Positions 1 through 64,000 of a DNA stretch of 64,000 nt are shown here, piece by piece (positions within the stretch are counted from its first letter, which is position 1; the number at the start of each line of letters is the position of its first letter). The DNA comes from Cyanophora paradoxa CCMP329. Taxonomy: Eukaryota; Plantae; Glaucophyta. The notes beneath the pieces were generated by a model that was given only the letters and a program-made list of their open reading frames with translations, made no database searches and was not told the origin of the DNA. The stretch covers positions 124,001 to 188,000 of the forward strand of contig QPMI01000169.1 in assembly GCA_004431415.1 (NCBI GenBank). Direction: 5' to 3'. The position numbers and the translations under genes are program-made.

Positions 1-709
1 GCCGAGCGCTCCGGCGCCCTCGCCGTCCCCGCGGGGGCCCCAGGGAGGCCTGGGCCGCCGCCGCCCAGCGCGTGCGCCACGCCCCGCCCCGCCTTCGCCC
101 CGCCCGACCCCGGCCGACGCCCCGCACAGGCCGCGGCGGGGAGCCCGCCGCCCGGAGCGGCTCCCGCCCCTGGCTGGGGCCCCCCAGGGCCGGCGGCAGG
201 GGCGGCGGCGGGTGCGGCGGCGGTCCCTGCGGCGGGGCCGGGGCCGGGGCCGGCGGGGGAGCTGCCGGAGCCGCTGGTGCACCGCGCGCTGACCCTCGAG
301 GAGCGCCTCACCGCCGAGCGGTCCGCCGCCCCGCCCCCGCCCCGCCAGGCCCGGCGTGAAGGGGTGCGGGGGCGGCAGGCTGATGGCGAAGCTGGGGGCA
401 CGGGGCCACAACCTGCACGACCAGCTGAAGGACGCCGAGGCGCGCTGCCTCGTCGGCCGCCACACCATGGACCGCCTCCGCAAGGCCCGCGCCCCCGACA
501 CGCCCCCCCCCCTCCCACTGCCCCAGCGGGGCCTGACGGGGCGGGGGCAGGCGCAGCAGACGGGGAACCTGGCGGTGCACAGCGGGAACACGGTCTTCTT
601 CAAGGGGGCCGGGGGCCGGGCGCGGGCGAAGGAGGCGCGGCGCAACATCGAGTACTTCGAGGCCCGCCTCCGCGCCGCCGAGGAGGAGGCCCTCCGCGCC
701 CGGCCCTAG
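1..709 (+). CDS. 3' part of an intron-containing gene of unknown function (truncated by window start)
   Basis: Coding-like exons (ELPEPLVHRALTLEERLTAER / LMAKLGARGHNLHDQLKDAEARC..RLRK / AQQTGNLAVHSG..EEEALRARP*) separated by C-rich/G-rich introns ending CAG; TAG at 707-709. Confidence 0.55.
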
Positions 710-1446
710 GGTCCCGAGGCCGCCCAGGGCGCGAGGAGGCGGAGCCCATGTGTACCATAGCTGCTTTTTCCACGGTCGAGGGTTTCTGTGATCGTGAGTG
801 TACATGCTCTATCGGTGACCGGGATTAAATACTGCCGAGCCGCCTCGCAGGCTATTTCAGGGCCGGGGCTCAGATCCGGGCTCTAGATCTAGAGCATTTG
901 CACAGCCTGGCAGTGCAGCTCATGATCGATCATGATCAGCCGCTGAATAGCTGCAGCTCATGATCAGCGGTTACGCGTTCACTGAGTCTCTGAAGGGCGG
1001 GGGCGGCCGCGGCAGCAACCGTTGAACTGCCGCAGTGCGCAGCACCGCCGGCCCGTTCACGGTGGCACCTGCCGAGCCTCCCCGGGGGGGGCCGCCGGGC
1101 CCAGTGGCCGAGACTCACGGGGCCCTCGGGCCCGGGGCCAGGCCGCTGAAGCCTCGGAAGCTGGCATGCCCTCAGGGCCTGTAAGTCGACGTCTAGACTC
1201 TGATATTAAGTTTAGATCTAGCCTCAGGGCCTGTCTACGTCATGCCCCCGGGCCCCCGGCGTTCACGGTTGTGATCATGATCAGCGCATCCGGATCCTGT
1301 GTTCCTCGAGCTGAGCTGACGTCTACAGCTACCCCACTAACCTGCGGGCTAGGTCTAGGACTGGGCGGCCTAGGTCTAGGTCTAGGTCTATATATAGCTA
1401 GCTAGGCCGCCCAGCGGGGCGGCAGGCGATCGCGCGAGGCGCGCGG

Positions 1447-4400
1447 CTAGGAGTGTGCGTCGAGCCAGGAGGGCCCGAAGCCGAGGGAGACCTCGACGCG
1501 GACGCCGTCGAGGGGCAGGGCGCCCGTCATCTCCCCCCGCACGATCTCCTCCACACGCTCCCGCTCCCCGGGCGCCACCTCCAGCACCAGCTCGTCGTGC
1601 ACCTGCCGGCCCGACGCCCCGCGGCCTCGGCGAGGTGCTCGGGGCGCCCGCTCGGGGCCGGGGGCACCTGGAGGAGGAGCCGGCTGGCGAGGCCCTCGCG
1701 CTGCAGCGCCCCGTGCACCCCCACCATCGCGATCCTGCGCCGGGGGTCAGGGGGCGGCCGCAGGGCCCGCGGGGGGTGGCGCCGGGGCGCGCTTGATCAT
1801 GTCGGCCTGGGTGCCCTGGATGGGCGTGTTGATGGCGACGCGGGCGGCCGAGGCCGACTCGAGCTTGTTCCGCGAGTTGATGAGGCGCACGTGCCGCCGC
1901 CGGCCCAGGAGCGTCGAGGCGTACCCCCGCTCGCGGCACTGGGCCTTGAGCTCCTCGAGGAGGCGGAGGACGCCCGGGTGGGAGGCGGCGTAGGCCGCCA
2001 TCAGCGCCTTGGCCGTCCCCCGGTCCACCTTGAGGGACTGGGCGAGCCCGTGCGCGGTGATGCCGTACGGGATCGAGTAGTTGACCTCCTTGGCCTTGCG
2101 CCGCTGCTCGTCCGTGACCTCGCCGGGGCCCACGCCGAACATCGCCGCCGCCGTGCGCCGGTGCACGTCCTCCCCCTCCCGGAAGGCCGCCAGCAGCGCC
2201 TCGTCCTGGCTCTGGGGCGGGAGGGTGAGGGGAGAGCAGAGCTGAGGGGCTTGGAAGGGGGGCGTGCCATGGAGGCGATGATGCGGAGCTCGATCTGGGA
2301 GTAGTCGGCGCAGAGGAGGCCCCAGCCGGGGCGCGCCACGAAGGCGCGGCGGACGCGCCGGCCGAGCTCGTCCCGCACGGGGATGTTCTGCAGGTTCGGG
2401 CTCGAGCTCGAGAGCCGCCCCGTCGCCGTCACCGTCTGCCCCCCCGCCCCTTAGACGAAACCCGGAGCCGAGCCGATGCAGAGCAGAGCGGGCTGTGGGG
2501 GACCTGGTTGAAGGTGGTGTGGAGGCGGCCGGTGCGGGGGTCGGCGAGGGCGAGCAGGCCCTCCACGTAGGTCGAGCGGAGCTTGGCGAGGGCGCGCCAC
2601 TCGACGACGGCGGCGGGGAGCGCGTGCTGGCCCTTCAGCGCCTCCAGCGCCGCCTCGTCGGTCGCCCGCCGGCCGCCGCGGGTGCGCCGGGTCGCCTCGA
2701 GCCCGAGCTCGTCGTAGAGGAGCTCGGCGAGCTGCTTGGGGGAGGCGGGGTTGAAGTCGGGGCGCCCGGGGGCGGCGGCGGCGATGCGGGCGCGCAGCCC
2801 GGCGAGGTCGCCCTCGAGCTGGGCGCCGAGGGCCTCGAGGAGGGGCCGGTCGAGGAGGACGCCCTCCTCCTCCATGTCCGCCAGCACCCGCACCAGCGGC
2901 ATCTCCACCGCCGCCGCGTACGACTCGAGGCCCACCTCCCGCAGCCTCCCCTCCAGCGCCTCCGCAGCCCGCAGCGCGCACTCCACCCGCGCCCCCGCCC
3001 ACGCGCCCAGCGCCTCGGGGCCGGCGCCCGGGGGCGGGGCCGGGGGCGGGGCGGGGAGGGCGAGGCGGGCGGCGAGGGCCTCGAGGTCGTGGCGGCTGCC
3101 CTCCTCGGGCCAGATGAGGTAGGAGGCGACGCCGACGTCGAGCAGGCCGCCCCGCAGCTCGATGCCCAGCGAGCGGAGGGCGCGGGCCGAGGCCTTGAGG
3201 TCGGCCCCCACCTTGAGCACGGCGGCGTCCTCGAGGACCTCGCGGAGGACGCCGGCGGCCACCGCGGGGGGCAGCCGCCGCTCCCCGCCCTCCGCCTCCC
3301 CCACCGGCACCAGCACCGCCCCGCCCTCCCCGCTGGTGAAGCAGAGGGCGGCCAGCCGCCCGCCCTCCACCAGCGTCGAGATCGCCAGCCGGCCCCGCTG
3401 CGCACCCGCTCGACCCCGCGGGGGGCGGCGGCGGCGGGGCGGGGCCGGCACCTCCCTGGCCTCACGCGCGAGGCGCATGAGGGTGCCCACCCTCACCTCC
3501 AGCGCCGCCGCCCCCAGAGCGCCCCCGCCGCTCCCATCCGGCGATGCCCCCTCCGCCGCCGCCGCCTTCTTGCGGCCGCGCTTGGGCGCCGCCGCCTCGC
3601 CGGCGGGGGCGGAGGGGTCGCGGGAGGGTGCGGGGCCCTTGGGGGGGAGGCGGCAGAGGGCCCTGCAGCGGGCGACGAGGGAGGGCCTGCCGGGGGGCGT
3701 CGGGGCGGGCAGCGGGGCGGGCGGCGGGGGGCGCACCCGAAGTTGAGGGAGGCGAGGAGGGGGAGGAGGGCGTCGGGGTCGGGGCCCCGCCGCGGCAGCG
3801 CGTCAAAGTCCAGCAGCTCCGCCGGCAGCGCCACGTCCTGCCCGACGTCAGGGGCCCGGGGAGAGGGGGCGAGGGACGGGCGGGGAGGGGTACGGTGGCG
3901 ATGCGGAGGACGGCCTTGGCGACGGCGAGGGCCTCCCGGCTCGCCTCCAGCGCCGCCCGGTGCTGCCGCGCCGTCAGCGCAGGCGGGGCGGGGGGGCGGG
4001 GCGGGGGGGCGGGGGCGGGGGGGCGGGCCCTGGGGGAGGGGACTTCCGGGAGGCGGCGGAGGAGCTCCTCGACGGGCCCGAACTGCTGCAGCAGCGCCGG
4101 CGCGCTCTTCTCCCCGATCCCCCGCACCCCCGCCACGTTGTCGCTCTTGTCCCCCTGCCCGCCCCGCCCCACTCGCTGGCGGGGCGGGCCGGGGGCGGGG
4201 GGCGGGGGCGGACGACGAGGGCGAGGTAGTCGACGAAGAGGGCGGGCTCGAAGCCGCGCGCCTCGCGGAAGGCCTCCTCCGTGCGCCGCTCCAGCTCGTC
4301 CCCGGCCCCGGCCCCGGGGGCCCCGTTGCGCAGCACGACGATGCCCGGCCGCAGCAGCTGCTCGAAGTCCTTGTCCATCGACACTGCGCCCCCGCCCGCC

Positions 4401-5364
4401 CGCCCCCGGCCCCCGTGGGCGAGGGCGAGGGCGCGGGCGCAGGGCGGGCGGGGCGGGCGGACGGATGAAGACGTCGGTGCCGGCGGCGCGGGCGGCGAGG
4501 GCCATGGTGCCGATGACGTCGTCCGCCTCCACGCCCGCCTGCTCCACCACCGCCAGCCCCAGCGCCTCCGCTGCCCCCCGCCCCCCTCGCCGCGGGGCCG
4601 GCCGGCTGGCGGGCGGGGGCCGGCGGGGCGCACCGATGCGCTTGACGTAGGGCATGCCCTCCTGCAGCTCCTCCGGCATCTTGTCCCGCGTCGCCTTGTA
4701 GTCCGCCATCACCCGCCGCCGCCCCGCCGAGCCCCCTGCCCCCCGTCCACGCCCCTCGGCGGCGCCCGCCGGGGCGGGGCGGGGCGGGCGGCGGGGCGGG
4801 GCGCACCGGGGGCGTCGAAGACGACGACGACGCGGCGCTCCACGCCGTCCGGCTCCGCCTCCCCGGCCCCGATCACGCGCAGGAACTTGAGCATGCTGTT
4901 GAGGAAGCCGAAGGGGGCCTTGGTGGAGACGCCTGCGCGCGCCGTCGCGCCGGCTCGTCTGCGCGAGCGCGGCGGGGAGGGGAGGACGGCGGCGCGCGCC
5001 CTCCTGGTTCGTCATCTCGGAGGCCTTGCCGAGCGAGAAGAGGGAGCGGTAGGCGAGGTTCGTCCCGTCCACCAGGTAAAGCTCCTGCGGCGTCCGCTCA
5101 GCGCGGCCCTCGACGGCGGGAGCGGCGCGATCGCACTCTTTTGGCGGGCGCCTGCTTCGTGCTGACGTCCGGCGCGCGCGTATGCGCAGCCCGCACGGCG
5201 CTCGCGGCGTCGGGGAGGGCGGGCGGCGCCGGGGTCTGGAGCTCGGAGCGCCAACTCGGCCGTGCGAACGCGTTCCGCCCGAGCTTCGGGGGCTTGAACC
5301 CGAATCCACGCAAGCTTGGCCGCACGCGGGGCGCCCGCCGTGCGAGGGCGAGAACCGACAGCAT
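1447..5364 (-). CDS. polA: Bacterial-type family A DNA polymerase I (5'-3' exonuclease + degenerate 3'-5' exonuclease + polymerase) with N-terminal organellar presequence; ~14 introns
   Basis: Spliced motifs: [45 protein letters not shown] (5'-3' exo); [86 protein letters not shown] (polymerase). Start [19 protein letters not shown]. Confidence 0.95.
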
Positions 5365-5535
5365 GCTCGCCGCTCCAGGGGCCGGCCGGCTTGACCAGAC
5401 GGATCTGTGTGTCGGCGCGGGTGCCACAAACGTATGCGTCATAAGCCCGCGACGCCGCACGCCCAATAGCCCGCCTACGCCCGGCTCGGCGGGGGTACCG
5501 GCGAAGGAGCTTGACCCGCGAAGTCGGCCCGAGCG

Positions 5536-6216
5536 ATGTTCTCCACCGTGGCGCCCCTCGGGGCCGTCCACCCGCCAGCGACGGCCGCTCTCACCGCGGC
5601 ACGCTGCCACGGGGGGGCCGCGAAACTAGATCGCCGAACCGCGAAGCTGGGCCGCAGCCGCGTATTCACGGGCGTCGCGGGGCCCACCGACAGCATCCAG
5701 CTTGCACGGCATCCTCGATGGAGGCGTTGTCCGGCCTCTCCGTCCGTTGTGTGCGCGGCGGACGGCGGTGCAGGTCGCACTGATTTCCTCAAGTCAACCG
5801 ATCCGAGCGAGAGCCCAGCGATGCCGCCGGCAAACCCGTACTACACAGAATGGCAAGACGGGTGAGCTCGGAGATCGCCCGCGCCCCAAGCTCGCCGCTG
5901 ATTACCCGGTCAGCGCGGCAGCGGTATCGTCGGAGTGCAAGCGTCAGCCGCTCACAAAAGAGAAGCTGATCCTGACGAGAGGGACGTGGGACTGGCAGGA
6001 GCACAGCGCGACGCGGCATAGGCTCGTCGGCCGCATGCGGTTCGAGAACCTGCACCCGCGCCACTACGTGTACATTCCCGAGGCACGCCCCGCGCGCCCA
6101 GCCGCCACTCGTTGGCCGCTCCCGTCGCTCAGGCGGCGCCGCAGATCAAGGCCGAAGTGCAGCTCCTCGCGTCGGAGAGCACGGGCCGAGGCGTGGACAA
6201 CTGCAAGGTCCGCCGC

Positions 6217-6273
<57 letters not shown>

Positions 6274-7761
6274 CGAGCAGGGGGCCGGGGCGCAGGTGCG
6301 GGTGAAGATCACTTCGGAGCACCCGGACGAGGAGAGCCCGGCGCGGCCCGACGGCTTCTGGTTCGCCTACATCCTCCAGGTGCCGCCCCGCCCTCGACGC
6401 CGCGCGCCGCCGTGCGGCGCGCCGAGGCGGCGGGGCGCAGCACAAGAAGTACACGAACGTGCTGGTGGAGATCGAGATCGAGGCGGAGGAGGGGACGGAC
6501 CTGACCCACCTCCAGTCCGCCTACCTCCAGGTCCCCGCCCCGCCCGCTCCCGGCCGCCCCCGCGCCTGCACCGCTCTGAGCGGGCCGCAGGTGCACTACA
6601 CGGTGTACGGGCGGAACGGGGTGGACGTGCGGACGCAGGCCGTCGTCCTGCCGATGACCTACGTGCCCCCGGGGCCGCCCCAGGCGCTGCCCCAGAACTG
6701 GCAGCGCCGCACGAACGCGATGGCGCGGGCCCCCTCGCCTCCGCCTCTCCTGCGCGCCTCACCCGCGCGGGGCAGGTGCTGCCGGTCAAGACGCACCTGC
6801 TGACGCACCTCGACGACCCCGTCCGCATCGTCGAGCGGCGCGTCCGGCTTCGCTTCGCCCCTCCCCTCGGCCCCGAGGAGGCCCCGCTGAGGGGGCGGGG
6901 TGCGCAGGTACATCATGCCGCTGTACAAGCCCGGGGACATCGTGGCGATCGCGGAGTCGCCGCTGGCGGTGATGCAGGGGCGGTACCGGCACTTCCGGGA
7001 GGTCCGCTACACCTGGCTCGCCGTCCTCCTCTGCCGCCTCTTCGACAACGCCTCCTCCCTCTCCACCGCCGTCGGTCCGCCCCGCCCCGAGCGGACCCGC
7101 CCCGCCCCGCCTTGCCGCCCCCCGCGGCCTCCGACGGCGCGGCGCGGCAGGGATGCAGTCGCTGATCGACATCGTGGGCCCGCTGCGGGTGATCTTCGCG
7201 GCGATCGGGGCGGTCATCCTGCGCGTCCTCTTCAAGCGCCGCGGCGCCTTCTACGAGCTCGCCGGCGAACAGGCGAGCGGCCCCCGCGCCGGCCTCCGCA
7301 GCTCCAGGCGGCCGGAGCTGACGCCGGGCGTGCTTGCTCGCTCGGGCAGGCGCGGCTGATCGACGAGGTGACGGGCTCGATGCCGCCCTACGACCAGTGC
7401 GTCGTCCTCGGCCCCGAGAACGCCGTCCAGGTCCCCGCCCCCGCCCCGCCCCGCCCCGCCTGCCTCCACCTCGCTGAGCGGGGGCCGCCGCGGTGCGCTG
7501 GGGCAGGCGGTGCGGGAGATCCGGGCGCGGACGGGCGTCGAGGCGGCCGTCGTCGACGTGAACGACCTCCACCGCGTCAAGGCGCGCCCCACGCGACCCG
7601 CCCCGCCCGCTCTCCCCTGCTGAGGGGGGCCGGGGCCGGGGGTGCAGGTGCTGGCGGGGACGCCCGGGGTACGGGACGCGTTCCTGGGGGAGGTCCTCCT
7701 CGACAACCCCGCCGGCAACGCCAACCAGCAGACCCCCCTCGTCCTCGTCCGGCCCCTCTGA
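5536..7761 (+). CDS. Cyanobacterial-type F420-0:gamma-glutamyl ligase (CofE)-like protein with predicted plastid transit peptide; 11 introns
   Basis: Exon 1 MFSTVAPLG..VVCAAD..WQDG is transit-peptide-like. Spliced C-terminal domain [110 protein letters not shown] matches from recall the family annotated this way in cyanobacteria and Firmicutes. Confidence 0.85.
6211..6272 (+). repeat. (GCC)n microsatellite within an intron
   Basis: Near-perfect ccg/gcc run between the donor (TGCAAG|gtccgc) and acceptor (gcgcag|GTGCGG). Confidence 0.9.
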
Positions 7762-8339
7762 CCCCGTACCCCGCCGGCGCCCCCCTCCCTCGCCCCCGCC
7801 CGCCTCGCCCCGGCCGGCAGCCCCGGCGCCCCGGGTCCCCTGCGGCCCGCCACTTTTTGCTTGCGTCGCCCTCACCTTGCAGCCAGCTGCAGCCGTTTTC
7901 GTAGGCAGGCTCTCGGCTGTTTTTTCCCCAGGCTCTCGGCGGCCTGCTCCGTTTCTGTTTAGCCTTGTACACTCCTGTGTTTTTTTGAATGATTGCGCTT
8001 TCCAATGTGATCATGCTGTGCAGTTCGGAGTCCGAGGCTCCGAGCCGGCTTGGCTCCAAGCCGCAAGCCGCTAGCCGGCAACTCAGGGTACACGGCACAA
8101 CAAGCCATCGTCCTTCCAGACTCGGCGGCCTCCCGTACCGCGGCGCACGAAATGGACGGTCGCGGTCGCGGTGCGCCTCCGGGCCCTCCAGGAGCGCCTC
8201 CGGGGCCGCCGCCGGGCCAGCCGCCGCCGTGGTTCGTGAGACTCTCGCGCGATGGATGCGTCGCGCCCGAAACGTAACGTGCGCGCGTTGAGCAGGGCTG
8301 GAAGAGGCGCGGGTCCTCCGCCTGGCTGGGGCCCTCCGC

Positions 8340-11300
8340 ATGGGTGAGCGGCCCGCGGTCGCGGAAGCCAGCGACGCGAACTGACCATGCATTCGTCCTC
8401 GCACGCGCAGCGCTCCTCCTCCAGGCTTCCCGCCGGTTAGCTGTGCCGCTTGCTCGCTCTGCGCGCTCATCGCTGACCCGCGCCAGATGCCACCTCCAAT
8501 GGGCTTCCCTCCCGGCATGCCGCCGCCTCGCGGCATGCCGCCTCCTCCGCCCGGCATGCCGCCTCCGCATTTCGGCATGCCGTTCCCTCCGCCCGGCATG
8601 CCGCCGCCCAGGATGCCTCCCGGCATGCCGCCTCCCGGCATGCCGCCGCCTCTCGGCATGCCGCCGCCTCCCGGCATGCCGCCGCCTCCCGGCATGCCGC
8701 CGCCTCCCGGCATGCCGCCTCCGGGCTGGATGCCGCCGCCCGGCATGCCGCCGCCGGGCATGCCGCCGATGCTGCCGCCGGGCATGCCCCCGCCGCTGCC
8801 GCCGGGGCAGCAGCCGCCGCCGCCGCCGGGGCAGCAGGCGGGGGCGGGCAAGGCGGTGAAGGCGGAGCCGGGGGAAGGCGAGGTGAAGGTGGAGGACGGA
8901 AGCGACGAGAGCAGCGGCAGCGAGGAGGAGGACGAGGGCGAGGGCGAGGCCGCCCGCGGGCCCCGAAGGCCCCGGGCCGCCCCCCGGCATGCCCCCGGGG
9001 ATGCATCCCGGGCCGCCCCCGGGCCGCCCCCGCCGGGCTGGATGCCGCCCCCCGGCATGCCCGTGCCGCCCGGCATGTTCCCCCCGGCATGCCGCCCCCC
9101 GGCATGTTCCCCCGGGCATGCCCATGCCCCCGCCGGGGATGCCGCCCCCGGGGATGCTCCCGCCGGGGATGCCGCCCGGGGGCGGGCTGCTGGGGCCGGG
9201 CCCCTCGCCGCAGGACCTGCAGGCGATGATGGCGGCGCAGTCGATCGTCGCCGCCGTCGCCGGGCAGGCCGCCGCCGCCATGCCCCCGCCCATGCCCCCC
9301 GGCTTCCCCCCCGCCGGCCCGCCCCCCTCCGACGAGGAGATCGGCAAGGCCTGGGTCCGCCCCGCCGCCCCGCGCGCGCCCCCCGCGCGTCTGACCGCCT
9401 CTGGCGCAGTCGGAGCACGTGTCGCCGCAGGGCCCCAAGTACTACTGGAACCCCCTCCTCCGGCAGGCCACCTGGGCCAAGCCCCCGGGCTACAAGAAGC
9501 CCGTGCGCCCCCGCCCCGCGCCCCGCCCCCCGAGCTCGTTCCCGCCTGAGCGCCGGGGCGGCCGCAGAAGGGCCGCAAGTACACCAAGCCCGAGGCCATG
9601 TGCGCCCCCCGGGCCCCGCCCCGCCCGCCCCGCCGCCCCGCCCGCGCCGGCTGAGGGGGCGGGGGCAGCGAGCCGCTGGGGAACTCGGGGTGGTGCAAGG
9701 TGCGCTCCGTCGAGGGGCGGGAGTACGTCTACCACCCCGCCACCGCCACGGCGCTCTGGAAGCTGCCGTCCGAGGTCGAGCAGGCCCTCGCCGCCGCCGC
9801 CGCCCAGCTCGCCGCCATGCAGGCCGCCGCCCCGCCCGAGTGGCACCAGCACCAGCAGCAGGCGCTGCAGCCGCCGGTGCCGGCGGGGCCGACGGAGGAG
9901 GAGCTGGCGGAGATGGAGGAGGAGCGGCGGGCGCAGGAGGAGGCGGAGCGGGACATGCGGCTCGCCATGGAGGCCGAGCGCGCCGAGGTCATCCTCGCCC
10001 AGGCCAAGGCCCAGCAGACCCGCGGCGCCTCCTCCATCGTCAAGCGCAAGCTCGCCGCGTCCGCCCCGCCCCCGCGCCCGCCCCCGCCCGCCCCGTCGAG
10101 GGCCCCGCTGACGCGCCGCCGCCCGCAGCGAGGAGGAGGCCCCCGCCGCGCCGGCCCCGGCCCCGGCCCCGGCGCAGGCTGCGGCGGCGCCGGCGCAGCG
10201 GGAGGGGGCGGGGGAGGAGGAGGAGAGGGAGGAGGCGGGGGAGGAGGCGTCGCGGGTGTCTCCGGAGGAGCGGGTGGAGGGGTTCCGGGCGATGCTGCGG
10301 GAGCGCGGCGTGGCGGCCTTCGGCACGTGGGAGAGGGAGCTCCCCAAGTTCCTCTCCGACCCCCGCTACCGCCGTCCGCCCCCCCCGCCCCGCTCCCCTC
10401 TCCCCGCCGCCCCGCTCAGCTCGGCGATCAGTGCTGAGGACGCTGGAGGAGCGGCGGGCGGTCTTCGAGCAGTTCTCGCGCACGCGCGCGGAGGAGGAGC
10501 GGAGGGAGCGGGTGGCGCGGAAGAAGGCGGCGGCCGAGGGCCTCCGGGCGCTCCTGGACGAGCTGGCGGCGGCGAAGCGGATCACGCACACGACGACGCT
10601 GCGGGAGCTGCAGGAGGAGGCGCAGCGGGAGGCGCGGGCGCGGGCGGCGCTGGCCGGGCTGGACGAGAAGGAGGCGGAGGCGATCCTGCGGGAGCGCACG
10701 GAGCCGCTGCGGCGGGCCGAGGAGGAGCGCGCCCGCTCCGAGCGCGAGAAGCTCAGGGCCGACTTCCACCGCGTCCGCCCGCCCCGCCCCGCCCCGCCCC
10801 GCCCCGCCCCGCCCCGCCCCGCCCCGCCCCGCCCCGCCTCCCCTCTGATCGGGGCGGGGCAGATGCTGCGGGAGCTGGGGACGGTGACGACGGCCTCCAA
10901 GTGGCTCGTCGTCCGCAAGTTCATCGAGCTCGACGCCCGCTACAAGGCCGTCTCCTACCCCAGGCCCGCCCCCGCCCCCGCCCCGGCCCCGGGCCCCGGG
11001 CCCCCGCTGACGCCGGCGGGGCAGCCTGCGGGAGGAGTTCTTCGCCGACTACCTCAAGCTGCTCAAGGAGGAGCAGGAGGGGGACCGCCGCCGCGCCGAG
11101 GCGGAGCGGGCGGAGCGGGCGCGCAAGGAGGCGGAGGAGGCGGCGGCGCGGCGGCGGGCAGAGGAGGAGGCGCGGGAGGCGCAGCGGCGGGAGCGCGAGG
11201 CGGCGCTGGCGGCGAAGCGCGAGGCGCTGCCGGCGGCGCGGGAGGCCTACAGGGCGCTGTTGGGGGAGGCCGTGACCGACCACGAGGCCTCCTGGTCGAC

Positions 11301-12109
11301 CATGAAGGAGGCCCTCAAGGCCGACCCGCGCTTCGCCGCCCCGCCCCTCGACCTCACCCCCGAGGAGGCCGCCGCCGGCGCCGCCCCCGCCGCCTCCGAC
11401 CTCGACCCGTACGTGGTCGCCGCGGGGGCGCGGGCGGCGACGGAGCGGGAGCGGCTGTTCCGGGAGCACTGCGCGGCCCTCTTCCTGGAGCGGCGGGCCG
11501 CCTTCCTGGCGCTGCTGGGCGAGGCGGCGGCCTCGGAGGCCGGCCTGCCCCTCGACGCCCGCTGGCGCGACGTCGAAGGGCGCCTCGAGGCCGACCCCCG
11601 GTACCCCCCTTCCTCTTCCTCCCCCCGCTCCGGCCCGCGGGCGCTGAGCCGAGCCGCTCGGCAGGTACGGGGCGCTGGGGTCGGAGGCGGCGCGGAAGCG
11701 GGCGTTCGAGCGCTTCCAGGCGGACCAGCTGAAGGCGGCGAAGGAGGCGCTCGCGGCGCTGCTGCGGGAGACGGCGGGGATCGACGCGGGGACGCCCACC
11801 GAGGGCTCCGGCCTCGACAAGGCCAAGGACCTCCTCCGCGTGCGCCCCCGCCCCCCGCCCCGCCCTCGTCTCTTTCCTCTGCTGAGGAGGGGCGGGCAGG
11901 GGGACGCGCGGTGGAAGCGGCTGGAGCCGTTCCGGAAGGAGCGGGAGGGGGCGCTGGTGGACCACGTGCGGGCCCTCCGCAAGGCCGCCGGCCTCCCCGA
12001 GCGCGACAGGGAGAAGGAGGAGCGCAAGCGCCGCCGCTCCCGCTCCAGGTCCCGCTCCCGCTCCCGGTCGAGGGGCCGCGACCGCGACGAGAAGAGCCGC
12101 CGCCGGTAG
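8340..12109 (+). CDS. TCERG1/PRP40C-like splicing/transcription factor (Pro-rich N-terminus, WW domains, FF domains, RS tail)
   Basis: GMPPPP repeats; WW-like GPKYYWNPLLRQATWAKP and GREYVYHPATATALWKLP; FF-like [29 protein letters not shown] and WSTMKEALKADPRF; C-terminal RSRSRSRSRS; TAG at 12107-12109. Confidence 0.85.
8513..8790 (+). repeat. Coding tandem repeat (GGCATGCCGCCGCCTCCC-like, 15-18 nt unit) encoding GMPPP(P)
   Basis: Many consecutive ggcatgccgcc units in frame with the Pro-rich N-terminus. Confidence 0.9.
10776..10837 (+). repeat. (CCCCG)n intronic pentamer array
   Basis: Lies within intron ~10773-10862 (CGC|gtccgc ... ctgatcggggcggggcag|ATG). Confidence 0.9.
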
Positions 12110-13240
12110 CGGCCCCCGCGCCCCGCCGCCCCGCGCCACGCGCCCTGCGTCGTCACAGTGCAGTGTGCAATTCGGCAATCGAGATGACAGAGAGTGTGAA
12201 CCTGTGTCTCACGGTAAACGGATATGCGTGGGATCCGGAGGCCTCAAAACCTAGCCTCAAAGTTGATCCGGGTCGAGTCGAACAAGGAGGTGCAATTATC
12301 GGATGCCGCCGGGCCGGCCGGCGCCTGTGGCCGCCGGGCTCGAAGTCGAAAGGAGCCTCATGATCATGATCAGGGCCGGGCCTGAACCGGTTAAACTTCG
12401 GACCCGGGAACTCCTGAAAGTTGAAGTCATTCGAAATTCGCTGAGCCTCGGAGCTAGCCTAGTAGGCCGGGCTGCGCATGCGCTACTATTGCGGGCCGGT
12501 CACCGGGTACTCAAGCCTTGTACTACGGTAGGCCCGGGCCCTGAGCCTCTCAGTTAGAGTCTAGGCTTTATGTCGTGAAGGGCCCGGGCCCGGGGGCTTG
12601 CATTCATGCATGATCGCGTCTTTAGCCACCTGAGCCTCCGAGGCTCGGAGCCATAAGCTTGCGCTTGCAAGTTGGAGACTCCAAGACCTGATCCGAGATA
12701 TCGATGATCATGCCATGATGACTCGATGCCATGATGATGATCATGAGGCCCGAGGCCCCGAGCCATGAGCCTCCGGGCCTCGCCAAGTCGAAGGCTTCAT
12801 GATCAAGCCTTGCCAAGTTGGTTCAATTGAACTGAGTGAAGGCTCTATCGATATTTCCAGAGCCTCGGTTTACCCCTGCAACTGGGAGGCAGGCTGCATG
12901 CCGCAGTCACTGAGTGCACAGGCCCGATATTGATCGCGAGCTAGGCCTAGGCTGGCAGCCTGGCAGCAATGCAGCCTGGCACTGCGGCAGCTGCAGCCCC
13001 CCGGGCCCCGGCCGCCGCCCGCGCGGGGCGGGGTCACTGATTTACTAAGTTAGTGAATCAGCGATCCTCCTGGCCTCCAGACTCATGCACTGAGCTGGGA
13101 GCCACGGAATCCAACTCTTTTCCCCCCAGTGGAATGCATATGTACCCCCAAAGATTTTGAGAGCTGTACCCCGGGCTCACCCCTCGTTCAAGACTCCCGG
13201 GCGCGTGTACTGTATGTGCTCGGATCCCTAACGGCGCGTG

Positions 13241-15313
13241 CTACGTGTAGACACGATCGAACGCGAAGCGGGCCGACGGGAGGACCCTAGCCAGCTCCTC
13301 GCACGTCCCGAGCACGTCCCGCCCGAGCACCTCGTCCTCGTAGGACTCTCGGCACTTGCAGGTGAGGCGGACCTGCGCGTGCTCTCGGGCGGGCGCGGCG
13401 GGGGTGGCCGAAGGGGCGGCGGCGCAGGTGCGCCTCGAGCCTCTCTGCGCGGCAGGCGGCGAAGGCGGAGAGGCCTGCGAGCCATCCGCCCGCAAGGGCC
13501 TCCTCGCCGACGTCGGACCCGAGAATGAGGCGGTGGAGGGGTACGGAGGCGAGCACCGCCGCCGCTTCCGCGGGGATCGCTTCGGCCGGGTCCAAGTGGA
13601 CGGTCAGCCAGACGCGCCCGGGGGCCCCCTGCGCCAGCGCCGCGAGCGCGGGGAGCCGCTCCATCAGCGCGGGGAGCGCCTCTGGCCAGGTCGCCGTCTC
13701 TGCCGGGGCACACCCTAAGGGAGGGGCGGGGCGGGGGGCCGGGGCGTAGCGCGCACGCGGGAGGAGGCAGAGGGCGAGGGCGGGGCTGCGCTCGAGGGCC
13801 CTCGCGTAGCCGGCGAGCGGGACGCGGGCCTCCCACACGCTCAACGCGTCCAGCGCCTCCACGCGCCGCAGCGCCGGGCACGAGCCGAGCTCGGCCACGT
13901 CGCACCCGTCCACCGCCTCTGTCAGCTGCGGGGCGGGGCGTTGGGGCGGGGCCGGCGGGGCGGGGCGGGGCGGGCGGGCGGTGAAGTGGCTATGGAGGCG
14001 CTCGAGGGCGGCCAGGTGCGGGAGGGCCTCGAGGGCGCCGGGGCAGAGCTCCGCCCACTCGCGCGGCGGGCCGAAGCGAAGCCTGCGCGCTGCTCAGCGG
14101 GGCGAGGCCGCGGGGAGAGGGCGGGGGGGAGGGAGGCGCGCACTCTCTCAGAGAGAGCGCGGCGGGAGCGTCGGCGAGAGCCTGGAGCAGGGGCGCCGCG
14201 TCGCGATCGGGGGGAAATTCCCCCCGCGGGCGGAGGCAGAGCTCGAGGCGCTCGAGGGCGGGGAGGTCGGCCAGGCCCGCCGCCTCCCCGTACTCCTCCA
14301 CCGCGATCTCCACCTGCGCCCCGCGTCGGAGGCGCGGGGGGCCGGCGGGGGCGCAGGAGGCGCGGACCCGCTTGAGGCGCGGGAGGCACCCGGCGAGGGC
14401 GAGCGTGCCGGACCGAGCGAGGCAGAGGGAGCCGCAGCCGACGAGGGAGAGGCTCTCGAGCTCTGAGAGCCGGCCGAGGCGGCGCTCCCAGTCGTCGTCG
14501 GGGTCGGAGCTCGCCTCCAAGTTGCCATGTGTGGGCGAGCCGCGCAGTGCGAGGCTGCGAAGTGCGCGGCGGGATGCGTCGAGTGCGATGAAGATGCGGT
14601 CCAGGAACGCGCCGCTCATCACAGAGCTCGCTTTGAAGATCAGCTCGAAGCCGCCGAGGCCTCCGCTCGCCGACACGAACGCCCGGACAAGCGACACGAT
14701 GGAATCGCAGGTGCACGAGCAAGACCTCCCAAGCACCTCCAGACGGAGCGACGCGCCGGGGGCCACGCGGATCCAGCGGCGACTTGACACGAAACCGCCC
14801 GGCTGCTGCTGCACTCGCCCCGGTTGCCGGTCCTCGGACACGCTGTCCTCGTGCTCAGCGCCGACGACAACGCCCGCGAGCCGATCCGCCCTCTCCGCGC
14901 CCCACACGGCCACGTCCAGCCGGCTCCATACGCGCGCGTTCAGAGCGCTCGAGTTGCGCCAGCGACGGCAGACAGCACGCGCGTTGGAAGCCGACTGCAG
15001 ATCCAGACTCTCAAGAATTTGCGAGAGGGTCTCGTCGGGCAGCTGGTCGAACGGCGATGGTCCTGCTGCAGCTTCTTGCGCGGCTTCGGCGTCGGAAATG
15101 CCCGTTTACCTCTGTTTGCTGGACTCCGGAGACGCCAACGCTGCCTCGAGCAGCTCAGCAGCCGCGCCGGCCAGCGTGCTCCCTCTCCGCCCCGCGTACT
15201 GCACGAGGCGCGCGTGGATGCCTGCGCGATCGGTTCAGCACATCACTCGATGTCCGACTCACTGCGACCACTTGCGCACCGGCAGGCAGCTCGATGATTC
15301 CTCTCGCCTCCAT
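13241..15313 (-). CDS. F-box protein with LRR-like region
   Basis: F-box motif SPFDQLPDETLSQILESLDLQSASNARAVCRRWR near 14950-15060; downstream LRR-like LSELESLSLVGC, LPRLKRV, LPALERLELC, CPALRRVE. The 5' exon structure is uncertain. Confidence 0.7.
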
Positions 15314-15641
15314 CTAGCTGGTATCGCCGGTCTAGCTAGCTGGCCTTGATTGCGCCGGGCGGCTCCGTCGGTCCGCCGGTTTAGCTCAGCTTAGCGATTC
15401 GCACACTCTCTCAAGCCGCCAGCTGCAGCTGAAAGAGTCTCTGATGCTCAGCACGACGTGGCGGGCCTAGCCCCCTCGGACTCGCCCCCCCCCTCGAAGG
15501 GCGAAGACTCAGACTTGAGGCCCGCCCGAAGCGGAACAAGGGTAGAGGAGTTAGCGGCAGTTAGTACCTGCGGTCCACGAATTTTTTTAGTTCGCAGGCA
15601 GCGTCGCTAGTCAGCCGCGGCCCATCTAAAGCCTAGCAGCA

Positions 15642-17016
15642 ATGGCCCAGCAGATTACTGGCGTGAACCCCCGGTAAGCCGCCGTATTGCCAGCTCCGTA
15701 GCGTCCGGAGCAGCCGGGACTGGTGGAGGCTCGTTAGACTTAGTCTAGGCTGGACCAGGGCCGAGGGCGTCGTCTGATAGAGGGTTTGGGGTGGCGCAGC
15801 TCCGGCGGCATTACGAAGTCGGAGCCGACTTTCGGCGGCATTGAGACGCCGGCCGGCGCCGAGGTTGAGATCATCCGCTCGGCGGTGATCTCCCCGGTCA
15901 ATGCCCCGACTGCCCCGGCGGGCGTCGTGGCCCCGGTCTGCGCGCAGCCCGTGGCTGTCCAGATCGTCACCCAGGAGCTCCCTGCCCCGGAGCCCGTTAA
16001 GGCGGAGTGCGATGTGACTGTCCAGCACAAGCTCAACCTCCAGGTCCCGGAGCCGGTGAAGCCCGAGATCGTAAAGGGCGTGCTCACTCAGGACACCAAG
16101 TGCGGCTGCATCGACTACTGCACCCCGGCGTCGTCGAAGTGCAACGGTGAGCCGGGAGTCCATTCCGCGGCCGTTATGCCGAGAATCTCGTTTTGCTTCT
16201 TGTTTCGCACGTGCTAACGGACGCGTATCGGTGTCTAGACCCCTTCAACTACAGCAAGACTGGCCTGATCAATGGCGTGAAGGTTGACGGCGCTCCGGAT
16301 GACAACGCCGCCTACGTCCTCACCCCCCTGTCGCCCTGCACCACCCCCCTGTACTATGATGCCGTCAAGCCGGACTGCAACACCGGCGTTGAGTGCCCGA
16401 AGCCGGTTAGCAGTCTGCGGTTGCGAACCATGGGGCTTGTCTTTACACTAGCGCAGGCCGTGCCCGAGTGCTCGGACATCGTCGTGACCATCGACAAGAC
16501 CTGCCGCGACGAGGTGAGCTAGGTGTTACCGCTGGACGGGGGCTGGAGTTGATCGGTTCGGGGGTTAGGTCTGCCGTGAGCCGTCGACCAAGGAGCCCGT
16601 CCTTAAGAACGTTGTTGCGGACTGCGAGGACCTGTCCCCGGATTCGGATGCGTACAAGGCGCTCCGCTGCTACGAGGAGGCCGACAAGCACTTCCCCGTC
16701 TCCAACGAGAGCGACGGCTGCGAGCCGTTCAAGCCCTGCTCGGCCTCCCCGATCAAGATGGTCGATGAGGAGACGCAGGAGGTGCGACTGCGCGCGGTTA
16801 CTGGGGTTTGTCGGTGAGCGGTGCTGACTGACGTTCGGCGGTTAGATCGAGTTCGACCTCGTTGCGGAGGCTGACAGCGCGGCGATGAACGTCGACACCA
16901 CCGAGGAGGTGAGAATCGCTGTCTGCGACACGGCTTGTTCTTTTCTGATCTTTTCTCAGGAGGACATCACCTTCGATGCCGTCGAGTGCGAAATGAGCGC
17001 GATCGCGCTCCTGTAA
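15642..17016 (+). CDS. Orphan Cys/Pro/Val-rich acidic protein
   Basis: ATG at 15642; exons with strongly C/G-ending codons separated by GT-AG introns (gtaagc, gtgagc, gtgaga); ends EDITFDAVECEMSAIALL-TAA. Confidence 0.7.
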
Positions 17017-17967
17017 ATCGCCCAGCGTTCGGCCACGGAAGCTCGGAAGGGCCAAATATAGATAGGTCGTTCTCGGGCTCGAGGCGGTCACAAGCCGCAA
17101 CAGCCGCCAGCGAAGTCGTCGCCAGCGAGTCGATGAAGTCACAGGAGTGAATGGCGCCGCGGGAATCAGCTGTAGCGAGGAGCGCGTTCCGTGCTGGTCT
17201 TGGAGTCCGATGGCACCACAACCGCGGCGCCATGTACAGCCCTTTCCTCTCTGGTGGGGCTCCTATGATCAGACGGGCGTATGTAGCCCTTTGTACCATT
17301 TGTTTTCCGGTGCAGAGGATGCATTCGCATGTGCCCCTGCAGTAAATTATAAAAGCTGAAACAAAACTCCTCTTGTTCTACGGGTTGGTGGGTCAATCTA
17401 GATGGAAAGGACATTGTTTTGGGGGGTTGGGCTTCAGATCTGGCAGGTACACATGCAAGGCGAGGTGTCGGTCAAGGCACATGTTTGTCGAACCTTCTTC
17501 CGAAGGTCGGAGAAGCACGCCGTGTGACGGGCGACCCAGCGGCAGCAGCCAGTGCCAGCCACCACTGGCCATGCCGGTGCCAGCCGTGAGCGTGAACTCT
17601 TATGGCGTCAAGAGCTAGCGCAGCCTAGCAGTCTATTAAATTTTGGAAGGCGCCGCGCCCCAAGCCCAGACCGTCGACGTCTGACCAGATTTGATCTGGC
17701 GAGGGTACCGTTGGTGGCCGAGTCACTGAGTCTATCGAGCTAGCGAGCAGCTGCAGCCACCGCTAGCGCTAGCGCGTGCGTGCCTATAGGAAGCATAAAG
17801 CACGCCTGAGGAGAGCGTCGCGCACGGACTCCGGGGCTCGAGGTACGCTTGGAGCTTGCAAAGCGCCTGCACCGCATCACACATGAGCGCCTGCACCGCA
17901 CATGAGTGCCTTACTGTTTCACACGTGACGCACAGGTGCCCCACCGGACGGGTGGCCGCCCCAGCGA

Positions 17968-20900
17968 ATGGAGAGCAGGGTGAAGGTCGCACTGCGGTGC
18001 AGGCCGCCGATAGCTCGGGAAGCGCAACACTCCTTTGGCCTTCTCACGCTGGATCCCGGCGGCTCCTGCGCCTGGTGCGCTTGCCATGGACGGGCTGGCG
18101 CCGCTGCTCAAGTCCGACGCCGCGCAGCCTCCGGACGAAGGACGAAAGACCAGTGGAGCGGACCTTCGCTGCGGACTATGTGTTTGATCAGAGCGCGAGC
18201 CAGGACGACCTGTACTCGGGCGTCGGCGTCGACTCCATGGTAAGCAGCACTAACCTCCTTCGAATTCGCTTGGAGGCGCCGCCGCCGCCAACGGCGCCCG
18301 CGCGCAGGTCGAGGCCGTGCTCGACGGCTACAATGCAACGATTTTCGCATACGGCCAGGTGCTCGCGAGCCGGCGGACGCGCGGCCGCGGGGCCCGAGCG
18401 CGGGGTCTGCGCAGACGGGCTCGGGGAAGACGTACTCGATCGACGGCTTCGAGTACGCCTCCTCCGCCGGCGGGCGCGTCAAGTCAGACTGGAAGGCGCG
18501 CCGGGGGCGCCAGCCCCCGCCCGGGGCGGCCCAAGCTCTCACCGAGGGGGCAGGTGGAGGGTGCGAGGCTGGGGATCGTCCCGCGGGCCATCGGGGCCCT
18601 CTTCGCGAGCATGGCGAGCTCCGAGCGGCGCAGGCAGCTCAAGTACCGCGCTCGCTGCTCGTGCGCGGCCCCCGAGGCGGCGCCGCCGGCCGGCCGCCGA
18701 CCCCGGCTCGCCGACCCGCGCGCGCAGGTACCTGCAGATCTACCAGGAGCGCGTCTACGACCTGCTCAACACGGGCGGGGCGCCGGCGGGGGCGCCGCAG
18801 CCCTCGACGAGCCTGCGCATGCGGTGGAACCAGCGGGACGAGTGCGGCCGGCGGGGCGCGCGTCGCGGGGGCGGGCGCCTGACGCGGCTGGCGGGGGCCA
18901 GGTTCTACGTGGAGAACCTCTTCGTCTGCGAGTGCCGCGACGCCCGCCAGATGCTGTCCGCCCTCCCCTCCCTCTCCTGGACGCCTGCCGGCCCGAGCGG
19001 GGGGCGGGGCGCAGGGAGCTCTTCCGCGGCGGCTCGCGGGCGAAGGCGATGGGCGCGCACGCCCTCAACGCCGCCAGCTCCCGCTCCCACTGCGTCTTCA
19101 CCGTCCAGGCGCGCGCGGGCCCAGGCCGGCCGCGCGGGGGCCCTCTGAGGGCGGCGGCAGGTCGAGTGCGAGGACCCGGCGAGCCCCGGCGAGATCCGCA
19201 CGAGTGCGCGCGCGCGTCTTCGCTGAGCGCCGTCGGACCGGCGCCGACGCGGGGCGGGCGGCGGGCAGGCAAGTTCAACGTGGTGGACCTCGCCGGCTCC
19301 GAGCGCCTCGCGCAGACCCAGTCCACCGGCGGCCGCATGAAGGAGGCCCGCCCCGCGCCCCGCGCCCCGCGCCCCGCCCCGCGCCAGGCGCGCCCGAACC
19401 GAGGCCCCGCGCCGCAGGGCATCGCCATCAACCAGTCCCTCTTCGCCCTCCGCAAGGCGCGCCCCGCCCCCCTCCGCTCGCTTCCCCCAGGCCTGAGCGT
19501 GCTCCCCTTGCAGGTCATCGCGGCCCTGGCGGATATCCTTTCCTCCCCCGCGCCCCTCGCCACTCGCCGCGCGCTGCGCGCTGGCACTGCCTTGACGGGG
19601 CGGGGGGGCCACATGGGGAGGGGGCGCAGCACGTGCCGTACCGGGACTCGAAGCTGACGAGCCTGCTGAAGCACTCGCTGGGGGGCAACTCGCTGACGCT
19701 CATGCTCGCCTGCCTCTCGCCCTCGGACGAGGCGGCGGAGGAGAACGCGAGCACGCTGGAGTACGCGACGCGGGCGCGGGCCATCACCAACCGCCCCGCC
19801 CTCAACGAGGACCCCAAGAGCGCCCTCATCCGCGCCCTCCGGGAGGAGGTGGCGCCCCCTCGCGCCCGCCCCGCGCAGCAGGCCGGCGGGCGGGGCTCAC
19901 GTGGCGCGCAGGTGGCGCTCCTGCGGGGCCAGCTGGCGCAGCTGAGCCACGTCGTGCTCCTCCCCGACGGCTCCCGCCTCCTCCCCGCCCCGGGCCCCGG
20001 CCCCCAGGCCGCCCCGCGCCCCGCCGCCGCCCCCGCGCATCCCTCCACCCCCGCCGCCAGCGAGGGGCTGCGGGGTGGACGCGGGCGGTGCGCCGGCCAG
20101 CCGCCCCGCCCTCGCACAGGGGGGCCGACGGGGGCCGGGCGCGGGGCAGAGCTGGGGAGAAGTTCGTGGAGAGCGTGGACGCCATCAAAGAGCTGCTCGA
20201 AGCGAACCGGCGCCTGCGCGCCGCCTACTTTGCTGCCGCCGCCGCCCGCGCCGACTCCGACGCCGCCAACGCGCGCCTCATGGAGGAGAACGCCGATCTC
20301 CGCGCCCGCGTCGAGGCCCGCCCCGCCCCGCGCCCCGCCCGCGCCGCCGCCCGCGCCGCCGCCCGCGTGACGCCCCCGCAGCTCCTCGAGAACGCCCTCG
20401 TGGAGGAGGAGGAGGCCACGGGGGTCCGCTCCCGACCCCGCTCGGCTGCGGCGGCGGCGGCCGCCCTACCGCCCGCACGGCGGGGTGCCGCGACCCTCGC
20501 CGCCCCCGCCAGCCCCCTCGCCCGGGCGGCGACGAGGTGCGCTTGGGCCGGTGGCGCTCGGGCCGGCGGCGGCCGAGCGGGGATGGGCGCGCAGCCGCTG
20601 GCGGCGGGGATCGGGCGGGCGCTGGACGACCTCTACGGCCTCAGCGACGGGCCCGCCCCGCCCTGCCTCCTCGAGTGGAGGCCCGCCGCTCGCTGACTCC
20701 TGGCCGGGCAGGATCGCGGCGGCCGCCGGGGGCGCCGCCGCGGGGCGCGCCTTGCCCGAGGGGACCGCGGGCTCGAGCCGCTTCTTCGCGCGCTCCAACT
20801 CCACCCCCTCCGCTACGGGCCCCGCGCCTGGCGCTCTTAGTGGACTCTCGACCACCGCGATCTTCGGCACGGGGACGGCCGCCGCAGGGCCGCAGCGGAC

Positions 20901-21346
20901 GCTGCACGGCGCGGGGCGCGCGGGAGCCTCGAGCGGGGGCGGCGGCGGCGGCGGGAGCGGGCTGATGAGCCTGGAGGAGATGCGGCGCATCGTGCGGCAG
21001 GCCCCGCGCGCCTCGGGGCTTCCTCCCCAGCAGGCGCCCCCGCAGCCCAGTGCGCCGCCCCCGCTCCAAGCCCCGCCGGCCTCGCCTGAGGCGCGGGCAG
21101 CGGGCCCGGGGCGGCCCCCAGCGCCTCGCGCGTCCTCTCCGTCCTCTCCCGGGACCCCGCCGGCACCGACGCCCCGCGGGGAGCCTCGAGGCGCGCCCCG
21201 GCCCCCGCCCCTCCCTCGCCCCGCCCCTCCGACGCGGCGCGCAGCGGGCGGAGCTGCGGCTGAGCACGACGGGGCGCCTGCTGCGCGCGGGCAGCGCGGG
21301 AAGGAGGAGCGCGCGCAGCGACAGCGGCGGCGAGGCGCCCGACTAG
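17968..21346 (+). CDS. Kinesin (N-terminal motor domain, coiled coil, low-complexity tail)
   Basis: [38 protein letters not shown] (P-loop), [73 protein letters not shown]. Confidence 0.95.
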
Positions 21347-21440
21347 AGGCAGCCTGTCGCCGAGTCGCGCGTTTCTAACTATACAACTAGCGTTCAAGTA
21401 CATGCGCGGGGAAGAGGTGGAAGGAAGCGGGGCCGGGGCG

Positions 21441-22881
21441 TCACAGGTAGGCGCGGGCACGGCGGTAGCCATAGAAGGCGGCGGCGAGGGCGGCAAGGAC
21501 GGCCCCGCCCGCCACGAGGGCAATGGCCGGCCCCGCGAGGGCGGGGGCCGGCCGGCCGGGGCGGGGGCAGGCCCTGGGCGGCGCGGGCGGCGGCGGGGCG
21601 GCGCGGGTTGGAGCGGTAGGCGCGGGCGCCGAGGAGCTCGTGGAGGGGAAGGTGCGCATCTGCCAGGGGAGGGCGACGGCCCAGCGGCCCCGGGTGCGCC
21701 GGGGCGGCCCAAGGGGGCCCCCGGGGCGCGGCCCCAGCTCGACCTCGGCGACGATCGCCTGCGCGCCGGCGAGCGTCCGAGGGGCGGGGCGGGCGGGGCG
21801 CGCGGGGGCGGACGTCCTCGGGGCCTCGGGGAGGGCGGCGAGGGTGCGCCCGTCGCGGTCGGCGATGGCGGAGCGCCCGCCGAAGACGGTGCGGGCCTCC
21901 AGGGGGACCCCCACCACGGGGCTCACCCACTGCCCGCCCCCTCAGATCGCACCGGGCGCCGGCGCGCCGGGCAGGGCGCCGCGGCGCACGGGGCCGCTCT
22001 TGTTGACGGCGAGGCAGGGGACGCCGTAGGCCCGCGCGCTCTCCGCCGCCGCCCCCTCCATGAAGGCGCAGAACCAGCTGCGCGGCGGGGGCCTCGGATC
22101 GGGGCGAGCGCGGGGGGCGGCGGGGCCCGGGGCCGAGTGCGGGGCGCACGCGTCGGCGGAGGCGGAGAGGGGGAAGGGGGAGTCCATGCGCGGGGCGGAG
22201 AAGGGCGCGACGAGGAGGTCCGGCCACGCCTCGCCGATGCTCCGGCTCACGGGGGCGAGGAGGTTCTCGTAGCAGATGGCGACGGCCACGCGGCCCACGC
22301 GCGGGATCTCGATGCAGCGCCCGCAGTCGCCCCCCGTGAAGAAGTTGCTCTCCATGGACGCCGGCACCGACTTGTACACCTTGCCGACTGCGAGGCGCGC
22401 GCCGGAGTCTGCGCGGCGCGCGCCGGGCCGGGCCTGGGGAGAGGCTGGCGCGCGCACCGATTCTCTCGTCCGGCCCGACGAGCACCCAGACGTTCCGGAA
22501 GTCGTCGCCCTCGGCCACCAGCATCCCGGCGCCCACGTACGCACTGTGCTGCTTCGCGCAACGCCGCAAGAAATCCAGCGTCGCACTGGCCTCCCAGCTC
22601 TCTGCTTTCTCCCACATGCGCTCACTGAAAACGAAGCCCGAGAATGCGATTCTGCGCGGCGCCGACGGGTTAGCGCGTGTCACTGTGGCACCGTGGGCCT
22701 CTAGTCTCTAGATGTCTCCGAGCAGATGGAAGAAGGCTCACTCTGGGAAGCAGATGAGCTGCGCCCCCTGCCGAGCCGCCTTGTCAGCCAGCGCCGCGGC
22801 GCGCGAGAACAGCTGCGCCTGGCTCTCGTCGGCGGCGAGCTGCAGGTCGTTCAGCTGCACCGCGGCGACGCGGAGCTTCAT
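21441..22881 (-). CDS. Carbon-nitrogen hydrolase (nitrilase superfamily) with probable C-terminal membrane anchor
   Basis: MKLRVAAVQL, ICFPE (catalytic Glu), KVYK (Lys), VAVAICYE (Cys), LAVNKSG, FGGRSAIADRDG; last exon IALVAGGAVLAALAAAFYGYRR. Confidence 0.85.
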
Positions 22882-23133
22882 GTCGGCTGGCGAGAGATCG
22901 AGGAGCGTGTTACATCGGAGTCTCGGCACTGGCACGTCGTCAGTGAGCCGATGTGAGCGTCGGTTAGTGTCGCTGAGCGCCGGTGAGCGTCGCTGAGCGA
23001 GCCAGGCGGGGTACGCCAGACTCAGACGAACTTCAGTTTGGCCAGAGAGCTCACTCCGGCGCTCGCTTAGCTTAGCTATCGAGCTTAGCTAGGGAAGCGG
23101 TCAAGGAGCCCCCAGCAGGACAGGAGCGGCCGG

Positions 23134-25093
23134 ATGAGCGCAAAAGAGCAAAGAGCGGAACAGCTCCGGCAGCAACGGGAGCGCTGGATGAGGCAGCGAG
23201 CGCAAGAAGAAGACCGTGGGGCCCATGCGCCGCCAGCGCAGGCGCCTGCAGCGGAGAAGCAGCCGCGGGGCCCGACGCCTCCGCGGGGCCCGCAGCAGCC
23301 GCCACAGCAGCAATACTATGCGCCTCCCTCGCAGCAGCACTACGCGCCAGCGGGCGGTGGGTATTACGCGCCTCCGCAGCACGTCGCGGCCCCTCAGTAC
23401 GCAGCGCCGCCACCGTACGCGGCGCCATACAACGGCTTGCCGCCCATACCCAACGGGTCCCGTACCGCACCCTCGCCGCCGCCTGCGGCTCAGTACGCTG
23501 CGGCACCGGCGGGAGGCTACGGGAGAGCGGCGCCCGCGCCGCCTGCGCCGTATTACCCGGAGCTCTCCGCGAGCCAAGTCAACGCCCTGCCCGAGCAGGT
23601 CCGCTGCTTGAGCTTGGCGCCGAGATGCGCAAGCGACCCTGACTTGCGGACGCCGCAGCTGCTGGACAGGCTGACGGAGCGGCTGACGAACCGGCTGCGC
23701 ATCGAGCTGAAGGAGGAGCTGCGGCGGGAGACGCAGCCGTACGACGCGAACACGGAGCAGGCGGCCGCGCGCATCGAGCGGTGCGCCGGGCGGCGCCGCG
23801 CGCGGGCGGGGCGCCCACGATGCGGCGCAGGCACCTCGCGGCGGACGTGGAGGCGCAGACGTGCCCCATCTGCTACGACCTCATGGTCCCCCCCGCCAAG
23901 TCCCCCATCATCCTCTTCCCCTGCGGGCACAGCTTCTGGCGCGGCCCCGAACCGCAGCCCGCCCTTGCCCCGCGCGTGCTGAGCGCCCTCGCAGCGAGCA
24001 GTGCGTGACGAACCACACGCAGACGCACCAGCGGGACAAGTGCCCCGTGTGCCGCACGAAGGTCGGGCCCGGCCCGCCCCCGGACCGGCGGCCGTCGGCG
24101 AGCTAACGCGGCCGGCGGGCAGATCGCGTCGCAGGCGCAGAACGTCGTGCTGCGGCAGCTCATCCAGAAGTACGTCGCCAAGCGCCAGCAGATCGAGGGC
24201 GGGCGGGTCCGCCGCCCCTCTCCCCAGCCGCGGCCTGCCCCTGCCCCCTCCGAGGGCGCCGGCAGGAGGCGCCGGGGGCGGCGGCCGGGCCGTCGAGGGT
24301 GGCGGCGGCGCCGCAGGCGCCCGGCGGGGACGACCCGCGAGATAGGTGCGGGGAAAGGCCGGCGGGCGCCCCGCCCCGCGAGCGGCTAACGAAGACCGGG
24401 GCGGCAGCTACCTGCGGGACTACCAGTCGCTGGGGATGCGGTGCCGCATCCTTCGGAACGAGGTGGAGGAGACGGTGGACAAGATCGGGCAGATCAAGCA
24501 GGCGAGCGCCTCCTTGCCCTTCCCCTTCCCTCCAGCGCCCGCTGACAGGGGCGCAGAAGGGCTCGTCGGCGCGGCTGGTGCGGGAGCACCTCGCGCGCGA
24601 GGAGCGCCGCGCCTACGAGGCCGTCCAGCGGGTCCCCGCCCCGCCCCGCCCCGCCCGCCCCGCCCCGCCCGCCCCGCCCCCGCCCGCCCCCGGACCCGCC
24701 CGGGCGAGCCCCTCCCCGCAGGCGACGGCCGAGTGGGAGGTCGTCAAGGGGCAGCTGGCCGAGCAGGAGGCCAAGGTACCCCCCCCCTCCCCCTCCCCCC
24801 CCCCACACCGTCCCCGTCCACTTGCCGCCCGCACACCGCGCCGCCTCTGACGGAGACCTCCCGGGGCGCACGAGCAGTGCGCGCAGGTCGACGCCAGCGT
24901 GAGCGAGGCCGAGGGCAAGATCGAGCTGCTGAAGGTGCGCCGTCCCTGCGGCCCGTTGGCGCGCGGCTGTGCCCTCTCCGAACCCCCGCGCGCCCAGAGC
25001 ACGCTGGCGCCGCTGGAGTCGGAGCGCGAGAAGGCGCGGCTCATCCTCCTCGAACTCGACCCCAGGATACGCCTCTCCGACTACGACGCGTAG
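23134..25093 (+). CDS. RING-HC finger and coiled-coil protein (probable E3 ligase)
   Basis: Spliced CPICYDLM..ILFPCGHSFCEQC..KCPVCR; Y/P/Q-rich N-terminus and heptad-rich C-terminus; TAG at 25091-25093. Confidence 0.85.
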
Positions 25094-25419
25094 CGCCGGC
25101 ACTCGCTATATCAACGGCCTGGCGAGCTGCAGGAAGGCGCGGGTAGCGGCTGGGGGAAAGGCAGGTCTGGGCCGCCTGCCAGGCGCGTGCCGCGCCGCCG
25201 CCTGCCAGCGCCTGGCCAGCGACGTCGGCGGGGGCACCAGGTGGCGGGGAAGACTCTGAGAGCCTATCCGAGAGGGGAGGAGGGGGTACGCGGGCTCCGC
25301 TCACCTAGCTCTAGACTCACCTAGCGGAATCAAGCGTTCGCGACGTCGTAACCTTCGATTGATTGCACAGCAACGTTCACAGCCTCTGATTCCACAGCGC
25401 GGATCCAGCTGCGGTCGCC

Positions 25420-26221
25420 ATGGGTCCCGTGGTTCTCTCGGCCGACGCATACATCAAGGCGGTGCTGCATGCCGCGAAGAACTTCGCATGCGAAGTGAAT
25501 GGCGTGCTGCTCGGGACGGCGGAAGGCGACCGCCTGGTCGTCCGCGACGCGATGCCGCTCTTCCATAGCCACCTCGCGCTCGCCCCAATGCTCGAGGCTG
25601 CAATGATGCAGGTGTGCGACGCGCCGGGCCGTGTTGGCCACCACGGCCGACGCGCCTGCAGGTCGAGGAGTACTGCGCGGCGCAGCGGCCGGCGCTGCAG
25701 ATCCTCGGATATTACCATGCCAACGAGCGGTCTGATGACAGCGAGCTGAACTTGACCGCGCGCCGCATCGCGGACAAGATCCAATCCTACTTCTCCTCCG
25801 CCTGCCTGTTGCTGGTGCGAACTCGCGCCAGGCCTGTGCGTGTACGCTGATTCTTTGCAGCTAAACCCGAGCAAGCTGGACACGGACGACGGCTCGGCGT
25901 TTGAGGTGCGGCTTCTGCTGCAGGGCCCGAAGGCTCCCGCTCTTGGATGACGCCGCGGGGCAAGCAGGTCTTCCAGCGCGACGGGTCCTCCTGGAAGAAG
26001 CGCGGCCCGCCCGAGCTCGAGGACTCGAGTGCGGCGCGCAAGGCATGCAACTATATGCGCGCTGGCCTCGCCGGCTCGCTCGTCGATTTCGACGACCATC
26101 TCGACAACCCCACGAGGTGCCTCCCTTGCGTGTGCCCGCAAACGCTACTCGGCAAGCCTCACGATGCTGCAGCGACTGGTTGAATCCCGGGCTCCTCCAA
26201 TCGCTTGCGGCGCATGGCTGA
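25420..26221 (+). CDS. EMC8: ER membrane protein complex subunit 8/9
   Basis: AYIKAVLHAAK..VNGVLLG..DAMPLFH..LAPMLEAAMMQV..ILGYYHANE..IADKI..LVDFDDHLDN..DWLNP. Confidence 0.9.
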
Positions 26222-27010
26222 GGGCTTCCCCGGATATTAACCGATCCGATGATTCAACGGATCGCGCCCTCTCCGCCCCGGCCAACAGGCTCAGCTACTG
26301 CGCAGCGCTAGCACGCAGACTGAGCACTGACTCTCCAGCTAGCATCCATCCCAGGCGTCCCTGGGCCCTGGCGCGGCGCCGGCCCCTCGGCGATTTGCCC
26401 ATGCCGCAGAGCCGTAGGCTGCGGATGTGTATGGATTCAGTTTCATGCGTTTGGTTCGATGCCATGCGGAATATCCGATCATGGGATGCTGCGGCCGCGT
26501 TGGCCCAGTACGAGTGGGAGCGCGCGCCGCGGCGCGGTGCACGTGCGTGGCCTAGCATGCGCACTGCGGCAGCTGATCATGATGAGGACTCAGTGAGGAG
26601 CGCCAGCTAGCAGCGTACTACGGTATGCGCGCGCATGCCGCAGGCGCCGTGGCGCATTGCAATTGCGCTGCTAGCGCTAGCGCCGCGCGCGCGCAGCCTG
26701 GCATGCGCAGCTGGATCATCATGCCATGATGGCTTCGCGCAATCCGCCGTGCAGCAGTACGCGTACTACGGCCGCCTAGTACGGCGTACGCGCGTCGCGC
26801 GCACGGCCGGCGATCGAAGCAAGGAGCCAGCGTACCGAGCACGACATTTCGGAGGCTTTCGACCTTGGGGCTCCGCGGCCGATTTATTTAGAATTTTTCG
26901 AGTTCGTGCGTACCCCGGCTAAGCACTTACGCCCGGGAGCTGCTTAGAGTTGCGATGAGGCACAGCTAGCCAGTTTCAGCACATTGGCAGCGGTTGTTTG
27001 TGCCGATCAG

Positions 27011-30000
27011 ATGCCCGAGCCGGAGCCCCCGACGCCCACCCGGCAGGATGCTCGGAGGGGCTCGGGCGCCGGCGGCCTGGGCAACATGGCAAACGGCCTT
27101 CTGCGCGGTAGGAAGTCCAGCGGAGACAAAGATGAGGTCGCCCGGCGCAAAGGAAGTGAAGGTGTGTCCGGAAGCTCCGGACTGTCTCCGAGTCCGGCGT
27201 ATGAAAGCTGCAGCGGCGCTGAGCGGCGGTTATGTACCAGTACGATCGAGAACTTTCTCTAACTGCTGGGGACTGCGCAGATTTGGAGTCCAGCGTCAGC
27301 GTCGCTCCGGGTCTGAGCCCAGCTGGAGGCGATGATGACCGGTGCGGCGCTAGCTGTGCCATCCGCGCTCAGCTAAGACTGAGCCCCGCGCAGGAAACAA
27401 CGCTGGGAGCGCGTCCGTGACATGGCGTTCCCGAAGCGCTCGCACAACGCCCCGGCCACAGGAGCAGGTCACAGCAGCGACAAACCAGCGCTTCACAATG
27501 TGAGCTCTGCACTGAGTTCTTAAGCTCCCCACCGGGCCCGGCGCTTCAGGTATTGCTCGGACGCGCGGATTGACTCGTCCGCAGTTCTCCCTGCCGGTCT
27601 TGCTGCCGGATGGCAGATTCAGGCGTGTCTGGGATACGATCTTGATCGCAGCGCTTCTCTACAGCTTCATGACTGTGGTTCGTGCCCTGAGCACACGCGG
27701 ATAGGCTGACGGCTCGCTGACAAAGACCACTCCTCTTCGCAGCCGTATTACATCGCTTGGTGGGCGCCGCCGAACTACGTAAACGCCGAGCTACTATCCC
27801 GCTCACGCAGTTGCGCAGGGACACACAAGCTTCTGGGGGCCTAGACAAGTTCGAGATCTTCCTGGATGTGTTCTTCATCATGTTCGGGGTTTTTCTTTTC
27901 TCCCCCAGCGCAAGCCTCTCATTTTGTTGCAGAGATCTTATCTTGAACTTCCGAACTGCTCTGATGAAGGACCTGTCGAATGACCTCGAGACGGACGGCA
28001 AGACTATAGGTGCCGCTTTCGCGCCCGGACGGCGCTCAGCTCCGAGCCGACGTCGCCACGGACAGCTGTCACGTACTTGAAGGGCTGGTTCATCATCGAC
28101 CTGCTGTCGTGCGTGCCCTTCGACTCGATCACGGCCGCCGTCGGGGGCGACATCGCCGGGCTCACCTTCATCAAGGCGCCCGCCCCGCACGCTTCCCCCG
28201 CCCCCGCCTGGCGCGCCGGCTCAGCCCCCGCGGCAGGTGCCGCGCATGCTCCGGCTGCTCCGCCTCTTCCGCCTCATCCGCTTCATTATGGGGGGATCCC
28301 GCTCGAGGCGCGCCGGCCCTGCGCCGCCCCCGCGCCGGCGCGGCTGAGCCGCCCCGCAGCTTGATGGAGAAAATCCTCGAGTCGCTGCAGATCAGCACGG
28401 TGCTGCTGCGCATCGCGAAGGTGCGCCCCCGCGGGGCCGGGGCGGGGTGGGCGGGGCGCGGGGCGGGGCCTCAGGGGCGGGCGGCGCAGCTCTTCTTCTG
28501 GATCGCCCTGGTGGCGCACATCAACGCCTGCGTGATCTTCTTCGTGGCGCGCGCCGAGGGCTTCCCCCCAAACAGGTGCCGCGGCCCCCGCGCGGGAGGG
28601 GCGGGGCGGGCGGGGGCCGAGGGAGCGGGGGCGGGGCGGCAGCTGGGTGTACTCGCTGGACTCGGAGTTCGACCCGACGGCGCCGAGCTTCGACTCCTAC
28701 ATCATGGCCTTCTACTTCGTCTTCACCACCATGGGTCCGCCCGCGCCCGCCCCGTCGCCCCGCTGCGCCGCGCGCGCGGGGCGCCGACGGGGGCGGGGCG
28801 GGGCAGCGACGGTGGGGTTCGGGGACATCACGCCGGGGAACACGACCGAGCGCCTCATCGTCATCTTCATCGAGTTCTCGGGCTCCATCACCTACGGTCT
28901 GCCCCCGCCCCGCGCCCCGCCGCGCCCTCTCCGCCGCCGCCGTCGGCGACGCGCGCGGCAGGTTTCGTCGTCGGCGGCATCGGGCAGGTCGTCCAGCAGC
29001 TGAACCGCAACCAGACCAAGTACCAGCAGGAGATGGACGCCATCTGTGCGCCCCGGCCCCGCCCCGCCCCGGCGCCCGCCGGCAGGCAAGCGGGGGGAGA
29101 GGAGCTGACGGGGCGGGCAGCGGAGTACATGAGGTACCGGGACCTGCCGCGGGAGCTGCAGCAGCGGATCAAGGACTACTTCGAGTACATCATGACGAAG
29201 CAGCTGCTCTTCGACGAGAAGCTGATCCTCTCGAAGCTCTCCACCTCCCTTCGCACCGAGGTCTGCCTCTACCTCAACCGCGACATCATCGGTGCCGCCC
29301 CGCGCGCCCCGCCCCGCCCCCCTCTCCTCCGGCGCCCGGGGCCGATGCGGCGGGGCGGGTCGGGGCGCAGAGAAGACGCCGTTCTTCAAGGGGAAGGACT
29401 CGAACTTCGTGGCGGCGGTGGTGACGAGCCTGCGGCCGATGTCGGTGGCGCCGGGGGACTACATCTTCCGCTACGGGGAGACGGGGCGGGAGATGTACAT
29501 CCTCTCCCGAGGCCGCGTCGAGGTCGTCGGCCCCGAGAACAAGCGCTACAACGGTGCGCCCCGGCCCCCGTCCCCGCCCCGCCCCCCCCAGCCCCCGGCG
29601 GCGCCTCTGAGGCGGCGGCGGCGCAGTGCTGGAGGCGGGGAGCTACTTCGGGGAGGTGTCGCTGCTGCTGGGGGTGAAGCGGACGGCGAGCACGCGGGCG
29701 CTGGGCAACTGCGACCTCTTCGCGCTGACCAAGGAGGACCTGGACCGCGCCACCGAGGACTACCCCCGGGAGAAGAAGAAGCTCGAGGACATCGCGCGCT
29801 CCCGCGTCGCCCAGCTCCAGGTCGACGACCGCAAGAAGGAGCTCGCCCCGCCCCCGCCCCCGCCCGCCCCCGAGGAGCCCGACGCCAACGGCGGCCCCAA
29901 GACGGGGCGCAGCAGCAAGTCGCGGCAGGCCTCCATGCGCCGCCGCCGCCGCGGGGACACCCTCGCCGCCGGCGACGCCGCCGCCCTCGCTGACGAGGTG

Positions 30001-30951
30001 CGGCGTCCCGCCATCACGGCCAGCCGCCGCCGCGCGGGGCGCTGAGCGGGGCGCAGGGGCACGCGACGACGGAGGCGGAGGAGCTGCACCCGCCGCAGCC
30101 GCCCTCGGGGCCTCCACGAGCCGGCGGAGCTTCCGGGCCGGCAAGGCCGTGCTCGCCAACATGTTCAAGAAGGTGGCGGGGGCGATCAAGCGGCCCGGGG
30201 AGCGGCCCGGCGAGGAGTTCGCGGCGGCCGTCGAGGGCGCCGTCGAGCGCGCCGTCCGCCTCGGGGCCCTCCCGCCCCGCCACCGCGACGCCGGCGACGA
30301 GGGCGACGAGGCCGGCCCCGCGCCCCGCCCCGCCGGCGCCGGCACGCACTCGCCGCCCCTCAGCGAGCGCCGCGGCGTCGCCCACGCCCTCCCGCTCCTG
30401 GAGCTCCCGGGCGCAGGGAGGGCGCGGCGCCGGCCGTCGTCCTCACCGTCACGGGGGCCTCCCAGCGCAGCTCCCGCCGCAGCAGCCGCGACTCGGCGCC
30501 GGGGCAGGAGGAGGGCGGCCCCGCCGCGCCCCGCCCAGGACGCCCCGGCGCCGAGCCGGAGCCGCCGGCGCCGCCCCCGGCGCCCGCCGTGTCGATGACC
30601 TCGGCCCAGCTGCCCCCCGAGTCGCCGGCGCCGCCCTCCGACTACGGCGGCAGCGTCGGAGGGAGCGGGGGCGGGGGCCCCTCCTTCTACGTCCCCCTCC
30701 ACGCGCCCGACGGCCCCGCGGCCTCCTCGGGGGACGAGCGGGCGTCCAGCCCCCAGCCGCCCTCCCGCGAGCCCGACCTCTCCGCCCTCGCGCACCCCAC
30801 CCCCACGCGGAACTACCCCGTCCCCGGCTCGGTGCCCCCTCCACTGAACCCCCTCCAAAAGCTCCAGTCCGAGTCCGAGGACGACCGCACCCGGCCCCGG
30901 CCTAGCATCGTGCTGCCCCCTATAGGCGTTCCCCCGCTAGCTATTGGCTGA
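27011..30951 (+). CDS. Cyclic-nucleotide-binding-domain voltage-gated cation channel (HCN/EAG/CNG-like)
   Basis: YLKGWFIIDLLSCVPFD, S4 RMLRLLRLFRLIRF, pore TTMATVGFGDITP, C-linker YMRYRDLPRELQQRIKDYFEY, CNBD PGDYIFRYGETGREMYILSRG..GSYFGEVSLLLGVKRTAS. Start uncertain. Confidence 0.92.
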
Positions 30952-31508
30952 CCCAGCGCCCCCTGCTAGCCAGTAGGCGCGCACCGTCTTTTTTGGATGC
31001 GGGTTCTATTTGGCAGCACTTCGACTGCCTGCACTGGTTTTCCCCTTCTTTCGTTAGGAGAGAACACCTATTTCTGCAAACAGTGTGAAGTATGTATTTA
31101 TGATTTTATGATGTGCGAATCATTGAATCTCGAAGCTGAGAGCTTGCTTAGTAGCCCCTGTACTGTCGACGTCTGGACATGTGGCGAACTCGATCGAGGT
31201 CACAGCCGACGCCCGAAGGCGCAGCAGGCGCCGGCCGCGCCGGCGCCATGCACCGTGGCACGGCGCCGGCCGCCGCGCGTCGTCCGGCCGCGCACGCGAG
31301 GCATTTGCGCATGCAGCTGCAGCCGCGCGCAGCTGCAGGTCTAGCGCTAGCCGCTCAGCGGCGTCAGCGCTTGCCGCAGTGCACGCGGGTACGCGAATTG
31401 GTCGTGCGCTGATCGGACTCAGGGAGCCGCAGCGCGCCGGCGACCCAGCGAAGCAGATTCGGCTACCCGAATCCTCTATCACAGTATCGAAAGAAGAGGA
31501 ATTGCAAG

Positions 31509-32531
31509 ATGCTGGCTTTCTCGCCCGTGACCTGCTTGCCCGAGTTGAGGGCGCGGCAAGGGCCGATCCAACTCCCACAGGCGACGAGAGCCAGCGTCGT
31601 GCGCGCGTGCGCGGTATGCAGAGAAGCGCAACAGCTATTGAAACCTGCGCGGAGCTTCAGCGCTAGCGGACAGCCCGTCCAGCGATTGCGCGGTCAGCCA
31701 GCTCTCCGGTGGACGCTCGCGCGAGGAGTCTTCTGCCGACCCGCGATCACATGCAGCTCGGAACCTGATGCCGCGAGCGGTCCCAGCGCGCCGCCAGCTG
31801 CAGGCGCGAGCGTGGAGGAAGAGAGCACCGTCCCGCAGTCGCCACCCTCCGCGCAGCCGGCGCCGGGGCGAGCGTGGAGCTGGGATTGGGTCAAAGGCAA
31901 CATTCCGATGCAACTGACGTTGGCGCGCGTCGCGGCGATTCCCCTGTTCATCGTCGTGCGGTACATGCCCATCGGCTGGAGCGCCCAGCTGAGCGCCCTC
32001 GTTTTCGTGGCCGCGTGTGTGACGGACTACGTGGACGGCTACCTGGCGCGGAAGCTGAACCAGTGCAGCCGTCTGGGGGCGTTCCTGGACCCCGTGGCGG
32101 ACAAGCTGATGGTGGCCGTGGCGCTCGTCGTGCTGGCGGCCTCCGTCGGCTCGCCGCTGGTCACGCTGCCGGCCTGCGTGATCATCTTCCGCGAGGTGCT
32201 CGTCAGCGCCGTCCGCGAGCTCTGCGCCGACCTCGGCAAGCGCGACGTCGTCGCCGTCTCCTGGGCCGGCAAGTGGAAGACCGCTTGCCAGGCCCGCCCC
32301 GCCCCGCCCCCCGCCCCGCCCGCCGCTGAACGAGCGGCGCGGCAGATGGTGGCGCTCTCGCTGCTGCTGTGGTGCCCGGACTGGCCGCGGCCGGCGCTGG
32401 CGGCGGGGGGCGTGCCGACGCTGCACGGCCTCGGGGTCGCCTTCCTCTACGCGGCGGCCGTCCTCACCGTCTACTCCATGTGGGGCTACCTCACCGCCGC
32501 CTGGCGCGAGCTCGCCGACGAGCTCCTCTAG
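31509..32531 (+). CDS. pgsA: CDP-diacylglycerol--glycerol-3-phosphate 3-phosphatidyltransferase (PgsA/PGP synthase) with plastid transit peptide; one in-frame GC-AG intron at 32292-32345
   Basis: NIPMQLTLARV, TDYVDGYLARKLNQCSRLGAFLDPVADKLMV (CDP-alcohol phosphotransferase motif), REVLVSAVRE, GKWKTACQ|MVAL; N-terminus MLAFSPV. Confidence 0.92.
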   Translation: MLAFSPVTCLPELRARQGPIQLPQATRASVVRACAVCREAQQLLKPARSFSASGQPVQRLRGQPALRWTLARGVFCRPAITCSSEPDAASGPSAPPAAGASVEEESTVPQSPPSAQPAPGRAWSWDWVKGNIPMQLTLARVAAIPLFIVVRYMPIGWSAQLSALVFVAACVTDYVDGYLARKLNQCSRLGAFLDPVADKLMVAVALVVLAASVGSPLVTLPACVIIFREVLVSAVRELCADLGKRDVVAVSWAGKWKTACQARPAPPPAPPAAERAARQMVALSLLLWCPDWPRPALAAGGVPTLHGLGVAFLYAAAVLTVYSMWGYLTAAWRELADELL

Positions 32532-33924
32532 CCGGCCCCCGTCCCCGCGCATGCGATCCCTTCTCTGCAACTCGACACGCCACTACGACTTGCGCCTGTG
32601 GGCCGGGGCGGGGGCGGGGGCGGGCTCGGCGCCCAGGTCCTTGCACGCCCGCCAGGCGGCCCCCATGTAGAGGGCCGCGCCTGCGCGGGGGCCGGGGCGT
32701 GGGCGGGGCCCCCAGGACGGCAGCGGAGCAGAGCAGGTCCGAGGGACGTACTGTAGACGGCGAGGACTGTAGCACTGTAGAAAAGGACCAGGCCGGTCCA
32801 GTACCCGTACTGCGCGGGCGCCCGGCGCTGTGACCAGGAGGGGGGGGGGGGGGGGGGGGGGGGGGCGCGAGCCTGGGCGGCGGGGTCGGAGAGGGCGTCG
32901 CGGCGCTCGATCGCGAGGAGGATGAAGAGGGCGCCCATCTGCGGGGCGGGCGGGCCGGCCTCAGGCCCGCCGCGGGGCCCGAGCTGGGGGCGCGGGGGGG
33001 ACACCTGGGTGGCGGTCTTCCACTTGCCGGCCCACGTGACGGCGACAACGTCGCGCTTGCCGACCGTCGCCATCCACTCCCGCACCGCCGAGATCGCTGC
33101 CGCGCCGCCTCTGATGCCGCCCAGGAGGGCGGGGGCGGGGCCGGCGCACCGAACTCCCGCGCGATCATGATGCAGCACGGCACGGAGACCACTGCACACG
33201 GGGCGTCAGCTACAGGCGGCGCCTGCGCGCGGTCTGGTGCGGCAACGCGAGGCGGGGCGAGACTCGGGGCACCAGGGGATGGGTGCTCCTCGATCAGGCT
33301 GGCCATGCCCAGCGCTCGGGCATCAGCCGCGCCGCGGAACGCACGAAGGATGAAACGGCGGGCACCTGATGAGGGAGAGGGCTACGAGGAGCTGCGCGGG
33401 CGCCGCGGGAGCTTCAGCGCTAGCTTCGGTGATGACTAGGGCGGGTTTCGGGCGCGGGGCGCAGGCTCGCCTTGTCCGCCACCGGATCGAGGAAGGCACC
33501 GAACTTCGTGCTCTGCCCGCGTTCGCGTGCGCGGTGAGGCGGGCGCGCTTCGCGAGAAGGGCACAGCAGGCACCATGCCGAGCTTGCGGGCCGCGAAACC
33601 ATCGAGGAAGTCCGTAAACTGTCCATCGGGATTCGGGAGAGCATTTAGCGCTCGCTAGCGGGGCTGCGCGCCCCCAGGTCGCACGCACGCCAGCAACGCC
33701 GAATAGAAGCGCGGAGCTCTTGTACTGACCCAGAGCTCGCAGGAGCATGAGCAACGGGACGAGACCGATTCTGAGATCGTACGACATCAGCGCGACGGTA
33801 CAGGCACCCGCGCGCGGGGCAGAAAGGACCTTGTTAGCGTTATCCACACAGCGAGGTTGAACTCGATCCTGTGCTCGTGCCCGGGCCCAGCTTTGTGAGC
33901 TGTGCTCTCTGACTTGTGCACCAT
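32528..33924 (-). CDS. Second CDP-alcohol phosphatidyltransferase (PgsA or cardiolipin-synthase-like), copy 1
   Basis: Spliced FNLAVWITLTRIGLVPLL..LFGVAGFTDFLDGFAARKLG..STKFGAFLDPVADKLLVA..IMIARE..ISAVREWMA..GKWKTATQMGA. Start and stop approximate. Confidence 0.85.
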
Positions 33925-34324
33925 TCGGCTGGAAGCTCGTACGCGTGCAGACGAGCGCACTGCCAATTGCGCGACCGCAGCTGCTCGAAGAAGTGGTTCG
34001 CGGGGGCGGGATGCGGGCAGCCCGATCACAAGGCTAAAATAATCTAAAACGAAGGCCGGGCGGCTGCTGATCTTGGATCACACGCTTTTGACGGGGGTAC
34101 GTACAGCTAGAGTTGGTGGGTAGAGAGTTCCGGGAGGTCAACCAGGGCCCGTCGAACCGGAGACACCGGCACTCGGCGAGGTCGGAATCTTGAAGGGAAC
34201 CCCAATCTTATCCAAGGATATACCACAAGCAGCGCCCCGGCCGCGTCCGACGGTCAGCTAGGCCAGCCGCCTCCGCGCAAGTTGTTCCCGGGCGCTCCGC
34301 AACTGCCTTTCCTCAGCCTTCATC

Positions 34325-35337
34325 ATGGGTGGTGCAGTAGCCAAGGTAATTGCAACAGTAGCCTCGGCGCAAGCGAGGGTTATGCATTGACCGCCGTCCC
34401 GCTCCTCGCCAGGTGAAGGAGGGCTTCAACAGTGCCAAGGAAGGGATCTCGAACAAGTTATCGAAGAGTGCGTCTCCGGGCGCCTGATCGACGTCTGGGG
34501 TCGGATGGGCGCCGCCGGGTCGCTGATCATCCCCGCAGAATGCGGGCCGTGCGGCAAGGACGGCCAGCCCGTGAAGATCAAGGGTATGATGGAGATCAAC
34601 ATCCGACTTCCGGACAAGAGCGGGACCGATAAGGTCGGTGGGCGCCGCGCCAGCTGCCGGTCCCCGCTCAACTTCGCCGCGGCCCGCCCGCAGATCGGCT
34701 ACCTGTACATTCCGAAGGACTTCGTGGGCCCCGGGCCGGACCCCGCGCCCGCGGCGCCGGCCGCCGCTCCGGCCGCTCCGGCCGCCGCTCCTAAAGCCCC
34801 TGCCGCGCCCGCCGCCGCCGCCGCCCCGCGGCCGCGCCAGCCGCCACCGCTGCACCCGCGCCCGTTGCGGCCGCTCCGGCGGCGCCCGCCGCCGCCGCCG
34901 CCGCCCCGGCGGCGCCCGCTGCGCCAGCCCTCCCGGCTGGCTACGCCGTGCCCGCCCTGCCCGCCCTGCCGCCCTGCCCGCCCTGCCCCGATGCCCCAGG
35001 TTCGACCGATTCGCCCCGCCAATGAACACCGCGCGCCGCCGCTGAGGCGATCGCGGGGCAGTGGCCGGGTACCCGGCGGCGGCGGCGGCGCCGCGGGCGT
35101 ACGCGGCGGACCCGAGCGACGACGCCGTCGACGCCGCCGGCGACGACCTCTTCGCCGACGTGCGTGTACCCCCCGGCCCCGCCTCCCCTCGCCGCCCCCT
35201 TCCGAGCCTGGGTGCCGGCGCAGGGGAACGGAGAGCAGCTGGCGGAGGGATGGGCGGACGGGGAGGGCCACGGGCAGATCGCCCTCGAGTTCGACGACGG
35301 ACGCCCCGACGCCTACGGCGCCTCCTCCCTCCTCTGA
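34325..35337 (+). CDS. Small orphan protein (MG start, Ala/Pro-rich middle, acidic C-terminus), copy 1
   Basis: MGGAVAK|VKEGFNSAKEGISNKLSK|..CGPCGKDGQPVKIKGMMEINIRLPDKSGTDK|IGYLYIPKDFVG.. with clear introns; homopolymer frameshifts in this copy. Confidence 0.6.
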
Positions 35338-35408
35338 GCGCTTTCCGTTCACGCGATCGCGCTGTTGTGAGCGAAATCATCGAGTGCACGTGCACGCACG
35401 GCAGCGGG

Positions 35409-36180
35409 CTACGCGGGGGCGGCGGGGGCGGGGACGGGCTCGGGGTCCGGGGCGGCGGGGGAGAGGGAGAGGGTCGGGGGAGGGGCGGCGGGGAGGGGCT
35501 GGGCGTTGAGGGCCGGAGAGGTGAGGGCGCTCGAGGCGAGGGAGGCGCCGGGCCTCGGCGAGGTCGAGACGAAGATGGCGGGGGCGGCGAGGGCCTGCAG
35601 CCCCGCCGCCGCCTCCAACGCAGCATCCGCCATCTCCCCTGGCGCCCCGCCCCGCCGGTCAGCTGGAGCCGGGGGGAGGGGGGGCCGGGGGGCCGGGGGG
35701 GGGGGGGGGGGGGGGGGGCGGGGGCGGACCGGGGCGCATGGAGAGGGAGCGGCTGCTCGCGATGCGCGCCTTGGTCCGCGAGCGCGCCAGGCGCCCTGCG
35801 GGGGAGCGGCGTCGGCGCGGGGCCGCGGCGGCGCCCCGGCCCCCTTCGCGCGCGCACGCTGCTCGTCGAAGTCGGGGGCCGGCTCGCGCGGGGGCGGGGG
35901 CAGGCCGTGGCGCTCGCAGAAGGCGCCGAAGGCGGCCTCGGGGATGGAGAGGGCGGCGCGCAGCACGCCGAGCACCTCCAGCACCTCCGGCACGTGCATG
36001 TCCGCCGGCCGCAGGCTCGCCACCACCACCAGGAACGCCCGCTCTGCCCCCCGGCGCCTCAGAGAGAGAGAGAGAGGGCGGCGCGCGGGGAGGAGGGGCC
36101 GGGGCGCGCCGTCGAGCTGGATGCCGTCGACGAGCATGCGCTGGAGCTGGGCCATGATGTAGCGCACCGCCTCCTGGCTC
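35409..36180 (-). pseudogene. Duplicated 3' fragment of the 39776-42520 gene (no 5' part)
   Basis: Matches 39776-40544 and is cut at the duplication junction. Confidence 0.7.
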
Positions 36181-36896
36181 GCACCGTCCCGCAGTCGCCA
36201 CCCTCCGCGCAGCCGGCGCCGGGGCGAGCGTGGAGCTGGGATTGGGTCAAAGGCAACATTCCGATGCAACTGACGTTGGCGCGCGTCGCGGCGATTCCCC
36301 TGTTCATCGTCGTGCGGTACATGCCCATCGGCTGGAGCGCCCAGCTGAGCGCCCTCGTTTTCGTGGCCGCGTGTGTGACGGACTACGTGGACGGCTACCT
36401 GGCGCGGAAGCTGAACCAGTGCAGCCGTCTGGGGGCGTTCCTGGACCCCGTGGCGGACAAGCTGATGGTGGCCGTGGCGCTCGTCGTGCTGGCGGCCTCC
36501 GTCGGCTCGCCGCTGGTCACGCTGCCGGCCTGCGTGATCATCTTCCGCGAGGTGCTCGTCAGCGCCGTCCGCGAGCTCTGCGCCGACCTCGGCAAGCGCG
36601 ACGTCGTCGCCGTCTCCTGGGCCGGCTCAGCCGGCAAGTGGAAGACCGCTTGCCAGGCCCGCCCCGCCCCGCCCCCCGCCCCGCCCGCCGCTGAACGAGC
36701 GGCGCGGCAGATGGTGGCGCTCTCGCTGCTGCTGTGGTGCCCGGACTGGCCGCGGCCGGCGCTGGCGGCGGGGGGCGTGCCGACGCTGCACGGCCTCGGG
36801 GTCGCCTTCCTCTACGCGGCGGCCGTCCTCACCGTCTACTCCATGTGGGGCTACCTCACCGCCGCCTGGCGCGAGCTCGCCGACGAGCTCCTCTAG
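36181..36896 (+). pseudogene. 5'-truncated pgsA duplicate (no promoter or transit peptide; 9-bp in-frame insertion)
   Basis: Starts at the junction within exon 1; VSWAGSAGKWK versus VSWAGKWK in copy 1. Confidence 0.75.
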
Positions 36897-37198
36897 CCGG
36901 CCCCCGTCCCCGCGCATGCGATCCCTTCTCTGCAACTCGACACGCCACTACGACTTGCGCCTGTGGGCCGGGGCGGGGGCGGGGCGGGCTCGGCGCCCAG
37001 GTCCTTGCACGCCCGCCAGGCGGCCCCCATGTAGAGGGCCGCGCCTGCGCGGGGCCGGGGCGTGGGCGGGGCCCCAGGACGGCAGCGGAGCAGAGCAGGT
37101 CCGAGGGACGTACTGTAGACGGCGAGGACTGTAGCACTGTAGAAAAGGACCAGGCCGGTCCAGTACCCGTACTGCGCGGGCGCCCGGCGCTGTGACCA

Positions 37199-37229
<31 letters not shown>

Positions 37230-38288
37230 CGCGAGCCTGGGCGGCGGGGTCGGAGAGGGCGTCGCGGCGCTCGATCGCGAGGAGGATGAAGAGGGCGCCC
37301 ATCTGCGGGGCGGGCGGGCCGGCCTCAGGCCCGCCGCGGGGCCCGAGCTGGGGGCGCGGGGGGGACACCTGGGTGGCGGTCTTCCACTTGCCGGCCCACG
37401 TGACGGCGACAACGTCGCGCTTGCCGACCGTCGCCATCCACTCCCGCACCGCCGAGATCGCTGCCGCGCCGCCTCTGATGCCGCCCAGGAGGGCGGGGGC
37501 GGGGCCGGCGCACCGAACTCCCGCGCGATCATGATGCAGCACGGCACGGAGACCACTGCACACGGGGCGTCAGCTACAGGCGGCGCCTGCGCGCGGTCTG
37601 GTGCGGCAACGCGAGGCGGGGCGAGACTCGGGGCACCAGGGGATGGGTGCTCCTCGATCAGGCTGGCCATGCCCAGCGCTCGGGCATCAGCCGCGCCGCG
37701 GAACGCACGAAGGATGAAACGGCGGGCACCTGATGAGGGAGAGGGCTACGAGGAGCTGCGCGGGCGCCGCGGGAGCTTCAGCGCTAGCTTCGGTGATGAC
37801 TAGGGCGGGTTTCGGGCGCGGGGCGCAGGCTCGCCTTGTCCGCCACCGGATCGAGGAAGGCACCGAACTTCGTGCTCTGCCCGCGTTCGCGTGCGCGGTG
37901 AGGCGGGCGCGCTTCGCGAGAAGGGCACAGCAGGCACCATGCCGAGCTTGCGGGCCGCGAAACCATCGAGGAAGTCCGTAAACTGTCCATCGGGATTCGG
38001 GAGAGCATTTAGCGCTCGCTAGCGGGGCTGCGCGCCCCCAGGTCGCACGCACGCCAGCAACGCCGAATAGAAGCGCGGAGCTCTTGTACTGACCCAGAGC
38101 TCGCAGGAGCATGAGCAACGGGACGAGACCGATTCTGAGATCGTACGACATCAGCGCGACGGTACAGGCACCCGCGCGCGGGGCAGAAAGGACCTTGTTA
38201 GCGTTATCCACACAGCGAGGTTGAACTCGATCCTGTGCTCGTGCCCGGGCCCAGCTTTGTGAGCTGTGCTCTCTGACTTGTGCACCAT
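36893..38288 (-). CDS. Second CDP-alcohol phosphatidyltransferase, copy 2
   Basis: Near-identical to 32528-33924. Confidence 0.75.
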
Positions 38289-38687
38289 TCGGCTGGAAGC
38301 TCGTACGCGTGCAGACGAGCGCACTGCCAATTGCGCGACCGCAGCTGCTCGAAGAAGTGGTTCGCGGGGCGGGATGCGGGCAGCCCGATCACAAGGCTAA
38401 AATAATCTAAAACGAAGGCCGGGCGGCTGCTGATCTTGGATCACACGCTTTTGACGGGGGTACGTACAGCTAGAGTTGGTGGGTAGAGAGTTCCGGGAGG
38501 TCAACCAGGGCCCGTCGAACCGGAGACACCGGCACTCGGCGAGGTCGGAATCTTGAAGGGAACCCCAATCTTATCCAAGGATATACCACAAGCAGCGCCC
38601 CGGCCGCGTCCGACGGTCAGCTAGGCCAGCCGCCTCCGCGCAAGTTGTTCCCGGGCGCTCCGCAACTGCCTTTCCTCAGCCTTCATC

Positions 38688-39704
38688 ATGGGTGGTGCAG
38701 TAGCCAAGGTAATTGCAACAGTAGCCTCGGCGCAAGCGAGGGTTATGCATTGACCGCCGTCCCGCTCCTCGCCAGGTGAAGGAGGGCTTCAACAGTGCCA
38801 AGGAAGGGATCTCGAACAAGTTATCGAAGAGTGCGTCTCCGGGCGCCTGATCGACGTCTGGGGTCGGATGGGCGCCGCCGGGTCGCTGATCATCCCCGCA
38901 GAATGCGGGCCGTGCGGCAAGGACGGCCAGCCCGTGAAGATCAAGGGTATGATGGAGATCAACATCCGACTTCCGGACAAGAGCGGGACCGATAAGGTCG
39001 GTGGGCGCCGCGCCAGCTGCCGGTCCCCGCTCAACTTCGCCGCGGCCCGCCCGCAGATCGGCTACCTGTACATTCCGAAGGACTTCGTGGGCCCCGGGCC
39101 GGACCCCGCGCCCGCGGCGCCGGCCGCCGCTCCGGCCGCTCCGGCCGCCGCTCCTAAAGCCCCTGCCGCGCCCGCCGCCGCCGCCGCCCCCGCGGCCGCG
39201 CCAGCCGCCACCGCTGCACCCGCGCCCGTTGCGGCCGCTCCGGCGGCGCCCGCCGCCGCCGCCGCCGCCCCGGCGGCGCCCGCTGCGCCAGCCCTCCCGG
39301 CTGGCTACGCCGTGCCCGCCCTGCCCGCCCTGCCCGCCCTGCCCGCCCTGCCCCCGATGCCCCAGGTTCGACCGATTCGCCCCGCCAATGAACACCGCGC
39401 GCCGCCGCTGAGGCGATCGCGGGGCAGTGGCCGGGGTACCCGGCGGCGGCGGCGGCGCCGCGGGCGTACGCGGCGGACCCGAGCGACGACGCCGTCGACG
39501 CCGCCGGCGACGACCTCTTCGCCGACGTGCGTGTACCCCCCGGCCCCGCCTCCCCTCGCCGCCCCCTTCCGAGCCTGGGTGCCGGCGCAGGGGAACGGAG
39601 AGCAGCTGGCGGAGGGATGGGCGGACGGGGAGGGCCACGGGCAGATCGCCCTCGAGTTCGACGACGGACGCCCCGACGCCTACGGCGCCTCCTCCCTCCT
39701 CTGA
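38688..39704 (+). CDS. Small orphan Ala/Pro-rich protein, copy 2
   Basis: Near-identical to 34325-35337; the PAAAPA tract is open here; ends GQIALEFDDGRPDAYGASSLL*. Confidence 0.6.
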
Positions 39705-39775
39705 GCGCTTTCCGTTCACGCGATCGCGCTGTTGTGAGCGAAATCATCGAGTGCACGTGCACGCACGGCAGCGGG

Positions 39776-42520
39776 CTACGCGGGGGCGGCGGGGGCGGGG
39801 ACGGGCTCGGGGTCCGGGGCGGCGGGGGAGAGGGAGAGGGTCGGGGGAGGGGCGGCGGGGAGGGGCTGGGCGTTGAGGGCCGGAGAGGTGAGGGCGCTCG
39901 AGGCGAGGGAGGCGCCGGGCCTCGGCGAGGTCGAGACGAAGATGGCGGGGGCGGCGAGGGCCTGCAGCCCCGCCGCCGCCTCCAACGCAGCATCCGCCAT
40001 CTCCCCTGGCGCCCCGCCCCGCCGGTCAGCTGGAGCCGGGGGAGGGGGGCCGGGGGGCCGGGGGGGGGGGGGGGGGGGGGGGGGCGGGGCGGACCGGGGC
40101 GCATGGAGAGGGAGCGGCTGCTCGCGATGCGCGCCTTGGTCCGCGAGCGCGCCAGGCGCCCTGCGGGGAGCGGCGTCGGCGCGGGGCCGCGGCGGCGCCC
40201 CGGCCCCCTTCGCGCGCGCACGCTGCTCGTCGAAGTCGGGGGCCGGCTCGCGCGGGGGCGGGGGCAGGCCGTGGCGCTCGCAGAAGGCGCCGAAGGCGGC
40301 CTCGGGGATGGAGAGGGCGGCGCGCAGCACGCCGAGCACCTCCAGCACCTCCGGCACGTGCATGTCCGCCGGCCGCAGGCTCGCCACCACCACCAGGAAC
40401 GCCCGCTCTGCCCCCCGGCGCCTCAGAGAGAGAGAGAGAGGGCGGCGCGCGGGGAGGAGGGGCCGGGGCGCGCCGTCGAGCTGGATGCCGTCGACGAGCA
40501 TGCGCTGGAGCTGGGCCATGATGTAGCGCACCGCCTCCTGGCTCGCGCTCCCCTGCGCGAGCACGCGCTGCGCCGCCAGCACGTAGGCCGCCGAGGAGGC
40601 CGCCGAGGTCGTGGAGGCGATGCGGGCGAGGGCGTGGCCGCGCTCGCTCTCGAGGCGCATGGCGGCGAGGCCCTCGTGGGGCCCCGGGGCGGCGGCCCCC
40701 GCGGCGGCGAAGCGGAAGCCGCGGAACTTGGCCTCGAAGACGCGCCGCCGCTCGAACTCCTTCTCCCGCAGCCGCTCCCGCAGCCGCTCCTCCTGCGCCC
40801 CGTGCGCCTCCCAGAAGCCCTCCCGCGCCTCCCGCAGCTGCCACCCGCCTCGCCGCCGGCGGGACGGGGCGGGGCGGGGCGGGGCGGGCGGGGCGGGGCG
40901 GGGCGGGCGGGGCGGGGCGGGGCGGGCCTGGGAGCGGCTGTCGGTGCAGGCGTAGGCGGGCCGCAGGGCGGCGACGTCGGCGTCCGTGATCTCCTCCCGC
41001 AGCTGCCGCCCCGCACGGGCGTCAGCGCGGGGGCAGCGCGGGGGCCTCTCGGGGCGGCGCGCCTTGCGGGTGAGCTTCTCGATGCGGCGCTCCTCCTCGA
41101 TGAAGCTCGGCTGCTGCGCCACCCGCCGCGGCGCGAACGGCACCTTCCCCCGCCCCCGCGTCAGGCGCCGGCGAGCGATCGGGCGGGGCAGGGGGCGGGC
41201 GGACGCGGAGGAGGGAGGGGAGGAGGGCCTGGGACTCCTCCGCCGTGAGCGTCGGGGCCTCCTTCTCCCTGCGCGCCCCCTCAGCTTTGCGGGGCGCGCC
41301 CCGGGGCGGCGGGGACGGCGCGCACTCGGGGTAGCGGGCGGACAGGCGGGAGGCGGCCGGCCGCGGGCCGACGCTGAGGGTGGAGCGCGGCGGGCTCATC
41401 CCGCCCATGGGACCCACGCTGAGGGTCGAGGCGGGGGGGAACGAGGCCGTCACGGAGATGGACGCCGCCAGCGAGGCCACGCTCCCCTCCTGCCATCCGC
41501 CACCCTCGGCCCGGCCCGGCGGTGGGGGATGGGAGAAGAGCGGGGGGCGCACCCGGGGGCGCTGCACGGGGACGGAGGCCCGCGCGAAGCCTCCGGCGGG
41601 GGGCGGGGGGCCCGGCGGCGGCCGCGGGGAGCGGATCACGCTGCGGGGAGGGTCGGGATTCGACGCGGGCGGGCGGCGGGCCCTGGCGCACTCGTCGAGG
41701 GGCTCAGTGGCGGCTTTCACTGTGGGGGGGTCGGCCGGGGGCGGGGCGCGCGGGGCGCGGCGGGCCGGGGCCGGGGCGGACGCACGGACTTCGGCGGCGC
41801 TGCCGCGGGGCTGGAGGGGGAGGTAGATGAAGGGGTCCACCAGGTCTTCGAAGAGGTACCCACCCCGCACGTTCCGCACCCGCGCGTCGCTCCGCTCGAC
41901 CGCCCGCTTCAGCTCCTCGAAGGCCGGCCGCCGCCGCCCCTGCCGCTCTGCCCGCCCGGCCTCAGCGGCGCGCAAGCGTCGGGCCTGCTGCACGCGCACC
42001 CCGGGGCTTCTGGGGCGCCGGGGGCTCGGGGTGCTTCGGGCGCTCGTCCTCCCCGCCCGCCGTCGGCGGCGGCCTTGGGACTTCCCTGCTAGCCCGTGAG
42101 GAGCCCGCGGGGCGGGGGGCGCGGGAGGGCTCACGGGCGCGTCCTCCTCCCGTACTCGGGCGCCTGGTTCTTGTAGTTCCGCTTGATCTGGAACTCTGCA
42201 GCGCAGTTCGACGGGCGAGACGCTGAGGTGACGCGAGGGCGGCGGCGCACCGAGCGCCAGGTCCGGGGTCCCCAGGGGCCTGTAGTCGAGAGAGCGGTCC
42301 GAGAACCAGCCGCGTGTCGAGCGCTCCTCGCTCCGAGCGACTGGCCCTCCGTCAGCGTAGCGGGCGTCAGCGCGGCGGCGACGCATTTACCCGCATCGTA
42401 CTCGGGCTCTTCTGCAGAGCGGAACTGCAGCGGGAGCCGAAGGAGGACCCGCGTGTGCGTGTACTTCGTGCCGGCGTCCTTGTCGGCCCGCCGCTTAAAG
42501 GTGCTCTCCTCCCGGGGCAT
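39776..42520 (-). CDS. Protein of unknown function (multi-exon, low complexity plus coiled coil)
   Basis: Coding-like exons (EFQIKRNYKNQAPEYGR, YLFEDLVDPFIYLPLQP, SFIEEERRIEKLTRK, EAVRYIMAQLQRMLVDGIQLDG) flanked by typical introns; start uncertain. Confidence 0.6.
40866..40925 (-). repeat. (CCCCG)n intronic array on the sense strand of a minus-strand gene
   Basis: Appears as a (GGGGC)n run on the + strand. Confidence 0.85.
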
Positions 42521-42843
42521 CGCGGCTGGTGCGGATCGTCACCTCCTTCAATAAAAAGCGGGTCTCGCCGGTCGCGTGCGCTGTGGATCACTTCCTTAGG
42601 GTCGCCTGTCAGAGGATCTCGCCATAAGCCGGACGGGGCGCGACCCAAGCGCTGCAGTCGGCTCGCCTCAGCGCTGCTGAGCTGGCCGCGGCCGGATGGA
42701 TCCGGAAGCGAGTTCCAGGATGGGCTCGGAGGTCCTAATCGAGTACCACCCGCCAGAGCGAACGAAGCGAACCCGCAAGTGCGAACGCAGGCTCGGGCCC
42801 TGAGAAGGCGCAGCCTGGGACGGCACGAAAGAAGCTGCACTTC

Positions 42844-42896
42844 GCGCGCACGAGCGCTAGCGCCCAACTGCGCGCACGAGCGCTAGCGCCCACCTG
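42844..42896. repeat. Two-copy 26-bp intergenic tandem repeat containing the GCGCTAGCGC palindrome
   Basis: gcgcgcacgagcgctagcgccca(a/c)ct occurs twice. Confidence 0.85.
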
Positions 42897-42983
42897 CCAC
42901 ACCGCGCCGGCCTACCCACCTAAATGCCGGATGCATGCCACGGCGCTAGGGAATCGATTTGAAACAAAGAAACCACAAGAGAA

Positions 42984-44449
42984 CTAGAAAAGATTGAGGC
43001 CCGTCGTCAGGGCGAAGAGCAGGAAGAGGGCGCCGCTGATGTAGCCAATGGTCTGGCGAGGCCGCCAACGATCAGTCTCGACGGCGAGACGAGAGAGGAA
43101 AGAAGGGAAAAGGGGAACCTTCTCGGAGATGTACTTGGCGAGCAACGCGCCGCCGATAACCGCCACACCAGTGGACATCGCGTGGCCGAGGATCGCGCCG
43201 AGGGCGACGCCTGCGGCCCCGGGCGGGTCGGGCGCCGCCGGCGCGGGGGGAAGAGGGAGGAGAGAGGGGGCGGACCGAGGGGCCCCTTGGCGGTGGCAAG
43301 GGCGATGGTGGCGAGCATGGAGCGGTCGCCCCACTCGTTGATGAAGACGAGGGTGAAGGCCTCCGCGATGATCCGCCACGCCCGCGACTTGTCCTCCCAC
43401 GTGTCCACGTCCCCCAGCCGCTTGATCGCCTTCTCCACCTCCTCCTCCGCCTCCTTCTCCTCCTCCGCCTCTGCGCGGGTGGGGGGCTCGCCCGCTGCCG
43501 CCGGGGCGGGGCGGGGCGGGGCGGGGCGGGGGGCGCGGACCGTCCTCGGCGGTGTGCATGTCCCACGAGTTCTTGAGGGTGCGGAGGCCGAAGAAGACGA
43601 GGAGGGCGATGGAGCCGTAGTGCGTGACCGACTCGGGCAGGTACTTCAGCACGCCCGCCATGAGGATGCAGAGGATCTGCCGCCCGCTCGCCCGGCGCCC
43701 CGCGGGCGGGCGGCAGGACGGGCGGGGGCGCGCACGGTCATCGCGGAGAGGGCGCTGAGGGAGCCGGTGAGGACGAGGCTGCGCGGGTAGCGCATGGCGA
43801 GGATCGCAGAGATGAAGAAGGTCTTGTCGCCGATCTCGGAGATGGCGATGAGCACGAGCGATGCCGTGAATCCAGAGAGCGCCTCCTGCAGGCTCATGCC
43901 CGCGACAGTGCCGCCGAAGGCCAGAGCGGGCGTCGCCGCAAGGGCGAAGAGAGCTACGGGCCAGGCGCTGCTCTTCGTGAGCCTCTCCCACCACGACTCC
44001 GGCTCCGCGCGAGAGACGCCGCTAGCATCGGATTCCGCATCGCTCTTGCCAGCCGCCGACGGGGACGACTGCTCTTCGCAGACAGGACCAGCGAGCGGCG
44101 CGACGGACTGGCGCGACGGGTGCCGGAAGAGAGACCGCACAACCCTCGCCGCATGGTGGTGTGCCCCGAAGCTGGAGCGCGCGCCGCCAAGGAACTCCCG
44201 CCGCCCAACGCCGATCACAGCCGACTGCCCTGTCGCGCCGCAGGCATTCGGCCGGCCGTGCGAACATGTAGCCTGAGAGCTGCTGCCCGATATCCGGAAC
44301 GCACGCGCCGGTTGGATCACCGCGCGCGGGCTGCTTCGATCGGCGCGTGCCTCGTGCACGGCCACCGCCGAAGTCAGCCTGCATGCTACACTGTCTGCAT
44401 AGCTGTGCGAGCTAGACGGCTGGGGCAGGACGAAGGCGTGGCTGGTCAT
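42984..44449 (-). CDS. GDT1/TMEM165 (UPF0016) Mn2+/Ca2+ transporter, plastid type (PAM71/CMT1-like)
   Basis: Both family motifs [10 protein letters not shown] and [15 protein letters not shown]; [10 protein letters not shown]; long presequence starting MTSHAFVLP. Confidence 0.93.
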
Positions 44450-44607
44450 CGCTCGACGTAATCTCGCAAGCGCGCCCGTACCCGTCCGGCGGCAGCATTT
44501 CTGCGGGCTAGGCATCAGCGCGCATGCAAGTATCTCTACGCGATCAGTGAGCAGCAATACATCAATCCACCGGCGCCTTTCCGCCGGTCGAGCAAGCGCT
44601 TCGAGCG

Positions 44608-47037
44608 ATGAGCTCGACCGAGGAGGAGCTGGAGGAGGCGTTATCGCGCGCGAAGCGCGAGCTCGCTCCGGAGGTTCTGCGGGCTCTGGAAGCGCTCGAG
44701 GAGTTCCTGCCAGAGGTCAGTCCACAGCCGCGCGAGGCTTCTTCCGCTCACGCACGCGCGCGCGGCGGCAGGAACCCTGCGACGAGGACGAGGATGAGAG
44801 CGAGGAGGAGGATGACGCAGATCGGTGCGCGCTTCGCGCGGGAGGGGGTCTCTTGCGTAACGGCGCGCTCGCGCAGCCGGAGAGGGGCGCTGCAGGCGGA
44901 GCTGGCGCTCGTGCGGTTGCTTGCAGGCAGCGGCGCGCGTTCGGGGGCGGCCTCCGTCCCCGAGCGCGACGAGGAGCTCGCGCAGCTGAAGGTGCAGCCG
45001 CGGCGATCGGCCGCTCCGCGCCCTCGCGCGGGGGCGGAGACGCGGCGGCGCAGGCACAGCTGGCGGCGGCGCAGGGGGAGGTCGGGGGGCTGAAGGCGAG
45101 CGAGCAGGCCGCGCCCGTGCATCCCCGGGGCGCCGACGGGGCGGGCGCAGGGGAGCCTCGAGGCGGCGGTGGCGAGCCTGGAGGACTTCGAAGCCCTGCG
45201 CCGCTGCATCGGCTCCCTCGAGGTGCCCGCTTCCTCCCGGCCGGCGCGGTGCGGCCTCAGGGGACGTGCAGGAGGACGTGCGGACGAAGCAGGAGCAGCT
45301 GGGCACCCTCCTCGTCGAGCTGACGGCCAAGGTGGCCGCGGCGGCCCCGGACGCGCGCGCGCCCCTGACGCGGCGGCAGACGGAGCGGGAGGCGAACGTG
45401 GAGGCTCAGGCGGAGGCGCTCCTGACGGAGCTCGCGCGCGCGGTGCGCCGGAGCCGCCCCGCCGGCCCTGGGCGCGGCGGCTGAGGCGGGGGCAGCGGGC
45501 GATGGCGGGGAGCGGGAGGCGCAGCTCGCCGCCTCCGAGGCCGACCGCGCCGCCAAGGCCCGGCCCCGCCCCCGCCGCCCCTCCCCGCCCGCCCCGCCCG
45601 AGACGCCGGGCGCGCAGGCAGAGGAGATCGACAAGCTGTGCCAGGAGGTCGCCGAGGTGCCCCGCGCTTCCCGCTCCCGCCGGCGGCCCTCCCGGCGCCC
45701 CCGACGCCCCGGGCAGATGGAGCGGGCGGCGCGGGGGCGCGGGAGGAGGCGGCGGCGGCGGCGGCGCGGGCGGCGGCGGAGGCGGATTCGCTGCGGGGCG
45801 CCCTGGCAACGCGCGAGGCGGAGCTCAACCACGTCCTCGCCGAGGCGAGGCGCAGTGCCCGCCCGCCCTCTGGCGCGGCGCCCGCTGAGGGCCTGCCTCT
45901 GCAGTGGTCGCGGCTGGAGGAGCGGGTGCGGGAGATGGAGGCTCAGGCCCGCGCCCGCGACTTCGAGTGCGGCCCGCCGGCGCCGCCCCCGCCCACGCCT
46001 CGCCCACGCCCCCGCCCACGCCCCCGCCCCGCCCGCAGCCTGCGCGGCATGGAGCGCTGCGCGCTGGCCGAGGCGGCGGCGCGCAAGGAGGCGGAGGCGG
46101 CGGCGCGGCGGAGCCGGGAGGCCCTCGAGCGGCTGACGCGGCGGGCGCGGGGCCGGCGGCGCGCCTCGAGCAGCGGCACGGGCTCTGAAGGGACGCCGCC
46201 CTCCCCGCGCCCCCGCGCCCCGCGCCCTTCCGGTCCGCCCCGCACTCCCACCACCCCGCCGTCCCCACGCCGCACCCGACGCCGCGGTGCGCGCAGGCGG
46301 CGGGGCGGGGCGGGGCAGCGGCTGCGGCCGGGGCGGGGGCGCCGCTGCGGGTGTGGCTGCGGGCGCACTTCGGCCCGCGCGGCTGCAGCATCGAGACGCG
46401 GAACATGCAGCCGCTCTCCATCCAGGCGCCAGCCCCGTCCCCGCGCCCCCGGCCCCGCCCTCCCTCTCACGCCCCCCCGCCCGCAGTTCGGCGGGCACCC
46501 GCGGGGCTCCCGCGGCAAGCAGCAGCAGTGCCCGCCGCCGCGCCCCCGCCGCGCCCTGCGGCTCCGCATGACACGTGCCCCCACGCAGGGACGCCGGCCT
46601 CCCGTCGGGCACGGAGGGGGTGCGTGCGCGGGCGCGCGCCCCCCGCAGCCGCCAGCCCCGACGCCGGCCGCCAGGTGCTCGAGGTGCACGCTCTCGTGCA
46701 GGTGCAGGCGGCGGCGGCGGAGGGCGCGCCGGGGCCTTCGGGCTCGGGCTCGGGCGCGGGGCCGGTGGCGCAGCAGGCGCAGGAGCCGCCGGACGTCGGG
46801 TCGCTCTCCCTCGACCCCCCCGCCCTCGCGGGCCCGGGGGCCGTCGCCGTCTTCCCCAGCGCCCCGCAGTCCCCCGCCTCCGCGGGAGGCGGGCTCGCCC
46901 CCTCCGGCCCCCCCTCCCCGCGCCCCAAGCCCTGGGGCTCCCCGAGCCCAGGCCCAGTTCCCTCGGGGCCCGTGCGGGGCCTGTACGCCACCCCCTCCGA
47001 GAGGAGCTCCGCCAGCGACGCCCCGCCGTACTCGTAG
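44608..47037 (+). CDS. Coiled-coil protein of unknown function
   Basis: Successive Glu/Ala/Leu heptad-rich exons (MSSTEEELEEALSRAKRELAPE, QEDVRTKQEQLGTLLVELTAK, WSRLEERVREMEAQ) with typical introns; TAG at 47035-47037. Confidence 0.6.
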
Positions 47038-47174
47038 CCCAGTTGCTGCTGGCTAGCGCTAGTCGGACCTCAATGCATACATTTTACCAGGTTTTGGTGA
47101 TACGCAACTAAAACAGCACTAGGCGCAGGCGGCTAGAATCGGCATCTCGGCTGCTGGGCTGCTGGGCGGCTGGG

Positions 47175-50100
47175 CTACTTTGCCCTGGCCTTCTTCTTCC
47201 GCCCCGTGGCTGCGCCCTCGGCGGCCGCGGAGGCGGCCCCGCGGCCCCGGCGCTTGCCCCGCGCGACGGTCGGCTCCGCCTCCGCCGCCGCCGCCTCCTC
47301 CTCGGCCTCCGCCCCCGCCCGCCGCGGCGTGGCCGCGCCCGCGGCGGCGGCCGGGGGCGCCTCCAGCGCCTGCGCATCGGATGCTGAGGGCGCCGCGGCC
47401 TCCAGCCCCGGCAGCGCCTCGGGGCCCTCGAAGGGCCGGAACAGGTCGCGCCACTCTGCGGGGGTACCGTCGACAGGCGGCGGGCGGGGGGGAGGGCGAG
47501 GGGGGTACCGGCGACGCGGAGGTCGGTGGCGCGGTCCTCCTTGAGGGCGCCGGCGGGGCCGGCGGCGCGGAAACGGCCCCAGCCCGGGCCCTGCGGTCTC
47601 AGCGGCGCGCTGCTGCTGCATTCCTCCCCCTCGCCTTCGCCCTCGCCGGAGGCCCCCGCCGGGACCAGCTCGCCCCCGGCGGGGGCCTCCGCCTCCTCCG
47701 GGGCCGCCTGCTTCAGCCGCGTGCGCACCTGCCCCCGCCGCGTCAGGGGCGAGGGGCATGCATATGGGTGCGCGGGGCGGGGGGGAGGGGCGGGCGGGCC
47801 TGGAGGATGCGCTCCTCGACGGTGCCGCGGAGCCAGAGGATCTTGACGTTGACCTCGCGCGTCTGCCCGATGCGGTGGATCCGGTTGATCGCCTGCTCCT
47901 CCGTCCCCACGTTCACGCACGGCTCCAGGATGAACGCCCAGTTCGCCGCCTGCCGCAGAACCGCGTCAGGCCGGATGCGCGGGGGCGGGCGGGGCGGGGC
48001 GGGGCGCGCGGTGAGGGTGAGGCCGACGGCGCCGGCGCGGACGGAGAGGACGAAGACGTTCACGTCGGGCTTCTCCGAGAAGAGCCGCAGCGCCCGCGCT
48101 GCCCCGCCCCCTCAGCCGCCGGCGGGAGGAGAAGCGGCGAGGAGGGAGGGGGGCGGGCGTACCGCGGGACTTCTGCGCCATGGAGCCGCAGAGCTTGGAG
48201 TGCTTGATGCCGCGCTCCGTCAGCGCCTCCACCACGCGCTCGAAGGTGTGCGCGAAGTACGTGAAGACGACGACCTTGGCCGCCGCGTCCCGCCCCCAGA
48301 GGGCGTCCAGCTCCTCGAGGAGCAGGGAGAGCTTCGTGCCGTCCTCGAAGACGGCCCGCTTGTAGCGCGCCACCGTGTCCTCCCCGATGTCCCCCGGGAT
48401 GACTGCGGGGATTAGCAGCTCCGGCTGCCGCCCCGCCCGCCCCGAGGCCGCCGAGGGCGAGGCCTTGCCGCCCCGGCCCCGCTGCTTCCTTCTCCTCCCC
48501 GCCCCGCTCGAGGGCGAGGAGGCGTCGGCGGGGGCCCCCTCCCCCTCCCCCTCCTCGCCCTCGTCCTCCTCGTCGCCCTGCTCCTGCTCCTGCTCCTGCT
48601 TCTGCTCCTCGCCCTCGTCCTCGTCGCCCGGGGCGGCGGCCTCGGGCTCGGCCTCCTCGCGCAGCGCGATGTGCACGAGCTGCCGCTCCGTGAACGGCCG
48701 CCGGCACGACGGGCACTGCGCCCTGCCCCGGCCCTCCCCGTCAGCCCCCGCGCAGGCGAGGGAAGAGGGGCCCGCAACGCACTTCTTCTCTCCAGCGGCG
48801 AAGAGGCCGGCGATGCACTGCAAGAGGCGCCGGCGGGTCAGGGCGCGCGTTGGGGGACGGGGCAGGGGGCGGGCCTCCTGGCAGAAGAGGTGGAGGCAGG
48901 GGCGGACGGCGCAGGGCGCCTCGATGGCGTCCAGGCAGATGGCGCACTGGATGGCCCCGCCCCCGCCCGTCCCCTCCCGCAGCGCCCGCTCGAGCTCCCG
49001 GATGTACTCCCGCCCCTTGTCCGCCCCCGAGAGGCCCTTCAGGATCTGCTCCAGGCTGAGGGACTTGGGGGCCGGCCGCGCCGCCCCCGCCCCGCGCCCC
49101 GCCTCGCCCTCCACCGCCGGCAGGCCCAGCGGGTCCCCCGCCGCTGCGCGCAAGTCACGAGGCAAGAAAGGCGGGGGAGGGAGAGGGCGGGGCGGGCGGA
49201 CCCTCCTGCTCGCCGGAGAAGCGGACGAGAGGCAGGGAGCGGGGGTGGGAGCAGGCCTGGCGGAGGGCCAGCACGCAGGCGACCATGTCGACGTACTTCG
49301 CCCGCAGCGACTCGTCCGTCTCCGCCAGCTGCGCCCCCTCAGAGGCGGGGCAGAGGGAGGAGGGCGGGGAGAAGAGGGGCGGACGGCGAGGAACTTGCGG
49401 CGGACGACGGGGAAGAGGCGCTCGTAGAGGAGGCGCTCGTCCTCCGTGCGCCACTCGGCGGCGACGGTCTCGACGCGGCGGGGCGGCAGCGTCACCAGCG
49501 CCTTGCCCCCGAGCACCTGCGCCTTCACGTGCCGCATCACCAGGCTCCGCACCATGTGCTGGGGGGCGGATGAGACGCGGAGGAGGAAGGAGGATGAGCG
49601 GGCGCGGGGGGGCGCGCCTCGGTGACTTGGAGGCCGGACTTGAGGTGCTTGTCGTAGTTCTTCTTGACGACGGCGTTCCAGCCGTTCTCGACGTTGAAGG
49701 GGTACACCCGCAGGTACTTGAAGATCGACCGCAGGTCCTGCACGGGGTCAGCTGGGGGGAGGGGGAGGAAGGGGGAAGGCAGAGGGGTGCGGGCGCGCCA
49801 TGATGTGGGTCTGCATGGGGGTACCCGAGGCGAGCCAGCGGATGGGCGACTCGAGGCGGATCTGCAGAGGAGGCGCGCGCCCGTCAGCGCGGGTTTTCCT
49901 CTTCGGCGAAGGGAGGGGCAGAGGGCGCACGGCCATCTTGGCCTGCGCGCAGGCGGCGTACTTGCTGCGGGGGCGTCAGAGTGTGGGAGGGGCCGGCGCG
50001 GGGGCGGCGCACATGTAGTGGCTCTCGTCGCAGATGATGCGGAACCACTCGATCTTCTCGAGGGGGCTGTCCTCGCCCTTGGCCTCCCGCTGCAGAATGC

Positions 50101-51622
50101 TGTACGTCGTGAGCACGATGTCGTGCGCCGCGATCTTCGCCACGTCGCTCGTGCGCCCCGTGTGGTAGACGTAGACCTTCTGCGGCCGCACGCACTTGCG
50201 CTCGATCTCCAGCCGCCACTGCTCCAGCAGCGAGACCCTGCGCGGGGCCCGTGAGGCGGGCGGGCGGGAGCAGTCTGCGGGGCGAGGGGGCGCACGGGGC
50301 GATGACGAGGGTGGCGTTGGAGCGGGTGAGGCCCGGGCGCACGGGGGCCCCCTCGAGCCACGAGGCCGGCGGCCGGTTCAGCGCGATCAGCGCCAGTAGC
50401 TCCACCGTCTTCCCCAGGCCCTGCGGCACGCTCGGCGCGGACGGGGGCAGGGGCGGGGCGGGGCGGGCGGTGGGGACGGCACCATCTCCTCGCCGAGGAT
50501 GCCGCCGCGGGCGGCGGAGACGTCCTGGAGCTTGACGTTGCCGGCGAAGGGGTTGTAGTAGGCCCGCGTGCCGTCCCCGAGGGTGAGCTCGGACCAGAAC
50601 ATCTCGACGGCGAGGCTCGTGGGGGACGCCTCGCGGTCGAGCATCCAGCGCAGGCTCTGCAGCTGGTACGGCCGCAGCGGCACCGTGATCTCCCCCTCCG
50701 GCTGCCCCGCCAGCGGCACCCCCTCCGTCGGCGCCAGGCACCGCGAGAGGATCCTGCCCCGCCGTCGGCGCCGCCCGCGCGTGTGGCGGGCCGCGGGCCG
50801 AGCGGGCGTACCCCTGGATGGAGAAGTCGCCGTCGTGCTCCTGCTGGCTGGAGAGGCCCTCGCGCCACTCGTGGTACTCCGGCCAGCGCTCCGCCCAGGG
50901 CCGCGGCTGCCGCGCGGGCAGCTCCAGCTCCGTCCCCGCCGCCTCCACCGCCACCTCCGCCGCCGCCGCCGCCGCCGCCGCCGCCTTGCCCTTCCCCTTT
51001 GCCTTGCCCTTGCCCGCCCTGCGCGGCGTGAGGCCGCAGCGCGGGGCTGCGGGGCGGGGCGGGCGGACGGGGCCGGCTCCTCCTCGGCAGCAGGCGGGGC
51101 GCCCGGGGCGCGCTCCTCGAGCTCGCGGCGGGGGTCGAAGACGACGCGGTCCATGAGGGCGGAGAGGTTCGGGTCCGCCACCTTCGTCGGGTGGCCCTCG
51201 AAGGCCGCCGCCGTCAGCCACACCCGCGCCTGCCGCCCCGCCTCGAACGCGCGCCGGCGGGCCCGGCAGGGGGCTGGGCGCCCCGCGCACCCGGAGGACG
51301 ACGGAGGCGGAGGGGGCGTGGTAGCCGACGAGGGCCGAGGTGCGGATCTGGCCCTTGGACTCGAGGGCCACGCAGCAGCGCAGCGCGACCAGGCTCCTCG
51401 CCTTCTCCTCGGGGCCCCCGTCGTCCTCCGCCTTGCGCGGCAGCCACTCCAGCGGCCCGCCGGCGAGCCGCACGAGGGACTCGCCGGCGCAGGCGCGCCA
51501 GGCCTCGAGGCCGGCGGGGGCGCCCTTCACGAGGAAGCCGCGCTCGTCCCCCTCGCCGTGCAGGCGGCACACGTTCTCCCGCACCACAAAGTCCAGGATC
51601 CCCTGCAGCGCCGTCGGGCCCC

Positions 51623-51662
<40 letters not shown>

Positions 51663-52542
51663 GGCGGGCGCGGGCCGCACGAGGTACTTCGGCTCGCCGG
51701 CGGCGACGCGGGCGCCGGGGATGACGTACGGCGCCACCCGCCCGCCCCGCGGCTTCCCGTCCTTGCCCTTCCCGCCCTTAGCCTTGGCGCCCTTCTCGCC
51801 CTTCTCGCCCGCCTTCTTGGCGCCCTTGCCCTTCCAGCTGAACTTGCGCTTGCCGGTCGCCGGCTCCTCCTCCTCCTCCTCGCCGCAATCCTCGGGCGCC
51901 GCCTCCGCGTCGCCCGGGTGCTCGTCGAGGTACCGCTCGGCCGCCGCCTCCACGTCCCCGTCCGCGTACTGCGGCGCGGCGCGACCCTCAACGCCGGCGC
52001 CGCGCGGCTTCACGTGAAGCGGGCGGCACCTTCAGGTACTTGTACAGCTGCGCGCGCTCCTTTCCGGCTCCCTGCACGCCGTGAATGAGAGGCGGCGCGA
52101 TGCGACGAACGGAAGCAGGGCGCATCGCGCTCGTGCTGGGGAAGGGAGTGTTCACCTTCACGCCGACCTGTTTCGCCAGCTTCGTGAGGCGCTTCTTCAC
52201 CTCCTCCTCGGACAGCGTGGTAATTGATTCGCGAGGGCTCGCCCCCTTCTTCGACGAGGTGCTGGATGCGCCGCTGGGGGTCGAGCGCCCGCGCTTCTTC
52301 GCCCGCGAAGCGAGGGGCTCCTCGTCACTTTCGTTCTCTTCCTCGCTAGACTCGCTCTCCTCCTCGACCTCATCTGCGGCCGGGCGGGGCCCGCGCGTAA
52401 GCGCTGGAGCTCGCGCGTGCCGCCAGGAATCACGCGTGCGCGTCGCCCGGGGTGGGGGCAGCGCACCGTCCGTTGGCTCGTACTCGCTCGCGCTCGATTC
52501 CTCCTCCTCCTTCGCGCTCTTCCTCTTCCCGCCGCGTGCCAT
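47175..52542 (-). CDS. RAD5/HLTF/SHPRH-like SNF2 helicase with embedded RING finger
   Basis: LRPYQLQSLRWML, GGILGEEM|GLGKTVELLALI, IICDESH, RWLASGTPMQ, LRQACSHP, RING CAICLD..PCLHLFCQEC..CPSCR, KVVVFTYF, GAVGLTLT, EEQAINRIHRIGQTREV. Confidence 0.93.
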
Positions 52543-52856
52543 GCCCGCCGCGTTACGAAGCTCCGAGGCTTGTCTTCCCGCGGGGGGTGCGGGTTGTACC
52601 GCTGCGCTATCGAACGAGCAGCCTTTGGCGCGCTCCGCCGCGCTCAGCTTGCGTGCGCTGACGAAAGTCGCGGGAAAAACAGGCCAGGGGTCTACTTCGG
52701 CCCGGGTACGGCCACTTCGAAGACCACGATCGGTCTTTTTGCGCTCGCCGCCGCCCGCAAGGTTCGCGAAATACGGTCACCTGCACCCCGCGATCCCGCC
52801 CTGACTGTCGTTCCTCCGCGATCGCCCTGTGATCGTTTCATTCGGCGCGCAGCGAG

Positions 52857-55119
52857 ATGGAAGCCTTCTCGGTTCCCATCGTTCTCTCGAGCCTAGCCTC
52901 GGGTGTCGGAGTTGCCGCGGACGCGCAGCTGTCTCAGCAGCGCCGCCCCGCCAGCGTCCGCCCCCGTGGATCGGCCCGCGGCCGCACCTTCGCGGGCAGC
53001 CAGAATATCGACGCTAGCACCTTTAGCCATAGCCAGGGGTCTCAGATCGATTCCGTACGCGGGAGCGAGTTCCTCCGCCCCATCGCCCCGGCTTCGCCCA
53101 GCGTGATCGCAGCCTCGACCCCGTCCGGGGTGGTCACCCAGGCGTCTTCCGAGCAGCACGGCGAGACTCCCTGCAGCAACAGCAAAAGCTACAGCTTCGG
53201 CGCCAACCCGTACGAGGAGATTTTCAGCGACCCGGACTCAGAGGCGCCCCGCGAGGAGTGCGGCGTGATCGGCATCTTCGGGCACGAGGAGGCATCCAAC
53301 CTCGCTTACCTCGGCCTACATGCGCTCCAGCACCGCGGCCAGGAGGGCGGTGGCATCGTGTGCTCGGACGGCGAGCAGCTGCGCTCCCACCTCGGGCTTG
53401 GGCTCGTATCAGAGGCACGCTTTTCTTTTCGTTCCTTCCTTTTCCTTTCTCGCGTCTGAATCCCGCGGCGCAGGTGTTCTCGCCCGACGTGCTGAAGCGC
53501 ATGCCCGGCAAGGCCTCCATTGGGCACGTTCGGTACTCGACGTCCGGTGAGAAGAGCGTCCGTAACGTGCAGCCCTTCCTCGTCCGTACACGTGACGGCC
53601 AGGTCCGGCCCCGCCCGCTCGAGCCTCGGGTCGCGGTCTGACCTGGTATCGATGCGGCGCAGGTCGGCATCGCGCACAACGGCAACCTGACGAACGCCAA
53701 GGTCATCCGCCGCGAGCTCGAGATGCGCGGCTCGATCTTCAACACCTCGTCCGACACGGAGGTCATCCTCCACCTGCTCGCCACCTCCATCCAGGCTCGC
53801 CCGCCCCCTCCCCGCCCCCCGCCGCCCCTCTCGCCCCCGCCCCGCTGAGCCCCGCCGCAGACGGACGTCCAGGGGGCGTTCCTGAAGCGGCTGAGCGACG
53901 CGCTGCTGCGCGTCGAGGGCTCCTACTGCCTCCTCCTCATCACCGAGAAGCAGCTCGTGCGCGGCGCGGGGCCCCGCGCGACCGCCGGGGCGCGCTCGTG
54001 ACGCGGGGCTCTCGGGGCAGATCGCGGTGCGGGACCCGCACGGGTTCCGGCCGCTGGTGATGGGGAAGATGGGAGACACGGTGGTGTTCGCGTCGGAGAC
54101 GTGCGCGCTGGACCTGCTGGGGGCGACCTTCGTGCGCGAGGTCGAGCCCGGCGAGATGGTCGTCGTCGAGGACGGCTCCGTCCGCTCCTACTTCCCCTTC
54201 CCCCGCGTCCCCCGCAAGGCCCGCCCCGCCCCGCCCCGCCCCGCGCCCGCCGGGGCGCCCCGCTGAGGCCGCGGGGCGCGGGGAGCAGGCGTGCGTGTTC
54301 GAGCACATCTACTTCGCGCGGCCCAACTCGGTGGTCTTCGGGCGCTCGGTGTACCAGACGCGCTTCCGCTTCGGGGAGGTCCTCGCCAAGGTCTGCCCCG
54401 TGCAGGCGGACGCCGTCATCCCCATCCCGGACAGCGGCATCGCGGCGGCGCTCGGCTACTCGGCGGCCTCGGGAATCCCCTTCCAGAACGGCCTCATCCG
54501 CTCGCACTACGTCGGGCGCACCTTCATCGAGCCGTCGCAGAGCATCCGCGACTTCGGCGTCAAGCTCAAGCTCTCCACCGTGCGGGCGATCATCGAGGGC
54601 AAGTCGATCGTGGTCGTGGACGACTCGCTCGTGCGGGGGACGACCTCGAAGAAGATCGTCAACCTGCTGCGCGAGGCCGGCGCCAAGGAGGTCCACATGC
54701 GCATCTGTAGCCCGCCCATGATCGGCTCCTGCCACTTCGGCGTGGACATCCCCAGCCAGGAGGGCCTCATCGCCTACCGCATGGACATCGAGCAGATCCG
54801 CAGCTACATCGCGGCCGACTCGCTGGCGTACCTGCCGCTGGAGGCGATGCGGGACGAGCTGGCGGACGAGGCGCCGACCTTCTGCGACGCCTGCTTCTCG
54901 TGCGAGTACCCGATCCGCATCGCCGACTCGACGATGGAGGGCGCCAGCCAGCCGGTGCTCCCCAAGCGCCTCGAGGGCCGCTCCATGGCCGACTTCGCCA
55001 CCCTCGCCGCCCTCGCGCCGGGGATCAGCCTCTCCAAGGACGGCTCCATCCAGAAGGGCCCCGCCCCCGCCCCCGCCGCCAAGCCGGCCCCGCCCCCGAA
55101 GGCAGAGTCCTCCACCTGA
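52857..55119 (+). CDS. purF: Amidophosphoribosyltransferase with plastid transit peptide; 5 introns
   Basis: [77 protein letters not shown]; N-terminus MEAFSVP. Confidence 0.97.
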
Positions 55120-55624
55120 CTCCCGTCGGGACCCTCCCCCGCCCCCGAGCCCCAGCCCGCCCCCGCCCCGCCCCTGACCGACCCCGCCCCGCCCCCGGCG
55201 CCCCCCGCGGCGGCCCCCGCACCGGCTCCCCAGCCGGCAGCGGAGGCCCCCCCGCGGAGAGCGCGCGGCCGGCGGAGGGTCCGCCAGCGGCGCCGGCGCC
55301 CCCGGCGCGGCGGGGCGGCGCCTTTGGCTTCTTCCGCAAGCGACGCCAGTAGGCGCCACGCGGTTTGGCCCCGGGGAGGGTGCCCCGTGCACTGTCCGAC
55401 TCTCGTAGGGCGCTTGTTATGCGCGGCCTCAGAACGAGAAATTACGAACGCCTTCTTACCAGCCGAGCCCTGCGGCTGCGGGTCGAATGCATGCGTGCTG
55501 CCCCTGTGCCCGGCCCCGTTCCGGAGGAAGGCACCCTAACTGAGTACCTACTTGTAGAGCTGCCAAAAAGGGGGGCCCGGGGAGGGGCGGGGCCCGGGGC
55601 CGGGGGGGGTGAGGGGGTGCGGGG

Positions 55625-57926
55625 TCAGGGGGCGGGGAGGACGGCCCTGCAGGTGGGGCACTCGAGCTTGATCTCGATCCACTGCTGGAGGCACGGGGCG
55701 TGGAAGGTGTGGTTGCACGGGCACGTCATCTGCCGGCCCCGCCCCCGTCACGGCGGGGCGGGGGGCGCGGGAGGCAGGGTCGAGGGGAGGGCGCACGGGC
55801 TCGTCGTCGTCGGCGACGGGGGACATGCAGATGATGCACTCGCGGGGGGGGCCGGGGAGGCGGCGCGCGTAGTTGTACTTCTCGGGGAGGAGGCGGGCGG
55901 GGATGAAGAAGCGCGGGCCCAGGAGGTCCTGGAGGAGGAGGAGGAGGGCCTGGAGGGCGACCCAGGCCACGAGGGAGGCCGAGAGCGCGCCGTTCGTCTC
56001 CACGTGCAGAAAGTTGTGCGGGCACGCGAAGAAGTAGAGGGGGATCGCCAGCCGCGTCGCGCTCATCCCCAGCACGTACTGCCAGTGCATCGAGCGCCGC
56101 ACGTCCCGCTGCGCGTTGTTCACAATCTGCGGCCACCAGAACGAGTAGAGCACGAAGCTGCGCGGGGGACGTCAGCTCGGCGGGGAGGAACACGTCTCGT
56201 CCGCTCCCGTGGCGCACACGAAGTAGCGGAGGGAGGCCTGCATCTGGTACATGAGGATGATACCGGCGAGGAGGAAGCCGTAGAAGCGCGAGTAGAGGAC
56301 GCTCAGCTCCCGCCGCATCGACGTGAAGCCGTCCGCGAACTGCTGCGGCCGCCGCGCCTTCCAGATCGCCAGCAGGTAGCGCATCTCGAAGATGGCGAAG
56401 ATGACGAACTTGAAGAAGGCCGCCGTCGCGAACGCGTTGAACAATCGCTCCACGACGATCCCCGTGGTGAGGTGCAGCAGGCAGAGGTACGAGTCCATGA
56501 TGGCCTGGGAGCCCACGGTGAGGAGCGACACCTTCGAGGCCCCCTGCGCGCGGGGCGTGAGAGGGAGGAGGGCGGGCGGGGGCCGAGGGGGGCGCGCCGA
56601 CTGCGTGCTCGTGAACTCCATCTGCTTGATCAGGAGGAGCACCTCCACAAACGAGAGCTGCCGGCGCGGCGCGGCGCGGCGCGGCGTCAGGGGGCTCCTG
56701 TCGGGGCGGGGGCGGGGCCGGGGGCGGGGGGCGCACGAAGGTGACCATGAGGGTGTAGTTGATGGCCTTGTTGAAGTACGCCTCGAATAGGATCGCCTGC
56801 GCCGCCATCAGCCGGCGCGGCGGGGCGGGGCGGCGCGGCGCGGCGCTTCGCGGGGGCGGACGGTGGCGTTCATGCGGAGGCCGGCGCCGGTCATGCAGTT
56901 GGGGGAGACCATGACGCCCTCGAGCTCGTGGCCCTTGCGCTCGCCCGCCTCCTCGTCCCCCGCGAGGCCCCCCGAGCCGTCCGTCGTCGCCTCGCGCTCC
57001 CGCTCCTTGGCGTACGCGTCCACCGAGGCGGGGTCGACGGGCTTGGCCTGGAGGAAGAGCTGGAGGATGCAGCGCTGGCCCGCCCCCGCCGAGCCCTCGA
57101 CCGCCGCCGCCGACTTGCGGAAGGCGGCGGCGAGCGCCGCGAGGCTCGTGGCGTCCCCGTCCGTCCCGTTCTTGGCGGCGACGTGGGCCCCCTCGGCCGC
57201 CGCCATCGCCGCCCCCAGCACGTCCGAGAAGAGCACCAGCTGGCCCGTCCGCCACGTGTAGTACCCCGTCAGCGTCGTCCGCAGGTCCCGCGCCGTCGGG
57301 TACATCCCTGCGCCCCGCCCGTCGCCCGCCGCGCGAGGCGGCCGGCGCGGCGTGCGCACCGTCGCGCAGGAGCGCCTCGGCGATGACCTCGTGCCGGTCC
57401 TGCCGCAGCCGCGTCGGCCCCGGCCAGCTCCGCCCCGCGGCGCACACTAGCTAAGCCCGGCAGGCCCCGCAGCGACGCGGCAGCTCTGCCCCTTGAGGGG
57501 CGCATAACCGCGACCCCACCTGGCAGGGAACGCACCTCCGAGTCCGTCCGCTTCGAAGTCAGATGGAAGAACAGGACGCCGGATCGCTGCTCGAAGCCGA
57601 GCTCGGATGTCTCGTTCGCGGATGCGAACTCCCACACGCCTGCGAGGCGGTCAACAGCCGCACAGCGAGCACGCGCGGGGACGGCCGCTCGCCCTTGAAG
57701 GCATCGCTGATATTGCTCGGATACACGCTCTTGTCCGCGGCCGGCTTGCCCTCCGGCGGTGCGATGGTCTGCGGTTGGGACGTCATGCGGCGTACGGGCG
57801 AGCGGCGCGTCGGAGCGGGGTATTCTCGCGCACGCTCTCGCCACCCAACGCGGTTTTCTTGCAGAGGGCCAGGGGGGATAGCGCCACCACAAGGGCAAGA
57901 AGAAGAAGAAGCGCGCCCCCGCGCAT
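55625..57926 (-). CDS. TUL1/FLY1-like transmembrane RING-H2 E3 ubiquitin ligase
   Basis: Signal peptide MRGGALLLLLALVVALSPLALC; GVMVSPNC, KAINYTLMV, QAIMDSYLCLLHLT, FEMRYLLAIWKA, YSFWWPQI, LGPRFFIP; RING-H2 CIICM..PCNHTFHAPCLQQWIEIKLECPTCR. Confidence 0.92.
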
Positions 57927-58072
57927 ATCGCGCTCGTTCAGGACAACTTGATCGCTACAAAGACATGGTGAACGGCGTCATTGCTAGGAGTCGAGTGTGA
58001 GGGCTCGCCGGGCTGTACCCCCTGTCACTGAACTTCAGACATCAATTTGCTTGGCTTCCTGGACGCTGCGCG

Positions 58073-61000
58073 ATGGAGGTGGAGCCGCCTGACCGCGGCC
58101 AAGGCCCCGGGCCGCCCGGAGGGGCCGGTCCTGCGGCGGTGCAACAGGCCGCCGCCGGCCATCTCACAGCCGCGCCGGCCAGCGGCGGTGCAACCCCTGA
58201 CACGGAGATGGACACAGCCAACACGAACGTCGAGGCCTCCGCCGCGCCGCCAGCAGCCGCGCTGGCCGCGCCTGTCTTCGACATTCGGGTCATCGCACCG
58301 AACGAGCTCACAGACTTCGAGCGCATCGGAAAAGGATCATACGGTAAGTCGCCGCAGCGGCGCTGGCTTGTGTGTGGAGCTGTGCGACCGCTGGTCGTGC
58401 TGTACGGACGCTAGATCACCCGACCCGCCAACCGCGCCCGGCAACCGCACCCGCCGCCCAATGCGCGCCGCGCAGGTTACGTGGAAAAGTGCAAGCATCG
58501 TGGCCGGGTGCGACGGCCGAGTCCCGATGTGCCCTGGAGGTGCTAATGTTCTTCGGCCAGCTCGTGGCGTGCAAGTTCTTCGAGGGCGCCTACGACGAGG
58601 AGCGGCGGGAGTTGTTCGAGACGGAGGCGAGGCTGCTGGCGTCGGTCCGCTCGCCGTCGATCGTCGCGCTGTACGGGTGGCACATCTCGGAGGCGAGGTG
58701 GTACATCGTGACGGAGCTGATGCAGTGGTCCCTCGCCGACGTCCTGCACTCGCGCGCGAGCGTCGAGAAGAAGGAGAAGGCCCCGCTCGCCGAGCTCACC
58801 CCGCTCGACAAGGTCCCGCCCCGCCCGCCCCCGCCCCCACTGCCCCGCCCGCCGCCCCGGCCCACGGCTGCGGCAGGTCCGCCTGCTGCTCTCCATCGCC
58901 GCGGCGCTCGCCGACGTCCACGCCTGCGGCATCGCGCACCGCGTGCGTTCGGCGCCCGGCCGCGCCGCCCCCGCCGCCGCCGCCTCCGACGTGCGGGGCA
59001 GGACCTCAAGTCGGCGAACGTGCTGGTGAACCTCGCCCAGAAGCGCGGCGGGGCCGGCAAGGGCATCAAGGAGGCCAAGCTCGCCGACTTCGGGTCGTCG
59101 GTGCTGGCCGGGGGCGACGAGGGGCGGGAGCGCGTCTTCGGGACGCTGCAGTACATGCCCCCCGAGGTCTTCAAGGCGGGCGCCCCCGCCTCGGGCCGCT
59201 TCGCCATCGACATGTACTCGTTCGGCACCCTCTGCTGGGAGGTCTGGACCCGCCAGGTCTGCCCCGCCCGCCCCGCCCCGCCCGCCCCCCGGGGGGCTGA
59301 CCCCGCGCAGGTTCCCTACAGGGGCCGCTTCGACACGGACGAGCTGCTCATGGCGTTCATCATCGGGCAGCTGGGGTCGGGGAGGGCCCTCCCGCACGCG
59401 CTCCCGGAGGACGCGCCGCCGGACCTGAGGGGCCTGCTGCTGGCCTGCTGGAGCGTGCGCCCCGAGCTGCGGCCGACGGCGCTGCAGGCCCACGAGGCTC
59501 TCTCCGCCCTCGAGCGGGCCCTCACGCCGGCCCCCGCCCCGCCCCACTCCATCCCCGCCATCTCCTCCCGCTCCTGCTCCTCCGCCTCCTTCGGTCCGCC
59601 CCGCCCCCCCGTGCCGCGTGCCGCCCCGCCCCGCCCGCCTCACCGCCGCCGCGCGCAGCCTCCGAGGGCGCGCTCAGCGCGGCGGCGGGGACGGCGCGGA
59701 GGGAGGCGCGGCCCTTGGCCGTGCTGTCGGTGCAGCCGCCGTGCTGCGCCGTGCGCGGGCCGCGCGAGTGGCGGGTGACCCTGGAGGGCGCCGAGGGCCT
59801 CCTCCCGCCCGGCCCCGACCCCTCCGCCCCGACCTCTCCCGCCTGGGCCTCGAGCTCCGCGTCGAGCAGAGGACGATCCCCAGGCGCGGCCGCGCCGCCC
59901 CCGCCCCGCCGGCCCCGCCGCCCCCGCCCCCGGGTACAAGCTGGCGAGGCTGCTGCGCGTGCTCCCCTCGCCGGCCTCGGAGCGGCTCCAGCTGGCCGTC
60001 CAGGCCCCCTCCCTCGACAACTACGGCCCCTACACCCTCACCGCCGAGGCCGGCCCCGCCCTCTCCGCCCGCTACCCAAACCCCCTCTACGCATGTCCGC
60101 CCCCCGCCCCGCCCCGCCCCGCCCCCGGCCCCGCGGTTCCAAGCGCCGCCCGCAGGCGAGCTCTCCTTTGACCCTCCCTTCGCCCCCATGTCTTCGGCCG
60201 CATCCTCGAGTTCCGGTGCGCGGCTCGCTCGGGCGCCGCGCGGCGGCCGCGGGCCGGCGGCGAGGCGGGGCGGGGCGGCAGGGTGCGGCTGCGGCCGGCG
60301 GACTTCGTGGCGGGGAAGGCGGTGCGCGTGTACCTCAGCGACGGGGCGGCGTGCAGCGTCGCCGTGGCGCCCCTCGCCGACACCGCCGCCGGCGAAGACT
60401 ACGTCCAGCTCGAGCTCTGGCCCGAGGGGCAGCCGCCCCGCGGCGGCCGCCGCTTCCACATCGCCGCCGAGCTCATCCCCCACCCCGGCGACGAAATGAT
60501 GTACCCCGGCCCCGACGTCCCCCGGGTCGCGTGTGCGTGACCGCTGCGCCCGCCCCGGGCGGCCCCATGGTGGGCCCCTCACGCCGGGGGGGCCCCGCAG
60601 CCTTCCGCGACGCGACCCCCGCGGGGCCGGGGGAGGCCCCCGGGCAGGGGTACGGGGCCGGGGCGCCCAGCGGGGACCTCCCCGCGGCCTCGCCGGGGCG
60701 GCTGCTCGAGGTGCACCTCTCGACGGGGGAGCTCCACCACACGCGCCTCAACCTCCGCGCCCTCGAGTTCCCCTCCTCCGAGCCCCCCGTGCGCCCGCCC
60801 CGGGGCGCCCCGAGCCGCGCGGGAGGCTGAGGGGCGGGGGCGCAGCAGCAGCGGGCGCGCCTGGCGCCGCGCTTCGAGGAGCTGCTGGGGGTGCACGCCG
60901 GCCTCGCCTGCTTCGAGGCCTTCGAGTCCCCCGAGGACGTCCCCAGGGGCGGCCTCGAGGCCTTCGCCGCCTTCACCGGCAAGCACGCCGCCGAGCTCGA

Positions 61001-61091
61001 GTCCCAGCTCGCCCTCGCCGGCCCCTCCCGGCCCCCGCCCCGCCCGGGGCCCGTCCCCGGGTTCCAGCCCTCCTCGAACACCGAGTTCTAG
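58073..61091 (+). CDS. Tyrosine-kinase-like (TKL) protein kinase with unrecognised C-terminal extension
   Basis: IGKGSYG, VACK, HR|DLKSANVLV, KLADFG, GTLQYMPPE, DMYSFGTLCWE, ACWSVRPELRP. Confidence 0.9.
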
Positions 61092-61362
61092 CCGCCCCTT
61101 CCCCTCCCGCCGCCCCTCGCGCGCGGCCCTTTTTACCCCTTCGCTTTCTTTTTGTTCGGCAGTTCGCAGACCAGATACAGTCCTAGGCCTATTTTCAAGA
61201 TTGGTTTCTTTTTCAGTGCCGCGCGCGCCACACTCCAGCCGGGTGCTCAAAGCTCGCTGGTCGGGCAAGCAGGAAATGCATTGGGCACACGTTTCACAAA
61301 TAGACACGCGCCGCCGCCGCGAGCGACGTGGTGACACTCGGGGTCCCGGCGCGGACGGGCGC

Positions 61363-62936
61363 TTAGATCTGCGGGTGGGCGGGGGGCGTGAGGGGGCGCG
61401 CGGGCCGCGTGACTTGGGCGGGGCGGGGCGGACCCAGGCGTCGACCTCCTCGGCCTGCACCTCGAGCTCCGCCGCCTCGCCGGCTGCGCCCCGCCCGCCT
61501 CAGGCCAGCCAGGCAGAGCAGAGCAGAGCGAGGCGGGGAGGGGCGGCGGGGGCGCGGACCGAGGTCGGCGTCGGGGCCGCCGGCGGCGGACTCGGCGGGG
61601 AGGGCGTCGAAGGCGTCGGCGTCCACCGTCGCCCCCTCCACGTCCTCCTCCCGCATGATCCGCTGCGCCCAGGGGGCGTCAAAGGGGGGGGCGGGGGGGC
61701 CTCGGGGAGCGGGGCGCACGGGGGCGCGGGCGACGAACTGGCCGCCGCCGCAGGTGTTGCAGGTCATGGGGACGCCGCACGAGGCGACGCCGGCGGCCTT
61801 GGCGTTGTAGAAGGCCTCGCGCAGCGCGTCCATCTCCCAGCTGTGCACGGCGTGGTCGCGGCAGGAGGTGTGGATGCCGCCGCCGTGCGCCGTCAGCCGG
61901 ATCAGCTCCGAGTCGGGCTTCGCCGCCGGGATCGCCACCGGGTGCGCCGCCATCGCGTACTCCCCGATCGGCTGCGCGGCGGGAGCTCGAACCCGGGGCA
62001 CGGCGGGGGCGCGGCGGGGGCGCAGTGCGCACGAGCGAAGCGACGCCGAAGTCGTCGGCGGCGACGACTGCGCACGAGGGCTCGGGGGAGGGCGGGGGCA
62101 GGGGGGGGGGGGGGCGGCGGGGCGGGGCGCACGCTCGTCGTCGGCGACGAGCTGCGTGAACGAGTCGAGCTCAGCGGCCGGCACGCTCTGGCCCTCCGCG
62201 TCCATCTCCGCCAGGCAGTGGCCAGCCGAGCGCACGACCGGCGGCCCGCAGACGGGCGCCGGGGCGGCGCAGCCGCAGGACGGCTGGGCGTAGACGAAAT
62301 GCTGCGGCTGGTGCATCGCGCGCACGTAGTCCATGTCCTCGGAGTGGACCACGGCTGCCGGCGCCCGACCTCGGGCGCTGCGCCGGGCGGGGCGGGGCGG
62401 GCGGGGCGGGGCGCACTGCCGCAGCGGTAGGTGACGCCGCGGGCGAAGCCGGTCTCGCGGACGAACTCCGCGTGCTGGGGCGCAATCGGCTCGTGCGCGT
62501 GGCCCGCCTCGCCTGCCGCACGGCCCCCGCGTCGGGCGGAGCGGCGCGGCGCGGCGGGGAGGGAGGGCGGCGGACCGAGCGGGAGGGAGGCGTATTGGGC
62601 GTCAGCCAGGGGGAGGGAGGCCTGCGACATCCTGCGCGGCGGCGTCAGCCATCTGTCGAACATCCGTCACCACGCAGAGGCCCCCGGCCGGTCTATCACG
62701 CAGACGCCGATATGCTGGCGGCATCCTCCACAAGGGCCGGCTGCGGTCCTAAAGACGAGCTGGGCCCGGAAATGCTCCTCCGAATGGTCCTAGCGGAAAC
62801 TACGGTTGCTCGTGCGCCCGAAAAGCTGATGTCCGGATGCGCAAACAAAACCGCCCAGACAACGCCGAGCCGCCGACGCGGTTGCAGGAACCGGAACCCG
62901 GGGACCGGCCCAAAATGCTAAAACGAAGGTCGTCAT
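61363..62936 (-). CDS. Orphan His/Cys-containing protein, possibly with plastid presequence
   Basis: Coding-like exons (HSEDMDYVRAMHQPQHFVYAQPSCGC, HTSCRDHAVHSWEMDALREAFYNAK..CNTCGG) with typical introns; candidate start MTTFVLAF at 62936 needs a frameshift or intron to connect. Confidence 0.55.
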
Positions 62937-63170
62937 CGTGTCGGAGACTGCAGACCGGGCGGATGGGCCCGCAAGATGACAACCGTTACTAGACCCGTCC
63001 CGCCACCCAATCGCTAATGCGATGACAAACCCTCTCCTACGTTCGGAGCACGAAGCAACCGCGCGCGGCACTCGCCTGATGGTGGGTGCCGCGAATTCGA
63101 TGACGACGACCTGTACCCGGGCTAAATCGGCGCAGCGGTTTGAAGCGAGCATTCAGGCGGTGAAGCGAGC

Positions 63171-64000
63171 ATGGCGACCAAGGAGAAGGTATGGCTGCCG
63201 TTAGAGTCCAACCCGGAGGTGATGAACAAGGCACGTCAGCCCCGCCGATGCCGGCGGCCCATCCCGCCGATGCCGGCGTCCCGCGCGTCGCTGAGCGGCC
63301 GCGCAACCCGCTGACGGCCTGTACGCAGTTCCTTAAGCAACTCGGAGTTACCACGGATGCGTACAGCTTCACAGACATTCTGGGTTCGCTTGCCGCATAC
63401 GAATGCGCCGCGCCTAGCCTCACGCCACTCTCCAACGTGTGCTCATAAACCTGGCATTACGCTTTGCTCATGTATACATCGGCAGGAACTGATCCGGACT
63501 TGCTGGCGCGTTGACCCGTCGCGCGCCGAGCCGCCGCCCCCGCTGACCGGGCCGGCTCGCAGGCCATGGTGCCGCAGCCGGTGCTGGCGGTGCTGCTGCT
63601 CTTCCCGCTTAGCGCAAAGATCGAGGCGGCGAAGGACGCGTTCGCGGAGGGCGCGACGCGCAAGCACGACGAGCACGGCCTCCTCTTCATCAAGCAGACC
63701 ATCGGGTGCGTTGCGAGGTGGTGGCACCGTCGTCAGAGACGTCAATGTTAATCGCTGGTGTTAGGAACGCGTGCGGGACCATCGGCCTCCTGCACGCCAC
63801 CGCCAACAACGCGGACGCGCTGTCCCGTGCGCCCCGCCGGCCGCAGGCCCCGTGCAGGCTCCAGACGCGGGGGCGCAGCGGCGGGGTACCTGAAGAACTT
63901 TATGGAGAAGGCGCGGGGGTCGACGCCGCAGGAGCGGGCGGCGTTCCTGCAGGAGGACGACGAGATCGAGCACCTGCACGAGGCGCTCGCCAATGAGGGC
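63171..64000 (+). CDS. UCHL3: Ubiquitin C-terminal hydrolase, peptidase C12 (UCH-L3-like); truncated by window end
   Basis: WLPLESNPEVMNK, MVPQPVLAVLLLFP, FIKQTIG|NACGTIGLLHA (catalytic Cys). Confidence 0.93.

Follow-up and report, generated by a model that had tools for sequence, protein, structure and literature searches.

A spliced nuclear gene in the window (the whole stretch of 64,000 nucleotides of Cyanophora paradoxa DNA analysed here) encodes a full-length, two-domain match to an unnamed CofE-like family (profiles A2 and A4), with all the invariant residues of the catalytic domain kept. Judged from sequence, several independent associations tie this family strongly to peptidoglycan (PG), and the host, a glaucophyte, has a plastid with a PG wall. 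The reading favoured here, to which we would give a probability of about 0.4, is that the protein is a PG-associated CofE-like ligase which joins an amine to a carboxylate in the stem peptide of a PG precursor. Such an enzyme would work in the manner of CofE, a nucleotide triphosphate activating the carboxylate and the amine being joined to it. The carboxylate would sit in the stem peptide of a membrane-bound PG precursor, and the reaction would take place where the inner membrane faces the cytoplasm (stroma). Among possible sites the strongest candidate would be the D-Glu alpha-carboxyl, and for Cyanophora the amine would most likely be putrescine or N-acetylputrescine. It is we who infer the ligase chemistry, the substrate and the amine; the specific reaction, addition of an amine to the D-Glu of lipid II, appears plausible.

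The gene is real. A spliced gene had been proposed in a preliminary description made from the letters alone, and it is borne out by a public gene model, P0001 (eukprot tig00000711_g3413.t1), of 399 amino acids and 100% identity to the window (word search with one exon). The model maps exactly onto 12 exons of the plus strand between positions 5821 and 7761, with the stop codon at 7759-7761 (Table 1). The 11 introns measure 52-88 nt, six of them having GT-AG and five GC-AG borders, and the GC content of the 12-exon gene is strongly periodic by codon position (GC1/2/3 = 0.69/0.41/0.95).

Upstream of the public start, an ATG at 5536 followed by TTC opens an in-frame extension, which was at first taken for a Phe-initiated exon resembling a transit peptide. 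Part of that claim stands. The extension begins Met-Phe and has a typical composition, being rich in Ala, Arg, Pro, Gly, Ser and Thr with a net charge of +7; glaucophyte plastid-targeted precursors have a transit peptide with phenylalanine near the N-terminus, and green-plant orthologues carry N-terminal extensions of 50-100 amino acids. The coding signal, by contrast, is partial. The first 55 codons are coding-like (GC3 0.85 versus GC1 0.71 and GC2 0.65; p = 0.015 against background), GC3 is 0.57 in the last 40, and the public model, which begins at an internal Met (ATG 5821), leaves the extension out. The open frame from 5536 to 5820 itself means little, since stop-free stretches are commonplace in a window of 75% GC, where two thirds of six-frame residues lie in stop-free stretches of at least 110 amino acids. 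On the reading favoured here, the Cyanophora protein would be targeted to the plastid.

Table 1. Positions in the window of the CofE-like gene, its candidate upstream extension and an intronic repeat.
Feature	Positions	Strand	Description
Candidate plastid transit peptide, else 5' UTR	5536..5820	+	95 codons, stop-free, in frame with public ATG 5821, begins Met-Phe
Exon 1 of public model	5821..5861	+	Residues 1-13 plus 2 nt; donor GTGAGC; exact mapping
Exon 2	5914..6082	+	Residues 14-70; helix and start of beta-sandwich; GC donor
Exon 3	6145..6207	+	Residues 71-91
(CCG)21 microsatellite	6210..6272	.	Within intron 3; outside the protein
Exon 4	6296..6379	+	Residues 92-119; N-domain motif R-x-D-G-[FY]-W; R108, D110, W113 invariant
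Exon 5	6441..6530	+	Residues 120-149
Exon 6	6591..6722	+	Residues 150-193; end of beta-sandwich and linker; GC donor
Exon 7	6776..6837	+	Residues 194-214; start of CofE-fold domain (T199, H200, D206); GC donor
Exon 8	6908..7074	+	Residues 214-270; G-D...Q-G-R motif common to A. fulgidus CofE; R239 invariant in all architectures
Exon 9	7151..7272	+	Residues 270-310; conserved hydrophobic helix 274-292; GC donor
Exon 10	7350..7430	+	Residues 311-337; invariant D315; P-P-Y-D motif
Exon 11	7507..7581	+	Residues 338-362; invariant D354, D357 (V-D-x-N-D-L); GC donor
Exon 12	7648..7761	+	Residues 363-399 and stop codon; invariant N-P-x-G-N and T-P motifs

By alignment, the likeness of the public model to cyanobacterial proteins of about 390 amino acids is far beyond chance (identity 46-51%, with 92-97% of P0001 aligned and E values of roughly 1e-100 to 1e-109), and the alignment crosses every exon junction without gaps. 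The database name of these proteins is 'F420-0:Gamma-glutamyl ligase', and the Cyanophora protein had been described as a full-length member under that name. The end-to-end match to the so-named proteins holds, but the protein falls below the curated CofE thresholds, so that 'full-length F420 ligase' reflects database names only. The Pfam profile PF01996 scores 17.6 bits on the public model against a cut-off of 25 and covers only profile positions 3-87 of 218, whilst NCBIfam, TIGR01916 (CofE) included, gives no match. The cyanobacterial orthologues are likewise under the Pfam and NCBIfam thresholds for CofE, and exon-by-exon Pfam scans return a single weak match, in exon 8. The suspicion that the family is mis-annotated thus proves sound, and the name is unsafe. 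The window protein is not a true CofE, and its family is most likely, from these comparisons, a branch of the CofE superfamily and not an F420 enzyme.

A PDB sequence search with the public model and the full-length family profile A2 found nothing. The catalytic-domain profile A4 reaches the A. fulgidus CofE chains by sequence (E 3e-4), aligning the G-D...G-R motif. The comparison of structures with CofE which the preliminary description had called for recovers the CofE fold: in an AF2 model of the Cyanophora protein (pLDDT 88, pTM 0.87), the C-domain matches 2PHN, 2G9I and 7ULD in the PDB by Foldseek with probability 1.0, TM (target) 0.48-0.56 and 13-15% identity, the likeness past the first ~70 residues of the catalytic domain being one of fold only. 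An extra N-terminal beta-sandwich domain precedes the CofE-fold domain. Residues R239, D315, D354 and D357, together with the N-P-x-G motif, show no variation in 20/20 sampled architectures; all are found in the window protein, which also keeps R108/D110/W113 in its N-domain and N382-G385 in its C-domain. These conserved residues resemble those of an active site.

The proposed link to PG gains weight from three sides: fusions of the catalytic domain to cell-wall enzymes, adjacency to murI, and a eukaryotic distribution parallel to that of plastid PG pathways. The family profile recognises the fused catalytic domains with E 1e-38 to 1e-64, and their partners are MurF (321.6 bits with TIGR01143, whose cut-off is 288.6), Amidase_3 (six clusters at 50% identity), a PgaB/IcaB-type polysaccharide deacetylase, a PepV-type M20 dipeptidase and a GNAT. 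One Amidase_3 fusion gene adjoins a gene for a MurJ/SpoVB-type flippase. The Amidase_3 fusions are without signal peptide or transmembrane segment and so look cytoplasmic, like recycling enzymes. TPR fusions also exist; the neighbourhood of one of these was uninformative, as was that of a non-cyanobacterial full-length member.

A search of bacterial gene neighbourhoods, suggested at the outset, turned up PG-themed neighbours in both groups concerned, murI in Sporomusa and mltG in cyanobacteria. The presence of the family in Negativicutes, put forward in the preliminary description, is confirmed for Sporomusa, where proteins of the WP_075757283 type match the catalytic domain with E 2.9e-64. 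In four Sporomusa genomes the gene order is glutamate racemase (murI), an ORF with a transmembrane segment and a beta-domain, and the CofE-like gene. By hhalign, the ORF immediately upstream shows homology with the N-domain (E 1e-5), the two domains thus being encoded by adjacent genes. Further genes of the Sporomusa operon (HGD-D-like, activase, hydantoinase-like and a PF00850 deacetylase) give no clear reading.

Relatives occur in no fewer than 549 species genomes, all cyanobacterial among those sampled. Downstream of the cyanobacterial genes, on the same strand, lie a tandem-GNAT acetyltransferase gene (66/72 species loci), ruvX (58/67 loci) and yceG/mltG (51/61 loci), whilst a cruF/cruG-like pair (PF04240 and GT2) stands divergently upstream in 39/68. 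By Foldseek the tandem GNAT resembles generic small-molecule N-acetyltransferases only, giving no substrate clue. The CofE-like-GNAT fusion was considered as a Rosetta stone for the cyanobacterial gene pair and rejected, the two GNATs being related at superfamily level only (hhalign probability 0.4%). An N-terminal hydrophobic anchor is present in 75/78 cyanobacterial copies, with 0.2 K/R before it and 3.0 after. This asymmetry places the cyanobacterial copies, as a prediction, in an N-out/C-in orientation with the enzyme on the cytoplasmic face of the membrane, where lipid II is made. The eukaryotic copies are without a membrane anchor.

The nature of the amine reaction is suggested by known PG chemistry. 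In cyanelle PG, N-acetylputrescine is attached to the C-1 carboxyl of D-Glu, and in Negativicute PG the same carboxyl carries cadaverine or putrescine, the polyamine being needed for outer-membrane tethering through OmpM. Sporomusa belongs to the Selenomonadales, which have been studied for PG polyamines. The literature consulted on the Negativicute and cyanelle activities names no gene for the ligation of the amine, and a literature search for a link between polyamine, PG and F420 ligase found no paper. Nor was any report of PG-bound polyamine in cyanobacteria found in the literature; the cyanobacterial outer-membrane tether is thought to bind a pyruvylated polysaccharide. MurT-gatD, the known system of D-Glu amidation, is reported to be ubiquitous within certain classes of cyanobacteria, and a cyanobacterial DD-peptidase (PBP-A) prefers D-iGln peptides. 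That the family is so widespread in genomes which are, as sampled, cyanobacterial, a group known to have murT-gatD, speaks against the D-Glu-amine idea in its simple form. Against it too stand the degradative fusion partners (Amidase_3 and M20 dipeptidase), which fit recycling as well as synthesis. That the family might carry out a plain ammonia amidation of D-Glu in cyanobacteria, an idea prompted by the D-iGln-specific PBP-A, was dropped because murT-gatD is reported there.

A serious if somewhat doubtful possibility is that the family is linked to PG through another reaction: the ligation or religation of amino acids in stem-peptide recycling or turnover, a reaction at the carboxyl of meso-DAP or of the terminal D-Ala, or one on UDP-MurNAc-peptides instead of lipid II. 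Fusion partners both synthetic (MurF) and degradative (Amidase_3 and the PepV-type dipeptidase) would be accommodated, as would the cytoplasmic look of the Amidase_3 fusions. The MurF fusion points to nucleotide-linked precursors, D-Glu amidation is already covered by murT-gatD in some cyanobacteria, and the preference of the DD-peptidase is in keeping with such a role. On the other hand, the anchor in cyanobacteria and the split Sporomusa system fit a membrane-bound substrate better than soluble intermediates. The family also occurs in lineages with an amine on the D-Glu of their PG (the glaucophyte, and Sporomusa among the Selenomonadales), and an acetylated amine more easily explains the recurring acetyl-transfer and deacetylase neighbours.

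The Cyanophora gene most probably, as far as sequence allows, came down from the cyanobacterium that gave rise to the plastid. The endosymbiont origin proposed earlier agrees with the tree, in which eukaryotic and core cyanobacterial copies fall in one starred clade and the streptophyte branching matches the species tree. Besides the glaucophyte, the eukaryotes named as carriers are Klebsormidium, Chlorokybus, Mesostigma, Mesotaenium, Closterium, liverworts, mosses, Diphasiastrum, Psilotum, Cryptomeria, Micromonas pusilla, Chloropicon, Pycnococcus, Pyramimonas and Tetraselmis, a spread which takes in early green branches, algae of the streptophyte line, bryophytes and one lycophyte, fern ally and conifer each. 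No angiosperm is among the best 120 matches, though one conifer is. Complete plastid PG pathways have been reported from Micromonas pusilla, class VII prasinophytes, streptophyte algae, bryophytes, ferns and gymnosperms (PMC4815162, PMC7455551, PMC9434261). Where these surveys cover the carriers, the eukaryotic distribution of the family largely parallels that of the published pathways. The CofE-like family does not figure in the tables that supplement van Baren et al.

A pattern of ancestral presence with loss in angiosperms and core chlorophytes is common to other gene sets too, many ancestral genes having been lost in this way. Some weight must be given to a role in another envelope or membrane process, for example the modification of carotenoid glycosides or lipids, the PG-like pattern then being the coincidental retention of an ancestral gene. 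The cruF/cruG-like pair upstream in over half of the cyanobacterial loci would agree with this, the ruvX-DUF1292-yceG block is widely conserved in its own right, and the TPR fusions and two further neighbourhoods are uninformative. However, the cruF/cruG pair is on the opposite strand and is missing in Kovacikia, Microcoleus and others which retain the downstream genes, plants keep the gene yet make no myxol glycosides, and several independent cell-wall fusions in non-cyanobacterial lineages are hard to put down to chance. A role of this kind is accordingly improbable.

Cyanobacteria and plants make the FO chromophore but are not known to make F420, and both have a canonical FolC, which counts against a function in cofactor tailing. 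Such a function, whether that of a gamma-glutamyl ligase of genuine F420/deazaflavin type or, as in Chlamydia, that of a folylpolyglutamate synthase of the FolC2 type, would suit the CofE fold, the shared N-terminal motif, the database name and the complementation of an E. coli folC mutant by the chlamydial COG1478 member (PMC1971073), but it has very little likelihood given the missed Pfam gathering score and NCBIfam models, the failure of the full-length profile to find the CofE of the PDB, the added membrane-anchored beta-sandwich domain, the cell-wall fusion partners and annotated neighbourhoods, cyanobacterial and Sporomusa alike, with no cof or fol genes.

Should the amine ligase reading be correct, the family would be a clonable candidate for two activities left for decades with no gene assigned, the incorporation of N-acetylputrescine in the cyanelle, described in 1996-1999, and the addition of cadaverine or putrescine in Negativicutes. 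It would supply both a marker and a gene to knock out for work on the PG, still poorly understood, of moss, fern, conifer and prasinophyte plastids, and thousands of 'F420-0:gamma-glutamyl ligase' entries in organisms without F420 would need correction. Whatever the substrate, the recurrent joining of this domain to MurF and Amidase_3 marks a step, still to be characterised, in the cell-wall metabolism of many bacterial phyla. A bolder proposal, which we put forward as speculation that may well prove wrong, is that this one family installs the amines of the D-Glu alpha-carboxyl, which are N-acetylputrescine in the muroplasts of glaucophytes and either cadaverine or putrescine in the Negativicutes, and is an eleventh conserved component of plastid PG, kept wherever a complete pathway with a PBP survives. 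If so, the PG of cyanobacteria and of prasinophyte, moss and conifer plastids would carry a so-far undetected amine, possibly acetylated by the partner tandem GNAT.

A number of parallels can be drawn with known systems. CofE of A. fulgidus (2PHN/2G9I/7ULD) shares with the window protein the catalytic fold, its first ~70 residues including the G-D...G-R motif and, presumably, the NTP-dependent formation of an amide from a carboxylate and an amine. The window family differs in its N-terminal beta-sandwich, to which a membrane anchor is added in the cyanobacterial copies, and in its cell-wall fusions and genomic context in place of cof genes; its hosts are not known to make F420. Chlamydial FolC2 (CT611) provides a precedent for an enzyme of CofE fold which ligates amines to carboxylates other than that of F420 (PMC1971073), although CT611 clusters with folate genes whilst the window family has another architecture and no folate neighbours. 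MurT/GatD is an analogue of the proposed reaction, since it modifies the D-Glu alpha-carboxyl in an ATP-dependent manner, acting at the cytoplasmic face once lipid II has been formed. Its fold is unrelated (a Mur-ligase domain and a glutaminase), Pfam finding no Mur ligase middle domain (PF08245) in the window protein, and the two systems coexist in some cyanobacteria. An activity incorporating N-acetylputrescine was reportedly described in cyanelle envelope membranes by Pfanzagl and Loffelhardt in 1999. The cyanelle and Negativicute amine activities agree with the proposed enzyme in organism or lineage, membrane location, lipid-linked stage and D-Glu C-1 site; they are known as activities and not as sequences.

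The gene under study encodes P0001, the public model of the window's own protein (EukProt tig00000711_g3413.t1; 399 amino acids), which was retrieved by a search with one exon, taken as a region of stop-free frame, and then used as the gene model; other searches of the spliced gene were made exon by exon. P0001 maps exactly to 12 exons (see table), separated by 11 introns of 52-88 nt, six of them GT-AG and five GC-AG. G+C content is about 75% across the whole window, and the introns are short and G+C-rich; the coding sequence, counted by codon position on the joined exon coordinates, has a GC3 of 0.95 versus a GC2 of 0.41. P0001 is 46-51% identical to cyanobacterial proteins of about 390 residues (E about 1e-100 to 1e-109), and the alignment has no gaps at exon junctions. 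From the exact mapping, the GC3 periodicity and the gap-free alignment, both the gene and a full-length product of cyanobacterial type are certain, as the preliminary description had it. The share of GC-AG introns is unusually high; a high share of GC donor sites has likewise been reported in Micromonas pusilla.

Exons of the P0001 gene and other features of the window (positions in nucleotides)
Feature	Position	Strand	Remarks
Divergent neighbour, bacterial-type 5'-3' exonuclease	3462-5426	-	PF02739 and PF01367; spliced, introns open in frame
ATG of proposed extension	5536	+	Met-Phe-Ser-Thr...
Possible unannotated intron	within 5701-5820		
Exon 1	5821-5861	+	
Exon 2	5914-6082	+	GC donor at 6083
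Exon 3	6145-6207	+	
(CCG)21 microsatellite	6210-6272		perfect-looking; entirely within intron 3
Exon 4	6296-6379	+	
Exon 5	6441-6530	+	
Exon 6	6591-6722	+	GC donor at 6723
Exon 7	6776-6837	+	GC donor at 6838
Exon 8	6908-7074	+	
Exon 9	7151-7272	+	GC donor at 7273
Exon 10	7350-7430	+	
Exon 11	7507-7581	+	GC donor at 7582
Exon 12	7648-7761	+	
Tandem repeats, periods 18, 27 and 51 nt	8508-9177		minus strand reads Gly/Met/Pro-rich repeats; no Pfam match

A Phe-initiated, transit-peptide-like first exon had also been proposed, beginning 285 nt upstream of the public start. The extension is open, in frame, rich in Ala, Arg, Pro, Gly, Ser and Thr and has a net charge of +7, although open frames are the norm in this DNA. 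The proposal stands as regards frame, Met-Phe start and charge, but coding-like periodicity is confined to the first 55 codons (GC3 0.85, p = 0.015) and is lost in the following 40 (GC3 0.57). A putative transit peptide is nonetheless plausible, since green-plant orthologues have N-terminal extensions of 50-100 residues and protein import in glaucophytes requires an N-terminal Phe.

The AlphaFold2 model of P0001 (pLDDT 88, pTM 0.87; built on 94 relatives) consists of an all-beta sandwich at about residues 30-170, for which Foldseek finds matches to generic Ig-like sandwiches only, and an alpha/beta domain at 190-399, which matches Archaeoglobus fulgidus CofE (2PHN, 2G9I, 7ULD) at a probability of 1.0 and 13-15% identity. 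A catalytic-domain profile built from 20 architectures matches CofE by sequence (E 3e-4), the alignment including a G-D...G-R motif within the first 70 residues. Twelve residues are invariant in the 20 architectures (R239, G279, G301, D315, P323, P332, D354, D357, N382, P383, G385 and P392), and all are present in the window protein. P0001 is not accepted as CofE by curated models: its PF01996 score is 17.6 bits (cut-off 25), the match reaching no further than position 87 of the 218 in the profile, and an NCBIfam scan gave no match. PDB sequences matched neither P0001 nor the full-length family profile. With its CofE fold, weak CofE sequence match, invariant residues and failed curated models, P0001 looks like an active enzyme on a separate branch of the CofE superfamily.

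Relatives occur in at least 549 genomes, scanned at one genome per species; the best 80 of these are nearly all cyanobacterial; a few are MAGs, and one is labelled Sericytochromatia. An N-terminal hydrophobic helix is found in 75 of 78 cyanobacterial copies and in none of 16 eukaryotic ones. It is preceded by hardly any positive charge and followed directly by three Lys/Arg, and by the positive-inside rule the cyanobacterial enzyme is predicted to lie on the cytoplasmic face of the membrane. Lipid I and lipid II are synthesised and modified on this face. A second conserved hydrophobic helix lies within the catalytic domain.

In cyanobacteria, counting loci whose flanks are long enough, the CofE-like gene has downstream of it, in the same orientation, genes for an acetyltransferase of about 400 residues (66/72), ruvX (58/67) and yceG/mltG (51/61); a divergent cruF/cruG-like pair lies upstream in 39/68. 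This pair, cruF-like (PF04240) plus glycosyltransferase-2, is of the myxol-glycoside type (for example, at 5338-7638 of locus L003). The acetyltransferase pairing is kept at four loci where other neighbours are gone (L014, L038, L039, L087). The acetyltransferase is a tandem GNAT (structure model pLDDT 77); its resemblance to MshD, VipF, the clavulanate tandem GNAT and glucosamine N-acetyltransferase marks it, on modelling, as a predicted small-molecule amine acetylase. Four loci from MAGs labelled 'Candidatus Sericytochromatia' (L005-L007, L051) lack the GNAT neighbour; P0114, the protein of L005-L007 and sole such copy in the tree, groups inside photosynthetic cyanobacteria, and the label may reflect a binning or taxonomy issue.

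An exhaustive profile search returned 1154 clusters at 50% identity, 205 of them at E <= 1e-30, in many architectures. In fused proteins the catalytic domain alone is matched (E 1e-38 to 1e-64), and the partners include MurF (TIGR01143, above cut-off), Amidase_3 (six clusters), a PgaB/IcaB-type polysaccharide deacetylase, a PepV-type M20 dipeptidase, a single GNAT and TPR repeats; a MurJ/SpoVB-type flippase gene adjoins one Amidase_3 fusion. The catalytic domain stands alone (207-227 residues) in Thermodesulfobium and in Sporomusa, a member of the Negativicutes. In four Sporomusa genomes a glutamate racemase gene (TIGR00067 above cut-off) is followed by a 180-residue ORF and then the CofE-like gene. 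The ORF has a transmembrane helix and a beta domain with the family's R-x-D-G-Y-W motif. Since it is homologous to the family N-domain (hhalign E 1e-5) and lies directly 5' of the CofE-like gene, the Negativicute system is, judged by homology, the same two-module machine, split, beside a D-Glu-making enzyme. Downstream in 4/4 Sporomusa genomes (9739-14570 at locus L092) are genes for an HGD-D/double-cubane-like protein, an acyl-CoA dehydratase activase, a hydantoinase-A-like protein and, fourth, a PF00850 deacetylase. The family is predicted to be membrane-tethered in bacteria and is repeatedly joined to peptidoglycan enzymes; its CofE-fold enzyme is conserved and probably active, and a link to peptidoglycan is likely.

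CofE superfamily enzymes use an NTP to join a carboxylate and an amine through an amide bond. Here the carboxylate would be one on the stem peptide of peptidoglycan, with the alpha-carboxyl of D-Glu as the leading candidate: this position bears N-acetylputrescine in Cyanophora, in Negativicutes it holds cadaverine or putrescine, and the Sporomusa genes lie next to murI. An acetylated diamine would suit the acetyl-transfer partners: the tandem GNAT of cyanobacteria, the fused GNAT elsewhere and the Sporomusa deacetylase. Several points count against this. No report was found of peptidoglycan-bound polyamines in cyanobacteria, for whose SLH porins pyruvylated polysaccharide is the presumed ligand, yet relatives are present in hundreds of cyanobacterial genomes; murT-gatD, which occurs in some cyanobacterial classes, would suffice to account for the D-iGln that PBP-A specificity implies; and the tandem GNAT and the fused GNAT are not orthologues. 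A role in recycling would also suit the Amidase_3 and dipeptidase partners, the Amidase_3 fusions being without export signals. The D-Glu:amine ligase function remains a tentative candidate, at a probability of about 0.4.

In a maximum-likelihood tree the eukaryotic and core cyanobacterial sequences form one well-supported clade (SH-aLRT 96), the eukaryotic sequences could have a single origin (support 76), and the streptophyte part agrees with the species tree. The tree is consistent with endosymbiotic gene transfer and then vertical inheritance with losses. The named eukaryotic carriers are streptophyte algae (Klebsormidium, Chlorokybus, Mesostigma, Mesotaenium, Closterium), liverworts (Marchantia, Riccia, Calypogeia), mosses (Ceratodon, Sphagnum), the lycophyte Diphasiastrum, the fern ally Psilotum, the conifer Cryptomeria and the chlorophytes Micromonas pusilla, Chloropicon, Pycnococcus/Pseudoscourfieldia, Pyramimonas and Tetraselmis. 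Two very long Closterium models (P0215 and P0233, 857-869 residues) match the family profile several times, contain no further Pfam domain, and may represent tandem copies or merged models. Among the top 120 hits of a Klebsormidium query there is the conifer but no angiosperm; at this sensitivity, the absence of the gene from angiosperms is well supported. Published surveys report a complete plastid peptidoglycan pathway in M. pusilla, class VII prasinophytes, streptophyte algae, bryophytes, ferns and gymnosperms; in M. commoda, Ostreococcus, Bathycoccus and core chlorophytes they describe a reduced one, and they find none in red algae and its loss in most seed plants (PMC4815162, PMC7455551, PMC9434261). 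Compared for carriers and angiosperms, the match to these pathways is close, although such a pattern is common to other ancestral plastid genes, which counts against the ligase proposal.

In the full-text papers searched, no report was found connecting the CofE-like family with peptidoglycan or plastids, and those consulted on polyaminated peptidoglycan assign no gene to the activities that add amines in cyanelles and in Negativicutes. The main value of the family is that it makes these two old open questions directly testable. The fold is known and the functional variant is rated as new; that substrates can change within the CofE superfamily is illustrated by chlamydial FolC2 (PMC1971073). 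P0001 would act like CofE, although it fails the curated scores for CofE membership. MurT/GatD, the one D-Glu-modifying system known, is unrelated to P0001.
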